This document shows, piece after piece, positions 1-64,000 of a DNA stretch of 64,000 bases. The notes under the pieces were generated by a model. The model ran no database searches. It was not told where the DNA came from and worked only from the letters and a program-made list of their open reading frames with translations. Origin of the DNA: Pseudomonadota bacterium (GTDB lineage: Bacteria > Pseudomonadota > Gammaproteobacteria > Burkholderiales > Methylophilaceae); NCBI GenBank assembly GCA_040387515.1, contig JAZKDP010000016.1, positions 35,735-99,734 on the forward strand, in the 5' to 3' direction. A program made the position numbers and the translations under genes. Each line of letters begins with the position of its first letter. Position 1 is the stretch's first letter.

Positions 1-246
1 TTATTAATCGGCTTGGGTTTATCGGCCACCATCGCACAGCTTGCACTTACCAGGGCGTATCGTACCGGCAACACATTAACAGTCGCTAGCCTGGCTTATG
101 TCACTGTGGTTTTAGCCAGTTTATTTGGCGTACTTTTCTGGAATGAGCAACTCACATGGTCAGAATGGTTTGCCATCGGCCTAATTATTTTAAGTGGCAT
201 TATTAGCGTAAATACTACAAATAACTCAGCAAAAACAACTCAATAA
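1..246 (+). CDS. C-terminal fragment of an EamA/DMT-family permease (5' end lies outside the window)
   Basis: The ORF runs from the window edge. The translation is hydrophobic with EamA-like C-terminal helices (…LFGVLFWNEQLTWSEWFAIGLIILSGI…). Confidence 0.55.
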   Translation, partial: LLIGLGLSATIAQLALTRAYRTGNTLTVASLAYVTVVLASLFGVLFWNEQLTWSEWFAIGLIILSGIISVNTTNNSAKTTQ

Positions 247-391
247 TACGTCTTTACAGACTTAAAGACACCAGCCTATTTTAATTCTTTCACTACATTA
301 ACAAGCTACGCCAACAAGCAACTAGACTTTTGTTTTAGTTAGCAGTAATCTTAACTTTCCGCGTTATAAATCTTTACTTATACTTAATATT

Positions 392-1180
392 TTGATGATT
401 AAATTTTTTATAACCTTCAAAAGTATTGCCCTACTAGTAAGCGCCAGCATGCTGCTTTCTGGCTGCTTAGGTGGCTCGATTGCGCAGCAAATTGCGCGCT
501 CTATTGCCACTAGCGTGGCAGATAACGCCGTTGCCACTGCGATGGATGTGCAAGAATCGGATGTACAAGACCGTTTTGGGCAAAACAAGAAATATAGCCC
601 AGAAAACAACCCCATCATTTCGCAAAATACAACGCAACAAAATCTAGCACTGCAAAGTCTAGCTGTACCAAATACAGCCCAACAAAACTCCCTATTACAA
701 AAAAACACACAATCAACTGAAGCGCCGTTAGATCCTTATAAACTGGCTTTTGTAAATGCTAGATTCGACGAATTAAAACCCATTGCAGAACCCTTACCCG
801 AACAATTAACCGAAGTTGAAACGCCAATTGCGGTGGTGCAAAGTAATCAATTAGTACCAGTTGAATTGTTTAACTTATTGATTGGCGAAGAGAAAGCGGC
901 TGTTTACACCAAAGCACAACTATTGGGTTCGTCTTCATTACCCAAACAACGAGAATGGAAATTGTGGCGCGTGGCGACTGGCGTGATAAAAACCAGTGTA
1001 ATAAAATCAGAGAATACGAATAAAGCTGTGCTGAACAGTCAAACGGATTCAGCACAGTCCAAACAAATCATTACCTTTTTAATTCCGCCTGAATTTGGAA
1101 AATTGCCCAGCGGCAGCATCGCCTTAGTTGAAATAGCCAGCCCGGGTGAGTTAAATATTGCGCGCTATAAAATCAATTAA
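392..1180 (+). CDS. Lipoprotein of unknown function (Q/N-rich)
   Basis: N-terminal signal peptide with lipobox LLSGC. The rest is low-complexity and Gln-rich, with no recognisable catalytic motif. Confidence 0.5.
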   Translation: MMIKFFITFKSIALLVSASMLLSGCLGGSIAQQIARSIATSVADNAVATAMDVQESDVQDRFGQNKKYSPENNPIISQNTTQQNLALQSLAVPNTAQQNSLLQKNTQSTEAPLDPYKLAFVNARFDELKPIAEPLPEQLTEVETPIAVVQSNQLVPVELFNLLIGEEKAAVYTKAQLLGSSSLPKQREWKLWRVATGVIKTSVIKSENTNKAVLNSQTDSAQSKQIITFLIPPEFGKLPSGSIALVEIASPGELNIARYKIN

Positions 1181-1230
1181 CAAAAAATTTAATTCAGTAT
1201 TGAATTTTTTTACTTAATTAACCAAAAGAA

Positions 1231-1869
1231 TCAAGGATCAATCAAGCCACTGCGCATCGCAATCAATGCAATTTCTGCCGAGTTATTAGCGTTTAGTTTT
1301 TGCTTAATATTGTATAAATGCGTGCCAACTGTACGTGGGCTTAAAAACAAGGTTTCCGCAATTTCGTTGGTAGTTTTGCCTTTTGCCAACGACATAAATA
1401 CTTCAAACTCACGTTCACTTAATATATCTACTGGATTTTGCTCTCCCGACAATTGCTGTATTGCCATTTGCTGCGCAATAATCGCCTCAATGTATTTTTT
1501 GCCGCTTGCCACTGTACGGATAGCTTTTATCAACTCTTCAGCCGCACTACGCTTGGTTAAATAGCCCATCGCACCTGCATTGAGAACGCGTTTTGGATGC
1601 ACAGAATCCTCATGTGCAGACAACACTAATATCTTTGCATTACTATCTTTAGCTAAAATTCGATCAATCGCTTCCATACCGCCAATGCCTGGCATCGTGA
1701 TATCCATCACCACCACATCTGGCTTAAACTCCATGTAGTTTTTAATCGCGTTCTCGCCATTTTCCGCTTCTGCAATAACTTTAATTTCGCTGGCCGATTC
1801 TAGTAACATTTTAAAACCCATGCGCACTACCGCGTGGTCATCGACTAGCATCACATTGATTTGACTCAT
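1231..1869 (-). CDS. NarL/LuxR-family response regulator (REC + HTH)
   Basis: The N-terminus MLVDDHAVVRMG…DVVVMDITMPG is a REC domain. The C-terminus TNEIAETLFLSPRTVGTHLYNIKQKL is a LuxR-type HTH. It resembles UvrY/GacA-type regulators. Confidence 0.85.
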   Translation of the reverse strand: MSQINVMLVDDHAVVRMGFKMLLESASEIKVIAEAENGENAIKNYMEFKPDVVVMDITMPGIGGMEAIDRILAKDSNAKILVLSAHEDSVHPKRVLNAGAMGYLTKRSAAEELIKAIRTVASGKKYIEAIIAQQMAIQQLSGEQNPVDILSEREFEVFMSLAKGKTTNEIAETLFLSPRTVGTHLYNIKQKLNANNSAEIALIAMRSGLIDP

Positions 1870-1956
1870 TTTCTTGTCCTAGTTAACTACTTTTTATTGA
1901 TTACTTTTAAATTTCTTAATTTATATCTCTTAAGTAATATGTGCAAACTGCAACTT

Positions 1957-3759
1957 TTAAACTTTTACAGCTTGCGGAATATAAATGTAAATCGTCGTTC
2001 CTATCTTTATATCACCCGTTTTTTTAACGCTTGAAGCTTTACGGCTAGCTTTGGTTGCAGATTCATTATTAAGCTCAGAATCCACCGTAAAACTGCCTTT
2101 AAAACCCTGTACACGTTCGCGCATACCCAACAAGCCAAAATGATTACTCTGATCAACCGAATCGACATTCATGCCGATTCCATCATCTTTAATCGTCAGT
2201 TCCAGCGCACCTGCTTCGTTCACCGCCAGTTTCACATCAATATGACGGGCTTCTGAATGCTTAATGGCATTATTAATCGATTCTTGCACAATACGATAAA
2301 TATTGATGTTTAAACTTTCACCTAAGCCTTCTAAATTACCTGATAAATCTAAGTTAATCTTTAGATTAGGGTGTTGTTTTTGCAAATTATTAATCGTATC
2401 TTTTAAGGTCTCACTTAAACCCAAATTATCCAGCGAACCTGGCCTTAATTGCTTAATAATATTATGCATGCCATCATAAATATGATTAGCAGCAGCCACA
2501 ATGGTTTGCGCACTGGCTTCTACTTCTGGTGCTTTTTCTTTGGTTTTATTGGCAATGGCAACCGCAAACGTTTTAATTGCAGTGACATATTGCCCAAGCT
2601 CATCATGTAATTCACGCGCCAAACTACGCCGCTCATCTTCAATATGCTTCTGAATCAAGTGCGTGACTTGGCGATTTTCTTCTAATTTACTTTCTGCCGC
2701 CGCTGCTTTGCGCTCTGCGATTTCCACCTGCTTGCGTTCGGTAATATCGCGCATGCTAGAAATATCACCTATTACCTGATTGCTCACGGGATCAATCAAA
2801 GGTGCGGCAGAAATGGATACGTCAATTATTCTGCCATCACGCGCCTGGCGTTGCGTATCGTGATTTTCTACGTTACGCCTATCGTTAATGGCACGCCTGT
2901 TTTCGATCAAATCACGCTCTTGGCCTTTTGGTATCAATGTGCTGGCAGATTTACCAATAATATCTTGTGGCGCATAGCCAAATATCTTTTGTGCGGCCAT
3001 ATTCCAAAACGAAATATTGCCATTCAAATCGTGAATCATCATCGCATCCGCCGTTTGTTGCGCAATAAGTGCCAAACGTTGATTTTCAGAGGTGCTTTTT
3101 TGCAGCGATTCTCCCATTAAGTTAAAGTTTTTGGCAATCGAATCAAACTCAGACAAATTAAAATGCGGCAAACGCGCTGATAAATCACCCCGCTCCATTC
3201 GATTAATGGCTTTCAACATCGGCTGTAAAGGCTGCAGCCAGCGCCCTAACATCCAATACACAATCCCATTTAATAAGATAAAAAACCCAAGCCCTACCCA
3301 AAACAAAATGCGCATTTTGCTCCAAGCCTCACGTATCGCGCCTGCTGGGTTAGGGTTTACGATTAACTTGCCGAAACGAATCAAACGTGAAACAGATGGC
3401 TCATGTGGATTCAACATGTGTTCAAACCATTCTGGAGGTGTTATATCTGCACGATATTTAGAAGGCGGTGATTGAAAAAGCAATGCACCATTTAAGCTAT
3501 ACAAGTAAATTTCATTGCTACGCACATGGCCCAAATGCTCTAAAAAACGCCGCATCACATCATGCGTGTACCCCCATTCTGGGTTTTGAATAGAACTCAC
3601 CACAACGGTATCCAGCAACTGCACTGTCACTCTGGTCGCCGCTTCCACACCTTCTTGAATGGATGATTTCATGCCTTTTAAAATGACATATCCCACCGCC
3701 AGCATAAACAGCAATAGCAGAGTAGCAATCAGTAAATTTAATCGGTAGCGCAAGCTCAT
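1957..3759 (-). CDS. Sensor histidine kinase (2 TM periplasmic sensor, PAS, HisKA_3, HATPase)
   Basis: It has two TM segments flanking a periplasmic region and a PAS-like stretch. An H-box of HisKA_3 type (RELHDELGQ) and G-boxes (DDGIGM…GLLGMRERV) are present. It sits next to the NarL-type RR, so the two form a probable two-component pair. Confidence 0.8.
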   Translation of the reverse strand: MSLRYRLNLLIATLLLLFMLAVGYVILKGMKSSIQEGVEAATRVTVQLLDTVVVSSIQNPEWGYTHDVMRRFLEHLGHVRSNEIYLYSLNGALLFQSPPSKYRADITPPEWFEHMLNPHEPSVSRLIRFGKLIVNPNPAGAIREAWSKMRILFWVGLGFFILLNGIVYWMLGRWLQPLQPMLKAINRMERGDLSARLPHFNLSEFDSIAKNFNLMGESLQKSTSENQRLALIAQQTADAMMIHDLNGNISFWNMAAQKIFGYAPQDIIGKSASTLIPKGQERDLIENRRAINDRRNVENHDTQRQARDGRIIDVSISAAPLIDPVSNQVIGDISSMRDITERKQVEIAERKAAAAESKLEENRQVTHLIQKHIEDERRSLARELHDELGQYVTAIKTFAVAIANKTKEKAPEVEASAQTIVAAANHIYDGMHNIIKQLRPGSLDNLGLSETLKDTINNLQKQHPNLKINLDLSGNLEGLGESLNINIYRIVQESINNAIKHSEARHIDVKLAVNEAGALELTIKDDGIGMNVDSVDQSNHFGLLGMRERVQGFKGSFTVDSELNNESATKASRKASSVKKTGDIKIGTTIYIYIPQAVKV

Positions 3760-3768
3760 AATAGTGCG

Positions 3769-4581
3769 CTAATCATCAATCGTAATCGTTTTAAAATCAG
3801 CTGGCACAGGCGGATAATCTAATTGAAGTTTTTTTAACGCACTAAATAATAAACGTGAAATCAATAAGTTACGGTTAGTCTTGGAATCTGCTGGCACCAC
3901 ATACCAAGGCGCATAACTAGTGCTAGTCGCTGCCATCGCATTTTCATAAGCCTGCATATATTTCGGCCAAAGTGCACGCTCTTTTAAATCATTTGGATTA
4001 AATTTCCAAGTTTTAGTCGGGTCATCCAACCTATCTTGCATACGCACTTTTTGCTCTGCTTTTGAAATATGCAAATAACATTTAACAATCACCGTACCGG
4101 TTTCAGTTAACTGTTTTTCAAACGCGTTAATCTGCGCATAACGGCGCTTGCACTCTGCATCATCAATCCAATCATGCACTTTCACAATCAGCACATCTTC
4201 ATAATGGCTACGATTAAAAATCACAATCTCGCCTTTTTGCGGCACTTGTTTATGCACGCGCCACAAATAATCGTGCGCTAACTCCTCCTCAGTTGGACCT
4301 TTAAAACTTGCCAAGCGAATGCCCAGCGGATCACATTCACTAAAGACATGTCGTACCGTACCATCTTTTCCGCTGGCATCCATACCCTGCAAAATCAGCA
4401 ACACTTTATGCTTGCCTTGCGCGTATAAAATATCTTGCAACGCATTAATTTTGCTGGCGAGCTTTTCAAGCTCTAATACATCTGCTTCTTTTGATATGCC
4501 ACGTTCAGATCTATCGTCTGGCTTGATATTTTTAAGTGAGAATTTTTTGTGGTTAACGCGATATTGCTGCAAATTAGACAT
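3769..4581 (-). CDS. ppk2: Polyphosphate kinase 2 (PPK2 family)
   Basis: Walker A GMDASGKDGT. The PPK2 lid region and the single-domain size of about 270 aa both fit the family. Confidence 0.8.
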   Translation of the reverse strand: MSNLQQYRVNHKKFSLKNIKPDDRSERGISKEADVLELEKLASKINALQDILYAQGKHKVLLILQGMDASGKDGTVRHVFSECDPLGIRLASFKGPTEEELAHDYLWRVHKQVPQKGEIVIFNRSHYEDVLIVKVHDWIDDAECKRRYAQINAFEKQLTETGTVIVKCYLHISKAEQKVRMQDRLDDPTKTWKFNPNDLKERALWPKYMQAYENAMAATSTSYAPWYVVPADSKTNRNLLISRLLFSALKKLQLDYPPVPADFKTITIDD

Positions 4582-4623
4582 AATAAAAAACCTTTAAAAT
4601 TGTTATCAATTTAACACACTCCA

Positions 4624-5625
4624 TTACAGCGTATCTAGCGGACTACCCACACCACGCCCACCTTTATTAAGTACATGGGTATAAATCATCGTAGTAGAAA
4701 CATCTGAATGGCCTAATAATTCCTGCACGGTGCGAATATCGTAGCCACCTTCAAGCAAATGCGTAGCAAAACTGTGCCTAAAAGTATGTGGTGTAGCTAA
4801 CTTTGTTAACCCAGCTAAATTCACTGCTTTTTTAACACTACGTTGCACAGTTTTTTCATCGGCATGATGTCTGCGCGTGATTTTTGAGCGAGGGTCTACA
4901 GAAAGCTTGATTGAAGGAAACACATATTGCCAACTCCAATCTTTAGCTGCATTTGGGTATTTTCTATCTAACGCCATCGGCATAAACACCGCACCAAAAC
5001 CAGCAGATAAGTCATCTTTATGCAACGCCTGCACTTTAAGCAAATGGCTTTTCAGTGGCTCAATTAGGGTAACTGGCAACATGGTGACCCTGTCTTTAAA
5101 ACCCTTACCCTCGCGCACTAAAATCTCGCGCCTTGCAAAATCAATATCTTTCACTCTTAAACGCAAGGTTTCCATAATGCGCAAACCACTACCATACAAT
5201 AAGCTGGCTATTAACCACATCGTGCCATCTAAACGGTTGAGTATCGCCTGCACTTCAGCCTGTGTAAGTACTACGGGCAAACGCTTTGGCGCTTTAGCCT
5301 GCGTTACGTTATCTAGCCATGGAAGTTCCTCCCCTAGCACTTCTTTATACAAATACAACAAAGCACTTTTTGCTTGATTTTGCGTACTAGCAGAAACATT
5401 GCGCGCTACAGCAAGGTGCGTTAAAAAAGCCTCTACTTCTGTCGCACCCATCTCTTTTGGGTGCTGCTTGCCATGATGCCATATATATCGTTTAATCCAA
5501 TCTACATAAGTTTTCTCTGTGCGTAAGCTGTAATGCTTAATGCGCATTTTTGCTATCACTTGCTCCAACAGTTTAGGTGGCGGAGCAGATAGTTGAGATT
5601 CATCAGGTGTGCTTGGGTTATTCAT
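4624..5625 (-). CDS. intI: Integron integrase IntI (tyrosine recombinase)
   Basis: Strong similarity to IntI1 throughout ([39 protein letters not shown]). The IntI-specific additional domain [21 protein letters not shown]…DPRS…RRHH is present. The catalytic C-terminal motif is [39 protein letters not shown]. It is divergent from the cassette array. Confidence 0.92.
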
Positions 5626-5756
5626 TCATTGTTATTTAGGTGTGCTAAAATTTATTTAATAATTGATTTAATTAAGATTATGCGCTATATATTAAAATTA
5701 TCAACCTGTCCTAATAAAAGATTAAGTTTTTTTTTGGGGTCTACTTTACGTTAGAA
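5626..5756 (+). other. attI recombination site region (core G|TTAGAA at 5750-5756)
   Basis: AT-rich spacer between the intI start and the first cassette. GTTAGAA at 5750-5756 is the exact reverse complement of the TTCTAAC R'' box of attC1 (6295-6301), which places the attI x attC junction between G5750 and T5751. Confidence 0.6.
5663..5691 (+). promoter_or_regulatory. Candidate cassette promoter (Pc-like): TTGATT-17-TATATA
   Basis: -35 TTGATT at 5663-5668 and -10 TATATA at 5686-5691, separated by a 17-nt spacer, oriented into the cassette array. This is from sequence inspection only. Confidence 0.35.
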
Positions 5757-5765
5757 GGCTACTAA

Positions 5766-6290
5766 ATGGACTATCGAGATTTCACCTCTCTACTAACCCG
5801 AATTTTCGGGGCCTTCATGATAGCTAATGTCTTTTTCTTTTATCTCCCAGGCAGTATTAGTAATGCACTTCCTGCGCTGAAGTTGTCGTTTGGGATATTT
5901 ATTTTTCATGCCTTTCTACCTTCCGCCCTCCCGCTGCTAGTAGGCATTCTGTTGATTAAGTTTCCTTACACAATCACTAACAAACTAATAAAAGGTGAAG
6001 CCATCTCAGTTCTGCCAAATCAATATTTACTACAGATTGAGCGCATTGCATTTTGTGTACTGGGGTTCTTTGTAATATCTCGGTCACTATCTGATCTCGC
6101 TTATTACTTAGCCACTTACTATTGGGGCCATCATCTCAATGCTCCATTTCAAACAGAGCAATACATTCTTTCCCCAGATCATTTCGGCAATATCATTGGT
6201 GCAATTCTGGAAACCATATTTGCGCTTTGGCTTATTTTTGGAGCTGTCGGCATTGCAAAAACGCTAGCTAGTGTTCGAGACCGCGAATGA
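5766..6290 (+). CDS. Integron cassette 1 ORF: polytopic membrane protein of unknown function
   Basis: 174 aa with about 4-5 predicted TM helices (FGAFMIANVFFFYL, LPLLVGILLI, AFCVLGFFVIS, IIGAILETIFALWLIFGAVGI). It lies within cassette 5751-6348 and is followed directly by attC1. Confidence 0.6.
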   Translation: MDYRDFTSLLTRIFGAFMIANVFFFYLPGSISNALPALKLSFGIFIFHAFLPSALPLLVGILLIKFPYTITNKLIKGEAISVLPNQYLLQIERIAFCVLGFFVISRSLSDLAYYLATYYWGHHLNAPFQTEQYILSPDHFGNIIGAILETIFALWLIFGAVGIAKTLASVRDRE

Positions 6291-6294
6291 TAAC

Positions 6295-6354
6295 TTCTAA
6301 CCCATCATTCAAGCGGGACTGGCTAAAGCCAGCCCCTTAATTCAAACGTTGGGC
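6295..6354 (+). repeat. attC1 (R'' TTCTAAC … R' G|TTGGGC)
   Basis: The sequence cccatcattcaagcgggactggctaaagccagccccttaattcaaacGTTGGGC contains the imperfect internal palindrome GGGACTGGCT/AGCCAGCCCC. The central 50 nt are identical to attC2. Confidence 0.75.
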
Positions 6355-6357
6355 ATC

Positions 6358-6726
6358 ATGCTAATTTCCAAAACAATCTTACGGTGGAGTCTACTGCTAA
6401 CGGGGGTTGTGTTTTGCCTCATTTACCTTAACAGCGCCTTCTATCGTGCTTGGGTTGCTGGTGGCCCTCCCACCGACAATCCCGAGGGCTGGCTTTTCAG
6501 TGCTGGCAACTATTTATCCTGGGCTTTAGCTTTTCTTACTTCAGGCATTGGTGTGTTTGCTCTTATCAGCAAATTACCTTCATTAAGTAGGGTCGCTTTG
6601 GTTTTTATTGCCTTATCAATAATTCTTGGCATTTTTCCAAGTGCACGAGAGTTTGTAGCATCAGATGTTTGTTTAGACTCAGGCGGCAAATGGCTCTCGT
6701 CAGAACTTAGGTGCATTCATGAGTAA
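6358..6726 (+). CDS. Integron cassette 2 ORF: small membrane protein of unknown function
   Basis: About 122 aa. An alternative TTG start at 6349 would overlap the core site. There are 3-4 hydrophobic helices. The cassette spans 6349-6783. Confidence 0.55.
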   Translation: MLISKTILRWSLLLTGVVFCLIYLNSAFYRAWVAGGPPTDNPEGWLFSAGNYLSWALAFLTSGIGVFALISKLPSLSRVALVFIALSIILGIFPSAREFVASDVCLDSGGKWLSSELRCIHE

Positions 6727-6729
6727 TAT

Positions 6730-6789
6730 GCCCAACCCATCATTCAAGCGGGACTGGCTAAAGCCAGCCCCTTAATTCAAACGTTATGT
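6730..6789 (+). repeat. attC2 (R'' GCCCAAC … R' G|TTATGT)
   Basis: GCCCAAC at 6730-6736 is the exact reverse complement of G+TTGGGC, the first bases of cassette 2 at 6348-6354. This is the R''/R' pairing expected for an excisable cassette. The internal sequence is identical to attC1. Confidence 0.8.
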
Positions 6790-6823
6790 GGAAGTCATCC
6801 CAAAATCACCAAAAAACTGAAAG

Positions 6824-7213
6824 ATGAAACTCATTTTGAAAAGACTATCGATAGTTGTATTTTTCTTAGCGCTGTCCGGGTGTAGCAGTATTCCAACTGG
6901 TGGTCGCGACAATTGGATAGGCTATACAGAATCGGGAGAAGCTTCTTTCTACGCCGATAAATTTGAGAATCGAAAAACTGCTAGCGGAGAGCTGTACAAA
7001 CATAGTTTAAAAACGGCGGCTCATAACAAAATACCTTTCGGTTCAAGTGTAAAGGTAACGAACAAGAATAACGGGAAAAGCATCGTTGTAAAAATAAATG
7101 ATCGTGGCCCTTTCGCAAAAGGCCGAATTATTGATCTTTCAAAATCTGCATTCAGTAGTATTGGTAACACATCTTCTGGTTTTATAAATGTCAAAATAGA
7201 AGTTGTTCGGTAG
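6824..7213 (+). CDS. Integron cassette 3 ORF: RlpA-like double-psi beta-barrel (DPBB) lipoprotein
   Basis: Signal peptide with lipobox LSGCSS. The DPBB/RlpA signature is GEASFYADKFENRKTASGE…FGSSVKVTNKNNGKSIVVKINDRGPF. The cassette spans 6784-7280. Confidence 0.65.
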   Translation: MKLILKRLSIVVFFLALSGCSSIPTGGRDNWIGYTESGEASFYADKFENRKTASGELYKHSLKTAAHNKIPFGSSVKVTNKNNGKSIVVKINDRGPFAKGRIIDLSKSAFSSIGNTSSGFINVKIEVVR

Positions 7214-7215
7214 CA

Positions 7216-7286
7216 CATAACAATTCGTTCAAGCGGGCACTTAAGGTGTCGCTTACCTAAAACTTAACGCTTTAAATCCGTTAAGT
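7216..7286 (+). repeat. attC3 (R'' ACATAAC … R' G|TTAAGT), longer variant with a terminal hairpin
   Basis: ACATAAC at 7216-7222 is the exact reverse complement of G+TTATGT, the start of cassette 3. The 5' half (aattcgttcaagcgggcac) is homologous to attC1/2. The 3' half holds the palindrome AACTTAACG-N8-CGTTAAGTT followed by a T-run. The R' assignment to GTTAAGT at 7280-7286 is tentative. Confidence 0.55.
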
Positions 7287-7724
7287 TTTATTTTTTAAAG
7301 CCTCTTTGTTCCAGCCCACAATGCCTTCTTTCATCACGCGCGCATCTTTGTAACCTGCCCCAATCGCACGCTCTGCTGCAGCGTGTGATGCTTGGCAATA
7401 ACTGTTATAGCAATAAAAAACCAACGTGGTGCTTTTATCTTTTGGTAATTCGGTTAGCGCATATTTGTTGTAAGAAGTGAGCAGTAATGCGCCCGGCACC
7501 ACACCTGCATCTGTGCGCGCTTCGCTATTATTGGCATCTAAAATCGCTACATTTTTTGCTTTATTATCGACAAATTGTTTTACTTCTTTTACTGAGATTT
7601 CTTTTACCGCATCCCCTGCATATGCCAAACCGGCAAAAGCAAATGCAATAAAAACGACTGTAGTAAAAACGGCTGTGAGAAGAAAACTTTCACTGGGAAA
7701 AGTCCTGCTTGATAACTGTTTCAT
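7281..7724 (-). CDS. Secreted rhodanese-domain protein (putative sulfurtransferase)
   Basis: The signal peptide starts at the MKQLSS… methionine, so the ORF-track start at 7763 is probably too long. The rhodanese-like fold has a candidate active-site Cys in FYCYNSYCQAS. Its stop codon overlaps the attC3 core. Confidence 0.55.
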   Translation of the reverse strand: MKQLSSRTFPSESFLLTAVFTTVVFIAFAFAGLAYAGDAVKEISVKEVKQFVDNKAKNVAILDANNSEARTDAGVVPGALLLTSYNKYALTELPKDKSTTLVFYCYNSYCQASHAAAERAIGAGYKDARVMKEGIVGWNKEALKNKT

Positions 7725-7940
7725 ATATGCCCTATCACTAAAAATGACCATCAAAATTAACACGTATGTTCTGACCTAATCTGACCAAATTAGTTACATG
7801 AGTGAGTTAGATTAGTCTGCTGAGTTTGCTAAAACTTACAAGCATCAATAGCATTTAAAATCAGCGTTAAGAATTAAGTTTAAAAACGTGATTTAAAAAA
7901 TAATGTTCAAAAAATGTCGCTTTAGTTTTACACTGTTCTA

Positions 7941-8570
7941 ATGAAAACTTCTTCTATCTTATCCGCCAGCGTTGCTATAAACACAGCAATTATCGCCAAC
8001 GAATCTGAAATAGAATCGCTAGACCGTGCCATTGGCGATGGCGATCACTTTATCAATATCAAGCGCGGCACTGAAGCCATCGCTGGCATGCATGCCGAAT
8101 TGCTAGCCTTGCCTGCTGATGAAGTTTTAAACAAAATTGGCATAAAGCTACTCAGCACAATCGGCGGTGCTTCTGGGCCATTGTTTGCCAGTTTTTTTAT
8201 AGGCATGGCTAAAGTCATCAAACAGAACGGCGGTAATAATCCGCTTGAAATAGCCGCCGCATTTGCCGCTGGCGTGCAAAGCATTATGCAGCGCGGCAAA
8301 GCGGATTTAGGCGAAAAAACTATGTTGGATGTGTTGATTCCTGTCTCCACCACATTCACTTTAAGTGCAGCAGAAGGTAAAAGTCTGGCAGAAATTTGTA
8401 GTGCAATTAAGTTGGCAGCAGATACTGGTTTAGAATCAACCCGTAACTTAATCGCCACGAAAGGCCGCGCGGCAGGTTTGGGCGAACGCGCGATTGGACA
8501 TTTGGACGCAGGCGCAAAAAGCTGCCAAGTGATGGTGCACGCGGTGTGCGATTCAATGCTTAAGGGTTAA
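7941..8570 (+). CDS. dhaL: Dihydroxyacetone kinase, ADP-binding subunit DhaL
   Basis: DhaL motif DRAIGDGDHF, about 210 aa. Confidence 0.8.
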   Translation: MKTSSILSASVAINTAIIANESEIESLDRAIGDGDHFINIKRGTEAIAGMHAELLALPADEVLNKIGIKLLSTIGGASGPLFASFFIGMAKVIKQNGGNNPLEIAAAFAAGVQSIMQRGKADLGEKTMLDVLIPVSTTFTLSAAEGKSLAEICSAIKLAADTGLESTRNLIATKGRAAGLGERAIGHLDAGAKSCQVMVHAVCDSMLKG

Positions 8571-8575
8571 GTTAC

Positions 8576-9589
8576 ATGAAAAAATTTATTAACAATGTCG
8601 ACAATCTTTTAGTTGAAAGCTTGTCTGGCTTTGCCAGTGCGCATAACGATCTTGTCACATTGCATTTAGAACCCAATTACTTAACACGTAAAAACTTAAC
8701 AGTTAAAAATAAACCAAAAAGTAAAGTCGCCACTATTTCAGGCGGCGGTTCTGGGCATGAGCCACTACACGCAGGTTATATCGGCTTCGGCATGTTAGAT
8801 GCTGCGTGTCCAGGTCATGTATTTACCTCGCCCACGCCAGACCAAATGCTTGCTGCAGCAGAAGCCGTGCATGCAGATATGGGTGTTTTATTTATCGTTA
8901 AAAACTACGCGGGCGATGTGATGAATTTTGAAATGGCAGCTGAAATGTTGCCATTTCAAAACGCTACCGTATTAACCAGCGATGATTGTGCGGTGATTAA
9001 CAGCACTTACACCACAGGCCGTCGCGGTGTAGCTGGCACCATGATTGTCGAAAAATGTGTAGGCAGCTTGGCAGAAACTGGTGCCGATTTACAAGCCTGT
9101 AAAACGTTAGGTGAAAAAGTAAATAACCGCACTGCCAGCATTGGCGTGGCATTGACCAGTTGCACCGTACCAGCCGCTGGCCGCCCTACTTTTGATATTG
9201 CAGACACAGAAATTGAAATGGGTGTAGGCATACATGGTGAACCTGGCCGCAGACGTGAAACCATGCGCGAAGCCGACGCGATTGTGCATGATTGTGTGGA
9301 AGCGATTTTGGCGGATTTTAATGCCAGAAATATTCATTTAAACGGCGAAGCTTTGCTGTTAATTAACGGATTTGGTGCAACGCCTTTAATGGAGCTTTAC
9401 TTAATTTACAACACAGCCGCAAAACTGTTTACCAAACACGGTATTAAAATCAGCCGCTCATTAGTTGGCAATTACGTCACTGCATTAGATATGGCAGGCG
9501 CTTCTATCACGTTATGCTTATTGGATGATGAAATCAAACAACACTGGGATAGCCCAATACACACCGCAGCTTTGCGCTGGGGCATGTAG
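8576..9589 (+). CDS. dhaK: Dihydroxyacetone kinase, DHA-binding subunit DhaK
   Basis: The motifs GGGSGHEP and FVKNYAGDVMNF are typical of DhaK. It starts 5 nt after the dhaL stop. Confidence 0.85.
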   Translation: MKKFINNVDNLLVESLSGFASAHNDLVTLHLEPNYLTRKNLTVKNKPKSKVATISGGGSGHEPLHAGYIGFGMLDAACPGHVFTSPTPDQMLAAAEAVHADMGVLFIVKNYAGDVMNFEMAAEMLPFQNATVLTSDDCAVINSTYTTGRRGVAGTMIVEKCVGSLAETGADLQACKTLGEKVNNRTASIGVALTSCTVPAAGRPTFDIADTEIEMGVGIHGEPGRRRETMREADAIVHDCVEAILADFNARNIHLNGEALLLINGFGATPLMELYLIYNTAAKLFTKHGIKISRSLVGNYVTALDMAGASITLCLLDDEIKQHWDSPIHTAALRWGM

Positions 9590-9609
9590 GTAATAAATTA
9601 GCTAAGCAA

Positions 9610-9873
9610 TCAAGATTCCCAACCGGCGTTATTATCAACCCATTTTAGGCTTACCCAATACCAAATCGTCATGGGAATCATCATGGCAACCCAACTCCAA
9701 TCGTCAATCAAAAACACTTTGGCCACAATTGCATTTTGTGAAAACTGCACCCAAGGAATACAGTACAAAGCAAATATCGCACAGGAAATGACGATGATTA
9801 ACGCCACTTTGCGTGTGTGTACATTGGCATAAACCAGTGTTACCCAGATTGGTGTTTTGTCGATTTTTTTCAT
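9610..9873 (-). CDS. Small integral membrane protein, unknown function
   Basis: 87 aa with two hydrophobic helices and no recognisable motif. Confidence 0.4.
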   Translation of the reverse strand: MKKIDKTPIWVTLVYANVHTRKVALIIVISCAIFALYCIPWVQFSQNAIVAKVFLIDDWSWVAMMIPMTIWYWVSLKWVDNNAGWES

Positions 9874-9994
9874 GGTCTCACGCTCATTTATTAAGTGATT
9901 GATTCAGCCGAATATTAACTCAAAATATTATTCACGTGGTTTTTTGTATGCGCATGATATTCTGCTAGCCTTATTTATTTCACAGCTTAATATC

Positions 9995-11743
9995 ATGACA
10001 ACAACTACATCAGCAAACACTGCGGAAACATTCATCCCCAGTAAAGACGCCTCTTTAGAATCTTCTATCGCCACACTGCAAGCTAAACTATTGGCACTTA
10101 ACATTCATACCGAAGAGAAATCTTGGCTGAATGAGATTGAAGGTATTTGGTCTGTGCATGTGATTGATAAAGACTGCCCACGCTTATTCACCAATGGTAA
10201 AGGCGCATCGCAATTGGCTGCCAGAGCAAGCGCATTGGGCGAATATTTTGAACGTTTAAGCACCAATTACTTTTGGACACATTTTTACTTAGGTGAAAAA
10301 ATCGCTAACAAAGACTTTGTACATTATCCGAATGAGCAATGGGTTAAGTTAACAGGTGACAAATGGCCAAAAGAATTACTCACGCCTGAATTACAAAAGT
10401 TTTATAACCCAGAAGGCACCTGCCCTGCCAACCAATTAATTGATTTAAATTCCGGCAATAAAGAGCGCGGCATTTGCGCGATTCCTTACACACGTTTGCG
10501 TGATGACAAAACTGTATTGTTTCCAGTAAATCTTATCGGCAATTTATATGTTAGCAACGGCATGAGCGCGGGCAACACCATGATGGAAGCGCGTACGCAA
10601 GCATTGGCAGAAATTTTTGAACGCGACATCAAATACAAAATCATTCGTGAAGGTATTTGCCTGCCAGATGTACCTGAAAGCGTGTTGAGTCGCTATCCTC
10701 GTATTGCCGCTGGTATTAAAGGTTTGCGCGATGCAGGTTATGGTATCTTGGTAAAAGACGCTTCACTTGGCGGGCAATATCCTGTGATGAATGTCACACT
10801 TTTACACCCTGAAGATCAAGGCTGTTTTGCCAGCTTTGGCGCGCACCCACGCTTTGAAGTCGCGCTAGAACGCGCATTAACTGAGCTATTGCAAGGTCGC
10901 GCAATGGATAGCTTAAAAGGCTTTGTTGCACCAGGCTTTGATATGGAAGAAATCGCGGATTCGCAAAACTTGGAAATTCACTTTGTGGATTCCAGCGGCG
11001 TCATTAGCTGGGACTTTTTGCGTAGCACGCCAGATTATGAATTCGTCGACTGGAATTTTGGTAAGACGACAGAAGAAGATTACAACTGGTGCGTGAATAC
11101 CATCCATAACAGCGGCCACGATATGTATATCGCCGACTTTACGCATTTAGGCGTCTACGCCTGCCGCATTTTTGTACCTGGCATGAGTGAGATTTACCCA
11201 GTAGAAGAACTGCAGTGGGAAAACAACACCGTTGGCAATCTGGTACGCCCTTTTGCACTGCGTTTGCCAGAACTAAGCCAAACAGAATCTGCCGAATTGC
11301 TGGAAACCTTGCTTGATTTAGAGTTGGCAGATGAATTGCCAGTAACTACACTAATCGGTCTATGCGCAGATCCAAATACTACATGGGTGGATTTACGTGC
11401 AGGCGAACTTAAAGCACTTGCCGCACTTGCTGCCGATGACGCGGATGAAATTTTAAACGGCTGTGCATGGATTGCCCAATTCGGTGAATTACCCGAAAAA
11501 CGCGCCCGCGTTTACCGTTGTATTGAAAATATCGTGCAAATTAAAGAGATGGCAGAATTGGAAGATACAGCCGCGTTTGAAGCGAATTTAACATTACTTT
11601 ACGGCACAGAAACTTTGCAACAAGCGCATAAACTATTGAACCGTGAAGAGCAGTATTTTGGCCTAGGTACGTTAGGGGAAAACATGGAAGGCAGCATAAT
11701 GCATCAGCGTTTGCTTGAGGCTTATGGCAAAGTTTGGAAGTAA
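9995..11743 (+). CDS. ycaO: YcaO-family protein (RimO-associated ATP-dependent cyclodehydratase-like)
   Basis: Closely parallels E. coli YcaO along its full length (FIPSKDASLESSIA…WSVHV.DKDC…FTNGKGAS…ASALGEYFERLSTNYF…GNLYVSNGMSAGNT…GAHP.FEVALERALTELLQGR…HLGVYACRI.VPGMSEIYP). The start is set at the MTTTT methionine. Confidence 0.85.
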   Translation: MTTTTSANTAETFIPSKDASLESSIATLQAKLLALNIHTEEKSWLNEIEGIWSVHVIDKDCPRLFTNGKGASQLAARASALGEYFERLSTNYFWTHFYLGEKIANKDFVHYPNEQWVKLTGDKWPKELLTPELQKFYNPEGTCPANQLIDLNSGNKERGICAIPYTRLRDDKTVLFPVNLIGNLYVSNGMSAGNTMMEARTQALAEIFERDIKYKIIREGICLPDVPESVLSRYPRIAAGIKGLRDAGYGILVKDASLGGQYPVMNVTLLHPEDQGCFASFGAHPRFEVALERALTELLQGRAMDSLKGFVAPGFDMEEIADSQNLEIHFVDSSGVISWDFLRSTPDYEFVDWNFGKTTEEDYNWCVNTIHNSGHDMYIADFTHLGVYACRIFVPGMSEIYPVEELQWENNTVGNLVRPFALRLPELSQTESAELLETLLDLELADELPVTTLIGLCADPNTTWVDLRAGELKALAALAADDADEILNGCAWIAQFGELPEKRARVYRCIENIVQIKEMAELEDTAAFEANLTLLYGTETLQQAHKLLNREEQYFGLGTLGENMEGSIMHQRLLEAYGKVWK

Positions 11744-11745
11744 CT

Positions 11746-11815
11746 AAATAATAGGGTTAAGACCACGATTACTGTCGTTCACAGGAAAACGTGGTCTACC
11801 CTCTATTATTTTACA
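11746..11815 (+). terminator. Long inverted repeat / rho-independent terminator after ycaO
   Basis: AATAATAGGGTTAAGACCACG … CGTGGTCTACCCTCTATTATT, about 21-nt arms, followed by TTTTA. Confidence 0.6.
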
Positions 11816-11904
11816 TTCAGCATTTACAATTTTCATCTTAAATGTAATAAAACTGTCTCTCTATATAACTAAAATTGTTTTTTCATTAAAAACAGGTTAT
11901 TTAT

Positions 11905-12411
11905 ATGGATACAGTCTATGTAAAGTCAGATCGTGCAGTTAAGGAGTTTGAGCAAGGCAACCGCTCGCTTAGTTTAAAACATAGGCAACTGTTAATTATG
12001 GTGAATGGTAGGCGTACCAATAGTCAAATTGCACAAGCGATTAACTCTGAGCAAGCAATACCAATGCTGGCAGATTTAGAAAAACTCGGTTATCTAATAA
12101 ACGCTAATTTACCCAAACAAGTAACAAAATATAAAGAAACACTAGCAACGCAATCGAAAAGCGTTGAGTTATCAAGCGACCATCTAGTGTTTATTAAAAC
12201 TTTTTTAGCTGAAGAAGCACAGCTGCAATTAGGCATAATGAGCCGCGATATTGAGCAAAGGGTGGCTTTGGTGAAAAATTCTGATGAGTTGAAATCATGC
12301 GTTTCACGCTGGCACATGGCGATTAGAGAGTCTCGCAACGGCCGTACAGTAGCCGATAAATTAATGGAGCGCCTAGCACATTTGATGGCCAATCCGCCTC
12401 AATCAGCATAG
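11905..12411 (+). CDS. Hypothetical protein (168 aa), no recognisable domain
   Basis: An ORF with a plausible start and no motif I can assign. It lies between ycaO and glnE. Confidence 0.4.
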   Translation: MDTVYVKSDRAVKEFEQGNRSLSLKHRQLLIMVNGRRTNSQIAQAINSEQAIPMLADLEKLGYLINANLPKQVTKYKETLATQSKSVELSSDHLVFIKTFLAEEAQLQLGIMSRDIEQRVALVKNSDELKSCVSRWHMAIRESRNGRTVADKLMERLAHLMANPPQSA

Positions 12412-12489
12412 GGCGAACTGTAAAGCATTTGCCGTATGAATTGTCTTATTGGCGTATTACGCTAATACGCCCTACTTATTGACTTAAAC

Positions 12490-15276
12490 TTAATTAAAAA
12501 CCTGTTTCCATAAAGCAGTTACCGCTACGCTGTACTCTGTAGCTAAAGCCGTTTCCACCCTGCTCTGCGTCACGCCCTGCAGCTTAAGTGCATGTTGCAT
12601 TTTTCGATACTCTCTATAAGCAATCGCCACGTTTTCTGCCGCTTCGGTTGCAATAATACTCAGTGAGGCCAGCAGTTTTAATAAGGCAATATTACCGATA
12701 TTGCCAGTTAATTGCGGGTGTTTTTTTGCATGACTTAACACTAAAAACTGCACTAAAAATTCCACATCGATAATACCGCCCGCATCGTGTTTTATATCGA
12801 AAAAATCAATTTGTGGTCTATGGCTGGTGCGCATTTTTTCGCGCATTTCTATGACGGATTTTTTAAGCGCCTCCACATCGCGCTGCTGACTTAATACTTC
12901 AACACGTACTTTCTCAAATGCCTTGCATATTTTGGCATCGCCTGCGATAAATCGCGCGCGGGTTAGTGCTTGATGTTCCCAAACCCAGGCTTTGGTCAGT
13001 TGGTATTCTTTGAACGCTGCAATACTGCTCACTAACAGACCACTATTGCCATCTGGCCGCAACTGTAAATCGGTTTCGTATAATAAACCGGCATTGGTAA
13101 TACTGTTGAACCAGTTATTAATCCGTTGTGCGAAACGCGCATAGATTTCAGAACTATTTCCGCTGGTTTCCGATTTATCGCCACTAGCGTTTTCAGCGGT
13201 GTTGTCGTAAAGAAAAATAATATCTAAATCAGACATATAGCCTAATTCTTTGCTACCAAGCTTGCCATAACCAATCACAGCAAACTTTGGCGTGTCGATA
13301 TGTTTGAATTTCAGACTGTCCCAAATGGTTTGCAGACTCACTTGCACAATCACATCGGCTAAATTGCTTAAATAATCGGATAAAATTTCTAGCGGCAAAG
13401 CACCTGCCACATCTTGCGCAGCAAATTTTAAGATGGTGGCATGTTTAAAGTGGCGCATCGCATCCATTTGCGCTTCAGTATCCCCTTGCAGATGCTGCAT
13501 TTTTTCGACTAACTCAGCCTTTAATAGGGCAAAATCTGGCTCTGTATACAAGGTGCGTGAATCCAGTAATTCATCCAGCAAAATCGGGTGTGCAGATAAG
13601 TATTGCGCTAGCCAAGGGCTGGCGGCACACAGCTTAATCACCAGATTCAACGCTTGTGGATATTCGGCCAGTAGTGCCAAATAGCTAGCGCGTCGGCAGA
13701 TATTTTCCAGCAAGCTAATAGTACGTAGCAGCGCAATGTCACTATTTTCCTCTTGCGCGGCGATTGAAATTACTAAGGGCATTAAACGATCAAAGCGTTG
13801 GCGACTACTTTCTGGCAGTTGTTGATAACGGCTGCTGGCGCGCAGCATTTTTAAACGTTGTAAAGCTTCATTGGCATCGCTATAACCTGCGTCTGATAAA
13901 GCTTGCAGCGCAACACTGCTATCAAACGTTTGTTGCCAAAGCGCGATTTCCGTCTCATATTGCTGTGCAGATTGACCATTTTTGGCATTGCTAGAAGATG
14001 CATCATTATTAAAAGTCGCGTCAAAATGCTGCTGTACGTTTTGTCTGTGTTCATTCAATTGTGCTAAAAAACTTTCCCAACTGAGAAACTGCATGGCGTT
14101 GGCAATACGTGCGCGCGCTGTATCGCTTTTAGGTAAATCTTGCGTTTGTTGGTCATCCACATACATCAGCCTATGTTCTAAATTCCTTAAAAACACATAG
14201 GCTGTCGTTAATTCGCTGACGGTTTTTTCTGGCAAAAACCCTTTATTTTGCAGTAGTTTTAATACTGGTAAAGTAGGTTTTATTTGCAAGCTGGCGTCTG
14301 TACCGCCACGTATTAACTGAAAAACTTGCGCAATAAATTCAATTTCGCGTATACCACCACGGCCCAATTTAATATTGTCTTGCAGACCTTTTTGTAATAC
14401 ATCACGCTGGATTTGCATTTTTAAATCGCGCAAACTGGTTAATGCGTTGTAATCTAGATATCTTCTGAATACAAACGGCTTTAATAGCTTGGTAATCAGC
14501 GCTTTTGGCCCAGCCACTACACGGCCCTTTATCCAGGCGTAACGCTCCCATTCGCGACCATTGTTTTGATAATATTCTTCCAGCGCATCACAATTTGGCA
14601 CCAACACGCCTTCAGAACCAAACGGCCGCAAACGCATATCCATCCTGAATACAAAACCGTCTTCGGTTACATCATCCAACGCCGATATCACTTTTTTACC
14701 TAGCTTGTTAAAAAAGTCTTGGTTACTAATCACATTACTGGCGTCGCTATCATTTTGTGTTTCACCAACGCCTTCAAAGCTAAAAATCAAATCCACATCG
14801 GAAGACACGTTTAACTCGTAACCGCCCAGCTTACCCATTCCTACGACAATCATTTCTTGCGGCTGGCCTTTACTATTGCAAGGCTTGCCGTAACTGACTG
14901 CAAGCAACGTATAATGAAAATTAACCGCTGTTTGGATAGTGATTTCTGCTAAATCAGAAGTGGTTTGCATCACCTCATTTAAATCGCCTAATTGATTTAA
15001 ATCGCGATAGATTATTCTCAGCATCACATACTGACGCAGTTGCCTTAACATCTTTTTTAATGCAATTTCATCTACTATTTCTGCCCCATCTAAAAACGCT
15101 TGCATGCTTTCACGCGTATAGGATTCCTTATGATTTTCTAGCAAATCTTCCAGCAATAAGGCATTTTTTGACAATAGTCTTGCTGCATACAAACTACAAT
15201 TGACCAAGTGTTGCAATCCAGCCTCAAATGCCGTTGGCGCTTGAGTTGGCGATAAGTATTTATCCAGTGATAGCAT
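12490..15276 (-). CDS. glnE: Bifunctional glutamine synthetase adenylyltransferase / adenylyl-removing enzyme
   Basis: 928 aa with two nucleotidyltransferase halves (GMGKLGGYELNVSSDVDLIF / GYGKLGSKELGYMSDLDIIF), typical of GlnE. Confidence 0.9.
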   Translation of the reverse strand: MLSLDKYLSPTQAPTAFEAGLQHLVNCSLYAARLLSKNALLLEDLLENHKESYTRESMQAFLDGAEIVDEIALKKMLRQLRQYVMLRIIYRDLNQLGDLNEVMQTTSDLAEITIQTAVNFHYTLLAVSYGKPCNSKGQPQEMIVVGMGKLGGYELNVSSDVDLIFSFEGVGETQNDSDASNVISNQDFFNKLGKKVISALDDVTEDGFVFRMDMRLRPFGSEGVLVPNCDALEEYYQNNGREWERYAWIKGRVVAGPKALITKLLKPFVFRRYLDYNALTSLRDLKMQIQRDVLQKGLQDNIKLGRGGIREIEFIAQVFQLIRGGTDASLQIKPTLPVLKLLQNKGFLPEKTVSELTTAYVFLRNLEHRLMYVDDQQTQDLPKSDTARARIANAMQFLSWESFLAQLNEHRQNVQQHFDATFNNDASSSNAKNGQSAQQYETEIALWQQTFDSSVALQALSDAGYSDANEALQRLKMLRASSRYQQLPESSRQRFDRLMPLVISIAAQEENSDIALLRTISLLENICRRASYLALLAEYPQALNLVIKLCAASPWLAQYLSAHPILLDELLDSRTLYTEPDFALLKAELVEKMQHLQGDTEAQMDAMRHFKHATILKFAAQDVAGALPLEILSDYLSNLADVIVQVSLQTIWDSLKFKHIDTPKFAVIGYGKLGSKELGYMSDLDIIFLYDNTAENASGDKSETSGNSSEIYARFAQRINNWFNSITNAGLLYETDLQLRPDGNSGLLVSSIAAFKEYQLTKAWVWEHQALTRARFIAGDAKICKAFEKVRVEVLSQQRDVEALKKSVIEMREKMRTSHRPQIDFFDIKHDAGGIIDVEFLVQFLVLSHAKKHPQLTGNIGNIALLKLLASLSIIATEAAENVAIAYREYRKMQHALKLQGVTQSRVETALATEYSVAVTALWKQVFN

Positions 15277-15377
15277 GTTATTTTTAAGGTAATATGATGG
15301 TTAACAATTGTGTTACATCTTACCTTAAACATTATTATAAAAAAGTGAATGTCATTGATTAATGACAAATTTGGGAG

Positions 15378-17375
15378 TTGGGCTGCATGGCTATTGAATC
15401 TGTTTTAACCGAAAACCGCGTGTTTCATCCAAGTGAAGAATTTAAAGCGCAAGCAAATGTTTCTGGCATAGATGCCTACAACGCACTTTGTGCAGAAGCC
15501 GAAGCAGATTATGAAGGTTTTTGGGCGAAATTAGCGCGCGAATTATTGGTTTGGCATCAACCATTTACTAAAACGCTAAATGAAGAAAATGCACCATTTT
15601 ATAAGTGGTTTGAAGATGGCGATCTGAACGTTTCAGTCAACTGTCTGGATAAACATTTAGCGACAATTCCCAATAAAACTGCAATCATTTTTGAAGCAGA
15701 TAACGGTGATACGAAAACAGTTACATACAAAGAGTTGTATCACCAAGTTTGCCAGTTTGCCAATGGCTTAAAAACATTGAATTTAGCAATTGGCTCACGC
15801 GCAATCATCTATTTGCCAATGGGTATAGAAGCGATTGTGGCGATGCAAGCCTGCGCACGTTTGGGGTTAACGCATTCAGTCGTATTTGGTGGCTTTTCCG
15901 CCAAAAGTTTAAATGAGCGCATGATTGATGCTGGCGCGGTTGCCGTCATCACTTCAGACGGCCAGTTCCGCGGCGGTAAAACATTACCTTTAAAACAGGC
16001 TGTGGATGAAGGTATTGCGCAAGCAAAAAGTGAGCACGGCTGGGACGGTATTCAAAAAGTAATCGTGCTGAAAAAAACAGGACAAGAAGTCGCTTGGAAC
16101 GCAAAAGATATCTGGTGGAGTGATTTAATCGCTGGACAAGCTCAAGAATGCGACCCCGTTATGGTTAACGCAGAACATCCTTTGTTTTTGCTGTATACAA
16201 GCGGCTCAACCGGCAAACCAAAAGGCGTGCAACACAGTTCTGCCGGTTATTTGTTACATGCGATGAACACAATGCGCTGGACCTTTGATGTAAAAGCAGA
16301 TGACGTTTACTGGTGTACGGCCGATGTGGGCTGGATTACAGGACACAGCTATGTCACTTATGGCCCATTGGCGATGGGTGCGACACAAGTGGTATTTGAA
16401 GGCATTCCAACTTATCCGAATGCTGGGCGTTTCTGGCAGATGATTGAAAAGCATAAAGTATCCATTTTCTACACTGCCCCTACTGCGATTCGCTCGCTGA
16501 TTAAATCAAGTGAAACAGATCCAAGCACTCATCCTAAAAATTATGATTTAAGTAGTTTGCGTTTGCTAGGCACTGTGGGTGAACCGATTAATCCAGAAGC
16601 ATGGATGTGGTACTTTGAACAAGTTGGCGGCAGTCGCTGCCCGGTTGCCGACACTTTCTGGCAAACAGAGACAGGCGGTCATGTCATCACACCGCTGCCT
16701 GGTGCGCATTCATTAACACCTGGCTCCTGTACTATGCCATTCCCAGGCATTGCGATTGATGTAGTAGACGAAACTGGCAAGGATTTGCCATGGGGCACAG
16801 GTGGTTTATTAGTCATTAAAAAGCCATGGCCATCGATGATTCGTAACATTTATAACGACCCAGAACGCTTTAAAACCAGCTACTACCCAGTGGATTTAGG
16901 TGGCAATTTGTACCTCGCAGGCGATGGCGCAATACGTGATGCCATCACAGGAAATTTTACCATTATGGGGCGTATTGACGATGTGTTAAATGTATCTGGT
17001 CACCGCTTGGGTACAATGGAAATCGAATCAGCACTCGTGTCGAATCCATTAGTGGCAGAAGCTGCCGTGGTTGGCAAGCCGCATGATATTAAAGGCGAAT
17101 CTGTTGTCGCTTATGTTGTGTTAAAAGGTGCAAGACCAACTGGCGAAGAGGCGAAAAAAATCGTCACTAATCTGCGTGATTGGGTAGGTAAAGAAATCGG
17201 TCCAATCGCCAAACCAGATGAAATCCGCTTTGGTGACAACCTGCCAAAAACACGCTCAGGCAAAATTATGCGCAGGCTTTTACGTTCACTAGCAAAAGGT
17301 GAAGAAATCACTTCTGATATTTCGACACTGGATAATCCAGCGATTTTAGAGCAGTTAAAAGAAGTGGTTAAATAA
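15378..17375 (+). CDS. acs: Acetyl-CoA synthetase (acetate--CoA ligase)
   Basis: AMP-binding motif [11 protein letters not shown]. The Acs-typical C-terminus is [16 protein letters not shown]. About 660 aa. Confidence 0.9.
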
Positions 17376-17435
17376 ATGGAAGGTTTGTTGGTATTGGCTG
17401 CGCTTATATTGGCAGCTTACTTTTTGATGCGCTAA
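17376..17435 (+). CDS. Candidate 19-aa hydrophobic micro-protein (MEGLLVLAALILAAYFLMR) translationally coupled to acs
   Basis: The ATG directly abuts the acs TAA (taaATG). The ORF encodes a single TM-like helix. I cannot distinguish this from chance without conservation data. Confidence 0.2.
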   Translation: MEGLLVLAALILAAYFLMR

Positions 17436-17474
17436 GTATCAAACTATTAGAAATATTTATATTTAAAAGACGAT

Positions 17475-17918
17475 ATGATGAATTGGAAAGATGTACTTAA
17501 CTTTGCGGATAATGGCAATCCATTACCAGACAAAACAGTTGTTAAATCTGAGACTGAATGGCGAGCGCTTTTAAGCCCGGAAGTTTTTCATATTACGCGA
17601 TTAAAAGGTACAGAAAGACCGCATAGCTCTGAATTATGTAATCTATTCAGTTCCGGTATTTACAGTTGCGCGTGTTGTCAAACTGAGTTGTTTGATTCTT
17701 CAGAGAAATTCGAAAGTGGTACAGGCTGGCCCTCATTTACCGAGCCTATTAAATTGAATGCTGTCGCTTACTCTGCCGACAATGGTCATGGGATGCGTCG
17801 TGTGGAAACACTGTGCAACACCTGTGGCGCGCATTTAGGCCATGTATTTCCTGATGGTCCAGCACCTAGTGGCTTACGATTCTGTATTAATGCATTAGCA
17901 TTAATCAAAACGAGTTGA
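17475..17918 (+). CDS. msrB: Peptide-methionine (R)-S-oxide reductase MsrB
   Basis: Two CxxC zinc motifs (CACCQ…, CNTCG) and the catalytic RFCINALAL. Confidence 0.85.
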   Translation: MMNWKDVLNFADNGNPLPDKTVVKSETEWRALLSPEVFHITRLKGTERPHSSELCNLFSSGIYSCACCQTELFDSSEKFESGTGWPSFTEPIKLNAVAYSADNGHGMRRVETLCNTCGAHLGHVFPDGPAPSGLRFCINALALIKTS

Positions 17919-18022
17919 GCCTTGGGACTTTGTATCGACTTGCATTATCTATACTCAGCTTCGCATAACGGAGTTATCTGCTTTTAAGGTAAAATGGCGT
18001 TTTACTTCAGTCCCTACTTTAC

Positions 18023-19609
18023 ATGTCTTTGTCTGCTAGCCAATTAAAAACCGAAATTACCCGCCGCCGTACATTTGCCATCATCTCCCACCCCGATGCC
18101 GGTAAAACCACCCTCACCGAGAAATTATTATGGTTTGGTGGCGCGATTCAAGTGGCGGGCGAAGTGCGCGGGCGTAAAGCTGCGCGTCATGCAACTTCTG
18201 ATTGGATGGAACTTGAGAAGCAACGCGGCATTTCGGTGACGTCATCTGTGATGCAGTTTCCGTATCGCGACCACATGGTAAATTTGCTGGACACGCCCGG
18301 CCATGATGATTTTTCGGAAGATACTTATCGCACATTGACCGCGGTGGATTCGGCTGTGATGGTGATTGACTCAGTCAATGGCGTAGAGGCGCAGACGATT
18401 AAATTGCTGAATGTATGCCGCATGCGCGATACGCCGATTATTACGTTTATTAATAAATTAGACCGTGAAAGTCGTGCGCCGATTGAATTGTTGGATGAAA
18501 TTGAAACCACATTAGGCATGGAATGTGCACCAATGACTTGGCCGATAGGCATGGGTAAATCGTTTCGTGGCGTCTATAATCTAGTCACTGACAGTATTTT
18601 ATTCTTTGATCCACGTGCTGATAAAGGCACTTCTGAGACGATTCAAGGGCTAGATAATCCACGCTTGGATGAATTGATTGGCCGACAAGCTGAAGAGCTG
18701 CGAGTTGATATTGAATTAGTACGTGGCGCATCCAATGTATTTAATGCTGAGCGCTATTTAAGCGGCAAGCAAACGCCTGTGTTTTTCGGCTCGGCCGTGA
18801 ATAACTTTGGCGTGCAATCATTATTGGATGCGGTGGTAGACTTATCCCCTGCTCCGCTTACTCGCCAAACTTCAAGCCGTGAAATTCGGCCTGACGAGCC
18901 TAAGTTTTCAGGCTTTGTCTTCAAAATTCAAGCCAATATGGATCCGAAACATCGCGATCGTATTGCATTTCTACGCGTATGTTCTGGTCGTTTTGAGCGT
19001 GGCATGAAAATCAAACAAGTTTCTACTGGCAAATTAATGGCGGTGAACAATGCGATCACTTTTATGGCACGCGACCGCACTACGATGGACGAAGCCTACT
19101 CTGGTGACATTATCGGCATCCCCAACCATGGAACGATTAAGGTCGGCGACACATTCAGTGAGGGTGAAGAGCTTAAATTCACTGGTATTCCTTCATTTGC
19201 ACCTGAGTTTTTCCGTCGTGCAAGATTAAAAAATCCGCTTAAAATGAAACAGTTGCAAAAAGGCTTGCAACAATTAGCAGAAGAAGGAGCTTCGCAATTA
19301 TTCCGCCCATTATTATCAAATGATCTTATTTTAGGCGCGGTTGGTTTGTTGCAGTTTGACGTAGTCGCGCATCGTTTAGAACATGAATATGGCGTAGATG
19401 TGGTATTCGAAAGCTATGATTGTTACACCGCGCGCTGGTTACGTGGCAGCGATGCTGATTTACGTGCGATTGCCGACAAGTATGGCTTTAATGTGGGCTT
19501 AGATGGTAATGAAGAATACGTGTACTTAGCACCGAACCGTGTTAACTTGCAGATGGCACAAGAGCGTTACCCTGAGCTTGAGTTCTTGGCAACTAGGGAA
19601 ATTAGCTAA
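18023..19609 (+). CDS. prfC: Peptide chain release factor 3
   Basis: GTPase motifs [12 protein letters not shown] and DTPGHDDF, with RF3-like length and sequence. Confidence 0.9.
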
Positions 19610-19639
19610 TTTAAATACTTAACTGAATGGGTTAACTAT

Positions 19640-20644
19640 ATGAATGTCATTAATTTAAGTGACCTTTCTACTAGCTGGAACTGGCTGCGTGATGAATTTA
19701 AGCACACCGATGATGAATGGCATCATTACTCAAGTTTAGCAGTTAATCTACCATCATTTTTGCCTAAGAAAGATTCCATTGCCCGAGTTATTGCAGCAAG
19801 CCAAGCTGTAAAATTAGCCAGAAAAAAACCTTCTGTTCTGGTTTCTCACGGTCCAAGACCTAGCTTCTACGCAGGTAAGCTGGCCAAAACTATAAGCCCT
19901 GATACACCACATTTGGCCTACTCATTCAATTTGACTGATTTACCAAAGGGTATCCAACATCGCCTGATGATTAAGGCTTTTCAACAACCGACTAAATTTG
20001 TGACTTATTCAAGCGTAGAGCGCAAACTTTACGCGGATTATTTTGATATCCCAATTGAAAAAATAGACATGTTGCATTGGGCAGTGCATGCGCCAAAAGT
20101 AGATTTAACTGAGTTGCCAATTGAAGCGGGGCGTTACATTTGCGCATTGGGTAGCCAAGGCAGAGATTATGCAACACTTCTCTCTGCCATGAAAAAACTG
20201 CCAAATATTAAGCTGGTGATCGTCGCAAGTCCTGATTCAATATTGGGCTTAACCATACCAGACAATGTAAAAATACATACCAATATTCCGCTAGCACATG
20301 CGCATAATATCCTGGCACATAGCGCATTTATGGCATTACCGCTTAGAGACAGCCAAGTACCTTGTGGCCATGTGACAATTGTTTCTGGCATGTTTTTTAA
20401 TAAAGCAATGGTTGTCACAAACTCACTGGGTGTACAAGACTACATTGAAGATGACAAAACAGGTTTATTTTTCGAATCTAAGAATGTAGATGATTTATCG
20501 AAAAAAATTGAAGCTTTATGGAATGATGAATCTAAAGCTAACCAACTCAGTCAGGCAGGTTTTGCATTTGCCAATCAATATTGCACTCAAAAAACAGCTG
20601 TTGATTACTTCACAGGTTTTTTAGAACAACACGCCAAGACTTAA
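19640..20644 (+). CDS. Glycosyltransferase family 1-like protein
   Basis: GT-B C-terminal features, including an E-x7-E-like stretch (YIEDDKTGLFFE). Confidence 0.5.
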   Translation: MNVINLSDLSTSWNWLRDEFKHTDDEWHHYSSLAVNLPSFLPKKDSIARVIAASQAVKLARKKPSVLVSHGPRPSFYAGKLAKTISPDTPHLAYSFNLTDLPKGIQHRLMIKAFQQPTKFVTYSSVERKLYADYFDIPIEKIDMLHWAVHAPKVDLTELPIEAGRYICALGSQGRDYATLLSAMKKLPNIKLVIVASPDSILGLTIPDNVKIHTNIPLAHAHNILAHSAFMALPLRDSQVPCGHVTIVSGMFFNKAMVVTNSLGVQDYIEDDKTGLFFESKNVDDLSKKIEALWNDESKANQLSQAGFAFANQYCTQKTAVDYFTGFLEQHAKT

Positions 20645-20662
20645 ATTACGGCACTATTAAAT

Positions 20663-21556
20663 TTAAGGCTTGTTGATACCACTATTTATTGCTGGTGTGT
20701 TTTGTATAAAATCAGTAACTGTTTTTAGTAACTCCCCATCGCCGCGCAACGGTTTAGCTAATTTTGCCACCATATCAATGTGTCCATAATTTTCAAATGT
20801 CACTACTTTCACCAAGCCATTATTCTTTTTAATTTTTTCAGCTAAATTGTAGGTGTTGCGTGGCCACACTGTGCCATCTTTTTTACCCACAGCAAGTAGC
20901 ATCGGTGGATTTTTGCCATCCACAAAATTAATCGGTTGAGATTTCCATTGTTCTGACTCTGACCCAAATATAGTTTTTAGCCGTTCTGATTTTAAAGGTA
21001 AGAAATCATAAGGTCCAGCTAGCCCGACTATTCCAGCGAAATCATTGGGTTTAAGTGATTGCTTTGCTAAGTACTCAGCGTTAACGCCCAACATAACGGC
21101 GATATGCGCACCTGCAGAATGGCCTGCTAAAAATACTTGATTAGCATCACCTTGATACTGATGGATATTGCCTTTCACCCATCTTGCAGCCAGTGCAGGG
21201 TCTTCCATAAAAGCTGGGAATAACACATTAGGATAAACGCGATAATCAGGAATAACCACGATAAAACCTTGTGATGCTAAGGCTTCACCTACAAATTTAT
21301 AATCGCTCCTATCCCCAGAATCCCAACTGCCTCCATAAAAAAATATAACCACTTTTCGGACTGTAGAGTTAGACGAAGCAAGCTGATTGGGAACATAAAT
21401 ATCTAACTTTTGTCTAGGCAAATCACCATATGCCACAGTAGATTGCAGTCGATATGTGCTTTCTGGTACGACAGCATTTAAGATTTTAATGGGACTACAA
21501 GCGCTGGCTGTGACAAGCATTGCCAATCCCAGCAGTGATTTGATTGGTTTAAGCAT
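20663..21556 (-). CDS. Secreted alpha/beta-hydrolase (esterase/lipase)
   Basis: Nucleophile elbow GHSAGAH. A signal peptide begins at MLKPIKSLLGLAMLV, so the ORF-track start at 21658 is probably too far upstream. Confidence 0.65.
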   Translation of the reverse strand: MLKPIKSLLGLAMLVTASACSPIKILNAVVPESTYRLQSTVAYGDLPRQKLDIYVPNQLASSNSTVRKVVIFFYGGSWDSGDRSDYKFVGEALASQGFIVVIPDYRVYPNVLFPAFMEDPALAARWVKGNIHQYQGDANQVFLAGHSAGAHIAVMLGVNAEYLAKQSLKPNDFAGIVGLAGPYDFLPLKSERLKTIFGSESEQWKSQPINFVDGKNPPMLLAVGKKDGTVWPRNTYNLAEKIKKNNGLVKVVTFENYGHIDMVAKLAKPLRGDGELLKTVTDFIQNTPAINSGINKP

Positions 21557-21740
21557 TAAAATAGGCTTTAAAATTAATAGGTATGGTTGTTCGAATGGCT
21601 TTGTGGTGCAATTGTTCTGAATACTGTGTTTCCAATATGTTATCTTCAGCACACTCATCGTTATAAGGTAGCCGATGCCATTTAGATTTGCACCACCAAC
21701 ATTAATTACTTATTTTATTAATAACTTATCTATCTCTACT

Positions 21741-23135
21741 TTATTCAATCATCGGCAATTCGATTGTTATCAGCAAACCAGCGTTAGGGATGTTCGCTGC
21801 CGTTACCACGCCCGCATGCGACTCGATGATTTGTTTTGCTATGGCCAAACCTAAGCCATAACCATGCACAGTCTCAGTGGTGTTTGTACGGTAAAATGGT
21901 TTAAAAATCGCATCTAATTCATTCTCATCAACCCCTGCACCAGCATCTTGCACCGACAAAGTCACGCTTGTATTTGCTTGATTAACAGTGGTTGTCAGTT
22001 CAACTATTGTATTCGTAGGCGTATATTTAACAGCATTACGGATAATGTTATCAATCGCACGCTGTAGCAAATCTGACTGTGCTGCTACGATAATTGGTAA
22101 GTTTGGCTTATATTCCACTTTAATATTATCAGTCGCGCCTTCAAAGTTGGCATCTTCCACCAACTCCTGCAACAGTTCATTTAAATCGATGCGCTCTTTT
22201 TGTAGCGCAGTCACGCCAGACTCCAAGCGTGAAAGCGTCAGCAGCTCGCCTACTAGATGATCCATCCTGACCGATTCAGTTTCAATACGATTCAATGAAG
22301 TACTTATTTTTTCATTCATCTGATGCGCCGCATCTGACTGTGTTGATTGTTGTTTAATCAAGCCAATCGCAATTTGCAAACGCGCTAATGGCGAACGCAA
22401 TTCATGCGAAACTTGGTGCATTAAATGTGTTTGGCTTTGAATTAATTGGCTTACACGGCTTACCATCACATCAAAAGCGCTGCCTAAATCGGCCAATTCA
22501 TCACGCCTGCCCTGCATCACTGTTCCCACCCGCGCATCTAAGTTACCATTAGCAGCGCTCTCAAAAGCCAGCCTTAACTGTTTGATTGGTTTAGAAAAAT
22601 ACCAAGCGAGCATGGCAGCAAATATTAAACTGACAAAAATGCCCACAATAAGCGGCATGGCGGGGAATAAGTATTTAAAATTCTGTTGTATTTTTACGCC
22701 GTTAAAATAAGTTGGCGGCGGTCGTTTATTTCGCGGCTCTACAAACAACCAGTAAGCGTGGCCATCATCTGCATGAATTTGTTGAATAGCGCGATTATCG
22801 GTATCAGTGGTTAGCGCGGCCAACGACTCTTTATTAATTCCTTTTGGCAAGTTGCGTTTTAATAAATCAACACCCTCTTCGTTCACTGCATATAGTTGCG
22901 GCATCGGCTCAGTTAACCAAATATCCAGCAAAGATTTGAGCGAAGTGATTCCGCTTATTTTAAGTGTGCTAGCAGCTGCCAACACCATGGTTTTGGCACC
23001 AGGTGCGCTATCAATTAGGCGCCTTTCTCTTTCGCGTTTGTCGTTCACCATACCAATAGCCAGGCTGACCACAAGCACTGCTGTTAATTGTGCAAAAAAG
23101 AAAAATAGAAAAAATTTCCAGTAAAGTCTGCCCAT
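21741..23135 (-). CDS. cpxA: Envelope-stress sensor histidine kinase (CpxA/EnvZ-type: 2 TM, HAMP, HisKA, HATPase)
   Basis: H-box SHELRSPLARL and G-box GYGLGLAIAK are present. It is operonic with an OmpR-type RR and sits next to a divergent CpxP-like gene. Confidence 0.7.
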   Translation of the reverse strand: MGRLYWKFFLFFFFAQLTAVLVVSLAIGMVNDKRERERRLIDSAPGAKTMVLAAASTLKISGITSLKSLLDIWLTEPMPQLYAVNEEGVDLLKRNLPKGINKESLAALTTDTDNRAIQQIHADDGHAYWLFVEPRNKRPPPTYFNGVKIQQNFKYLFPAMPLIVGIFVSLIFAAMLAWYFSKPIKQLRLAFESAANGNLDARVGTVMQGRRDELADLGSAFDVMVSRVSQLIQSQTHLMHQVSHELRSPLARLQIAIGLIKQQSTQSDAAHQMNEKISTSLNRIETESVRMDHLVGELLTLSRLESGVTALQKERIDLNELLQELVEDANFEGATDNIKVEYKPNLPIIVAAQSDLLQRAIDNIIRNAVKYTPTNTIVELTTTVNQANTSVTLSVQDAGAGVDENELDAIFKPFYRTNTTETVHGYGLGLAIAKQIIESHAGVVTAANIPNAGLLITIELPMIE

Positions 23136-23181
23136 AATCGTTTATTTAATGATTAATAATCTATTTTAAGTATTGATAAGG

Positions 23182-23871
23182 CTATTTTAGATATTGGTAA
23201 CCTAGGCGATACACCGTTTGTATCAACTGTTTGCCACCCGCTGCCGCACTTAATTTTTGTCGTACACTACTCATATGCACATCAATATTGCGGTCAAATT
23301 TTGCCATTGGCCTGCCTAGCGCCAGTTCCGATAGCATTTGTTTGCTGACCACGTTTCCCGCACGTTCTACTAACACCTCCAGCAGATTAAATTCGGTGCT
23401 AGTCAATACTAATGGCACACCAGACCATTCCACACGCCGTTGTTCCGGCATTAATGTTAGTTCATTTAGCGTGATGGTTTTGGCGAAATTGGCTTGCGGC
23501 TTTGCTCTACGTAAAATCGCCCTGATGCGGGCAACCAGTTCACGTGGCGTACAGGGTTTTGGCACATAATCATCCGCGCCCAGTTCTAAACCGACGATAC
23601 GGTCTGCGTCATCACCTTTTGCCGTGAGCATAATCACTGGCATGTTGCTGTACGGATTACTACTTTGTCTGATGCGTCGCAATGTATCGATGCCATTTAA
23701 TTTCGGCATCATCACATCCAACACCACCAAATCATAACTATCTGTTTGCAGAACTTGCAATCCAGCCTCGCCATCATGCGCGGTACTGGCAGAAAAGCCT
23801 TCAAGGTCGATATACTCTTTGAGCATCTCAACCAGCTCTACGTCGTCATCTATCAGTAAAATTTTATCCAT
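23182..23871 (-). CDS. cpxR: OmpR/PhoB-family response regulator (CpxR-like)
   Basis: REC domain (LLIDDD…DLVVLDVMMP) plus winged-helix C-terminus (VYRLGYQY). Confidence 0.75.
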   Translation of the reverse strand: MDKILLIDDDVELVEMLKEYIDLEGFSASTAHDGEAGLQVLQTDSYDLVVLDVMMPKLNGIDTLRRIRQSSNPYSNMPVIMLTAKGDDADRIVGLELGADDYVPKPCTPRELVARIRAILRRAKPQANFAKTITLNELTLMPEQRRVEWSGVPLVLTSTEFNLLEVLVERAGNVVSKQMLSELALGRPMAKFDRNIDVHMSSVRQKLSAAAGGKQLIQTVYRLGYQYLK

Positions 23872-23961
23872 GTTTATTTATTTAGACTTGAAATCTTGTA
23901 CTTTAAAGTGTTAACGCATCATAACCAGTCACAAAACCATCAACAAGCTTAATCACCAACC

Positions 23962-23976
23962 TTTACGCAGATTTAC
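23962..23976 (-). promoter_or_regulatory. CpxR-box-like direct repeat (GTAAA-N5-GTAAA on minus strand)
   Basis: TTTACgcagaTTTAC at 23962-23976 in the cpxP/cpxR divergent intergenic region. A third TTTAC is at 23993-23997. Confidence 0.45.
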
Positions 23977-24093
23977 ACACTCTTAACAGCGTTTTACAAC
24001 TAGCGATTGCACAATGGCAACATCCTAAAGCGCAACAGAAATAGGATTTTTGCAACAGACATTTTTTAATGTTAACTAAAAAGGAATAAGCAA

Positions 24094-24636
24094 ATGAAAC
24101 ATCTATCGATTAAACAATTATTAGCGATTTCAACTTTGGCAATTGCCTTGCCATTCTCTGCTTTAAGCCACGCAGAGCCAGGAAAAGATTGCGACAGACA
24201 TGACAACAAGCGTGCTCACAGTTTCAAGCATGGTGGAAATTTTGGCGAATCTGGCACACCGCGCCACTTAAAAGCGCTTAATCTAACGCAAGATCAACAA
24301 GATAAAATCTTTGCGATTGTGCATGAGCAAGCGCCAGAAAAATATACGCAACATAAACAACAACGTGAAACACTAGAAGCGTTGCGCACACTTGCTCAAG
24401 CAGATAAGTTTGACGAAGCTAAAGCACAACAATTAGCAGATCAATTGGGTAAGTTGGGGAAAGAAAAGGTGTTAAGTCGTCTTAAAACTGAAGCTAAAAT
24501 CAACGCGGTTTTAACGCCTGAGCAACGTGCCAAAGCACGTGAATTTAAAGCACCAGAGAATCGTGGGCATGGTAGAAATGAGCCAGCACGCTTTAAACAA
24601 AAAGCGGCGCCAGCGGCAAAACCTGTTAATAGTTAA
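24094..24636 (+). CDS. cpxP: Periplasmic CpxP/Spy-family stress protein
   Basis: Signal peptide and repeated LTxxQ motifs (LNLTQDQQDKIF…, LTPEQRAKAREF). It is divergent from cpxRA. Confidence 0.7.
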   Translation: MKHLSIKQLLAISTLAIALPFSALSHAEPGKDCDRHDNKRAHSFKHGGNFGESGTPRHLKALNLTQDQQDKIFAIVHEQAPEKYTQHKQQRETLEALRTLAQADKFDEAKAQQLADQLGKLGKEKVLSRLKTEAKINAVLTPEQRAKAREFKAPENRGHGRNEPARFKQKAAPAAKPVNS

Positions 24637-24663
24637 TTTTTTATTAACAAAGTGATTTAATAA

Positions 24664-24702
24664 AAAAGCCTGCATAAGATTGAACATGCAGGCTTTTTTG
24701 TA
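24664..24702. terminator. Bidirectional rho-independent terminator
   Basis: AAAAAGCCTGCATaagattgaacATGCAGGCTTTTTT, between convergent genes. Confidence 0.65.
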
Positions 24703-24714
24703 TCCATTTAAACG

Positions 24715-25287
24715 TTAATCACGCTCAAACGCCTCACATAATTGGCTGAGTAATTGACCAAAAAATGGCAATACTTCTTCTTTGCTATGCGGGCTATCAT
24801 CATCGGTGCCTGCGACCACAAAGCTTACCGTTAATTTATCCAGATTCTCTCTAAACTCAGCCCAATGTTCGGCTTCCGCATCGCCAATCAGTTTGAATTT
24901 ATTAAAACCTGACTCAATGATTTCCATCAATTCTGCATCACTAATGCCCGCAAATAAGGTTTTCGCAATAATCACTTGTGCCGCCGTTAAATCTGGCGCG
25001 GCTTCACCCTCTTCTACTAGCTCATGCGTAAGCGGTAGCGTTAAAAACGCGAAAATCAACATGGCGTAAGCTTGATACACGCTTAGCATATCAAAGTTAT
25101 TATGTCGCTCATCCGCAGGCTGGCGCATCGCGGCTTGAATTGCCCTAAACGTAATAAAACTGGTTAAATAATGCGCTGAATCTACTGCATTGTAATCGTC
25201 TAAATTACTATTAGGCTTTGCACCATCGTTAAAGGTATCCGCTAAACATAGCGCATGCAATAAGGTTAATCGTTTTGAATAGTCCAT
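24715..25287 (-). CDS. Hypothetical protein (190 aa)
   Basis: ORF with no recognisable motif. Confidence 0.35.
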   Translation of the reverse strand: MDYSKRLTLLHALCLADTFNDGAKPNSNLDDYNAVDSAHYLTSFITFRAIQAAMRQPADERHNNFDMLSVYQAYAMLIFAFLTLPLTHELVEEGEAAPDLTAAQVIIAKTLFAGISDAELMEIIESGFNKFKLIGDAEAEHWAEFRENLDKLTVSFVVAGTDDDSPHSKEEVLPFFGQLLSQLCEAFERD

Positions 25288-25353
25288 AATTTTATCAATC
25301 CATTCTCTTAATCAGTTTTTAAAATAAATTTTTGGCTGACTAGCCTTAAATGA

Positions 25354-27270
25354 TTAATTTGCAGCTTCAGGCAAAGCCTCTAGTTGTTCGTGCAATTCCA
25401 ACCAGCGCATTTCTGTCGCTTCTACTAAATCCGTCAATTCAGCTTGTCGTTTTAGCAAGTTTTGCAACTCATCTTTATTAGCGTTATCGTACAAATCCAC
25501 ATCCGCTGCTCTGGCGTTTAATACTGCTTTTTCAGCAGCAATTTGTTCAAGCTGCTTTTCTAGTTTTTCAGTTTCTTTTAATAATGGTCTACGCGCCAAA
25601 ATACGCGCTTGGCGCTCTGCCTTACTTTGTGCGTAATCATTCTTTTTAAGTGACGTTTCGGCATTAACTATTTCGTTGTTTTGTGCTTTTGATGCCTGAC
25701 TTTTTGTTGTTGCCAACCAGTTTTTATAGTCGTCTAGATCACCATCAAAAGGTTGGGCAGCGCCGTCAGCGACTAAGACAAAATTATCACAAGTGGCACG
25801 CAGTAAGGCTCTATCATGCGAGACCAAAATCACGCCGCCTTGATAATCTTGCAATGCCAGTGTTAAGGCATGGCGCATTTCTAAATCCAGATGATTGGTT
25901 GGTTCATCCAACAGCAATAGATTGGGTCGCGTCCAAATCAGCAAGGCCAAAGCCAAGCGCGATTTTTCGCCGCCTGAAAAGTTTTCACAGCTGCTTCGTG
26001 CCATGTCGCCTTTAAAATCAAAACCACCTAAATAATTAAGATGTTCTTGCTCCCGCGTTGCTGGGTCTAAGCGCATCATATGTTGCAGCGGCGATTCATT
26101 TGGTCGCAATTGTTCTAATTGATGTTGTGCAAAATATCCAATGTTTAAATCTTTGCCAGTGACACGTTTACCACTTAAGGGCTTTAGCTCATCTGCAAGC
26201 AATTTAATCAGCGTCGATTTACCTGCGCCATTTTTACCCAATAATCCAATGCGCTCACCGGGACGAATCGCTAAAACCACTTTGTTTAAAATAGGTTTAT
26301 CCGCATAACCTGCACTTACGTCATCCAATACCAGCAATGGATCTGGCGCAGATACCGGCGCTCGAAATTCAAAGCTGAATTGTGAATCAATATGCGCTGC
26401 AGAAATCATTTCCATGCGTTCTAAGGCTTTAATACGACTTTGTGCCTGACGCGCTTTGGTCGCCTGCGCACGAAAACGGTCAATATAACTGTGCAGATGC
26501 GCCACTTTACGCTGCTGTTTTTCATGCATGGCTTGTTGCAATGCCAGCTTTTCAGCACGCTGGCGCTCAAAGTCACTATAACCGCCGCGATATAACGTAA
26601 TGCGTTGCTGCTCAATGTGCAGCACATTATCAATCACGTTATCCAGAAAATCGCGATCGTGCGAAATAAGTAACAGCGTTCCGCGATAGTCGCGTAACCA
26701 GCTTTCCAGCCAAATCACCGCATCCAAATCCAAATGGTTGGTTGGTTCATCCAGCAATAATAAATCGCTGCGGCACATCAACGCGCGCGCTAGATTCAAT
26801 CGCACACGCCAACCACCAGAGAAATCACTTACAGGGCGCGTTAAGTCTGACTGGCTAAAACCCAAACCATCCAACAAACTGGATGCGCGCGCTTTGGCAG
26901 AATAGCCTTCGATATCACTTAAACGCTGATGCAATTCAGCAATTTTTTCGCCTTGATGATGGGTTTCTGCGGCTTGCAATGCGGCTTCCACTTCGGTTAA
27001 TTCTGCATCACCCTCTAAGGTAAATTGCAAGGCGGCCAAATTTAAGCTGGGCGTTTCTTGCGCAACGTGCGCGATTACCCAATTAGGTGGAATTTCCAAA
27101 TCACCGACTTCTTGCTGCAGCTCACCACGCAATAAGGCAAAAATGGATGATTTACCAGCGCCATTTGCGCCGATCAAGCCAACTTTGTGACCCGGATGCA
27201 ATTGAAAAGCTGCCGCTTCTATCAGCACTTTTACACCGCGAGTTAAACTTAAATTTCTAAATTGAATCAA
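25354..27270 (-). CDS. ABC-F family ATPase (Uup/YheS-like; two ABC domains plus C-terminal coiled coil)
   Basis: Two Walker A motifs (GANGAGKSS, GKNGAGKST) and two signature motifs (FSGGWRVR, FSGGEKSR). There is no transmembrane domain. Confidence 0.85.
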   Translation of the reverse strand: MIQFRNLSLTRGVKVLIEAAAFQLHPGHKVGLIGANGAGKSSIFALLRGELQQEVGDLEIPPNWVIAHVAQETPSLNLAALQFTLEGDAELTEVEAALQAAETHHQGEKIAELHQRLSDIEGYSAKARASSLLDGLGFSQSDLTRPVSDFSGGWRVRLNLARALMCRSDLLLLDEPTNHLDLDAVIWLESWLRDYRGTLLLISHDRDFLDNVIDNVLHIEQQRITLYRGGYSDFERQRAEKLALQQAMHEKQQRKVAHLHSYIDRFRAQATKARQAQSRIKALERMEMISAAHIDSQFSFEFRAPVSAPDPLLVLDDVSAGYADKPILNKVVLAIRPGERIGLLGKNGAGKSTLIKLLADELKPLSGKRVTGKDLNIGYFAQHQLEQLRPNESPLQHMMRLDPATREQEHLNYLGGFDFKGDMARSSCENFSGGEKSRLALALLIWTRPNLLLLDEPTNHLDLEMRHALTLALQDYQGGVILVSHDRALLRATCDNFVLVADGAAQPFDGDLDDYKNWLATTKSQASKAQNNEIVNAETSLKKNDYAQSKAERQARILARRPLLKETEKLEKQLEQIAAEKAVLNARAADVDLYDNANKDELQNLLKRQAELTDLVEATEMRWLELHEQLEALPEAAN

Positions 27271-27549
27271 TACAATTCCAGTTGATAACTAGTAAAACGA
27301 AACCGACGAACTATTTAGCAGGCGAATTCGTCAAAAGGCGTTATTCTAAAGCAATCTGCATGAATTTTTATCAGAATATCCGCTTAAAGCATGTTTACGT
27401 TTTGTTTACGTGTAATCGTCTAATTTTCAAGTAAAATAATGACTTAAATACGCGTATTAACTCTATAAAACCGACTAAATACGCTTTGCCAATTCGCAAT
27501 CAACCGTTTAGAAAATACCCATTCATTTAGAAATGACAATACCCAAAAA

Positions 27550-30500
27550 ATGATTACCATTAAAAAAATAGCTCGCTGGGTGTTGTATGTCTTTGCTTTG
27601 TTGCTGGGGCTGATTGTAGTAGCGGCACTGGTAATACGCTTTATGATTTTTCCTAATATCGGCCAATACAAGGACGATATTGCGAACTTTGCAGCAAAAA
27701 CGATTGGACAAAAAGTATCCATTGGCGAAATCGTTACGGGTTGGGATGATATTTCACCGCACGTTGCGCTCATCAACGTCGATGTGTTTGATGCAGAAAA
27801 TCGCGTTGCGCTGCATTTAAATAATGTAGAAGCCAGCCTGTCATGGTTAAGCGTACCTTTGCTTCAACCAAGATTAACCGAGCTACAGATACATAATCCT
27901 GCATTGACTATCAGACGCAATGCAGACGGCAGCATCTACTTGGCAGGTATCAATCTGGCGGGTGAATCTAAACCTGATTTTGCCAATTGGTTACTAAAAC
28001 AACGCAGCGTAGAAGTTAAAAATGCGCAGATTATTTGGCAGGACGATTTGCGTCAAGCACCTGCATTATCATTAAAAGAATTCAATTTAACGCTGACTAA
28101 ACCTTTATTAAACAGCCTATTGAGACAACACACCTTTGAAATATCCACCCTACTTTCAACGGGTACACAGCAAAAAATAACAGCCAGCGGTCATTTTATT
28201 GGCAACGATGTTGCCGAGTTAAACACTTGGTATGGCGATGTTGTGGCTGAACTGACTCAAACAGAATTAGCCGCTTTTAAACCTTGGCTGGATTATCCCG
28301 TCAATATTCAAAGTGGTTTAGGCAACGCAAATATCACACTAGCTTTTGCAAACGCGCAAATTCAAAATGTGAAGACAAATGTTGGCATTAGCAACTTGGC
28401 GGTTGTTACCAAAAATGAAACCACACCGTTAATTGCGACAAAATTTTCTGGCGATTTACTGTGGAGCAAGTTAAAAAATACGCAAACTTTTAACGCGAAA
28501 AATATTCAACTTAACACCAATACTGGCTTGAGTATTCGCAATGGCAGCGCAACCTACATCAGCTCTATAAAAAACAATCAGCCTTGGATTAAAGCCGATG
28601 TCCGCTTAGATCAATTTAACTTGGCAATGTTAAAACAAGTTTCATCGCACATTAGCTTGCCACAAAATATAGTGATGCAACTGAATGGATTTTCGCCAGT
28701 TGGTGCTCTGCAGGCAGTGCATTTAAGTTGGGAAGGTAGCGCGAAAAAGCCTGAGCACTATTTAGTGAATACACAATTCAAGCAGTTGGGTATTCAAGCG
28801 TTTCAAAAAATACCTGGTTTTAGCAATTTGACAGGTACGATTCAAGCGGATGAAGATGGCGGCAAACTCACACTTGCATCACAAAATGCCACGCTGGATT
28901 TTAAAGATATTTTACGCTGGCCGATTCCTGCAAGCCAATTAAAGGGTGAAGTGGATTGGAAAGTTCGTCAAAATAAAATCCACATCGCTGCCAAAGAGAT
29001 TTTCATTTCCAGTCCGCATATTACAGGAACAGTTAACGCCAGTTATGACATGAATGGCATCAAAGGCGGCTATTTAGATTTAACTGGGAAATTCGGCAAA
29101 GGTGACGCGAAATACGCACCATTTTATTATCCAACTATATTGGGTGAAAGCACCATACATTGGCTGGACACGTCAATATTGGCGGGCCGTGCAGAAGACG
29201 TTTTACTCAGAGTGAAAGGCAATTTGGCTGATTTTCCTTTTGTCGACAAGCAAAACAAGCCCGACACTCAACTAGGGATATTTAAAGTCACAGCCAAAGT
29301 TAGCGACGCATTGTTGGAATATGGTACTGGCTGGCCTGTTATTGATCAGTTAAATTTAGACCTATTGTTTGAAGGCAATCGCATGTTGCTTGAGGCAAAT
29401 TCCGGTCGTATTTCTGGCAAAAAGATCATTAAAAGCCGTGCAGAAATTGCGCAGCTAGATGCAGATTGGCCTATCTTACACATTGTAAGTGAAGCAGAAG
29501 GTTTGGTTTCTGATGGCATTAAATTTGTGAATGAAAGCCCTGTTAAGCAAGTGACCTTAGGATTTACGGACAACCTTAAAACGGCTGGCCGTGGCAACTT
29601 ACAATTAACGCTGGATATTCCGCTAGAAGATTCTGAGCAAGCAAAATATAAAGGGCTGTATAAAGTCAGTAACGGCACTATTTTTACCAATACAGAATTG
29701 GGCATACCCGAATTAACCAAGTTAAATGGCAACTTAATTTTTAACGAAAATGGTTTGTCCGCTAACAATATTACTACCGAAGTATTAGGTGGTCCTGCGC
29801 AATTCAGCCTGAATACTGGCGCTGACAAGGTGATTAAAGTGATCGCCAGCGGCAAGGTGAATGATGCTGGCATTAAAAAGCTCAGTACAATTGCACTCAC
29901 AAATCACATCACAGGCAACGCAAATTGGGCGGGCGAAATCGCCATTCACAATTCATTGGTCGATTTGAACTTTCGCTCAAACTTGGTAGGCTTAAACATT
30001 GACCTTCCACCGCCATTTAACAAATTAGCTACACAAGAAATGCCAATTAGTATTGATAAAAAACAGACGGTTATTGATAGCGATGCAATCAATATTAACT
30101 ATGGCCAACTCGTATCAGCAAAAATACTACGTAGCTTAAAATCACAACAACTTGCATTTAATCGCGGTGACATCGGCATCAATACTGCTGCCGTTAATCC
30201 TTCGCAACAAGGATTATCGATACATGGAAAATTGGATGAATTGGATGTAGATGAGTGGTTAACACTGCTAAGTGAAAAATCATCCACACAAACGAGTATC
30301 AACAATTCAGCTAGCAATAATACCGATTTAAACATCATCACCAAAGCCGATTTGACCGTGCAAAAACTGACTATTTTTGACCGCTCAATTAATGCGCTCA
30401 AATTAACGGCTCAACCCAATGCAACTGGTTTGAAAATGGGCATAGATTCGACGGAAATGAGTGGTGATGTTGAATGGCAAGGCGAAGACAGTGGCAAAAT

Positions 30501-31434
30501 AATTGCACGACTCAAACGCTTAAGTATTCCTAATACAACCAGTATTACATCGCCAACTATCACTAAAAAAGAATATATAAAACAAGCAAAGACTTATCCT
30601 GCGCTAGATATAGTGGCTGATAATTTTGAGCTGGGCACTAAAAAACTGGGCGCTTTAGCGCTAAATGCATTTGAGAATGGCGAAGACTGGGTGATTCAAA
30701 AACTGAACATCACCAATGCGGATAGCACACTTAGCATACAAGGTAATTGGCATAATTGGTCACGCAACCCCAATACCAGCTTGATTGTGTCGCTGAACAC
30801 CAATAACATTGGTAAAACATTCAACCGTTTTGGCCAGCCCGATACGGTTAAAGGCGGCGAAGCCAAAATTGATGGACGACTTAACTGGGCGGGTAGCCCG
30901 CATGAGTTTGACATCAGGCGTTTAGACGGCGACTTAACCTTTGAAGCGACCAAAGGCCAGGTGTTAAAAGTACAGCCAGGTGTTGGGCGACTATTCGGTT
31001 TAGTGACTTTGCAAAGCTTGCCACGCCGTTTGAGTTTAGATTTTAGAGACTTATTTAGTGATGGCTTTGCATTTGATAAAATTAGTGCAACGGCCAAAAT
31101 TAGTAATGGCATTGTGCGCAGCGATGATTTCTTTATGACTGGCCCTGCCGCAGAGGCGAGCATTAAAGGCGAAACAAATCTAAAAACTGAAACACAACAT
31201 TTAAAAGTAAAAGTCACCCCGCACATTAGCGATAGTTTATCGCTTGCTGCACTTGTGGGCGGCCCTATCGTTGGCGCAGCCGCTTTTGTCGCGCAAAAAA
31301 TATTAAAGGACCCTTTTAATAAAATCGCTTCTAGTGAATATGTCATCGAAGGTACGTGGGATAATCCGATAGAAGTAAACGCAGAAAAAGATGACACTCA
31401 AAATCCCAGTAACCAGTCTCCATTAATTCCTTAA
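27550..31434 (+). CDS. yhdP: YhdP-family (AsmA-like) inner-membrane-anchored envelope protein
   Basis: 1294 aa with a single N-terminal TM anchor and a DUF3971/AsmA-like C-terminus. The order yhdP-(CN hydrolase)-tldD is conserved synteny. Confidence 0.75.
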   Translation: MITIKKIARWVLYVFALLLGLIVVAALVIRFMIFPNIGQYKDDIANFAAKTIGQKVSIGEIVTGWDDISPHVALINVDVFDAENRVALHLNNVEASLSWLSVPLLQPRLTELQIHNPALTIRRNADGSIYLAGINLAGESKPDFANWLLKQRSVEVKNAQIIWQDDLRQAPALSLKEFNLTLTKPLLNSLLRQHTFEISTLLSTGTQQKITASGHFIGNDVAELNTWYGDVVAELTQTELAAFKPWLDYPVNIQSGLGNANITLAFANAQIQNVKTNVGISNLAVVTKNETTPLIATKFSGDLLWSKLKNTQTFNAKNIQLNTNTGLSIRNGSATYISSIKNNQPWIKADVRLDQFNLAMLKQVSSHISLPQNIVMQLNGFSPVGALQAVHLSWEGSAKKPEHYLVNTQFKQLGIQAFQKIPGFSNLTGTIQADEDGGKLTLASQNATLDFKDILRWPIPASQLKGEVDWKVRQNKIHIAAKEIFISSPHITGTVNASYDMNGIKGGYLDLTGKFGKGDAKYAPFYYPTILGESTIHWLDTSILAGRAEDVLLRVKGNLADFPFVDKQNKPDTQLGIFKVTAKVSDALLEYGTGWPVIDQLNLDLLFEGNRMLLEANSGRISGKKIIKSRAEIAQLDADWPILHIVSEAEGLVSDGIKFVNESPVKQVTLGFTDNLKTAGRGNLQLTLDIPLEDSEQAKYKGLYKVSNGTIFTNTELGIPELTKLNGNLIFNENGLSANNITTEVLGGPAQFSLNTGADKVIKVIASGKVNDAGIKKLSTIALTNHITGNANWAGEIAIHNSLVDLNFRSNLVGLNIDLPPPFNKLATQEMPISIDKKQTVIDSDAININYGQLVSAKILRSLKSQQLAFNRGDIGINTAAVNPSQQGLSIHGKLDELDVDEWLTLLSEKSSTQTSINNSASNNTDLNIITKADLTVQKLTIFDRSINALKLTAQPNATGLKMGIDSTEMSGDVEWQGEDSGKIIARLKRLSIPNTTSITSPTITKKEYIKQAKTYPALDIVADNFELGTKKLGALALNAFENGEDWVIQKLNITNADSTLSIQGNWHNWSRNPNTSLIVSLNTNNIGKTFNRFGQPDTVKGGEAKIDGRLNWAGSPHEFDIRRLDGDLTFEATKGQVLKVQPGVGRLFGLVTLQSLPRRLSLDFRDLFSDGFAFDKISATAKISNGIVRSDDFFMTGPAAEASIKGETNLKTETQHLKVKVTPHISDSLSLAALVGGPIVGAAAFVAQKILKDPFNKIASSEYVIEGTWDNPIEVNAEKDDTQNPSNQSPLIP

Positions 31435-31452
31435 CGAACTGTTGAATACGAT

Positions 31453-32313
31453 ATGATCAGCCAAACTAAAAAAGCATCCCAACAATCAAACAATACCGCG
31501 ACTAACAGTGTAAAAGTAGCGGGTATTCAAATGGCATCAAGCCCGCAGGTAAACTCCAACTTAATTGAAGCTGAACGTTTAATTGCGCTGGCGGTAACAC
31601 AAGGCGCGAAGATTGTCGTATTGCCAGAATACTTTTGTATTATGGGCATTAAAGAAACAGACAAAGTCTCTGTGTGTGAAAAAGCGGGTGACGGGCCAAT
31701 ACAAAAATTTCTAGCCAAAATGGCACGTAAACACAAAATCTGGCTCATTGGCGGTACGGTTCCTTTAACCAGCAATTTCCCCAATAAAGTGCGCAATAGC
31801 TGTTTAGTGTTTAACGACAAGGGCGAGCAAGTTGCGCGCTACGACAAAATTCATTTATTTGGATTAGATTTAGGCACAGAGCATTATCACGAAGAAAACA
31901 CGATTGAATCGGGTGATAGCGTCGTGGTCGTAGATACCCCTTACGGCAAAATTGGCTTGTCTGTTTGCTACGATTTACGCTTCCCTGAGTTGTATCGCGC
32001 CATGGGTGAAGTGGATATGATTGTGATTCCATCTGCCTTTACCGAAACCACTGGCAAAGCGCATTGGGAAAGCTTGATCCGTGCACGCGCGATTGAAAAC
32101 TTATGTTATGTCATCGCGCCAGCGCAAGGCGGCTACCATGTCTCAGGCCGCGAAACACACGGTAACAGCATGATTGTAGACCCATGGGGCGTGATTTTAG
32201 ACAGATTGCCACGCGGCTCCGGAGTCGTCATTGCTAATGTTAATCGTGATTACCAAACCAGCTTGCGTCAGAGTTTGCCAGCTCTTAAACACAAAACAAT
32301 TAAAGCAGTTTAA
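31453..32313 (+). CDS. Carbon-nitrogen hydrolase family protein (nitrilase superfamily)
   Basis: Catalytic triad context: LPEYF (Glu), the Lys region, and GLSVCYDLRFPE (Cys). Confidence 0.75.
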   Translation: MISQTKKASQQSNNTATNSVKVAGIQMASSPQVNSNLIEAERLIALAVTQGAKIVVLPEYFCIMGIKETDKVSVCEKAGDGPIQKFLAKMARKHKIWLIGGTVPLTSNFPNKVRNSCLVFNDKGEQVARYDKIHLFGLDLGTEHYHEENTIESGDSVVVVDTPYGKIGLSVCYDLRFPELYRAMGEVDMIVIPSAFTETTGKAHWESLIRARAIENLCYVIAPAQGGYHVSGRETHGNSMIVDPWGVILDRLPRGSGVVIANVNRDYQTSLRQSLPALKHKTIKAV

Positions 32314-32413
32314 CCAGTTGTCAATTTTAAGCACTCATTAATCAAGAATATATTTAGCACGATTATTGCTGTGCGAGTATAGTAAATTCAACTTACGTCA
32401 CCATATTAAGATT

Positions 32414-33880
32414 ATGAAAATAGAACAGCCAAATTTGACCAAAGCCAGCCACTTTGATACCGCACAGGATGTGCTATTAAAACCGACAGGGCTTGATACA
32501 AGCGCTTTACAAGGCGTGCTTGGCAATATTATGTCGCATCAGGTGGATTACGCGGATTTGTATTTTCAATATAGCCGCAGTGAATCTTGGGGCTTAGAAG
32601 AAGGCCAAGTTAAATCGGGCAATTTTAGTATCGATCAAGGCGTCGGTGTACGCGCAGTCAGTGGTGAGAAAACGGCTTTTGCCTATTCTGATGACATTAA
32701 CTTAGCCGCGTTGCAGCAAGCCGCCAATGCGACCAAATCGATTGCTGCTTTGGGTTTAGAGCAAACGGGCAAGAGTATTGTAACCAATCAAAACAAGCAA
32801 CTTTATTTACCACAAGATCCAATTGCTAGTTTATCAGCAGATGCAAAAGTAAAATTGCTGGAACGTTTGGAACAGTTTGCTAAAAAAATTGACCCGCGAG
32901 TCACTCAAGTGATGGCCAGCATTGCAGGTGAATATGAAGTCATTATGGTAGCGCGTAGCGATGGTGTAATGGCGGCCGACGTACGCCCATTAGTACGTAT
33001 TTCGGTGCAAGTTCACGTAGAGCAAAATGGTCGCCGCGAACAAGGCTCCAGTGGCGGTGGTGGGCGTTTTGATTACAGCTATTTTACCGATGAAGTATTG
33101 CAAGATTACGCACAAAGAGCTGTACATCAAGGCTTGGTAAACTTAGATGCACGCCCTGCCCCAGCTGGCAGCATGACAGTTGTGCTTGGCGCAGGCTGGC
33201 CGGGCATTCTATTGCATGAGGCGATTGGACACGGCTTGGAAGGCGATTTCAACCGTAAAGGCAGCAGCGCTTTTGCCAATATGATGGGCAAACAAGTCGC
33301 CGCTAAAGGTATCACCATTGTAGATGACGGTACATTAACCGACAGACGTGGTTCATTAACGATGGATGATGAAGGCAATCAAACCAATAAAACCGTATTA
33401 ATTGAAGACGGGATTTTGCGTGGTTATATTCAAGATAGCTTAAACGCACGATTAATGAATATGCCGTTAACGGGCAATGGGCGCCGCGAAAGCTACGCGC
33501 ATATCCCCATGCCGCGCATGACCAATACTTATATGCACAATGGCGATAAATATCCTGCAGAAATTATCAAGTCTGTTAAAAAAGGTTTGTATGCAGCCAA
33601 CTTTGGTGGTGGACAAGTCGACATCACCAGCGGGAAATTTGTATTCAGCGCAGCCGAGGCTTATATGATTGAAGATGGCAAAATCACCTACCCCGTTAAA
33701 GGTGCAACCTTAATCGGCAATGGCCCGGATGTTTTAACGCGGGTTTCAATGATTGGCAACGATATGACTCTTGATTCTGGTGTCGGCACCTGCGGCAAAG
33801 AAGGCCAAAGTGTGCCCGTTGGTGTGGGTCAGCCCACACTTAAGATTGATGGATTAACAGTGGGCGGAACAGCTTCTTAA
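32414..33880 (+). CDS. tldD: Metalloprotease TldD
   Basis: HEAIGHGLEGDF zinc motif. It is collinear with E. coli TldD throughout (GVGVRA.SGEKT.FAY…GNGRRESYAH.PMPRMTNTYM…GQPTLK.D.LTVGGTA). Confidence 0.9.
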   Translation: MKIEQPNLTKASHFDTAQDVLLKPTGLDTSALQGVLGNIMSHQVDYADLYFQYSRSESWGLEEGQVKSGNFSIDQGVGVRAVSGEKTAFAYSDDINLAALQQAANATKSIAALGLEQTGKSIVTNQNKQLYLPQDPIASLSADAKVKLLERLEQFAKKIDPRVTQVMASIAGEYEVIMVARSDGVMAADVRPLVRISVQVHVEQNGRREQGSSGGGGRFDYSYFTDEVLQDYAQRAVHQGLVNLDARPAPAGSMTVVLGAGWPGILLHEAIGHGLEGDFNRKGSSAFANMMGKQVAAKGITIVDDGTLTDRRGSLTMDDEGNQTNKTVLIEDGILRGYIQDSLNARLMNMPLTGNGRRESYAHIPMPRMTNTYMHNGDKYPAEIIKSVKKGLYAANFGGGQVDITSGKFVFSAAEAYMIEDGKITYPVKGATLIGNGPDVLTRVSMIGNDMTLDSGVGTCGKEGQSVPVGVGQPTLKIDGLTVGGTAS

Positions 33881-33975
33881 GTATATTCAATCACTAGTCC
33901 GTTTGGACTATCGTCTTTTAGCTAAATAAATCTTATGCTTTGGTCAACTATAGTATTGATATATTTGGAGAAAAA

Positions 33976-34575
33976 ATGAAGTTTTTAATTATTGGTCTAT
34001 TGGCAGTTTTTACCAACCATAGCTTCGCAGACAATACCGTTTTAGATTTCAACTCATTGGTACATTTTGATGATGAATATGCATATCACGATATGCTTTA
34101 CTCTGAAAATGGCTACACATTAGATGCTAATAACACACTTGGCTTTGCAAGTTGGGGTACATTAAATAGTAATTATGCTGATAGTCCAAGCCTAATTAAT
34201 GATGCTGGAATAGGATTAACAACCCTTAGAAAAAATGATAACAGCTTATTTAATCTACATAGTATTGATCTAGCTGGATTGTTAATTTTTTTCACAAATG
34301 TACAAGTAACATTTACTGGCACCAAAGCTGATCACAGTTTAATCACCCAAACATTTACAGGGCCTGTAGCCTTAACTACTTACACTTTCACTGATTTTAA
34401 CAATCTAAGCAAAGTGGAGTGGCTACAAGATAACATTTCTTTAAAATTACATCAGTTTGATAATATTAATTTAAGTACTGCTAATGTAACTCTTGTGCCA
34501 GAACCTGAGATGGCTTGGCTATTTGGTAGCGCTTTAATTGGGTTTGCAGGTTTAAGGCGTCAAAAATTAATTTAG
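33976..34575 (+). CDS. PEP-CTERM-anchored secreted protein
   Basis: Signal peptide MKFLIIGLLAVFTNHSFA. The C-terminal sorting signal is VPEPEMAWLFGSALIGFAGLRRQK. Confidence 0.65.
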   Translation: MKFLIIGLLAVFTNHSFADNTVLDFNSLVHFDDEYAYHDMLYSENGYTLDANNTLGFASWGTLNSNYADSPSLINDAGIGLTTLRKNDNSLFNLHSIDLAGLLIFFTNVQVTFTGTKADHSLITQTFTGPVALTTYTFTDFNNLSKVEWLQDNISLKLHQFDNINLSTANVTLVPEPEMAWLFGSALIGFAGLRRQKLI

Positions 34576-34592
34576 TTTTGCACTATTTAAAG

Positions 34593-34624
34593 TAAAAAAG
34601 GGCGCAATCTGCGCCCTTTTTTAC
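34593..34624. terminator. Bidirectional rho-independent terminator
   Basis: AAAAAAGGGCGCAatctGCGCCCTTTTTT, between convergent genes. Confidence 0.75.
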
Positions 34625-34634
34625 TTATTCAAAT

Positions 34635-35195
34635 TTATTTCAATACACGGTTACGATATTCGCCAGTTCTGGTATCAATCTCGATTTTGTCACCTTGTGC
34701 AACAAACAACGGCACAGGAATTTCAAAACCTGTCGCCAGCTTAGCTGGTTTCATTACCTTGCCTGATGTATCGCCTTTTACTGCTGGCTCTGTATAAGTC
34801 ACTTCGCGTACAACAGTTGTTGGCAACTCAACTGAGATTGCTTTACCTTCATAAAAACGAATGTCCACTGGCATGCCATCTTCCATATACGGTAATGCAT
34901 CTTCCATAAACTCTGCATCCACGTCATATTGGTTGTAATCTGCATCCATAAACACATAGGTTGGATCTGCAAAATAGGAATAGGTCGCTTCTTTTTTCTC
35001 AAGCACAATAATTTCAAACTTGTCGCCTGCGCCGTAAATAGTCTCAGATGGCGCTTCTGTCAGCAAGTTTTTAAATTTCATTTTTACTACGGCTGTGCTG
35101 CGGCCGGATTTATTATATTCGGCCTTCACCACCACTAACGGTACGCCATCGACCATAATCACGTTACCTGGGCGGAGTTCTTGAGCTGTTTTCAT
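34635..35195 (-). CDS. efp: Elongation factor P (Arg32-type, EarP substrate class)
   Basis: EF-P fold. The beta-hairpin loop reads …NKSGRSTA… with Arg at position 32. Confidence 0.9.
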
Positions 35196-35285
35196 CGGGT
35201 TGCCTTACTGTTTAATTGGATTGGAATCAAGCCGCGCATTATACCTAAACTATTATTTTTTAACTAGTTTCACTGATTTAGCAGC

Positions 35286-36455
35286 TCATTGAATCCTATT
35301 GCAAAAAATCACCAACTTAGCAGCAAGATCTGTTTGCTTAGCCAACTGGAGAGATTGCTGCGAAGTATAGCCAGCAATATTGGGTAATTGGTTTAAATAA
35401 TCTTGCCAAACTGCTGCTGATAAATGCTCAGACGCCCAAGCGGTGTGCATCTGTATAACTTGGGCTTTCACATCAAAATTTGCATAAAACAATGCCAGAA
35501 ATGCTTCTAGCTTTTTAATATGGGCACTTTCATCTTGAAAATAGGGTTGCCAAATAAATGGCTTACCCGCCCAAATTGCCCGCAGCCAACTATCTTCTCC
35601 TCGTACAAAGTTAATATCACACGCCGTTAATAATTGGTCGTAATCTACTTGGTTTAAAAATGGTAGAACATGTAAATTAAGATTTTTAAGCTGTACATTT
35701 TCACCCACTTTCAGTGATTTAATAGCAAAAAAATCAGCAACTTTTGACAAAATACTGCTCTCAGGTACATAGCAATCAATAGGCTGATTCGATTCGGCCA
35801 TTGCAGTCAATAAATCGTTAATCGGCGCGTGCGGATACGTAAACAGCGACACTTTTAAATGAGGACTATTGGTTAGGTTTAAACTTTGCCAAAACGCATC
35901 TTGACTATCAGAACTACTCGCAAGAATTTGATTTTTATTAACAATATAAACTTCCCTAATCAAACTGCCAGTAGACTCTGTAAATCCAGGAAAATAAAAA
36001 TGTCGTGTCAACCCATTGGCTTGCGGCGATGGCTGCGCATGAAAATCTGCCACCCAAGGTTCGGCAGATAAATACTCTAAATTTATCCACGTTATTTGTT
36101 GGTTATACTTGGATTTTTTTTGCGCCATCGCGCTTAAATAAACAATAGGCAATTCACAAGCAAACGCCTCAATCACCACATCTGCTACATTTGTAAAATC
36201 AGCTTCTGACATTTCGTCAGCGTTAGGCAATTTAAAAATAACTATTTCATCAATGACTTGCTGCTTCAAACCCACATTTAAATGCGGGATTATTTTTTTA
36301 GCAGTAGCTAAATCATCTATCCAAAGGCGAACAATCAAACCATGCTCATGACGCAATTGTTTTGCCAAACGCCAACAGATGCCAATATCTCCAAAGTTAT
36401 CGACAATCTTACAAAAAATATCCCAATGTAATTTGGGTGTTGATAGGCTCGTCAT
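35286..36455 (-). CDS. earP: EF-P arginine-32 rhamnosyltransferase EarP
   Basis: The N-terminus WDIFCKIVDNFGDIGICWRLAKQL is the EarP hallmark. About 389 aa, located immediately upstream of efp. Confidence 0.8.
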   Translation of the reverse strand: MTSLSTPKLHWDIFCKIVDNFGDIGICWRLAKQLRHEHGLIVRLWIDDLATAKKIIPHLNVGLKQQVIDEIVIFKLPNADEMSEADFTNVADVVIEAFACELPIVYLSAMAQKKSKYNQQITWINLEYLSAEPWVADFHAQPSPQANGLTRHFYFPGFTESTGSLIREVYIVNKNQILASSSDSQDAFWQSLNLTNSPHLKVSLFTYPHAPINDLLTAMAESNQPIDCYVPESSILSKVADFFAIKSLKVGENVQLKNLNLHVLPFLNQVDYDQLLTACDINFVRGEDSWLRAIWAGKPFIWQPYFQDESAHIKKLEAFLALFYANFDVKAQVIQMHTAWASEHLSAAVWQDYLNQLPNIAGYTSQQSLQLAKQTDLAAKLVIFCNRIQ

Positions 36456-36805
36456 TAAAATAAGTGAATTCCAAACTGCTTAATGAGATGCACATAACCG
36501 TAAAAGATGGCCAAAGTAAAGACTATGCAAGCAACTAATGTTGGCCAAAAACCGAGCTTAGGCAGTAGATAAGCAAACAACAAAAACATAGGCAATGTTG
36601 GCAACACATACCAAAATGTGTAATACGCGTGATTGGCAATTTTAATGGTTGGTTGATGTTCAACATACAACCAAATCAACGTTAAGATAGTCACTAAAGG
36701 CAGCGCAGCAACGAAGGCGCCTAGTTTATCGCTGACTTTCGCAAACTCCGAAACTAACACGACCACCGCTGCAGTGATTAAGTATTTAACAACAAGGTAT
36801 GTCAT
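36455..36805 (-). CDS. Small membrane protein (DUF3147-like), translationally coupled to earP
   Basis: 116 aa with 4 TM helices. Its stop overlaps the earP start (ATGA). Confidence 0.45.
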   Translation of the reverse strand: MTYLVVKYLITAAVVVLVSEFAKVSDKLGAFVAALPLVTILTLIWLYVEHQPTIKIANHAYYTFWYVLPTLPMFLLFAYLLPKLGFWPTLVACIVFTLAIFYGYVHLIKQFGIHLF

Positions 36806-36906
36806 GATGGATTTTGCTCACTATAAAGATCAATCATAAAAATCGGCTTAATCGCAACAGTATATGATTACTGCACGACTAAGCCGCTAATAATACTCAA
36901 TAATGC

Positions 36907-37314
36907 TTAAATAATCAGTGGCGCAATAAAGGCAAAAAACACCCCTATCGCAAAAATTACCACTGATAACCAGTAAACACATAATGCATTACGTCGTGTT
37001 TTTGCACAAATTTCCGCCAACTGCTGGTCTGCTGGACAAGGCGCATTGCGCGCCTGCCACTGTAAGTAACCTGCAATCGCCAGCATCGTCCCAGCCAAAC
37101 CAAATATCAACGATTTATGCTCACTTATCCATATTAATTGTGGAAAATAAGAGATTAAACTAGTCAACGTTGCCGCGGAACCAATAGCCACCAAAGTAGC
37201 TGGTAGCGCACAACAAATCAGTGTTGATCCACTGGTAAAAAGCGATAGAAAATTGGCTTTTTGTGCCGCTTTAACTGCACTTAAATCACCATCCAAAGCG
37301 GTATTATCTACCAT
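36907..37314 (-). CDS. MerT-like inner-membrane metal transporter
   Basis: A vicinal Cys pair in the first TM (LICCALPATLVAIG; compare MerT GxxCCxxPLVL) and a second Cys cluster in the loop (APCPADQQLAEIC). About 135 aa with 3 TM. Confidence 0.55.
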   Translation of the reverse strand: MVDNTALDGDLSAVKAAQKANFLSLFTSGSTLICCALPATLVAIGSAATLTSLISYFPQLIWISEHKSLIFGLAGTMLAIAGYLQWQARNAPCPADQQLAEICAKTRRNALCVYWLSVVIFAIGVFFAFIAPLII

Positions 37315-37656
37315 TTATTTGGCCTCCTGCTTTGCTTCAAGCTCGGCTTTAATGTGTGCCACTGGATGGTCTGAGATTTCGATAGCAGTCACGTCATATC
37401 CAGCATCTTTAATAATGGCTTTAACTTTGTCGTTAGAAAGCGTTTGGCCATCTTTCAGCTCAACCGCCACAATGCGCTGTTTTAAGTTAACGTAAACATC
37501 TTGCGTTTGAGTGAGTGAGCGCATTTTTTTCTCAATACCTTGCGCGCAAAATGCGCACACCATGCCGTTAACATTGGCTTTGATGGTTTGCGTGGCAAAG
37601 GCTAAAGGACTGAATAATGCAGATATTACAACCGTTGTTAATAATAGTTTTTTCAT
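37315..37656 (-). CDS. Periplasmic heavy-metal-associated (HMA) protein, MerP-like
   Basis: Signal peptide plus GMVCAFC (the GMxCxxC metal-binding motif) in a ferredoxin-like HMA fold. Confidence 0.65.
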   Translation of the reverse strand: MKKLLLTTVVISALFSPLAFATQTIKANVNGMVCAFCAQGIEKKMRSLTQTQDVYVNLKQRIVAVELKDGQTLSNDKVKAIIKDAGYDVTAIEISDHPVAHIKAELEAKQEAK

Positions 37657-37682
37657 GATGATTCCTTAAATTAATCTTAAAA

Positions 37683-38351
37683 TTAAAATATATACATAAA
37701 GTTAAAGCGTGGTTCGCGTGAGTTACTCACACCCGCCTCAACAAAAAAGCTTTTGTTGATTAATCGCACCATTGGCGTGACCTCAATTTTTTCTGACAGA
37801 CCATTCATATTGCGTGCTTCTAAAATCAGCCAAGGCTGGGTTTTGTCATAATCAGTTTCATAAAATGAAAACCCTGCACGTAGCGATGTAAAGTCATGAT
37901 TAATATCAGAAGCACGATAAAGTCGATGAGATGCTTGAAAGTAAATACGGGTCGTCTCGTAATCAAACTGAACGCCAGGCGTTATCATGACTTTGTCAAA
38001 GCCACGGTTTTCACCTATCAGTTTATCTTCACCTTGCAATGCACCTACTCCGCCTTGAAACCATAAATTGGCTTGCGCATGTGGTGCGTTCCAGCGTTTG
38101 ACTAAGCGTGTGTAGGTTACTTCTTCCAGAGTACGTGATTTGCTTTTATCATCTGCACGCATATAAGTCGCACTCACTCCAAATGCATCACGCGGAGTAA
38201 CGGCATAGTTGATAAATGACTCACGCCAATTATTATTAAAATCGCCCATGGCCATAAAAGATTCGTTAAAGCCCATCGGCCCTGCGGTTGCAGGCTGGCT
38301 AAGCAGCATCGCCAGCAATGACAACACCGTTTTAAAGCGTGTGTAAAACAT
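37683..38351 (-). CDS. Small outer-membrane beta-barrel protein (unknown family)
   Basis: Signal peptide, alternating amphipathic strands, and a terminal aromatic residue (…FNFMYIF). Confidence 0.45.
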   Translation of the reverse strand: MFYTRFKTVLSLLAMLLSQPATAGPMGFNESFMAMGDFNNNWRESFINYAVTPRDAFGVSATYMRADDKSKSRTLEEVTYTRLVKRWNAPHAQANLWFQGGVGALQGEDKLIGENRGFDKVMITPGVQFDYETTRIYFQASHRLYRASDINHDFTSLRAGFSFYETDYDKTQPWLILEARNMNGLSEKIEVTPMVRLINKSFFVEAGVSNSREPRFNFMYIF

Positions 38352-38486
38352 GAATTTTCCTTTTATCTAAACCTTGATAACTCACTCAGTTATTCAGTGA
38401 ATAAGTCATCAAGCCAAATTAAATACGCCCTAAATTTTGGGCACGCTTATTTTGGGCTTACTAGTTTTTTAGAAAACTAGGGCCTG

Positions 38487-38879
38487 TTAGATTAAGGCGA
38501 TGGGAGGGCGTTGCAGATTAGGAAGTGTAATTGAAGCGTAGGATTGATTATTAAAATCAAATGCTTGGGTAAAATTTAAAGCAAAAGTCGACTGAGCCTG
38601 ACTAGGCATTGCCGTTAACGCACACATATTGGCACATACACTCGCACAACTGGATTTGTGTGGTAATTGCTGATGATTAACATGCTCAGAATCCTCAGAG
38701 ATGGCACTGTGCGTGTCTTGATGACAAGGCATCACATTTGATGTTAATTTTGCTGATTGTTTGATTATATTTGCTTGCATCATGCTATTGCATACCAGCA
38801 TATTGGCGGTCGCCAAAGCTTGCATCGGCATTAACACCAATAAAAGCCACGCAAAAAAATGTGAACAACGTTTTAACAT
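38487..38879 (-). CDS. Secreted Cys/His/Met-rich small protein, putative metal-binding
   Basis: Signal peptide. The mature region contains CNSMMQ, MPCHQDTHS, HVNHQQLPH and CASVCANMCA. Confidence 0.4.
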   Translation of the reverse strand: MLKRCSHFFAWLLLVLMPMQALATANMLVCNSMMQANIIKQSAKLTSNVMPCHQDTHSAISEDSEHVNHQQLPHKSSCASVCANMCALTAMPSQAQSTFALNFTQAFDFNNQSYASITLPNLQRPPIALI

Positions 38880-38910
38880 GAATCTAGGATAGCAGAGTCA
38901 TCAATTTAGT

Positions 38911-39426
38911 TCAAATGTCGGTGTTAGCTGAGTCTGCTGGCGTATAACGGATATCAATCACTTCAAATGCTTCATCACCTTTGGGCGTAATCACCCGCAC
39001 TGTGTCGCCCAAGCCTTTACCTAGCATGGCTTTTGCCAGCGGTGAGACCCAACTGATAAAACCTTGGTTTGGCTCTAACTCATCCTTGCCGACAATACGA
39101 TACACATGTTCGCTATCGTCGGCTAAATTAAATAATGTCACCCAAGCGCCAAAAAACACTTTTTCTAAATGTTGCTGCAAACTGCTATCGACAATTTCAG
39201 CTAAATCCATACGGCGCATTAAATGGCGGCAACGGCTATCAATTTGGCGTAGCCGTCTTTTTCCATAAATGTAATCACCATTCTCACTTCTATCGCCATT
39301 GCTGGCTGCCCAAGAAACGGTACGCACTACTTCTGGTCGCTCTACTTTGTACAGCGCGTGAAACTCTGCTTGCAAGGCGGCAAAACCTTGTGGTGTGATG
39401 TAATTTTTTTCGTCTGTGTTTGCCAA
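38911..39426 (-). CDS. greB: Transcription elongation factor GreB
   Basis: Gre N-terminal coiled coil plus FKBP-like C-terminus. The acidic finger residues are in WAASNGDRSENGDY. Confidence 0.8.
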   Translation of the reverse strand: MANTDEKNYITPQGFAALQAEFHALYKVERPEVVRTVSWAASNGDRSENGDYIYGKRRLRQIDSRCRHLMRRMDLAEIVDSSLQQHLEKVFFGAWVTLFNLADDSEHVYRIVGKDELEPNQGFISWVSPLAKAMLGKGLGDTVRVITPKGDEAFEVIDIRYTPADSANTDI

Positions 39427-39455
39427 ATCAATCTACTGTCATTTATTAGCTACTA

Positions 39456-39857
39456 TTAATTGAGAAACTGATTAAACGAATCGTTATCTAACAACTGAAC
39501 ATTTTTGACAAAATAAGGCGTTTCGCCAAAACAACTGCTTGGAATGCCTTTATGTTCTTCGTAAGTGATTCTGACGCGCTTACCTAAACTATTATTGATT
39601 TTTTCAACTAAACTTTTATCTTTAACGGTGAAGTTAAATTTCTCAGCCTGTGTACCAGGCATTGAAACCAGCACTAATTCGCCTTCATACGTCTTGCAAA
39701 CATAGCCTTTTTCTGAAAATTTCTGAACATAGCCTGCGCGTTCACCTGTTGAATAAACCCAACTAAGCGCCGCCCACGTGTAGAGCGCAAATAAAATAAT
39801 TGGAATAATCACAGCCAAAATAAGTATTTTGAATAATTGAGCCAGTTTACTTAACAT
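39456..39857 (-). CDS. Hypothetical N-terminally anchored protein
   Basis: A single N-terminal TM helix. The remainder has no recognisable motif. Confidence 0.35.
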   Translation of the reverse strand: MLSKLAQLFKILILAVIIPIILFALYTWAALSWVYSTGERAGYVQKFSEKGYVCKTYEGELVLVSMPGTQAEKFNFTVKDKSLVEKINNSLGKRVRITYEEHKGIPSSCFGETPYFVKNVQLLDNDSFNQFLN

Positions 39858-39995
39858 CGCTTACCTTTGGATTTTTCTCGAAATGAACGGTCGAATGAAC
39901 GATACAAATAATTGGTTCAGCAATTGGTCCAACGATTGCTAAAGCCCAACAAGTTTATGCCGCTATTTTACTGCAAGTTCGCCTACAATAACGAC

Positions 39996-42701
39996 ATGTC
40001 AGATTTAACACCTCATTTAATATTATGCGCGACAGCGCGCTTAAGCCGTGGCTTGCAGTTACATTATCAACGGCAGCTATCGCTAAAGCAAACCCAATGG
40101 CAAACGCCGCAAATCATGACTTTGCAACAATGGTTAAGCCAATTGATGCAGCAAGGCATTCTGGCTGGCGAAGTCGATACGCAAAACCTCCCTGCAATCC
40201 ATTTGAATACAATGACCGAAAAAATGCTTTGGCAACAGGCGATTCAAAGCTGCATACAAAAACACGAGTTAGCGGATTTATTTGATGTTGCCAGTTTGGC
40301 TGATGCAGCAATGGAAGCGAATCAGTTATTGATTGAATGGCAAGTGAACGATGCCGATTTAAATGATTATTTTCAATCAGTCGAAACGCGACAGTTTTTA
40401 CGTTGGCGTGCAGTATTTCAAACTTTATGTGCGCAGAATAATGCGCTGGAATCTGCGCGCATATTGGCTTTGCAAGTCGACTTTTTACCCAATACGGTTA
40501 TGCCATTGCCTGAAACAATTGAATTGGCTGGCTTTGATCGTATTACGCCGCTGGAACAACAGTTAATCAATAATCTAAACGCAAAAAACATAAATGTAAC
40601 GTTTATGCATCATCAGCAAAACGCCCAAAATACCCAGCAGATTGCCTGTGATGATAGTGATGCAGAATGTCGCGCTGCGGTGGCTTGGGCAAAAGCATCA
40701 TTAACGCAAAATCCGCAGGCAAATTTGGCGATTATCACGCCAGTATTAGGCAATATTCGCACCAAACTGGCTGATTTATTAGACGATACTTTTCATCCCG
40801 AAACCGTGCACCCAAGCTTGTATGAAACGCCGCGCATCATGGATTTTTCAATTGGCGCACCATTAAGTGAGCACGCCATGGTCGCCACCGCCCTGCGTTT
40901 ATTGCGCTTGGCAAGCAGTGGTCAAAACACTGCGCAAGCAGATTTAAGCGCGCTACTGCTAGATGCTTATTGGGGTGCTGAAACCGAAATAGATGCGCGT
41001 AGTTTGCTGGATGCGCAAATGCGCAAAAAATTAACGCGCAACGTCAGCTTACAAACATTAACGCTGTTGGCACAAAAAGCTGGCGATGATGCGCTACCCC
41101 AGTTTTTTATGCATTTAAATACGCTACAAAATGCACAAACCCAATGGCGTGGCAAAAACAAACCTGCTTATTGGGCAACGCAATTCAGTCAATTATTAAC
41201 CAACGTCAACTGGGCAAGCTCGCGCAATTTAAGCAGTTATGAATACCAAGCGCAGCAATCATGGCTAAAGGCTTTACAGAATTTTGCTGAGCTGGATACA
41301 TTAATTGGCGCAGTTTCGGCGATAGATGCCGTGAATAAACTGAATCAAATATGTAGTACCAGCATGTTTCTGCCTGAAACCATCGGCAACCCGCGCCTGC
41401 AAATTCTGGGCATGTTAGAAACCAGCGCTGTGCCTTTGGATGGTGCATGGGTATTGGGTATGAATGATCAGCACTGGCCGCCGCCAGCAAGGCCAAATGC
41501 GCTATTGCCAGTTAAACTGCAGCGCGATTTAAATATGCCAAACGCCAATACGGATGTTCAAGCCGCATTTGCGCAAAAAGTACAGCATCGTTTATTAACC
41601 AGCGCCAATGAAATTATATTTTCCTGGGCGCGCAAAGAAGCAGACCGCGAATTACGCGCTTCACCTCTATTAAGCCAATTACCTTTTGGCAGCACCGCTG
41701 CAACTGTCAACACCATTGCAGAAAAGCTCAGCGCAAAGGTTTCAGACGAATCAAACATTGAATTAATCAATGACCATATAGCGCCAGCGATTAGCTCTGC
41801 AGAAAAACTGCGTGGCGGCAGTGCTTTATTTGAAGCCCAAGCCATCTGCCCTGCCTGGGCTTTTTATCAATACAGGCTGGGTGCAAAATCACTGGAAAAC
41901 CCAACTGACGGACTAGATAGCCTTGCGCGTGGCAACTTAACCCATGCTGTGCTGCAGGCATTTTGGCTTAATTGCAAAAGCACCGCTAATCTTAAATCAC
42001 TGTCAGACTCTCAACTTGAAGCTGCTATAAAAACCGCCATTGATAGCGCGTTTAAAGACACTCGCAATATTGAAAACATTCCCAAGCAAATTCTGCAAAT
42101 TGAGCAGCAACGTTTGCAACCGCTAATTAACATTTGGCTACAGCTTGAAAAACAGCGAGCAGATTTCACCGTAAGTGCGTGCGAAGCACAACATATTTTA
42201 ATAATCGAAGACTTGGAAATCACCTTACGTATTGACCGCATTGATGCATTAGCTGACGGTAGTTTGGTAATTATTGATTACAAAACAGGCAGCAGCAAGC
42301 CCAGCCATAGCAGTTGGGCGGACGCGCGCATTATCAAACCACAAATTCCATTATATGCAGCCTTAGTGCTAAAAGAGGAGCAAGTCGTTGCCGCCTGTTT
42401 TGCCAAAGTGGATCTGTTGGAAAGCCAATTTAGCGGCGTGGCAGAAAATGACGCTTTACCTAACATTAAGCCATTTTCTGAGTTAAAAAATGGTTCTGTT
42501 TTTAAAGATTTTGCTGATTTTGAGGCGTTAATCGTGCACTGGCAACAAAGCTTAACGGCAATTGCACAGGAAATTAAAACTGGTGTGGCTAATGTGCAAT
42601 TCGAAAATGAAACAGATTTTCTGTATTGCGAAGTAAAACCTTTACTGCGTTTGCCCGAACGTGCATTGCAATTTGAAAAGCAAGCGTCAACACAAAAGTA
42701 A
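39996..42701 (+). CDS. AddB-like PD-(D/E)XK nuclease family protein (inactive-helicase scaffold + C-terminal nuclease)
   Basis: About 900 aa. The C-terminal nuclease motif is RIDRIDAL…LVIIDYKTGSS. There is no Walker A. It sits immediately upstream of a UvrD-like helicase/nuclease. Confidence 0.6.
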   Translation: MSDLTPHLILCATARLSRGLQLHYQRQLSLKQTQWQTPQIMTLQQWLSQLMQQGILAGEVDTQNLPAIHLNTMTEKMLWQQAIQSCIQKHELADLFDVASLADAAMEANQLLIEWQVNDADLNDYFQSVETRQFLRWRAVFQTLCAQNNALESARILALQVDFLPNTVMPLPETIELAGFDRITPLEQQLINNLNAKNINVTFMHHQQNAQNTQQIACDDSDAECRAAVAWAKASLTQNPQANLAIITPVLGNIRTKLADLLDDTFHPETVHPSLYETPRIMDFSIGAPLSEHAMVATALRLLRLASSGQNTAQADLSALLLDAYWGAETEIDARSLLDAQMRKKLTRNVSLQTLTLLAQKAGDDALPQFFMHLNTLQNAQTQWRGKNKPAYWATQFSQLLTNVNWASSRNLSSYEYQAQQSWLKALQNFAELDTLIGAVSAIDAVNKLNQICSTSMFLPETIGNPRLQILGMLETSAVPLDGAWVLGMNDQHWPPPARPNALLPVKLQRDLNMPNANTDVQAAFAQKVQHRLLTSANEIIFSWARKEADRELRASPLLSQLPFGSTAATVNTIAEKLSAKVSDESNIELINDHIAPAISSAEKLRGGSALFEAQAICPAWAFYQYRLGAKSLENPTDGLDSLARGNLTHAVLQAFWLNCKSTANLKSLSDSQLEAAIKTAIDSAFKDTRNIENIPKQILQIEQQRLQPLINIWLQLEKQRADFTVSACEAQHILIIEDLEITLRIDRIDALADGSLVIIDYKTGSSKPSHSSWADARIIKPQIPLYAALVLKEEQVVAACFAKVDLLESQFSGVAENDALPNIKPFSELKNGSVFKDFADFEALIVHWQQSLTAIAQEIKTGVANVQFENETDFLYCEVKPLLRLPERALQFEKQASTQK

Positions 42702-42726
42702 ATCTATAAAAACAATAAGTTAAAAA

Positions 42727-45700
42727 ATGAATAACATATTATCTCAACCAGCACTCATTCAACTGGATAGTGAAAATCGCCAACGTGCACTGGCGCTGGA
42801 AAATTTTATTGTGGAAGCGCCCGCAGGTGCGGGCAAAACAGAACTGCTGACACAACGTTATTTAAAATTACTCGCCACGGTTGAAGCACCAGAAGAAATC
42901 ATCGCGCTGACATTTACCAATAAAGCTGCTACTGAAATGCGCAACCGTATTTTAATGTCGCTGGAAGCTGCAGAAAACAATACTTTCGTTGATGCACCAC
43001 ACAAACAAGTGACGCGTGATTTAGCCAATGCGGCGCTGACACATGCAAAAAATCTTGGCTGGCAATTACTGTCACAGCCAGCGCGGTTACGCATTCAAAC
43101 CATGGATGCATTGTGTAGCAGCTTGGCGCGGCAAATGCCACTACTAAGTCGTTTTGGCGGTCAGCCAATCATTAGCACTGATGCCTATGCGCATTATCAA
43201 ACCGCGGCTCAGCAAGCACTGGCGCATATTGCGAATGAAAATAGCGACAGCATCAATGAACCCGTAAGCACCGCATTACGGTTTATGCAAAACGATATAG
43301 AAAAACTCACCGAATTATTAGCGGATATGCTGGCAAAACGCGACCAATGGCTGCCGCTGATTAGTGAACACTCTAATATTACTGTGGATGAAATTGCTGA
43401 TGGCGTAGCAAATGCACTGTCAGAATTAATAGAACAGCGGCTTGCGCTGACGTTTACGTCTATTCCAGTAAATACTCAATCTCAGTTAATGCCTATCGTG
43501 CGTTTTGCTGCCAGCAATTTAGAAGAAAATCATGCTTTGCAAATGCTAGCCGATTGGCAAACACCACTCACGGCAAGCGTGGATGATTTAGCTGCTTGGC
43601 AAATATTGGCAGATTTTTTACTGACCAACGAAGGCACTTTTAGAAAGCAATTAAATAAAAACATCGGCTTCCCAGCCAAAGATAAAAACCATCCCGAATA
43701 CGATGAGTTTAAACAACAGCTTTTGCAGACTATTGATTTAATGCCTAGCCCACAGGCTTTAGATGCAGTGCGAAAACTGCCCAATTTAAGTTTAGATTTA
43801 ATTAGCCAAGATTGCGTGATCGTTAAAGCTTTTGCGCAATTGTTGCAATTGGCAACCGCACATTTATGGACGACATTTCAAGCTGCCAACGAAGTCGATT
43901 TTGTGCAAATTGCGCAATCTGCCAGCTACGCGCTGGAAAACGAAAGTGGCGCGACGGATTTAGCGCTCAAGCTGGATTATAAAATCTCACACTTATTGGT
44001 GGATGAGTTTCAAGACACCAGTCCGACGCAAATGCGATTGATTGAGCAGTTAACATTGGGCTGGCAGCCAGACGATGGCCGCACGCTGTTTTGTGTGGGC
44101 GATCCCATGCAATCGATTTATCGCTTTCGCAAAGCGGATGTGAGTTTATTTTTAACCGCCAGTAAATCTGGTATTGGGCAATTGCCGCTTACACCACTAA
44201 AATTGACGCGCAATAACCGTAGTCATCCGCAAGTTGTCGATTGGATTAATTGCACGTTTGAGTCAGTTTTTCCTGCGGCGGATAATATTACGCAAGCCGC
44301 CATTAGCTATCGCACCTTTATTGCTACCAAAAACGCTATTGCAGGTGAAGGTGTGACTGTGCATCCGTTGGTGCTGAATAGCGATGAAGAAAGCGAACAG
44401 GCCAAACTGCTGGAAGCTCGCCATGTGGCGGATTTAATCACTACCGAACAACAGAGTAGTCCTGAAAACAAAATAGTCGTTTTAGTGCGTTCGCGTAGTC
44501 ATTTGCATGAAATAGTCTCTGTGATTCGCCGCGATTATGCACATATCCGCTTTCAAGCCGTAGAAATTGAAGGCTTGAGTGACAGACAAACAGTTTTAGA
44601 TGCGCTGTCACTCACGCGTGCAATGCTGCACCGTGCTGACCGCGTGCATTGGTTGAGTATATTGCGTGCGCCTTGGTGCGGATTAACGCTGGTCGATTTG
44701 CATGCACTGGTACATGACAATCACTCTGCGACCATTTGGCAGTTGATGCAGGATGAAAATCGCCTGCAAAAATTAAGCGTAGATGGTCAGCACCGTTTGC
44801 TGCATATGCGCGAAATTTTGGCTGAAGCATTTCAACATCAAGGTCGCATGCCTTTGCGGCGCTGGCTAGAAAGCACATGGCTTAAATTGGGCGGCGCCAA
44901 TACGTTGATTAGCGCAGGCGATAATCGCGATATTCAAGCTTTTTTTGACTTAGTGGAAAAAACCGCGCGTGGCTTTGTGCTGGATTTTAATCAGTTAGAT
45001 ACCGCTATGCAAAAACTGTATGCGCAGCCTGATATTACCGCAAATGACCAGTTGCAGTTTTTAACCATTCACGCATCCAAAGGCTTAGAATTCGATACGG
45101 TCATTTTGCCCGCGTTAAACCGCAAACCAGCCAACAATGACAGCCCGATGATGATGTGGGAAGAAGTGCCTGTGGGTAATCATCGGCAGCTATTAGCAGC
45201 GCCGGTGGCAAAAAAAATCAAAGGCAAAGCCAGCACTTATGATTTTTTAAAAGCCTTAGAAACCGAACGCATAGATAACGAAACGGCGCGTCTTTTGTAT
45301 GTGGCTGCCACGCGCAGCATTAAAAAATTGCACTTGGTTGCGGTAGTTAAACAGAATCAAAATGGCGAATTAAAGCCAGTTTCTAAATCATTATTGTCAT
45401 TGCTTTGGTCAACAGTTGAAGCGCAATATTTAGCTGCAACTCCGTTAGTCATAACGGCAGAATCCGCATTGCGATTGCAGGACTTTACGCCGCAACTGAT
45501 GCGTTTAAAAACGCCATGTGTGCCTGTTTTGTTGAATAGTCCAACGGCAAAAACGACGACTTACCCTATTAATAACGTTAACACGCCTTCTGAGCCGCAA
45601 ATATTATTGAATATCGCCGCCGATACAGGCACGCTTACACATCTGTATATGGAGATGATCGCCAATAGCGGCTTAACAGCATGGCCTGAAAGTCGAATCC

Positions 45701-46131
45701 GCGCTTGTTCGCAGGCCATGCAATATTGGTTGCAGCAAAAAGGTCATGCTGAAAATATTGCGCAAGCGCATGTGAGTGCAGTGATAACTGCACTAGTTAA
45801 TACGGTAAATAGCGCCGATTGCAAATGGCTAATGCAGCCAAGAGAAAACCGCCAAACTGAATTAAGTATTACTGCGGTTGATGCACAAGGTGAAGTGCAA
45901 GAGCATCGATTAGATCTAACGTTTATTGAGCCAGATCAAATAACGAACGCGCCCATACGCTGGATTGTGGACTACAAACTGACTTTTTTTGATGATGCTA
46001 TAGATTTAACATCAGCGGCAGAACAGCACCGCCCGCAATTATCACGCTATGCCGATTTGTTTAAAAATGAAGGCTTACAGATTCAAACAGCGGTGTATTT
46101 TTTAGCGCATGGCAAGCTGGTTTTACTCTAA
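42727..46131 (+). CDS. AddA-like UvrD/Rep-family helicase with C-terminal PD-(D/E)XK nuclease
   Basis: Walker A EAPAGAGKTE. UvrD motifs LLVDEFQDTSP and VGDPMQSIYRFR. The C-terminal nuclease motif is IVDYKLT. Confidence 0.7.
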   Translation: MNNILSQPALIQLDSENRQRALALENFIVEAPAGAGKTELLTQRYLKLLATVEAPEEIIALTFTNKAATEMRNRILMSLEAAENNTFVDAPHKQVTRDLANAALTHAKNLGWQLLSQPARLRIQTMDALCSSLARQMPLLSRFGGQPIISTDAYAHYQTAAQQALAHIANENSDSINEPVSTALRFMQNDIEKLTELLADMLAKRDQWLPLISEHSNITVDEIADGVANALSELIEQRLALTFTSIPVNTQSQLMPIVRFAASNLEENHALQMLADWQTPLTASVDDLAAWQILADFLLTNEGTFRKQLNKNIGFPAKDKNHPEYDEFKQQLLQTIDLMPSPQALDAVRKLPNLSLDLISQDCVIVKAFAQLLQLATAHLWTTFQAANEVDFVQIAQSASYALENESGATDLALKLDYKISHLLVDEFQDTSPTQMRLIEQLTLGWQPDDGRTLFCVGDPMQSIYRFRKADVSLFLTASKSGIGQLPLTPLKLTRNNRSHPQVVDWINCTFESVFPAADNITQAAISYRTFIATKNAIAGEGVTVHPLVLNSDEESEQAKLLEARHVADLITTEQQSSPENKIVVLVRSRSHLHEIVSVIRRDYAHIRFQAVEIEGLSDRQTVLDALSLTRAMLHRADRVHWLSILRAPWCGLTLVDLHALVHDNHSATIWQLMQDENRLQKLSVDGQHRLLHMREILAEAFQHQGRMPLRRWLESTWLKLGGANTLISAGDNRDIQAFFDLVEKTARGFVLDFNQLDTAMQKLYAQPDITANDQLQFLTIHASKGLEFDTVILPALNRKPANNDSPMMMWEEVPVGNHRQLLAAPVAKKIKGKASTYDFLKALETERIDNETARLLYVAATRSIKKLHLVAVVKQNQNGELKPVSKSLLSLLWSTVEAQYLAATPLVITAESALRLQDFTPQLMRLKTPCVPVLLNSPTAKTTTYPINNVNTPSEPQILLNIAADTGTLTHLYMEMIANSGLTAWPESRIRACSQAMQYWLQQKGHAENIAQAHVSAVITALVNTVNSADCKWLMQPRENRQTELSITAVDAQGEVQEHRLDLTFIEPDQITNAPIRWIVDYKLTFFDDAIDLTSAAEQHRPQLSRYADLFKNEGLQIQTAVYFLAHGKLVLL

Positions 46132-46165
46132 TTAGTTTTGCTTTAACAATATTATTTTACTCAAA

Positions 46166-46777
46166 TTACTCTTGCTTAAAATGGTGCCAGACATACCAAG
46201 CCACAAACGCTAATCCACCTGCAATGATTACATAGTGTAACTGGTGAAAATAGACTTCTAAGTCTTCCCAATGCTCGCCAGCTTTCATGCCTATGTAGCC
46301 TAACGCTCCACACCAAATAAATGAGCCTAAAAATGTATAAGCAATAAAACGTGTCATGTTCATGCGTGCCACGCCAGCAGGAAAGGCAATAAATGTGCGT
46401 ACGCCAGGCAATAATCGCGCAATAAAAATAATGATTTCACCATGTTGCGCAAACCATCTGTCCGCCATGTCTAAATCTTTTTTGCTAATCAGCACGTATT
46501 TACCGTATTTTTCTGCCAATGGCCTACCGCCAAACAGTCCCAAATAATAGGCAGGAATCGAACCAAGTACGCAACCAATCGCGCCAGCCATTGCAATGCC
46601 GAACAGCGTCATCTCGCCTTTGCTAACCAAAAAACCAGCAAACGGCATAATGATTTCAGATGGCAATGGAATACAAGCAGATTCAATCGCCATCAACAGC
46701 ACAACGCCGCCATAACCCATGCTGGATATAACGCCAATAATCCAAGTCGCTACTACGGTAATGAGTTTTTCTAGCAT
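46166..46777 (-). CDS. DedA-family inner membrane protein
   Basis: DedA/SNARE-associated signature (…FIARLLPGVRTFIAFPAGVARM…). Confidence 0.75.
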   Translation of the reverse strand: MLEKLITVVATWIIGVISSMGYGGVVLLMAIESACIPLPSEIIMPFAGFLVSKGEMTLFGIAMAGAIGCVLGSIPAYYLGLFGGRPLAEKYGKYVLISKKDLDMADRWFAQHGEIIIFIARLLPGVRTFIAFPAGVARMNMTRFIAYTFLGSFIWCGALGYIGMKAGEHWEDLEVYFHQLHYVIIAGGLAFVAWYVWHHFKQE

Positions 46778-46798
46778 TTTATACTTTCAATTTTCGTT

Positions 46799-49700
46799 TT
46801 AAACAAACTCTTTTAACAGGGTTTTAACAAATTCCGCACGATGCGCCACATTACCCAATTGCACCGTTACGCGCAATTTATCTGGACCGTTCATGCGGCA
46901 ACGGCGATCGCGTTGCAATAAATCAATCAATTTTAACGGGTCAATTTCAGTGGTTTGTGCAAAATGTAATTGAATGGCGCTATCGCTAGCATCAATTTTA
47001 TTAATGCCTAACGGTTTTGCCGCGATGCGTAATCGGTGGCAAGCCATCAGCGCTTCGCCCTGCTCTGGCAGCAAGCCAAAACGATCAATAAGCTCTTCCT
47101 GCAAACTATCTAATTCATCATCGTTATTAGCGTTTGCCAAGCGTTTATAAATCACCAAGCGCTCATGCACATCTGGACAGTAAGCATTAGTTAACAAGGC
47201 TGGCACATGCAAATTAATTTCTGTCGTCACGCCCAATGGCGCGTTTAAATCGGGTTCTTTGCCAGCTTTTAGTTGCTTAACAGCATGATTCAGCATATCG
47301 GAATACAAACTAAAACCAATTTCCTGCATCTCGCCACTTTGACTGTCACCCAGCAATTCACCCGCACCGCGAATCTCTAAATCGTGCATCGCCAAATGAA
47401 AGCCTGCGCCTAAATCTTCTAATAATTGAATCGCATCTAAACGTTTTTGCGCTTGGGGTGTGATTTTACGATGCTCATCGGTGAGTAAATACGCATAGGC
47501 TTGATGATGCGAACGCCCTACTCGGCCGCGCAATTGGTGCAATTGCGCCAAGCCGAACATATCCGCGCGATTCATGATAATCGTGTTAGCCGTCGGCACG
47601 TCAATGCCAGTTTCAATAATAGTGGTACAAAGCAAAATATTGCTGCGCTGCTGATAAAAATCACGCATCACGTGTTCTAGCTCACGCTCCCGTAACTGGC
47701 CGTGCGCAATCGCAATGCGCGCCTCGGGAATAATTTTTTCCAGTTTTTCTTTTTGCACAAAAATGGTGTCCACTTCGTTATGCAAAAAGTAAACTTGGCC
47801 GCCGCGTTTAAATTCGCGCATCACCGCTTCGCGAATAATGCCGTCAGAATAATAAGTATGGAACGTTTTAATGCTTAAGCGTTTTTGCGGCGGTGTGGCA
47901 ATTACGCTGAACTCACGCAAACCTTCCATCGCCATACTGAGTGTACGCGGAATCGGCGTTGCGGTGAGCGTTAATATATCCACTTCTGCGCGCAAGGCTT
48001 TTAACTGCTCTTTTTGGCGCACGCCAAAGCGGTGTTCTTCATCTAAAATCGCCAAGCCTAAGTTCTTAAAGATCACATCTTTTTGAATCAGACGATGCGT
48101 ACCAATAATAATATCGACCTTGCCCTCAGCCAAATCAGCCAGCGCTTGTTTTTGTTCTTTGGCTGTTCTGAAACGAGAAATTTCGGCAATCTTAATCGGC
48201 CACTCTGCAAATCTGTCACAGAAGTTTTGATAATGCTGCTCGGCCAATAAAGTGGTTGGTACTAGCACGGCAACCTGCCTGCCACCCATCACTGCAACGA
48301 ATGCGGCGCGTAACGCAACCTCTGTCTTGCCAAAGCCTACATCACCACATACAAGCCTGTCCATTGGTCGGCCTGATTGCATATCTTTGATAACGTTTTC
48401 AATCGCTTCCAACTGGTCTGGCGTTTCCTCAAATGGAAAACCTTCACAGAAAGCTTCATAATCTTTTAAACTTAAGGTAAAAGCGTGACCGCGCCGCGCC
48501 GCGCGTTGTGCATATAAATTCAGCAATTCTGCTGCCGTATCACGAATTTGTTTAAGGGCTTTTTTCTTGGCCTTTTCCCACTGACCAGACCCCAAACGAT
48601 GTAAAGGCGCACTTTCTGGCGGCCCACCTGAATAACGGGAAATTAAGAATAATTGCGAAACGGGCACATATAACTTATCGTCACCGAAATACTCCAGCAG
48701 CAAAAACTCGTTTTCACCTTCACCGAAATCTAAATTCATCAAACCTTTGTAACGCCCTACGCCGTGCTGCTCGTGCACGACTGGGTCGTTCATATGCAAC
48801 TCGGATAAATCCTTGAGCATGCCCTCAGTATTGCGCGCTTTTTCTTTTTCGCGCCTACGTTGTTGGCGTACGGTGCCTGAATATAATTCTGACTCAGTGA
48901 TGACAATGGCATCATCATAAAAACCATGATGCAAAGGTGAAACGCCTAACATGATTGGCGCATCGCTGGTTTGAAAGTCTGCCCAAGTTTCGCCAGTAGG
49001 CATGTGAATGCCATGCTCTGCAAACAACTGCAGTATGGTTTCGCGGCGACCTAAACTTTCTGCGGTAATTAAAATGCGTTTCTTTTTGGCTTTGATAAAC
49101 GCCTGCAATTTATGCAAAGGCTGTTCGGCTCGGCGCTCAATATCTAAAGCAGGTAACGGACTTTTGGCTTCATGGGTTAACGTTAAAACAGGATAGTTTT
49201 GCGTTTGCGCGAAAAAATCATCGGTTTTAATCAGCAAAACTTCTGGTTTTAAAATCGGCCGTTCTGGGTCGTGCGCCAGTAATCTGTACCTTGAGTTTGC
49301 CTCTGTCCAAAATTGCTGCGCGGCTTTGTCGCAATTGCCGTGTAAACAGAGCGTGGTATTTTCCGGCAAGTAATCCAGCAGATTAGAAGTCTCATCAAAA
49401 AACAGCGGCAAATACCATTCGATGCCGCCACTGGCAACTCCCTTGCTCACATTTTTATAAATGGTCGCGCGTTGCGGATCGCCTTCAAATTGCTCTCTAA
49501 AATGACTTCTAAATGTCGCAATGCCTTTATCATCTAGCGGAAATTCGCGTGCAGGCAATAGTCTAATTTCTGGCACTGGATACAAACTGCGTTGCGTATC
49601 CACGTCAAACGTGCGGATGGTTTCAATCTCATCATCAAACAAATCAATGCGATACGGCAGCACACTGCCCATGGGGAATAAATCCACCAATCCGCCACGC

Positions 49701-50200
49701 ACACTGAACTCACCCGGTGAAATCACTTGACTAACGTGGTGATAACCCGCCTGTGCGCATTGATGGCGCAGCGCTTCTAAATTAAGTTTTTGGCCTTTTT
49801 TGAGCATAAAGCTATGCCCAGCCAAATATGCCACCGCAGGCAAACGAATCAGTGCCGTCGCAATCGGGACTAATATGACATCACATTGATTTTGGCTAAT
49901 TTGGTACAAAGTAGCCAAGCGTTCCGAAATCAAATCTGGATGCGGTGAAAACACATCGTAAGGCAGCGTTTCCCAGTCTGGCAGCAAGTGTACGCTTAGC
50001 TCTGGTGCAAAATATGGAATCTCTTCCAGCAGTCTTTGTGCTTCAAACGCATTTGACGTAATCACCACTAATGGCGATTTTTTAGCAGAAAGTGTTGTTT
50101 TTAAGCTACATGCAAGTGATGCTAGAGATAAGCTATCTAAGCCATTGGCAGCATAAGAAAAACGACTTTTTTGACCTGGCTTTGGGGGAGTTAACTGCAT
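46799..50200 (-). CDS. mfd: Transcription-repair coupling factor
   Basis: 1133 aa with a UvrB-homology N-terminus and an SF2 translocase core (GDVGFGKTEVA, DEEHRFG, HQLRGRVGR). Confidence 0.92.
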   Translation of the reverse strand: MQLTPPKPGQKSRFSYAANGLDSLSLASLACSLKTTLSAKKSPLVVITSNAFEAQRLLEEIPYFAPELSVHLLPDWETLPYDVFSPHPDLISERLATLYQISQNQCDVILVPIATALIRLPAVAYLAGHSFMLKKGQKLNLEALRHQCAQAGYHHVSQVISPGEFSVRGGLVDLFPMGSVLPYRIDLFDDEIETIRTFDVDTQRSLYPVPEIRLLPAREFPLDDKGIATFRSHFREQFEGDPQRATIYKNVSKGVASGGIEWYLPLFFDETSNLLDYLPENTTLCLHGNCDKAAQQFWTEANSRYRLLAHDPERPILKPEVLLIKTDDFFAQTQNYPVLTLTHEAKSPLPALDIERRAEQPLHKLQAFIKAKKKRILITAESLGRRETILQLFAEHGIHMPTGETWADFQTSDAPIMLGVSPLHHGFYDDAIVITESELYSGTVRQQRRREKEKARNTEGMLKDLSELHMNDPVVHEQHGVGRYKGLMNLDFGEGENEFLLLEYFGDDKLYVPVSQLFLISRYSGGPPESAPLHRLGSGQWEKAKKKALKQIRDTAAELLNLYAQRAARRGHAFTLSLKDYEAFCEGFPFEETPDQLEAIENVIKDMQSGRPMDRLVCGDVGFGKTEVALRAAFVAVMGGRQVAVLVPTTLLAEQHYQNFCDRFAEWPIKIAEISRFRTAKEQKQALADLAEGKVDIIIGTHRLIQKDVIFKNLGLAILDEEHRFGVRQKEQLKALRAEVDILTLTATPIPRTLSMAMEGLREFSVIATPPQKRLSIKTFHTYYSDGIIREAVMREFKRGGQVYFLHNEVDTIFVQKEKLEKIIPEARIAIAHGQLRERELEHVMRDFYQQRSNILLCTTIIETGIDVPTANTIIMNRADMFGLAQLHQLRGRVGRSHHQAYAYLLTDEHRKITPQAQKRLDAIQLLEDLGAGFHLAMHDLEIRGAGELLGDSQSGEMQEIGFSLYSDMLNHAVKQLKAGKEPDLNAPLGVTTEINLHVPALLTNAYCPDVHERLVIYKRLANANNDDELDSLQEELIDRFGLLPEQGEALMACHRLRIAAKPLGINKIDASDSAIQLHFAQTTEIDPLKLIDLLQRDRRCRMNGPDKLRVTVQLGNVAHRAEFVKTLLKEFV

Positions 50201-50339
50201 AAATGAACTTGAAAATGACTTGGATAATGAGGGCTTATTACCTATTATAACCTTAAGCCTGATGGTTCAATAATATAGGTTATAACAATAAAAGAATAAT
50301 TAAGTATAAATAAAAAAAGTCTTGAGGAGCTTCAGTCAC

Positions 50340-51062
50340 ATGAACGATAAGCCTATTAACGATAAGCCCATCAACGATAAACAAACCGTCGCGATACATG
50401 CCGCGAATTACGTCAAAAATGGCATGCTGGTTGGCTTAGGCACAGGATCTACCGCTAATTACTTTATCGAAGAACTAGCGCGCCGCCAGCTTGATGAAAA
50501 CCTAAAAGTCACCACGATTGCCAGCTCGACTATCAGTATGATTAAAGCGCAAAGCTTGGGTTTAAATGTCATTGCGCTTAACCAAGTTTCCGAGATTGAT
50601 TTGTATGTCGATGGCGCAGATGAAATCACGCCAGATATGACGCTGCTGAAAGGTCGTGGCTATGATTTGGTGCTTGAAAAGCTATTAGCAAAAGCGGCTA
50701 AACAATTTTTAGTGGTGGCCGATAAAAGTAAATTAGTAGAGCGCATCGGTACCAATTTTGCCATTCCTATCGAAGTGATGCCAATGGCTTGGAAAACGGT
50801 TAAGCACAGCTTAGAGTCTGTTGGGGGTGTGGGAAATTTGCGTCAGAATGTCGCAAAAGATGGCTTAACCGTTACATCGCATGGCAGCTTGGTGCTGGAT
50901 ATGAGTTTTGATAAATCCATCTCAGAAACGCAATTAAACCAGCTGATTAATAATACGCCTGGCGTGGTAGAGCATGGCATTTTTTGTGGGCTCGCCAGCG
51001 GCATACTCATTGCAGATAGCGGCAATGTGACTGAACTGAGTTCTGAAGATAAGCGGAAATAG
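50340..51062 (+). CDS. rpiA: Ribose-5-phosphate isomerase A
   Basis: GLGTGSTANYF and DGADE motifs. The N-terminus carries an NDKPI tandem repeat. An alternative start lies at 50322. Confidence 0.85.
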   Translation: MNDKPINDKPINDKQTVAIHAANYVKNGMLVGLGTGSTANYFIEELARRQLDENLKVTTIASSTISMIKAQSLGLNVIALNQVSEIDLYVDGADEITPDMTLLKGRGYDLVLEKLLAKAAKQFLVVADKSKLVERIGTNFAIPIEVMPMAWKTVKHSLESVGGVGNLRQNVAKDGLTVTSHGSLVLDMSFDKSISETQLNQLINNTPGVVEHGIFCGLASGILIADSGNVTELSSEDKRK

Positions 51063-51089
51063 CTTTTGCTAACGCTTAAGGCTGCATTT

Positions 51090-52568
51090 ATGCGATATCC
51101 TCGCCCTATTCTCAGCGTATCGTCATTAGCGTTTTTACTAGCCACTTTGCTGTTAATCACCGCCTGTAATAAAACAGATGATGATACTAAGACCATTATT
51201 GAGCCAGCACCCAATGCAAAAAAAAGCAAAGTAATCACTTTTGTCACACTAAACAGCCTGAACACCTATTATGTAGATGGCAACAAAGAATTTGCGGGAC
51301 TTGAGTACGATTTAGCCAAATTATTTGTGAAAGAGCTGGGCGATGACACACAATTGAAATTGATTGTTGCCACCAATATTAATCAGGTTATTTCCACCAT
51401 ATTAAAGCACAAAGCCGATATTGCTGCGGCCGATGTCACCATTACAAATTCGCGCAAAGAAATGATTGATTTTTCGGACGATTATCAAGGTGTACAGCAA
51501 TTAGTGGTTTACAACATTGAAAAAAATAAAGAAGAGCAGAAGAAACCACCCAAACTATTAAAAGATTTAGTCGGTTTACACATTTCATTACCCGCAAGCT
51601 CCAGCTTTGTAGAGCGCCTAACCAAACTGCAAGCCACCGAACCGGGTTTAATGTGGGAAGAGCGCCCACATGCTGACTCAGAGAAACTATTACAAGAGCT
51701 TGAGCGTGGTGAGATTGATTACACCATTGCTGATAGTCATTTGGTTTCTATAATGCAAAATTATTATCCCCATTTGGGTGTAGCGTTTGCGCTTGGTGAG
51801 CCTGAAAAAATTGCATGGGCGATGCCTAAAAACAGAAACCCTGAACTGCAACAGAAAGTGAATGCATTTTTTAATCGAATTAAAAAAGATGGCACTTTAC
51901 GGAATTTACTGGATCGCTATCAAGGCAATGTAAAACGCCTTAAACCAGTGGATATTAAAACTTTTTTAATTCGCAGCCGCACGTTGCTGCCAAAATACAA
52001 ACGGCTTTTCCAACAAGCGCAAGAAATTACCGATTTAGATTGGCGTTTAATCGCCGCTCTTAGTTATCAGGAGTCACATTGGGATACATTCAACACCTCA
52101 CCCACCAATGTGCGCGGCTTGATGATGTTAACGGAAAGCACCGCCGACTTGATGAAAGTAACCGATAGATTAGACCCCAAACAAAGCATTCCTGCAGGCG
52201 CAAAATATATCAATCGGCTAAAAGAAACGATTCCTGATCGTGTGCCAGAGCCTGACCGCACCTATATGGCATTAGCCTCATACAATATTGGCTATGCGCA
52301 TGTAGAAGACGCACGTGTGTTGGCTCAACGCTTAAAATTAGACCCAAATCGCTGGGCAGATGTGAAAAAAACCTTGCTTATGCTAAGTGACCCAACGTAT
52401 TACGTTAATGCGAAATACGGCTACTGCGGCTGCGGACAGCCCGTTGTATTCGTCGAGTCAGTTCGCAGTTATTACAATATTTTAGCGCGCTTTGAACCCA
52501 GTTATGACGCTGTTGAGAACAGCTTTAAAATTGCCAGTGTGGATAATTTTAAAAGTGGTGATTTTTAA
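51090..52568 (+). CDS. mltF: Membrane-bound lytic murein transglycosylase F (SBP_bac_3 domain + SLT domain)
   Basis: Lipoprotein signal (LLITAC), an N-terminal periplasmic-binding-like domain, and a C-terminal SLT motif (ES…YNIGYAHVEDA). Confidence 0.8.
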   Translation: MRYPRPILSVSSLAFLLATLLLITACNKTDDDTKTIIEPAPNAKKSKVITFVTLNSLNTYYVDGNKEFAGLEYDLAKLFVKELGDDTQLKLIVATNINQVISTILKHKADIAAADVTITNSRKEMIDFSDDYQGVQQLVVYNIEKNKEEQKKPPKLLKDLVGLHISLPASSSFVERLTKLQATEPGLMWEERPHADSEKLLQELERGEIDYTIADSHLVSIMQNYYPHLGVAFALGEPEKIAWAMPKNRNPELQQKVNAFFNRIKKDGTLRNLLDRYQGNVKRLKPVDIKTFLIRSRTLLPKYKRLFQQAQEITDLDWRLIAALSYQESHWDTFNTSPTNVRGLMMLTESTADLMKVTDRLDPKQSIPAGAKYINRLKETIPDRVPEPDRTYMALASYNIGYAHVEDARVLAQRLKLDPNRWADVKKTLLMLSDPTYYVNAKYGYCGCGQPVVFVESVRSYYNILARFEPSYDAVENSFKIASVDNFKSGDF

Positions 52569-52660
52569 AACTATTAGTTTTGAAGTTGGTCATTTAACAA
52601 GAGTTACAAAGTGATTAATTTAATCTGGCTGAGCTACTCAATAACACAGCCAACTTAAAA

Positions 52661-55283
<2,623 letters not shown>

Positions 55284-55439
55284 TTATTTTTTCTTTGATT
55301 TGAGGTTGAAGTTTACAATTTTATTGTACGGTTTATAGGGTTTTATCGATAGATGGTTTAGATCCGCTAATAAAGTGAAAAGTCAGGCTAAACCACCCGT
55401 TAATTGTCTAAGAAAATGGATGGCAGAGCGCTTAAAATC

Positions 55440-56075
55440 TCACTCGCTCACCACATCGACACCTTTAGGCGGAGTAAATAAAAAAGCTGAAGCTTGTAGT
55501 GCAGGATTTCGCTCAACCGCGTCAAAAGTAATGAGCGTGATGTGATTAAAGCTATCGTGGAGTTCCATTTTGCGCAGTTTTTCGTCTTTAAAACCCAATA
55601 AAACGCGCTCAAATCCACTCTCTTTGTCTTTCGGCAGCGCCAAAACCCAAGTTAAATCATCTTTACGTGCCGCATTCTTAATTGTAAAACTTTTTTCTAC
55701 GGTATCACCACCCGCCAGCAAAGCCGCGGGGCTAGAGCCTAATGTTTTGCTCAATTCGCGAATCGTCACTTGTTGCAAATCCGTATCGTACAAAAAGACT
55801 TGTTTGCCATCGCTGATAATTTGCTGTTCGTACGGCTTTGAATAGTCCCAACGAAACTTGTTTGGGCGTTGTAATTGCATTGAGCCCTGTACTTCTTGAA
55901 TTTTTCGACCTTGAATATCGGTCACCACTTGGCTAAATTGCGCACGCATAGCATTCGTGTTATTGAAAAAATCACTCAAACTAGCTACGCCATCAGCAAG
56001 TGCCGCTTGTGAAACAGCCATTTGTGAAACAATGAATAAACTGCTTACTAATATTTTTTTAATCAATTGATGCAT
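55440..56075 (-). CDS. lolA: Outer-membrane lipoprotein carrier protein LolA
   Basis: The start is set at [14 protein letters not shown]… (signal peptide). The longer ORF-track form overlaps ftsK. ftsK-lolA-rarA-serS is conserved synteny. Confidence 0.75.
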
Positions 56076-58434
56076 TACCTTTTGCCAAAACCTCTCTGTT
56101 ACCGTTGCTTTGCATGGCAGATACCAAACCTGCACGTTCCATGTCTTCAATCAACCTTGCAGCACGGTTATAACCTATTCTAAGCTGACGCTGAACCGAT
56201 GAAATACTGGCGCGACGACTGGTTAACACAATATTTACCGCCTCATCATACAAAGGGTCTTTTTCTGCGCCATTGTCGCTACTAAACTCACCTGCTTCGG
56301 CACCGCCTTCAGCTTCGTTAGTCAAAATGCCCTCTATATAGTTCGGCTCACCCATGGCTTTCAGGTGATTAACCACTTGATGCACTTCATGATCGGACAC
56401 AAACGCGCCATGAATCCGCATCGGGTAACCCGTACCAGGCGGCATATAAAGCATATCACCTTGACCTAATAACGCTTCAGCACCCATTTGGTCTAGAATC
56501 GTGCGTGAGTCAATTTTACTAGACACTTGAAACGCTATACGTGTCGGGATATTCGCTTTGATTAAACCGGTAATCACGTCCACTGACGGTCGTTGCGTTG
56601 CCAATACCAAGTGAATACCTGAAGCACGCGCTTTTTGTGCCAAACGAGCGATTAACTCTTCCACTTTTTTGCCTACCACCATCATCAAGTCGGCCAATTC
56701 ATCAATCATCACCACAATCATCGGCATCTCTTCCAATGGTTCTGGCTCATCTGGCGTTAAGCTAAATGGGTGCGGAATTTTTTCGCCAGCTTTTTCAGCG
56801 TCTTTAATTTTTTGGTTATAGCCCGCTAAATTACGCACGCCTAACATAGACATCAATTTATAGCGCCGTTCCATCTCAGCCACACACCAATTTAATGCGC
56901 TTGCCGCTTGGCGCATATCGGTTACCACTGGCGCCAGTAAGTGCGGAATACCTTCATACACTGAAAGCTCTAGCATTTTCGGGTCAATTAGAATCATGCG
57001 TACTTTGCTGGGTTCAGATTTATATAACAAGCTTAAAATCAGAGCATTAATCGCCACCGACTTACCTGAACCCGTTGTACCCGCTACCAACACATGCGGC
57101 ATTTTGGCTAAATCGGCGACCACAGGTTTGCCTGCAATATCTTTACCCATGGCGATTGCCAATGGCGAATGCATCTCTGCATACACTTGGCTACCCATGA
57201 TTTCAGATAAAAATACAATCTGGCGTTTTGGATTCGGAATCTCTAAACCCATACAGCTTTTGCCAGGAATGGTTTCTACTACGCGAATACTCACCACAGA
57301 CAATGCACGCGCTAAATCACGCGCTAGATTAGTGATTTGGCTACCTTTAACACCAGCAGCGGGCTCTAATTCAAAACGCGTAATCACTGGGCCAGGTTGC
57401 GCAGAGAGCACTTTAATTTCAATGCCAAAATCCATTAACTTGCGTTCAATTAAGCGTGAAGTAAAATCTAGCGTTTCAGCAGATGGTAAGTCCACGGTAT
57501 TGTTGGCAACATCCAGCAAATGCAATGGTGGCAAGCTGGAATCCATATCTGTCGCAAATAACGCGGTCTGTTTTTCTTTTTGCACGCGCTCGCTTTGTGC
57601 AATTTCAACCACAGGTGCTTTAATTTCAACTGGTGCGCGGTCTTCGGTACGTTTACGCTCTGCTTCCACAAACTCTTCACGCTTCTGCACCACCATTTTG
57701 CCAGCTTTTCTATCTTGCCAATCGTGGTATTTGTTAATTGACCAATCGTAAGCAGCAATCAAGTTTTTACCCAATTTTTCGGTCAGCATAATCCACGACC
57801 AGCCAGTGAATAAGCTAAAACCGACCGCAAATAGGGACAGCAATATCATGGTGGAGCCGGCAAAGCCAAACATACTGCGCAATGCTGCATCTACCGCGTT
57901 ACCCAGCATGCCACCGCTAATCAATGGCAACGTTGCTGGTAACGTAATGAAATGCCCTGCTTCTAAGGCGCAAGAAGAAATCAGCAATAATGCAAAGCCG
58001 ACTAAGTTGAATAGTAAAAACGGGCGCTCTGAGATAGTTAACTCTAAACGCAAATACACCAGCCACATGCTATAAAACGCTAAAATCACCCACCACCATG
58101 CTGAAAACCCGAACAAATACAGCAACATATCAGCAATCCAAGCGCCAACTGCACCACCTGCATTTTGAACGATCGCGTTATCAGAAGCCATGTGTGACCA
58201 CGAAGGGTCTTGGTTATCGTAGCTCACCAAAATCACTGCAAGATACAAACCAACCAATACCAAACCCAGCCACCATGCCTCGCGCACTAAGTTGGCGCCG
58301 TGTTGTTGCGATGGGCTAGGCGGCGCTTGTAGACGGCCATTCACTGCTGAAGATTTTTTATTAAAAAACAAACTGTTACAAACCTTATGATGATGAGAGA
58401 ATTTTTTATTTATTATAACAAAATCAAATTGCAC
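56059..58434 (-). CDS. ftsK: DNA translocase FtsK
   Basis: N-terminal multi-TM domain, linker, motor domain (GTTGSGKS Walker A) and a C-terminal gamma winged helix. Confidence 0.92.
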
Positions 58435-58524
58435 AAAGCATGTCTATACAATTAATATTAAGCAAACTAACATTACACGTATTGATTAAGTTAATTAAGC
58501 ATTTATTTACCAAAGGAGCATCAC

Positions 58525-58989
58525 ATGGATATTGGGATTAAAGAACAAGATAGAAAAGCGATTGCAGAAGGCTTATCACACCTATTGGCTGACACTTATA
58601 GCTTGTATTTAAAAACACACTACTTTCATTGGAACGTAACAGGTCCAATGTTCAATACGCTACATTTGATGTTTGAAACCCAATATACCGAACTAGCTTT
58701 AGCGGTCGATTTAGTCGCTGAACGCATTCGTTCATTAGACGTCTACGCACCAGGGACTTACAGCCAATTTGCCAAATTATCCTCTATTAAAGAATCTGAT
58801 GGCGTGCCAAAAGCCAACGATATGATTGCAGAACTAGTGGCTGGACATGAAGCAGTCTGCCGCACTGCACGCAGCGTATTCCCCGCTGCTGAAAAAGCGT
58901 CTGATGAAGCAACTGCCGATTTGTTAACACAGCGTTTGCAACTGCATGAAAAAACCGCTTGGATGTTAAGAAGCCTTTTAGAAAAATAA
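58525..58989 (+). CDS. dps: Dps-family DNA-binding ferritin-like protein
   Basis: Dps signature ([12 protein letters not shown]…LHLMFE…). About 154 aa. Confidence 0.85.
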
Positions 58990-59028
58990 CGCGCTAAAAA
59001 ATAATATTAATGCAATTAGCCTGCTTGA

Positions 59029-60039
<1,011 letters not shown>

Positions 60040-60096
60040 CTATAACTAGTTAACTTAACCCAATAATTAGGGCAACTTTTAATTGATGATGACAAT

Positions 60097-60828
60097 ATGG
60101 CAAAACCCAACCCATCATCGATTAAAAGTCAGTCGCTAACTCCAAAATCGTTAGCGCCAAAATCACTGGCGAAAAATAAAGTTACGCTAAACGCAATACC
60201 GCTCACAAAAACTGAAGCAATAGCCATCAAAAATGAGCTGGCGCAACTCAATATAGCTAAACAAGAGGCATTAAAAAACCAGCAGAAAACTGCTGAGATT
60301 CCCGCCGCAGAACAAGATAAGCACTTATTTTTGGAAGCCGTTAAAAACGCGCGCCCTTTAAATACAGAACCGCAACATTCCGAAAAAACCTTCCCCAAAC
60401 CTATCGCCAAGCAATTTATACGGGATGAAAAACAGGCGCTTAGAGATAGTTTAAGCGACGACTTTTACCCTGCGCATGAATTAGAAAGCGGCGAAGAACT
60501 GCTTTACCTGCGCACAGGCCAATCGCCTAGCGTTTTAAGCAAATTACGTCGCGGCTTTTGGGTGATTCAAGCGCAAATCGATTTACATGGATTAATCAGT
60601 GATGAAGCACGGGAATATGTAGCGGAATTTTTAAGCAGCTGCAAAAAACGCAATATCCGCTGTGTGCGTATTGTGCACGGTAAAGGTCTAGGCTCACGCA
60701 ATCGAGAACCTGTTTTAAAACATAAGCTACGCAACTGGTTAATGCAAAAAGATGAAGTGATTGCCTACGCGCAAGCTAAGCCTGAGGATGGTGGAAGTGG
60801 CGCGGTTATTGTGTTGTTAAAAGCTTAA
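60097..60828 (+). CDS. Smr-domain protein (SmrB-like endonuclease) with low-complexity N-terminus
   Basis: C-terminal Smr domain (IDLHGL…VRIVHGKGLGS). Confidence 0.7.
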   Translation: MAKPNPSSIKSQSLTPKSLAPKSLAKNKVTLNAIPLTKTEAIAIKNELAQLNIAKQEALKNQQKTAEIPAAEQDKHLFLEAVKNARPLNTEPQHSEKTFPKPIAKQFIRDEKQALRDSLSDDFYPAHELESGEELLYLRTGQSPSVLSKLRRGFWVIQAQIDLHGLISDEAREYVAEFLSSCKKRNIRCVRIVHGKGLGSRNREPVLKHKLRNWLMQKDEVIAYAQAKPEDGGSGAVIVLLKA

Positions 60829-60933
60829 CTTTTGATAAGAGCCTTTCGGCTATAATCCGCGATAAGACTGAATCTTTAAGTCTTAAAACCAACCATTTTT
60901 AAACTTAAGCAACAAAAATAATAGGGAATTAAA

Positions 60934-62349
60934 ATGATTTTTTCAAACGTTTTCATCATTAGCGCTATTGCAAGTGCTTTTATTTTTATCATACTGATTA
61001 TTGCGCTTTTACTCAGAAGAGTTGTACCTACCAACGAGGTGCACATTATCCAGTCTGGTAAATCAACGGTTTCATACGGCAAAGACAATGCTGCTGGCAA
61101 TACTTATTATGAATGGCCTTCATGGATTCCAAAAATCGGTATTGTAAAGTTTGTATTGCCAGTTTCGGTATTTGATGAAGACTTGGAATCATATGAGGCT
61201 TACGATAAAGGTAGACTACCCTTTGTTGTGGATGTTAAAGCTTTTTTTAGAATCACAGATTCAAATGTGGCTGCGCAACGCGTTAGCTCGTTTGATGAAC
61301 TTCGCGGCCAATTAAAAGCTATTTTACAAGGTGCGGTAAGAACGATACTTGCTTCTGCAGATATAGAAGAGATCATGCAAGGTCGTAGCCAATTCGGCGA
61401 ATCATTTACACGTGAAGTTGAAGCTCAACTTAAAAACTGGGGTGTTTCAACTGTTAAAAATATCGAGCTTATGGATATTAGGGACGCTAATGAATCATTT
61501 GTGATTAAAAATATCATGGAAAAGAAAAAATCGCTGATTGAAATGCAAAGCCGCATTGAAGTAGCTGAAAATTTAAAGAAAGCGAATATTGCCGAAATTG
61601 AAGCAAAGCGTGAAACAGATGTGCAAGCACAAGATGCACTACAAAAAGTGGGCTCTAGGACTGCTGAAAAAGAGCAGGCCGTGGGTATCGCCAACGAACT
61701 CTCTCAGCAATCTATCAAAGAACAGGCAAAAATTACCAAGCAAAAAGAGCTCGAAATTATCAAAGTTTCTGAAGTAATGCAAGCGAACATCAATAAAGAC
61801 GTTCAAATCGTTAAAGCTAATCAGGACAAAGAAACTGCTGCGATTAATAAAGAAATGGCGATTATTAAAGCTGCTCAGGAAAAAGAAACCACTATTTTGG
61901 TAGCTGAAGGTACGAAATCAACCACCATTCTAGTGGCCGAAGGTAACTTAGAAAGTAAAAAACGCGAGTCAGAAGGTATTGCAGTAGAAGGTACAGCGCG
62001 TGCTGAGGCAGAAAAAGCAATGCAACTTGCGCCAGTACAAGCGCAGATTGTACTGGCCAAAGAAATTGGTGAAAATGCTGGTTATCAACAATATTTAGTC
62101 ACTATTGAACAAGTAAGAGCTACTCAAGCTGTTGGTATTGAACAAGCGAAAGCGCTTTCTCAAGCAGATTTAAAAGTTATCGCTAATGCTGGTAATGTCG
62201 AAAATGGCATGAAAAATATTATGGATATTTTCTCTTCAACTGGTGGCACTAACATGGGTGCAATGCTTGAAGGGTTTGCCCAGACAGAACAAGGGCAGGC
62301 GTTGCTTGAAAAAGCTGGTGTTAAAAAGTCCAAAGGTAGTGAAGTTTAA
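60934..62349 (+). CDS. Flotillin/SPFH (band 7) family protein, YqiK-like
   Basis: N-terminal TM segment, an SPFH domain, and a long coiled-coil tail with internal repeats (…ETTILVAEGTKSTTILVAEG…). Confidence 0.75.
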   Translation: MIFSNVFIISAIASAFIFIILIIALLLRRVVPTNEVHIIQSGKSTVSYGKDNAAGNTYYEWPSWIPKIGIVKFVLPVSVFDEDLESYEAYDKGRLPFVVDVKAFFRITDSNVAAQRVSSFDELRGQLKAILQGAVRTILASADIEEIMQGRSQFGESFTREVEAQLKNWGVSTVKNIELMDIRDANESFVIKNIMEKKKSLIEMQSRIEVAENLKKANIAEIEAKRETDVQAQDALQKVGSRTAEKEQAVGIANELSQQSIKEQAKITKQKELEIIKVSEVMQANINKDVQIVKANQDKETAAINKEMAIIKAAQEKETTILVAEGTKSTTILVAEGNLESKKRESEGIAVEGTARAEAEKAMQLAPVQAQIVLAKEIGENAGYQQYLVTIEQVRATQAVGIEQAKALSQADLKVIANAGNVENGMKNIMDIFSSTGGTNMGAMLEGFAQTEQGQALLEKAGVKKSKGSEV

Positions 62350-62398
62350 TACCTATTTATCCCTGTATAGCGCAGGTGACGTACCTGCGCTACGTTAA

Positions 62399-62878
62399 TT
62401 ACAACCCCAACTCACTCAAACCCACATGTCCATCTGGCCTGCGCCCTAATGGCCAAAAGAATTTACGGTCCGTTTCTTTTATCGGCAAATCGTTAATACT
62501 GGCGTAGCGTAATTCCATTAAGCCGTTTGCATCAAACTGCCAATTTTCGTTTCCATATGAGCGAAACCAGTTGCCTGCTTCATCATGCCATTCATACGCA
62601 AAGCGCACAGCGATGCAGTTGTGATCAAACGCCCATAATTCTTTAATTAAGCGATATTCCAGTTCTTTCGCCCATTTTCGGGTTAAGAATTCGACGATTT
62701 GCGCACGACCTTTAGGAAATTCCGCGCGGTTACGCCATTGCGAATCTTGCGTATAAACCATCGAAACACGTTGCGGATCGCGGCTATTCCAGCCATCTTC
62801 TGCCATGCGCACTTTTTGTAATGCAGTTTCGCGCGTAAATGGCGGCACTGGTGGTTTGATTTCAATATTTTCTGACAT
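62399..62878 (-). CDS. NTF2-like/SnoaL-like small protein (DUF1348-like)
   Basis: About 159 aa with an alpha+beta cone-like composition. I cannot assign a catalytic motif. Confidence 0.4.
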
Positions 62879-63008
62879 TTCAATCTCCTTTTAAATTAAT
62901 TTTATGGGATACAGTGCAAGGCGCACGGAGCACAGAAACCGGAATGTACACAAAGTACATGAGGATTTCGAGCACCGCGTAACGCAGCAATGTGCCCATA
63001 AAATTGAT

Positions 63009-64000
63009 TTACTGCTCACCCAAAAAACCGCCGCTTTGATGCGTCCATAAGCTGGCATACAAACCACCCAGTTTCAGCAATTCAGCATGGCTACCCTCTT
63101 CAATAATATTGCCTTTATCCAAGACGATTAATCGATCCATTGCGGCAATGGTTGAAAGTCTGTGTGCGATGGCGACGACGGTTTTTCCTTGCATCAGATT
63201 GTAAAGGCTAGCTTGAATCACAATTTCCACTTCGCTATCCAATGCGCTGGTCGCTTCATCTAACAGCAAAATCGGTGCATCTTTTAACATCACGCGCGCA
63301 ATCGCGATGCGTTGGCGTTGGCCGCCAGATAGCTTTACACCGCGCTCGCCAACATGCGCATCGTAACCTGTGCGGCCTTTAACATCGCTCAAGTTAAGTA
63401 TGAATTCATGCGCTTCGGCACGTTTGGCGGCGGCGATCATCTCTGCTTCTGTCGCATCTGGGCGACCATACAAAATATTATCGCGCACGCTTCGGTGTAA
63501 AAGTGAGGTATCTTGCGTGACCATACCGATTTTTTCGCGCAGGCTGTTTTGGGTGACCAAATTCACGTTTTGACCATCGATCAACACGCTGCCCGCCTCT
63601 ACTTCATAAAAGCGCAATAGCAAGTTGACAATGGTGGACTTTCCCGCGCCTGAACGACCGACTAAGCCGACTTTTTCGCCTGGTTTAATGGTTAAGTTAA
63701 GCGCTTCTAATACGGTTTTTTTATTGGCCGTTTGCTTTTCGCTGTTATAACCAAAATCTACCGCGTCAAATTTCACTTCGCCATTTTGCACAACCAATGG
63801 TTTTGCGTTTGGCGCATCGATGATTTTATTGTGCGATGTCAATGTGTTAATACCGTCTTGCACCGTGCCGACTTGTTCGTACAGCGAGGTCATTTCCCAC
63901 ATCACCCAATGTGAAACGCCGTTTAAGCGCAGCGCCATCGCGGTTGCCGCCGCCAAACCGCCAATGGTCACTTCGCCCTTGCTCCACAGCCACAAGGCCG
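63009..64000 (-). CDS. ABC transporter ATP-binding/permease, MsbA-like (C-terminal ATPase domain; N-terminal part lies outside the window)
   Basis: Walker A GRSGAGKST, signature LSGGQRQR, and Walker B LLLDEATSALD. The ORF continues past the window end. Confidence 0.85.
   Translation of the reverse strand, partial: ALWLWSKGEVTIGGLAAATAMALRLNGVSHWVMWEMTSLYEQVGTVQDGINTLTSHNKIIDAPNAKPLVVQNGEVKFDAVDFGYNSEKQTANKKTVLEALNLTIKPGEKVGLVGRSGAGKSTIVNLLLRFYEVEAGSVLIDGQNVNLVTQNSLREKIGMVTQDTSLLHRSVRDNILYGRPDATEAEMIAAAKRAEAHEFILNLSDVKGRTGYDAHVGERGVKLSGGQRQRIAIARVMLKDAPILLLDEATSALDSEVEIVIQASLYNLMQGKTVVAIAHRLSTIAAMDRLIVLDKGNIIEEGSHAELLKLGGLYASLWTHQSGGFLGEQ

Follow-up and report, generated by a model that had tools for sequence, protein, structure and literature searches.

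We analysed a 64-kb stretch of DNA (hereafter the window) from a metagenome-assembled genome, whose host is an uncultured Methylotenera-like freshwater betaproteobacterium of the family Methylophilaceae. Within the window, an intact gene for an integron integrase (intI; 4624..5625, minus strand, 333 amino acids) diverges from a short array that begins at an attI core (5736..5756, plus strand) and comprises three cassettes, all on the plus strand. The proximal neighbour of this region encodes a PPK2 polyphosphate kinase (3769..4581, minus strand; TIGR03709, 375 bits), and the distal neighbour, which lies outside the array, encodes a rhodanese-domain protein (7281..7763, minus strand; PF00581). 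The flanks also include genes for a histidine kinase and for dihydroxyacetone kinase.

The intI product matched the integron integrase model TIGR02249 from end to end (model positions 1–315 of 315) at 483.8 bits (cutoff 265). It contained the Pfam domains PF13495 and PF00589, and it aligned in full length with VchIntIA (IntI4), the integrase of the Vibrio cholerae superintegron (2A3V; residues 24–332, 293 bits). In this alignment, an IntI-specific patch was present opposite VchIntIA residues 203–241, which together with the TIGR02249 score upheld the claim of the initial annotation that the enzyme carries the IntI-specific extra domain. The extra-domain residues W232, P245 and H253/H254 and the catalytic residues R149, K174, H280, R283, H306 and Y315 were all present; the VchIntIA counterparts of these six catalytic residues we take to be R135, K160, H267, R270, H293 and Y302. 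The catalytic and extrahelical-base-binding residues are common to the two enzymes with one sole exception, R171, which occupies the position of VchIntIA W157. The IntI1 equivalog model NF011946 reached 377.8 bits, under its cutoff of 435, and the models of the Xer family all fell far under theirs, most of them broken in two by the IntI insertion. An exact look-up of the integrase returned a single match, a 2.1-kb Logan contig that is broken within attC1.

For the attC sites we used two covariance models, R1 and R2, built solely from attC of other genomes. The seed of R1 consisted of 10 hand-annotated sites, realigned with Infernal; it replaced the structure that RNAalifold had produced from a plain MAFFT alignment of 24 attC, a meaningless one of 4 pairs because the central stems were misaligned. 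Because both models derive from relatives, their scores show how well a site fits the attC family of this lineage, not how well it agrees with a universal attC model. Scored in this way, attC1 (model match 6292–6357) reached 65.8 bits under R1 and 68.1 under R2, and attC2 (model match 6727–6792) obtained 63.7 and 63.3 bits, with E-values of 1e-12 to 1e-16 for the two sites. The third site, attC3, was matched weakly (19.2 and 24.8 bits, E 0.002–0.006), with the G of its R′ GTT missing. The attC candidates of the initial annotation were therefore recovered by the lineage models, the third of them at a far lower score. Neither model found any other credible attC in the 64-kb window; a match at 60102–60159 (14.1 and 11.5 bits, E 0.2–1.8) has no central stem and lies at the start of a 243-amino-acid ORF, and we discarded it as a chance match. 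Rfam, which contains no attC family, yielded nothing relevant in an E-value search of 4000–8200 or in a gathering-threshold search of the whole window.

Several properties of these sites were shared with those of related genomes. Over 52 nt attC1 and attC2 are the same, and both are 85–93% identical to attC of two Methylotenera metagenome-assembled genomes (L012 and L013). At 80 loci with an IntI relative, all 104 model matches lay upstream of intI and on the strand opposite to it. Among related attC, 97.1% of paired cells were standard pairs and 13 of 16 pairs showed compensatory changes, in an alignment that was fitted to the model and thus leans towards the structure; the control with slid pairing gave at most 54% standard pairs. 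The initial annotation had also proposed that folding the bottom strands would reveal extrahelical bases. Read as AAT/ATT, AAG/CTT and GGG/CCC stems, the attC1 bottom strand does leave a bulged G, G and T. Minimum-free-energy folds of single attC strands recovered the central stem, but they had no discriminating power for attC2 (z −0.7) and, for attC3, were swamped by the terminal hairpin.

The R boxes of the array obey a simple rule. The R″ boxes are TTCTAAC in attC1 (6295–6301), GCCCAAC in attC2 (6730–6736) and ACATAAC in attC3 (7215–7221), and each, when reverse-complemented, exactly reproduces a G followed by the six bases that open its own cassette, as read from GTTAGAA at attI (5750–5756), GTTGGGC in the R′ of attC1 (6348–6354) and GTTATGT in the R′ of attC2 (6783–6789). 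This complementarity had been pointed out in the initial annotation and was exact in three of three cases. A null expectation of (1/4)^4 would be wrong here, because R boxes are compositionally biased. Of 59 pairs of adjacent attC in related arrays, 48 (81%) agreed at all four variable positions, compared with 11% for shuffled partners; given the latter rate, three of three would occur by chance with a probability of ~1e-3 on the boundary rule alone, and a chance explanation becomes far less likely still once the attC model scores are added.

Cassette 1 (5751..6348) consists of an ORF for 174 amino acids with about four hydrophobic segments (5766–6290) followed by attC1 (6295–6354), and cassette 2 (6349..6783) of an ORF for 122 amino acids with about three such segments (6358–6726) followed by attC2 (6730–6789). 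Neither protein matched a family in Pfam, NCBIfam, PADLOC or PHROG. Homologues of the cassette 1 protein with 60–90% identity came from metagenomes only; a close one (P0004, 72%) had no attC nearby in L086–L089, so these contexts have given no sign so far that cassette 1 is mobile elsewhere. An exact look-up of the P0010 protein returned no record. A homologue of cassette 2 lies between two attC matches in an integron remnant of Methylomicrobium lacus (L082), with 68.5% nucleotide identity over 413 nt. Cassette 2 is a cassette in M. lacus too, and its whole-cassette homology spans bacterial classes. Cassettes 1 and 2, with their predicted small membrane proteins, carry canonical, near-identical and lineage-typical attC, and both are probably still mobilisable.

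The initial annotation had described three precisely delimitable cassettes, and this description held for the first two but not for the 3′ end of the third, which had been placed at 7280. Cassette 3 (6784..7280 in that delimitation) carries an ORF for an RlpA/DPBB lipoprotein (6824–7213, 129 amino acids, lipobox LSGC; TIGR00413, 121 bits, and PF03330) and a decayed attC3 on the plus strand, in which R″ (7215–7221), L″ (7227–7240) and L′ (7246–7256) can be discerned and there are two options for R′, the TT without its G at 7264 and GTTAAGT at 7280. In its 5′ half (AACAATTCGTTCAAGC), attC3 presumably resembles the attC of aadA7. The 3′ end of the cassette may lie anywhere from 7263 to 7280. Both R1 and R2 place R′ at about 7264 and treat the G of its GTT as deleted, which agrees with the observation of Cury et al. 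(2016, PMC4889954) that attC lying at the edge of an integron frequently escape detection for lack of an R′ box. Around the distal position lies a perfect 12-bp hairpin, detected by an inverted-repeat search (TAAAACTTAACG-N9-CGTTAAGTTTTA; 7258..7290, arms 7258–7269 and 7279–7290), which is followed by a T run and is the dominant structure when either DNA strand is folded (−14 to −16 kcal/mol, z about −4.8). Lying between the RlpA cassette and the rhodanese gene, this hairpin probably serves as a terminator in both directions.

These observations bear on whether all three cassettes are equally well formed and mobile, with GTTAAGT at 7280–7286 serving as the R′ of attC3. The heptamer fits GTTRRRY, its complement ACTTAAC differs from the R″ ACATAAC at one position out of seven, and deleting the 16 nt at 7264–7279 would restore a canonical 7-nt spacer; attC3 could be functional via this distal box. 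However, the heptamer sits 23 nt past L′ (7250–7256), compared with an L′–R′ spacer of 5–7 nt in 102 of 106 related attC and a maximum of 8; it falls within the right arm of the hairpin and shares nucleotides with the stop codon of the rhodanese ORF, which converges on the array; and both covariance models favour the proximal G-less R′, with scores of 19–25 bits for attC3 versus 63–68 bits for attC1 and attC2. A further comparison came from L094, which contains the same RlpA cassette (93% amino acid identity) with a collinear junction. There the distal GTT is retained as GTTGAGT, as equal mobility of the three cassettes would have it, but the AAC of R″ has become ATC. Because L094 shares the junction and its R″ AAC is destroyed, the cassette has apparently not moved since the lineages parted. 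We therefore regard equal mobility of the three cassettes as unlikely, although it deserves some weight. With cassette and junction conserved in another lineage and more decayed there, cassette 3 appears to be an old, fixed cassette with a decayed attC, and because attC3 has no correctly spaced GTT, it is probably immobile and now a resident gene.

At the other end of the array, the attI core (GGGGTCTACTTTAC|GTTAGAA), with a predicted crossover between G5750 and T5751, belongs to a block that is conserved in L097, L092 and L001, and immediately past GTT the sequence is unrelated in each. The blastn homology with the sister loci L097, L098, L099, L101 and L102 stops at window position 5754. In sister loci with 91–92% identical IntI, ~85% DNA identity extends up to 5754 and is followed by entirely different cassettes, and the breakpoint is thus that of the predicted attI crossover. 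Different cassettes at an identical attI core imply that insertion and excision took place after a recent split. The comparison with sister genomes had been suggested in the initial annotation, with the expectation that cassette content should vary, and its outcome, together with the attC models and the IntI patch, bears out the earlier view that the array was assembled by site-specific recombination. More widely, among relatives the dakK-dakL-(rhodanese)...PPK2-HK locus contains different cassettes in numbers from 0 to at least 10. By locus, at least 10 cassettes were counted in L091, three others in L097, at least two others in L101, one in L013 and none in L093. The RlpA cassette, in common with L094, was the only one that the window had in common with the relatives compared by content.

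The region between intI and the array contains a candidate Pint facing intI (TTGATA-16-CATAAT; 5677..5704, minus strand), which matched the consensus at 10 of 12 positions and has both hexamers kept in the sister locus L097. It is given as a candidate because the promoter scan as a whole showed no enrichment over shuffles, and no promoter towards the cassettes was statistically supported. A putative, weak Pc facing the cassettes (TTGATT-17-TATATA; 5663..5691, plus strand) was read by eye and was absent from the output of the consensus scan; its −35 hexamer is conserved in L097, L092 and L001, and its −10 hexamer is not. A search near intI for a LexA box (CTGT-N8-ACAG, at most 1 mismatch) found none. 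Two repeats that had been taken up as possible signs of a larger rearrangement were set aside as AT-rich chance matches, namely a 14-nt direct repeat (TTAAGTTTT(T/A)TTTT) at 5722 and 7281 and a 9-nt inverted repeat around the rhodanese gene (7263–7271/7863–7871).

By analogy with the VchIntIA–attC model (2A3V; attI × attC insertion), the IntI of the window, a tyrosine recombinase with the integron-specific extra domain, would recognise the folded bottom strand of attC through its bulged bases. It would recombine attC with attI at G|TT (5750/5751), thereby inserting promoterless circular cassettes beside attI, where Pc may drive their expression, and attC × attC recombination would excise them again. 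The RlpA-like cassette 3 is the distal and apparently the oldest one, its attC keeping R″ and the L stem, and the probable immobility of this cassette follows from the same model.

The array could instead be an inactive relic, in which intI, although its sequence is intact, has ceased to be expressed or to act and the array is frozen in place. The array is short, neither a LexA box nor a supported promoter was found, and intI is frequently lost or decayed at this locus: L092 has an intI remnant only and L095 has no intI, both keeping attC arrays, and L093 has no integron. About one third of genomic intI have been reported to be pseudogenes (PMC2426708), which we also count in favour of a relic. 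On the other hand, intI is full length with conserved catalytic residues, and its attC-binding residues are conserved too, bar the W157 equivalent; attC1 and attC2 show no decay and are the same over 52 nt; and lineages with 91–92% identical IntI have wholly different cassettes beside an identical attI core. A relic is, in our judgement, improbable. As for there being no integron at all, a XerC/D-like recombinase lying beside chance or REP-like intergenic repeats, we consider it refuted for practical purposes, since Xer models do match the integrase but at lower scores, far below their cutoffs and mostly split, while the match to TIGR02249 runs the whole length of the model, the repeats conform to an attC model whose 104 other matches all lie upstream of integron integrases, and the homology breakpoint coincides with attI.

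We conclude that 4624–7280 very probably represents a complete chromosomal integron, in which cassettes 1 and 2 have canonical attC and cassette 3 is probably a resident with a decayed attC. Cury et al. (2016, PMC4889954) define a complete integron by the presence of intI together with one or more attC, and the window has the integrase domain and catalytic residues, attC, attI, the boundary rule and cassette variation. Because intI is still intact, the element counts as complete. It differs in this from the CALIN of Cury et al. (2016, PMC4889954), clusters of attC in which the integrase is lacking, which the relatives L092 and L095 resemble at the same locus. Sedentary chromosomal integrons are operationally those with more than 19 attC, or present in all genomes of a species, and with homogeneous attC; the window shows the high attC identity within array and lineage, but, with three attC and with relatives at this locus ranging from no integron (L093) through attC arrays that lack an integrase (L092, L095) to at least 10 attC (L091), it does not qualify as a large or species-fixed array. 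The element, a device for gene capture, is genuine but ordinary, a small chromosomal integron of an already known type with three cassettes, and its integrase is already annotated as such in GenBank.

The architecture and mechanism are those of class 1 mobile integrons (IntI1, attI1, aadA-type attC); in contrast to these, the window has no IntI1 equivalog, no Tn402-type or other transposon context and no resistance genes, and the array lies amid chromosomal housekeeping genes. Like the VCRs of V. cholerae, its attC are highly homogeneous within the lineage. Unlike the V. cholerae superintegron, with ~180 cassettes and attC of ~120–130 nt, the array has 3 cassettes and attC of 60 nt, no toxin-antitoxin cassettes and no LexA box found near intI. 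The closest counterparts, in family or class, are the integrons of Methylobacillus flagellatus KT, Dechloromonas aromatica and Nitrosomonas europaea (PMC2426708, PMC3108266), a likeness drawn from papers and taxonomy. These integrons of soil and freshwater betaproteobacteria are likewise chromosomal, with intI divergent from a short, mostly hypothetical array and no link to antibiotic resistance, whereas the present one differs in genus, in locus (rhodanese/dakL to PPK2) and in cassettes. Integrons are known in the Methylophilaceae from M. flagellatus KT (Nemergut et al., 2008, PMC2426708; Cambray et al., 2011, PMC3108266), and a literature search found no paper describing a Methylotenera integron.

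The rhodanese gene adjoins dakL in L090–L096, and the PPK2 neighbour is also found in L091, L097, L098 and L101. Two divergent intI/attI lineages occupy this one locus, with IntI 69–73% identical and flanking genes 82–91% identical, a disparity that suggests replacement of the platform by recombination. Tentatively, the rhodanese/dakL–PPK2 locus may be a long-lived integron hotspot of unusual dynamics, marked by platform replacement, repeated loss of intI, domestication of the RlpA cassette and a cassette pool in common with methanotrophs, a reading that is possible although we lean against it.

The integron is irrelevant to antibiotic resistance and reveals no new mechanism; its value is that of a well-documented small chromosomal integron whose host is a freshwater methylotroph not yet cultured. 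It also shows that cassette boundaries can be read reliably from raw sequence where attC are canonical, but not at the distal end of an array, with its decaying R′ boxes. The related loci form a natural series at one site, from a full integron through an intI remnant and integrase-less attC arrays to an empty site and a fixed cassette, which could serve for studying how integrons are lost and how cassettes turn into resident genes. If the locus is indeed a hotspot, the sharing of a cassette with Methylomicrobium would point to one cassette pool in methane-fed communities, in common with co-occurring gammaproteobacterial methanotrophs.

The gene at 4624–5625 on the minus strand encodes an integron integrase. 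Its 333-residue ORF (which includes a 37-residue stretch not reproduced here) is matched end to end by the NCBIfam integron-integrase model TIGR02249 at 483.8 bits (curated cutoff 265), contains the Pfam domains PF13495 and PF00589, and already bears the name 'integron integrase' in GenBank (MES2580139.1), where its gene sits on a 99,734-nt contig of an NCBI MAG. An identity as XerC, XerD or XerA was rejected, with scores far under the model cutoffs and most matches split in two around the IntI insertion; likewise, the 377.8 bits reached with the IntI1 equivalog model NF011946 fall short of that model's cutoff (435), and the integrase is therefore not class 1. Residues 24–332 aligned to the solved VchIntIA structure (2A3V) at 293 bits, and in this alignment R149, K174, H280, R283, H306 and Y315 were all present, as were W232, P245 and H253/H254, the counterparts of residues that hold extrahelical attC bases, whereas VchIntIA W157 is replaced by R171. 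The full-length TIGR02249 match and the retention of W232, P245 and H253/H254 bear out the IntI-specific extra domain proposed in the initial annotation.

Three plus-strand ORFs lie beyond attI: those of cassettes 1 (5766–6290) and 3 (6824–7213), taken from the ORF listing and direct reading, and that of cassette 2 (6358–6726), whose ATG is in frame with a listed TTG at 6349. On the 3′ side of each is a site that opens with a heptamer ending in AAC. Read directly on the plus strand, the attI heptamer is GTTAGAA (5750–5756), attC1 has R'' TTCTAAC (6295–6301) and R' GTTGGGC (6348–6354), attC2 has R'' GCCCAAC (6730–6736) and R' GTTATGT (6783–6789), and attC3 opens with R'' ACATAAC (7215–7221); the heptamer pairs at attI/attC1, attC1/attC2 and attC2/attC3 thus have exactly the sequences first reported. 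Over 52 nucleotides (6299–6350 and 6734–6785), attC1 and attC2 have the same sequence.

Rfam has no attC family among its models, and as a substitute we built covariance models without any site from the window. Searching 80 loci that encode IntI relatives, using blastn and patterns, yielded many sites that share the architecture of those in the window, in MAGs of Methylotenera, Gallionellaceae and other betaproteobacteria. Ten sites from related loci, with the structure annotated by hand (an AAC/GTT pair, three 3-bp stems with single bulges between them, and an apical stem), seeded model R1, which we ran over all 64 kb with filters off. R1 recovered attC1 at 6292–6357 (65.8 bits, E 8e-17), attC2 at 6727–6792 (63.7 bits) and attC3 at 7215–7272 (19.2 bits, E 0.006), and a broader model, R2, scored them at 68.1, 63.3 and 24.8 bits, respectively, so that models made from other genomes recognized attC1 and attC2 (63.3–68.1 bits) and gave only a weak match to attC3 (19.2–24.8 bits). 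The next match, at 60102–60159 (AAAACCCAACCCATC...AATCGTTAGCGCCA; 11–14 bits), was judged to be chance because it falls at the 5′ end of a 243-residue ORF and has no central stem. Over the 80 loci, R1 gave 104 matches at E ≤ 0.001, every one of them upstream of intI on the opposite strand. Standard pairs filled 97.1% of cells in a 106-site alignment, with compensatory changes in 13 of 16 pairs and slid-pairing control structures reaching at most 54%, figures for pairing and covariation that are somewhat inflated by the fitting of the alignment to the model. The bottom strand of attC1 reads GTTTGA-ATT-AAG-GGG-CTGGC-TTTA-GCCAG-T-CCC-G-CTT-G-AAT-GATGG-GTTAGAA, which implies bulged T, G and G. In related arrays, 48 of 59 neighbouring attC pairs had an R'' complementary to the preceding R' at every one of the four variable positions, compared with 11% for shuffled partners; the boundary rule is therefore real, with a chance background much above 1/256 because the R boxes are biased.

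Cassette content was expected to vary in sister genomes. Integrases at least 90% identical to that of the window, drawn as cluster members from other assemblies, came from five contigs (L097, L098, L099, L101 and L102; 91–92% identity). The PPK2 and histidine-kinase flank is common to the window and four of them, the fifth (L099) being a short contig that ends after 26 residues of PPK2. In all five, blastn identity of ~85% spans the kinase, PPK2 and intI as far as window position 5754 and then ceases, with matches past that point confined to attC repeats; in L097, homology picks up again at 7922, just before dakL. The attI core, GGGGTCTACTTTAC followed by GTT, is the same in the window and L097, and the sequence after it is unrelated. 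L097 carries three cassettes and L101 at least two, all other than those of the window, as had been anticipated.

In its layout and inferred mechanism the element is a standard integron. Under the operational definition of a sedentary chromosomal integron the element is too small, though its attC sites are lineage-homogeneous, and it belongs to none of the mobile integron classes. A chromosomal integron was described in 2008 in another member of the Methylophilaceae, Methylobacillus flagellatus KT (PMC2426708), and a study of pelagic Methylophilaceae reported no bona fide integrons (PMC10872708); our literature search for a Methylotenera integron found no paper. G+C content differs little from the mean for the window (0.426) in both intI (0.433) and the cassettes (0.386–0.455), the attI intergenic region being the sole AT-rich part (0.232). 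A candidate promoter facing intI (5704–5677, minus strand, TTGATA-16-CATAAT) is conserved in L097, and one towards the cassettes (5663–5691, plus strand, TTGATT-17-TATATA) is weak, its −10 not conserved; the promoter scan reported 3 sites where 4.8 were expected, and no LexA box (≤1 mismatch) was found near intI.

The proteins of cassettes 1 and 2 (174 and 122 residues) are both hydrophobic and matched no family in Pfam, NCBIfam, PADLOC or PHROGs. For cassette 1, close homologues came from metagenomes only, and no attC was found near them in context L086. Cassette 2 has a homologue (69% identical) in Methylomicrobium lacus LW14, flanked by two attC matches (41 and 59 bits) and preceded upstream by a 46-residue intI fragment. 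DNA homology (68.5% over 413 nt) begins at the cassette boundary (GTTGGGCATC versus GTTAGGCATC); judged by sequence, the relationship is one of whole cassettes across bacterial classes. The M. lacus locus (AZUN01000001; L082, 3200–6700) is a degenerate integron with that 46-residue fragment and at least three attC-bounded cassettes, then an IS110-family transposase directly past the last attC; three metagenome contigs (L083–L085) hold variants with other cassette sets and no IS.

The 129-residue lipoprotein of cassette 3 carries the lipobox LSGC and an RlpA/DPBB domain (TIGR00413, 121 bits; PF03330). Although the integron is real and was correctly interpreted in the initial annotation, this is the one cassette whose delimitation was overstated: its R'' stands, and four findings speak against a canonical 3′ end at G7280 of GTTAAGT. 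The R''–L'' spacer (AATTC) is the canonical 5 nt, and L' (CGCTTAC) ends at 7256, which would leave a 23-nt L'–R' spacer if R' were GTTAAGT at 7280; this spacer is 5–7 nt in 102 of 106 related sites, with a maximum of 8. Both R1 and R2 place R' on TTAACG at 7264, past the spacer CTAAAAC, and treat the G of GTT as a deletion. GTTAAGT makes up the right arm of a hairpin (12 bp, perfect) with a T run after it; this hairpin dominates the fold of either strand and also takes in the stop codon of the rhodanese gene, which is convergent. Another locus, L094, has the same RlpA cassette (93% amino-acid identity) with the same start (GTTATGTGG) and the same rhodanese junction (rhodanese 82% identical), collinear throughout with the window; there R'' is now AAATATC, the stems are eroded, and the upstream cassette is not that of the window. 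The RlpA cassette is therefore older than the lineage split, having stayed put while proximal cassettes turned over, and its attC3, by its sequence, is apparently decaying. At the edges of integrons, attC sites often escape detection for want of an R' box (Cury et al., PMC4889954). Because the original crossover may have been at the distal GTT, a 16-nt insertion having arisen before the two lineages separated, we state the 3′ end of cassette 3 as the range 7263–7280.

The 5′ half of attC3 (7215–7240, ACATAACAATTCGTTCAAGCGGGCAC) is unlike attC1 and attC2, which are of the Methylotenera type, and the same 17-nt stretch occurs in Nitrosomonas arrays (L053 and L048, blastn), which suggests that cassette 3 came from another cassette pool. 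This half presumably resembles the aadA-type attC sites of mobile integrons.

Scanning metagenomes with the rhodanese protein as query returned further loci with the dakK-dakL-rhodanese...PPK2-kinase frame. Between these flanks, L091 has a full integron (at least 10 attC sites; IntI 69% identical to that of the window); L092 (9540–10490) has eight attC sites, an intI remnant of residues 37–68 only, and attI GTT changed to TTT; L095 (7100–8560) has an attC array directly beside PPK2 without intI; and L093 (5280–6780) has neither integron nor attC, with a 444-residue membrane protein in their place. The last three trace stepwise integron loss at one locus. Past the conserved GIVGWN, the rhodanese tail (window 7281–7320, compared with L091, L093, L095 and L094) differs in every relative (KEALKNKT, KLTNKAGV, KLTSKSSI, AAKL and EVFAKNKTQRFKR, each then a stop), and the array junction therefore either borders on this gene's end or overlaps it; L097 has no rhodanese gene at all.

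Comparing L091, L013, L012 and L016 with window 5626–5756, L097, L092 and L001 showed that one chromosomal locus is occupied, among related Methylotenera, by two separate intI/attI types: type A (GGGGTCTACTTTAC, then GTT; the window, L097–L102, the L092 remnant, L001 and L100) and type B (TAGGATGyCTAyTTyAC, then GTT). Because IntI is only 69–73% identical between types and the flanking PPK2, dakK, dakL and rhodanese genes are 82–91% identical, these sequences suggest platform replacement or strongly accelerated divergence. In L013 (8000–11100, a Methylotenera MAG) the order is dakL-X-PPK2-[one cassette]-attI-intI-kinase, placing PPK2 next to the cassette, whereas the window has PPK2 between intI and the kinase; either PPK2 crossed the integron, therefore, or the integron crossed PPK2. 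Two other Methylotenera MAGs (L100, 1–7231; L001, 1–11248) have type A integrases (86–88% identical) in a different downstream context, without PPK2 and kinase (MazE/Fic, YchJ and RF3 in L100), and both contigs stop ~250–300 nt upstream of intI, as expected where arrays break assemblies. This series of loci across relatives is the most useful by-product of the integron finding.
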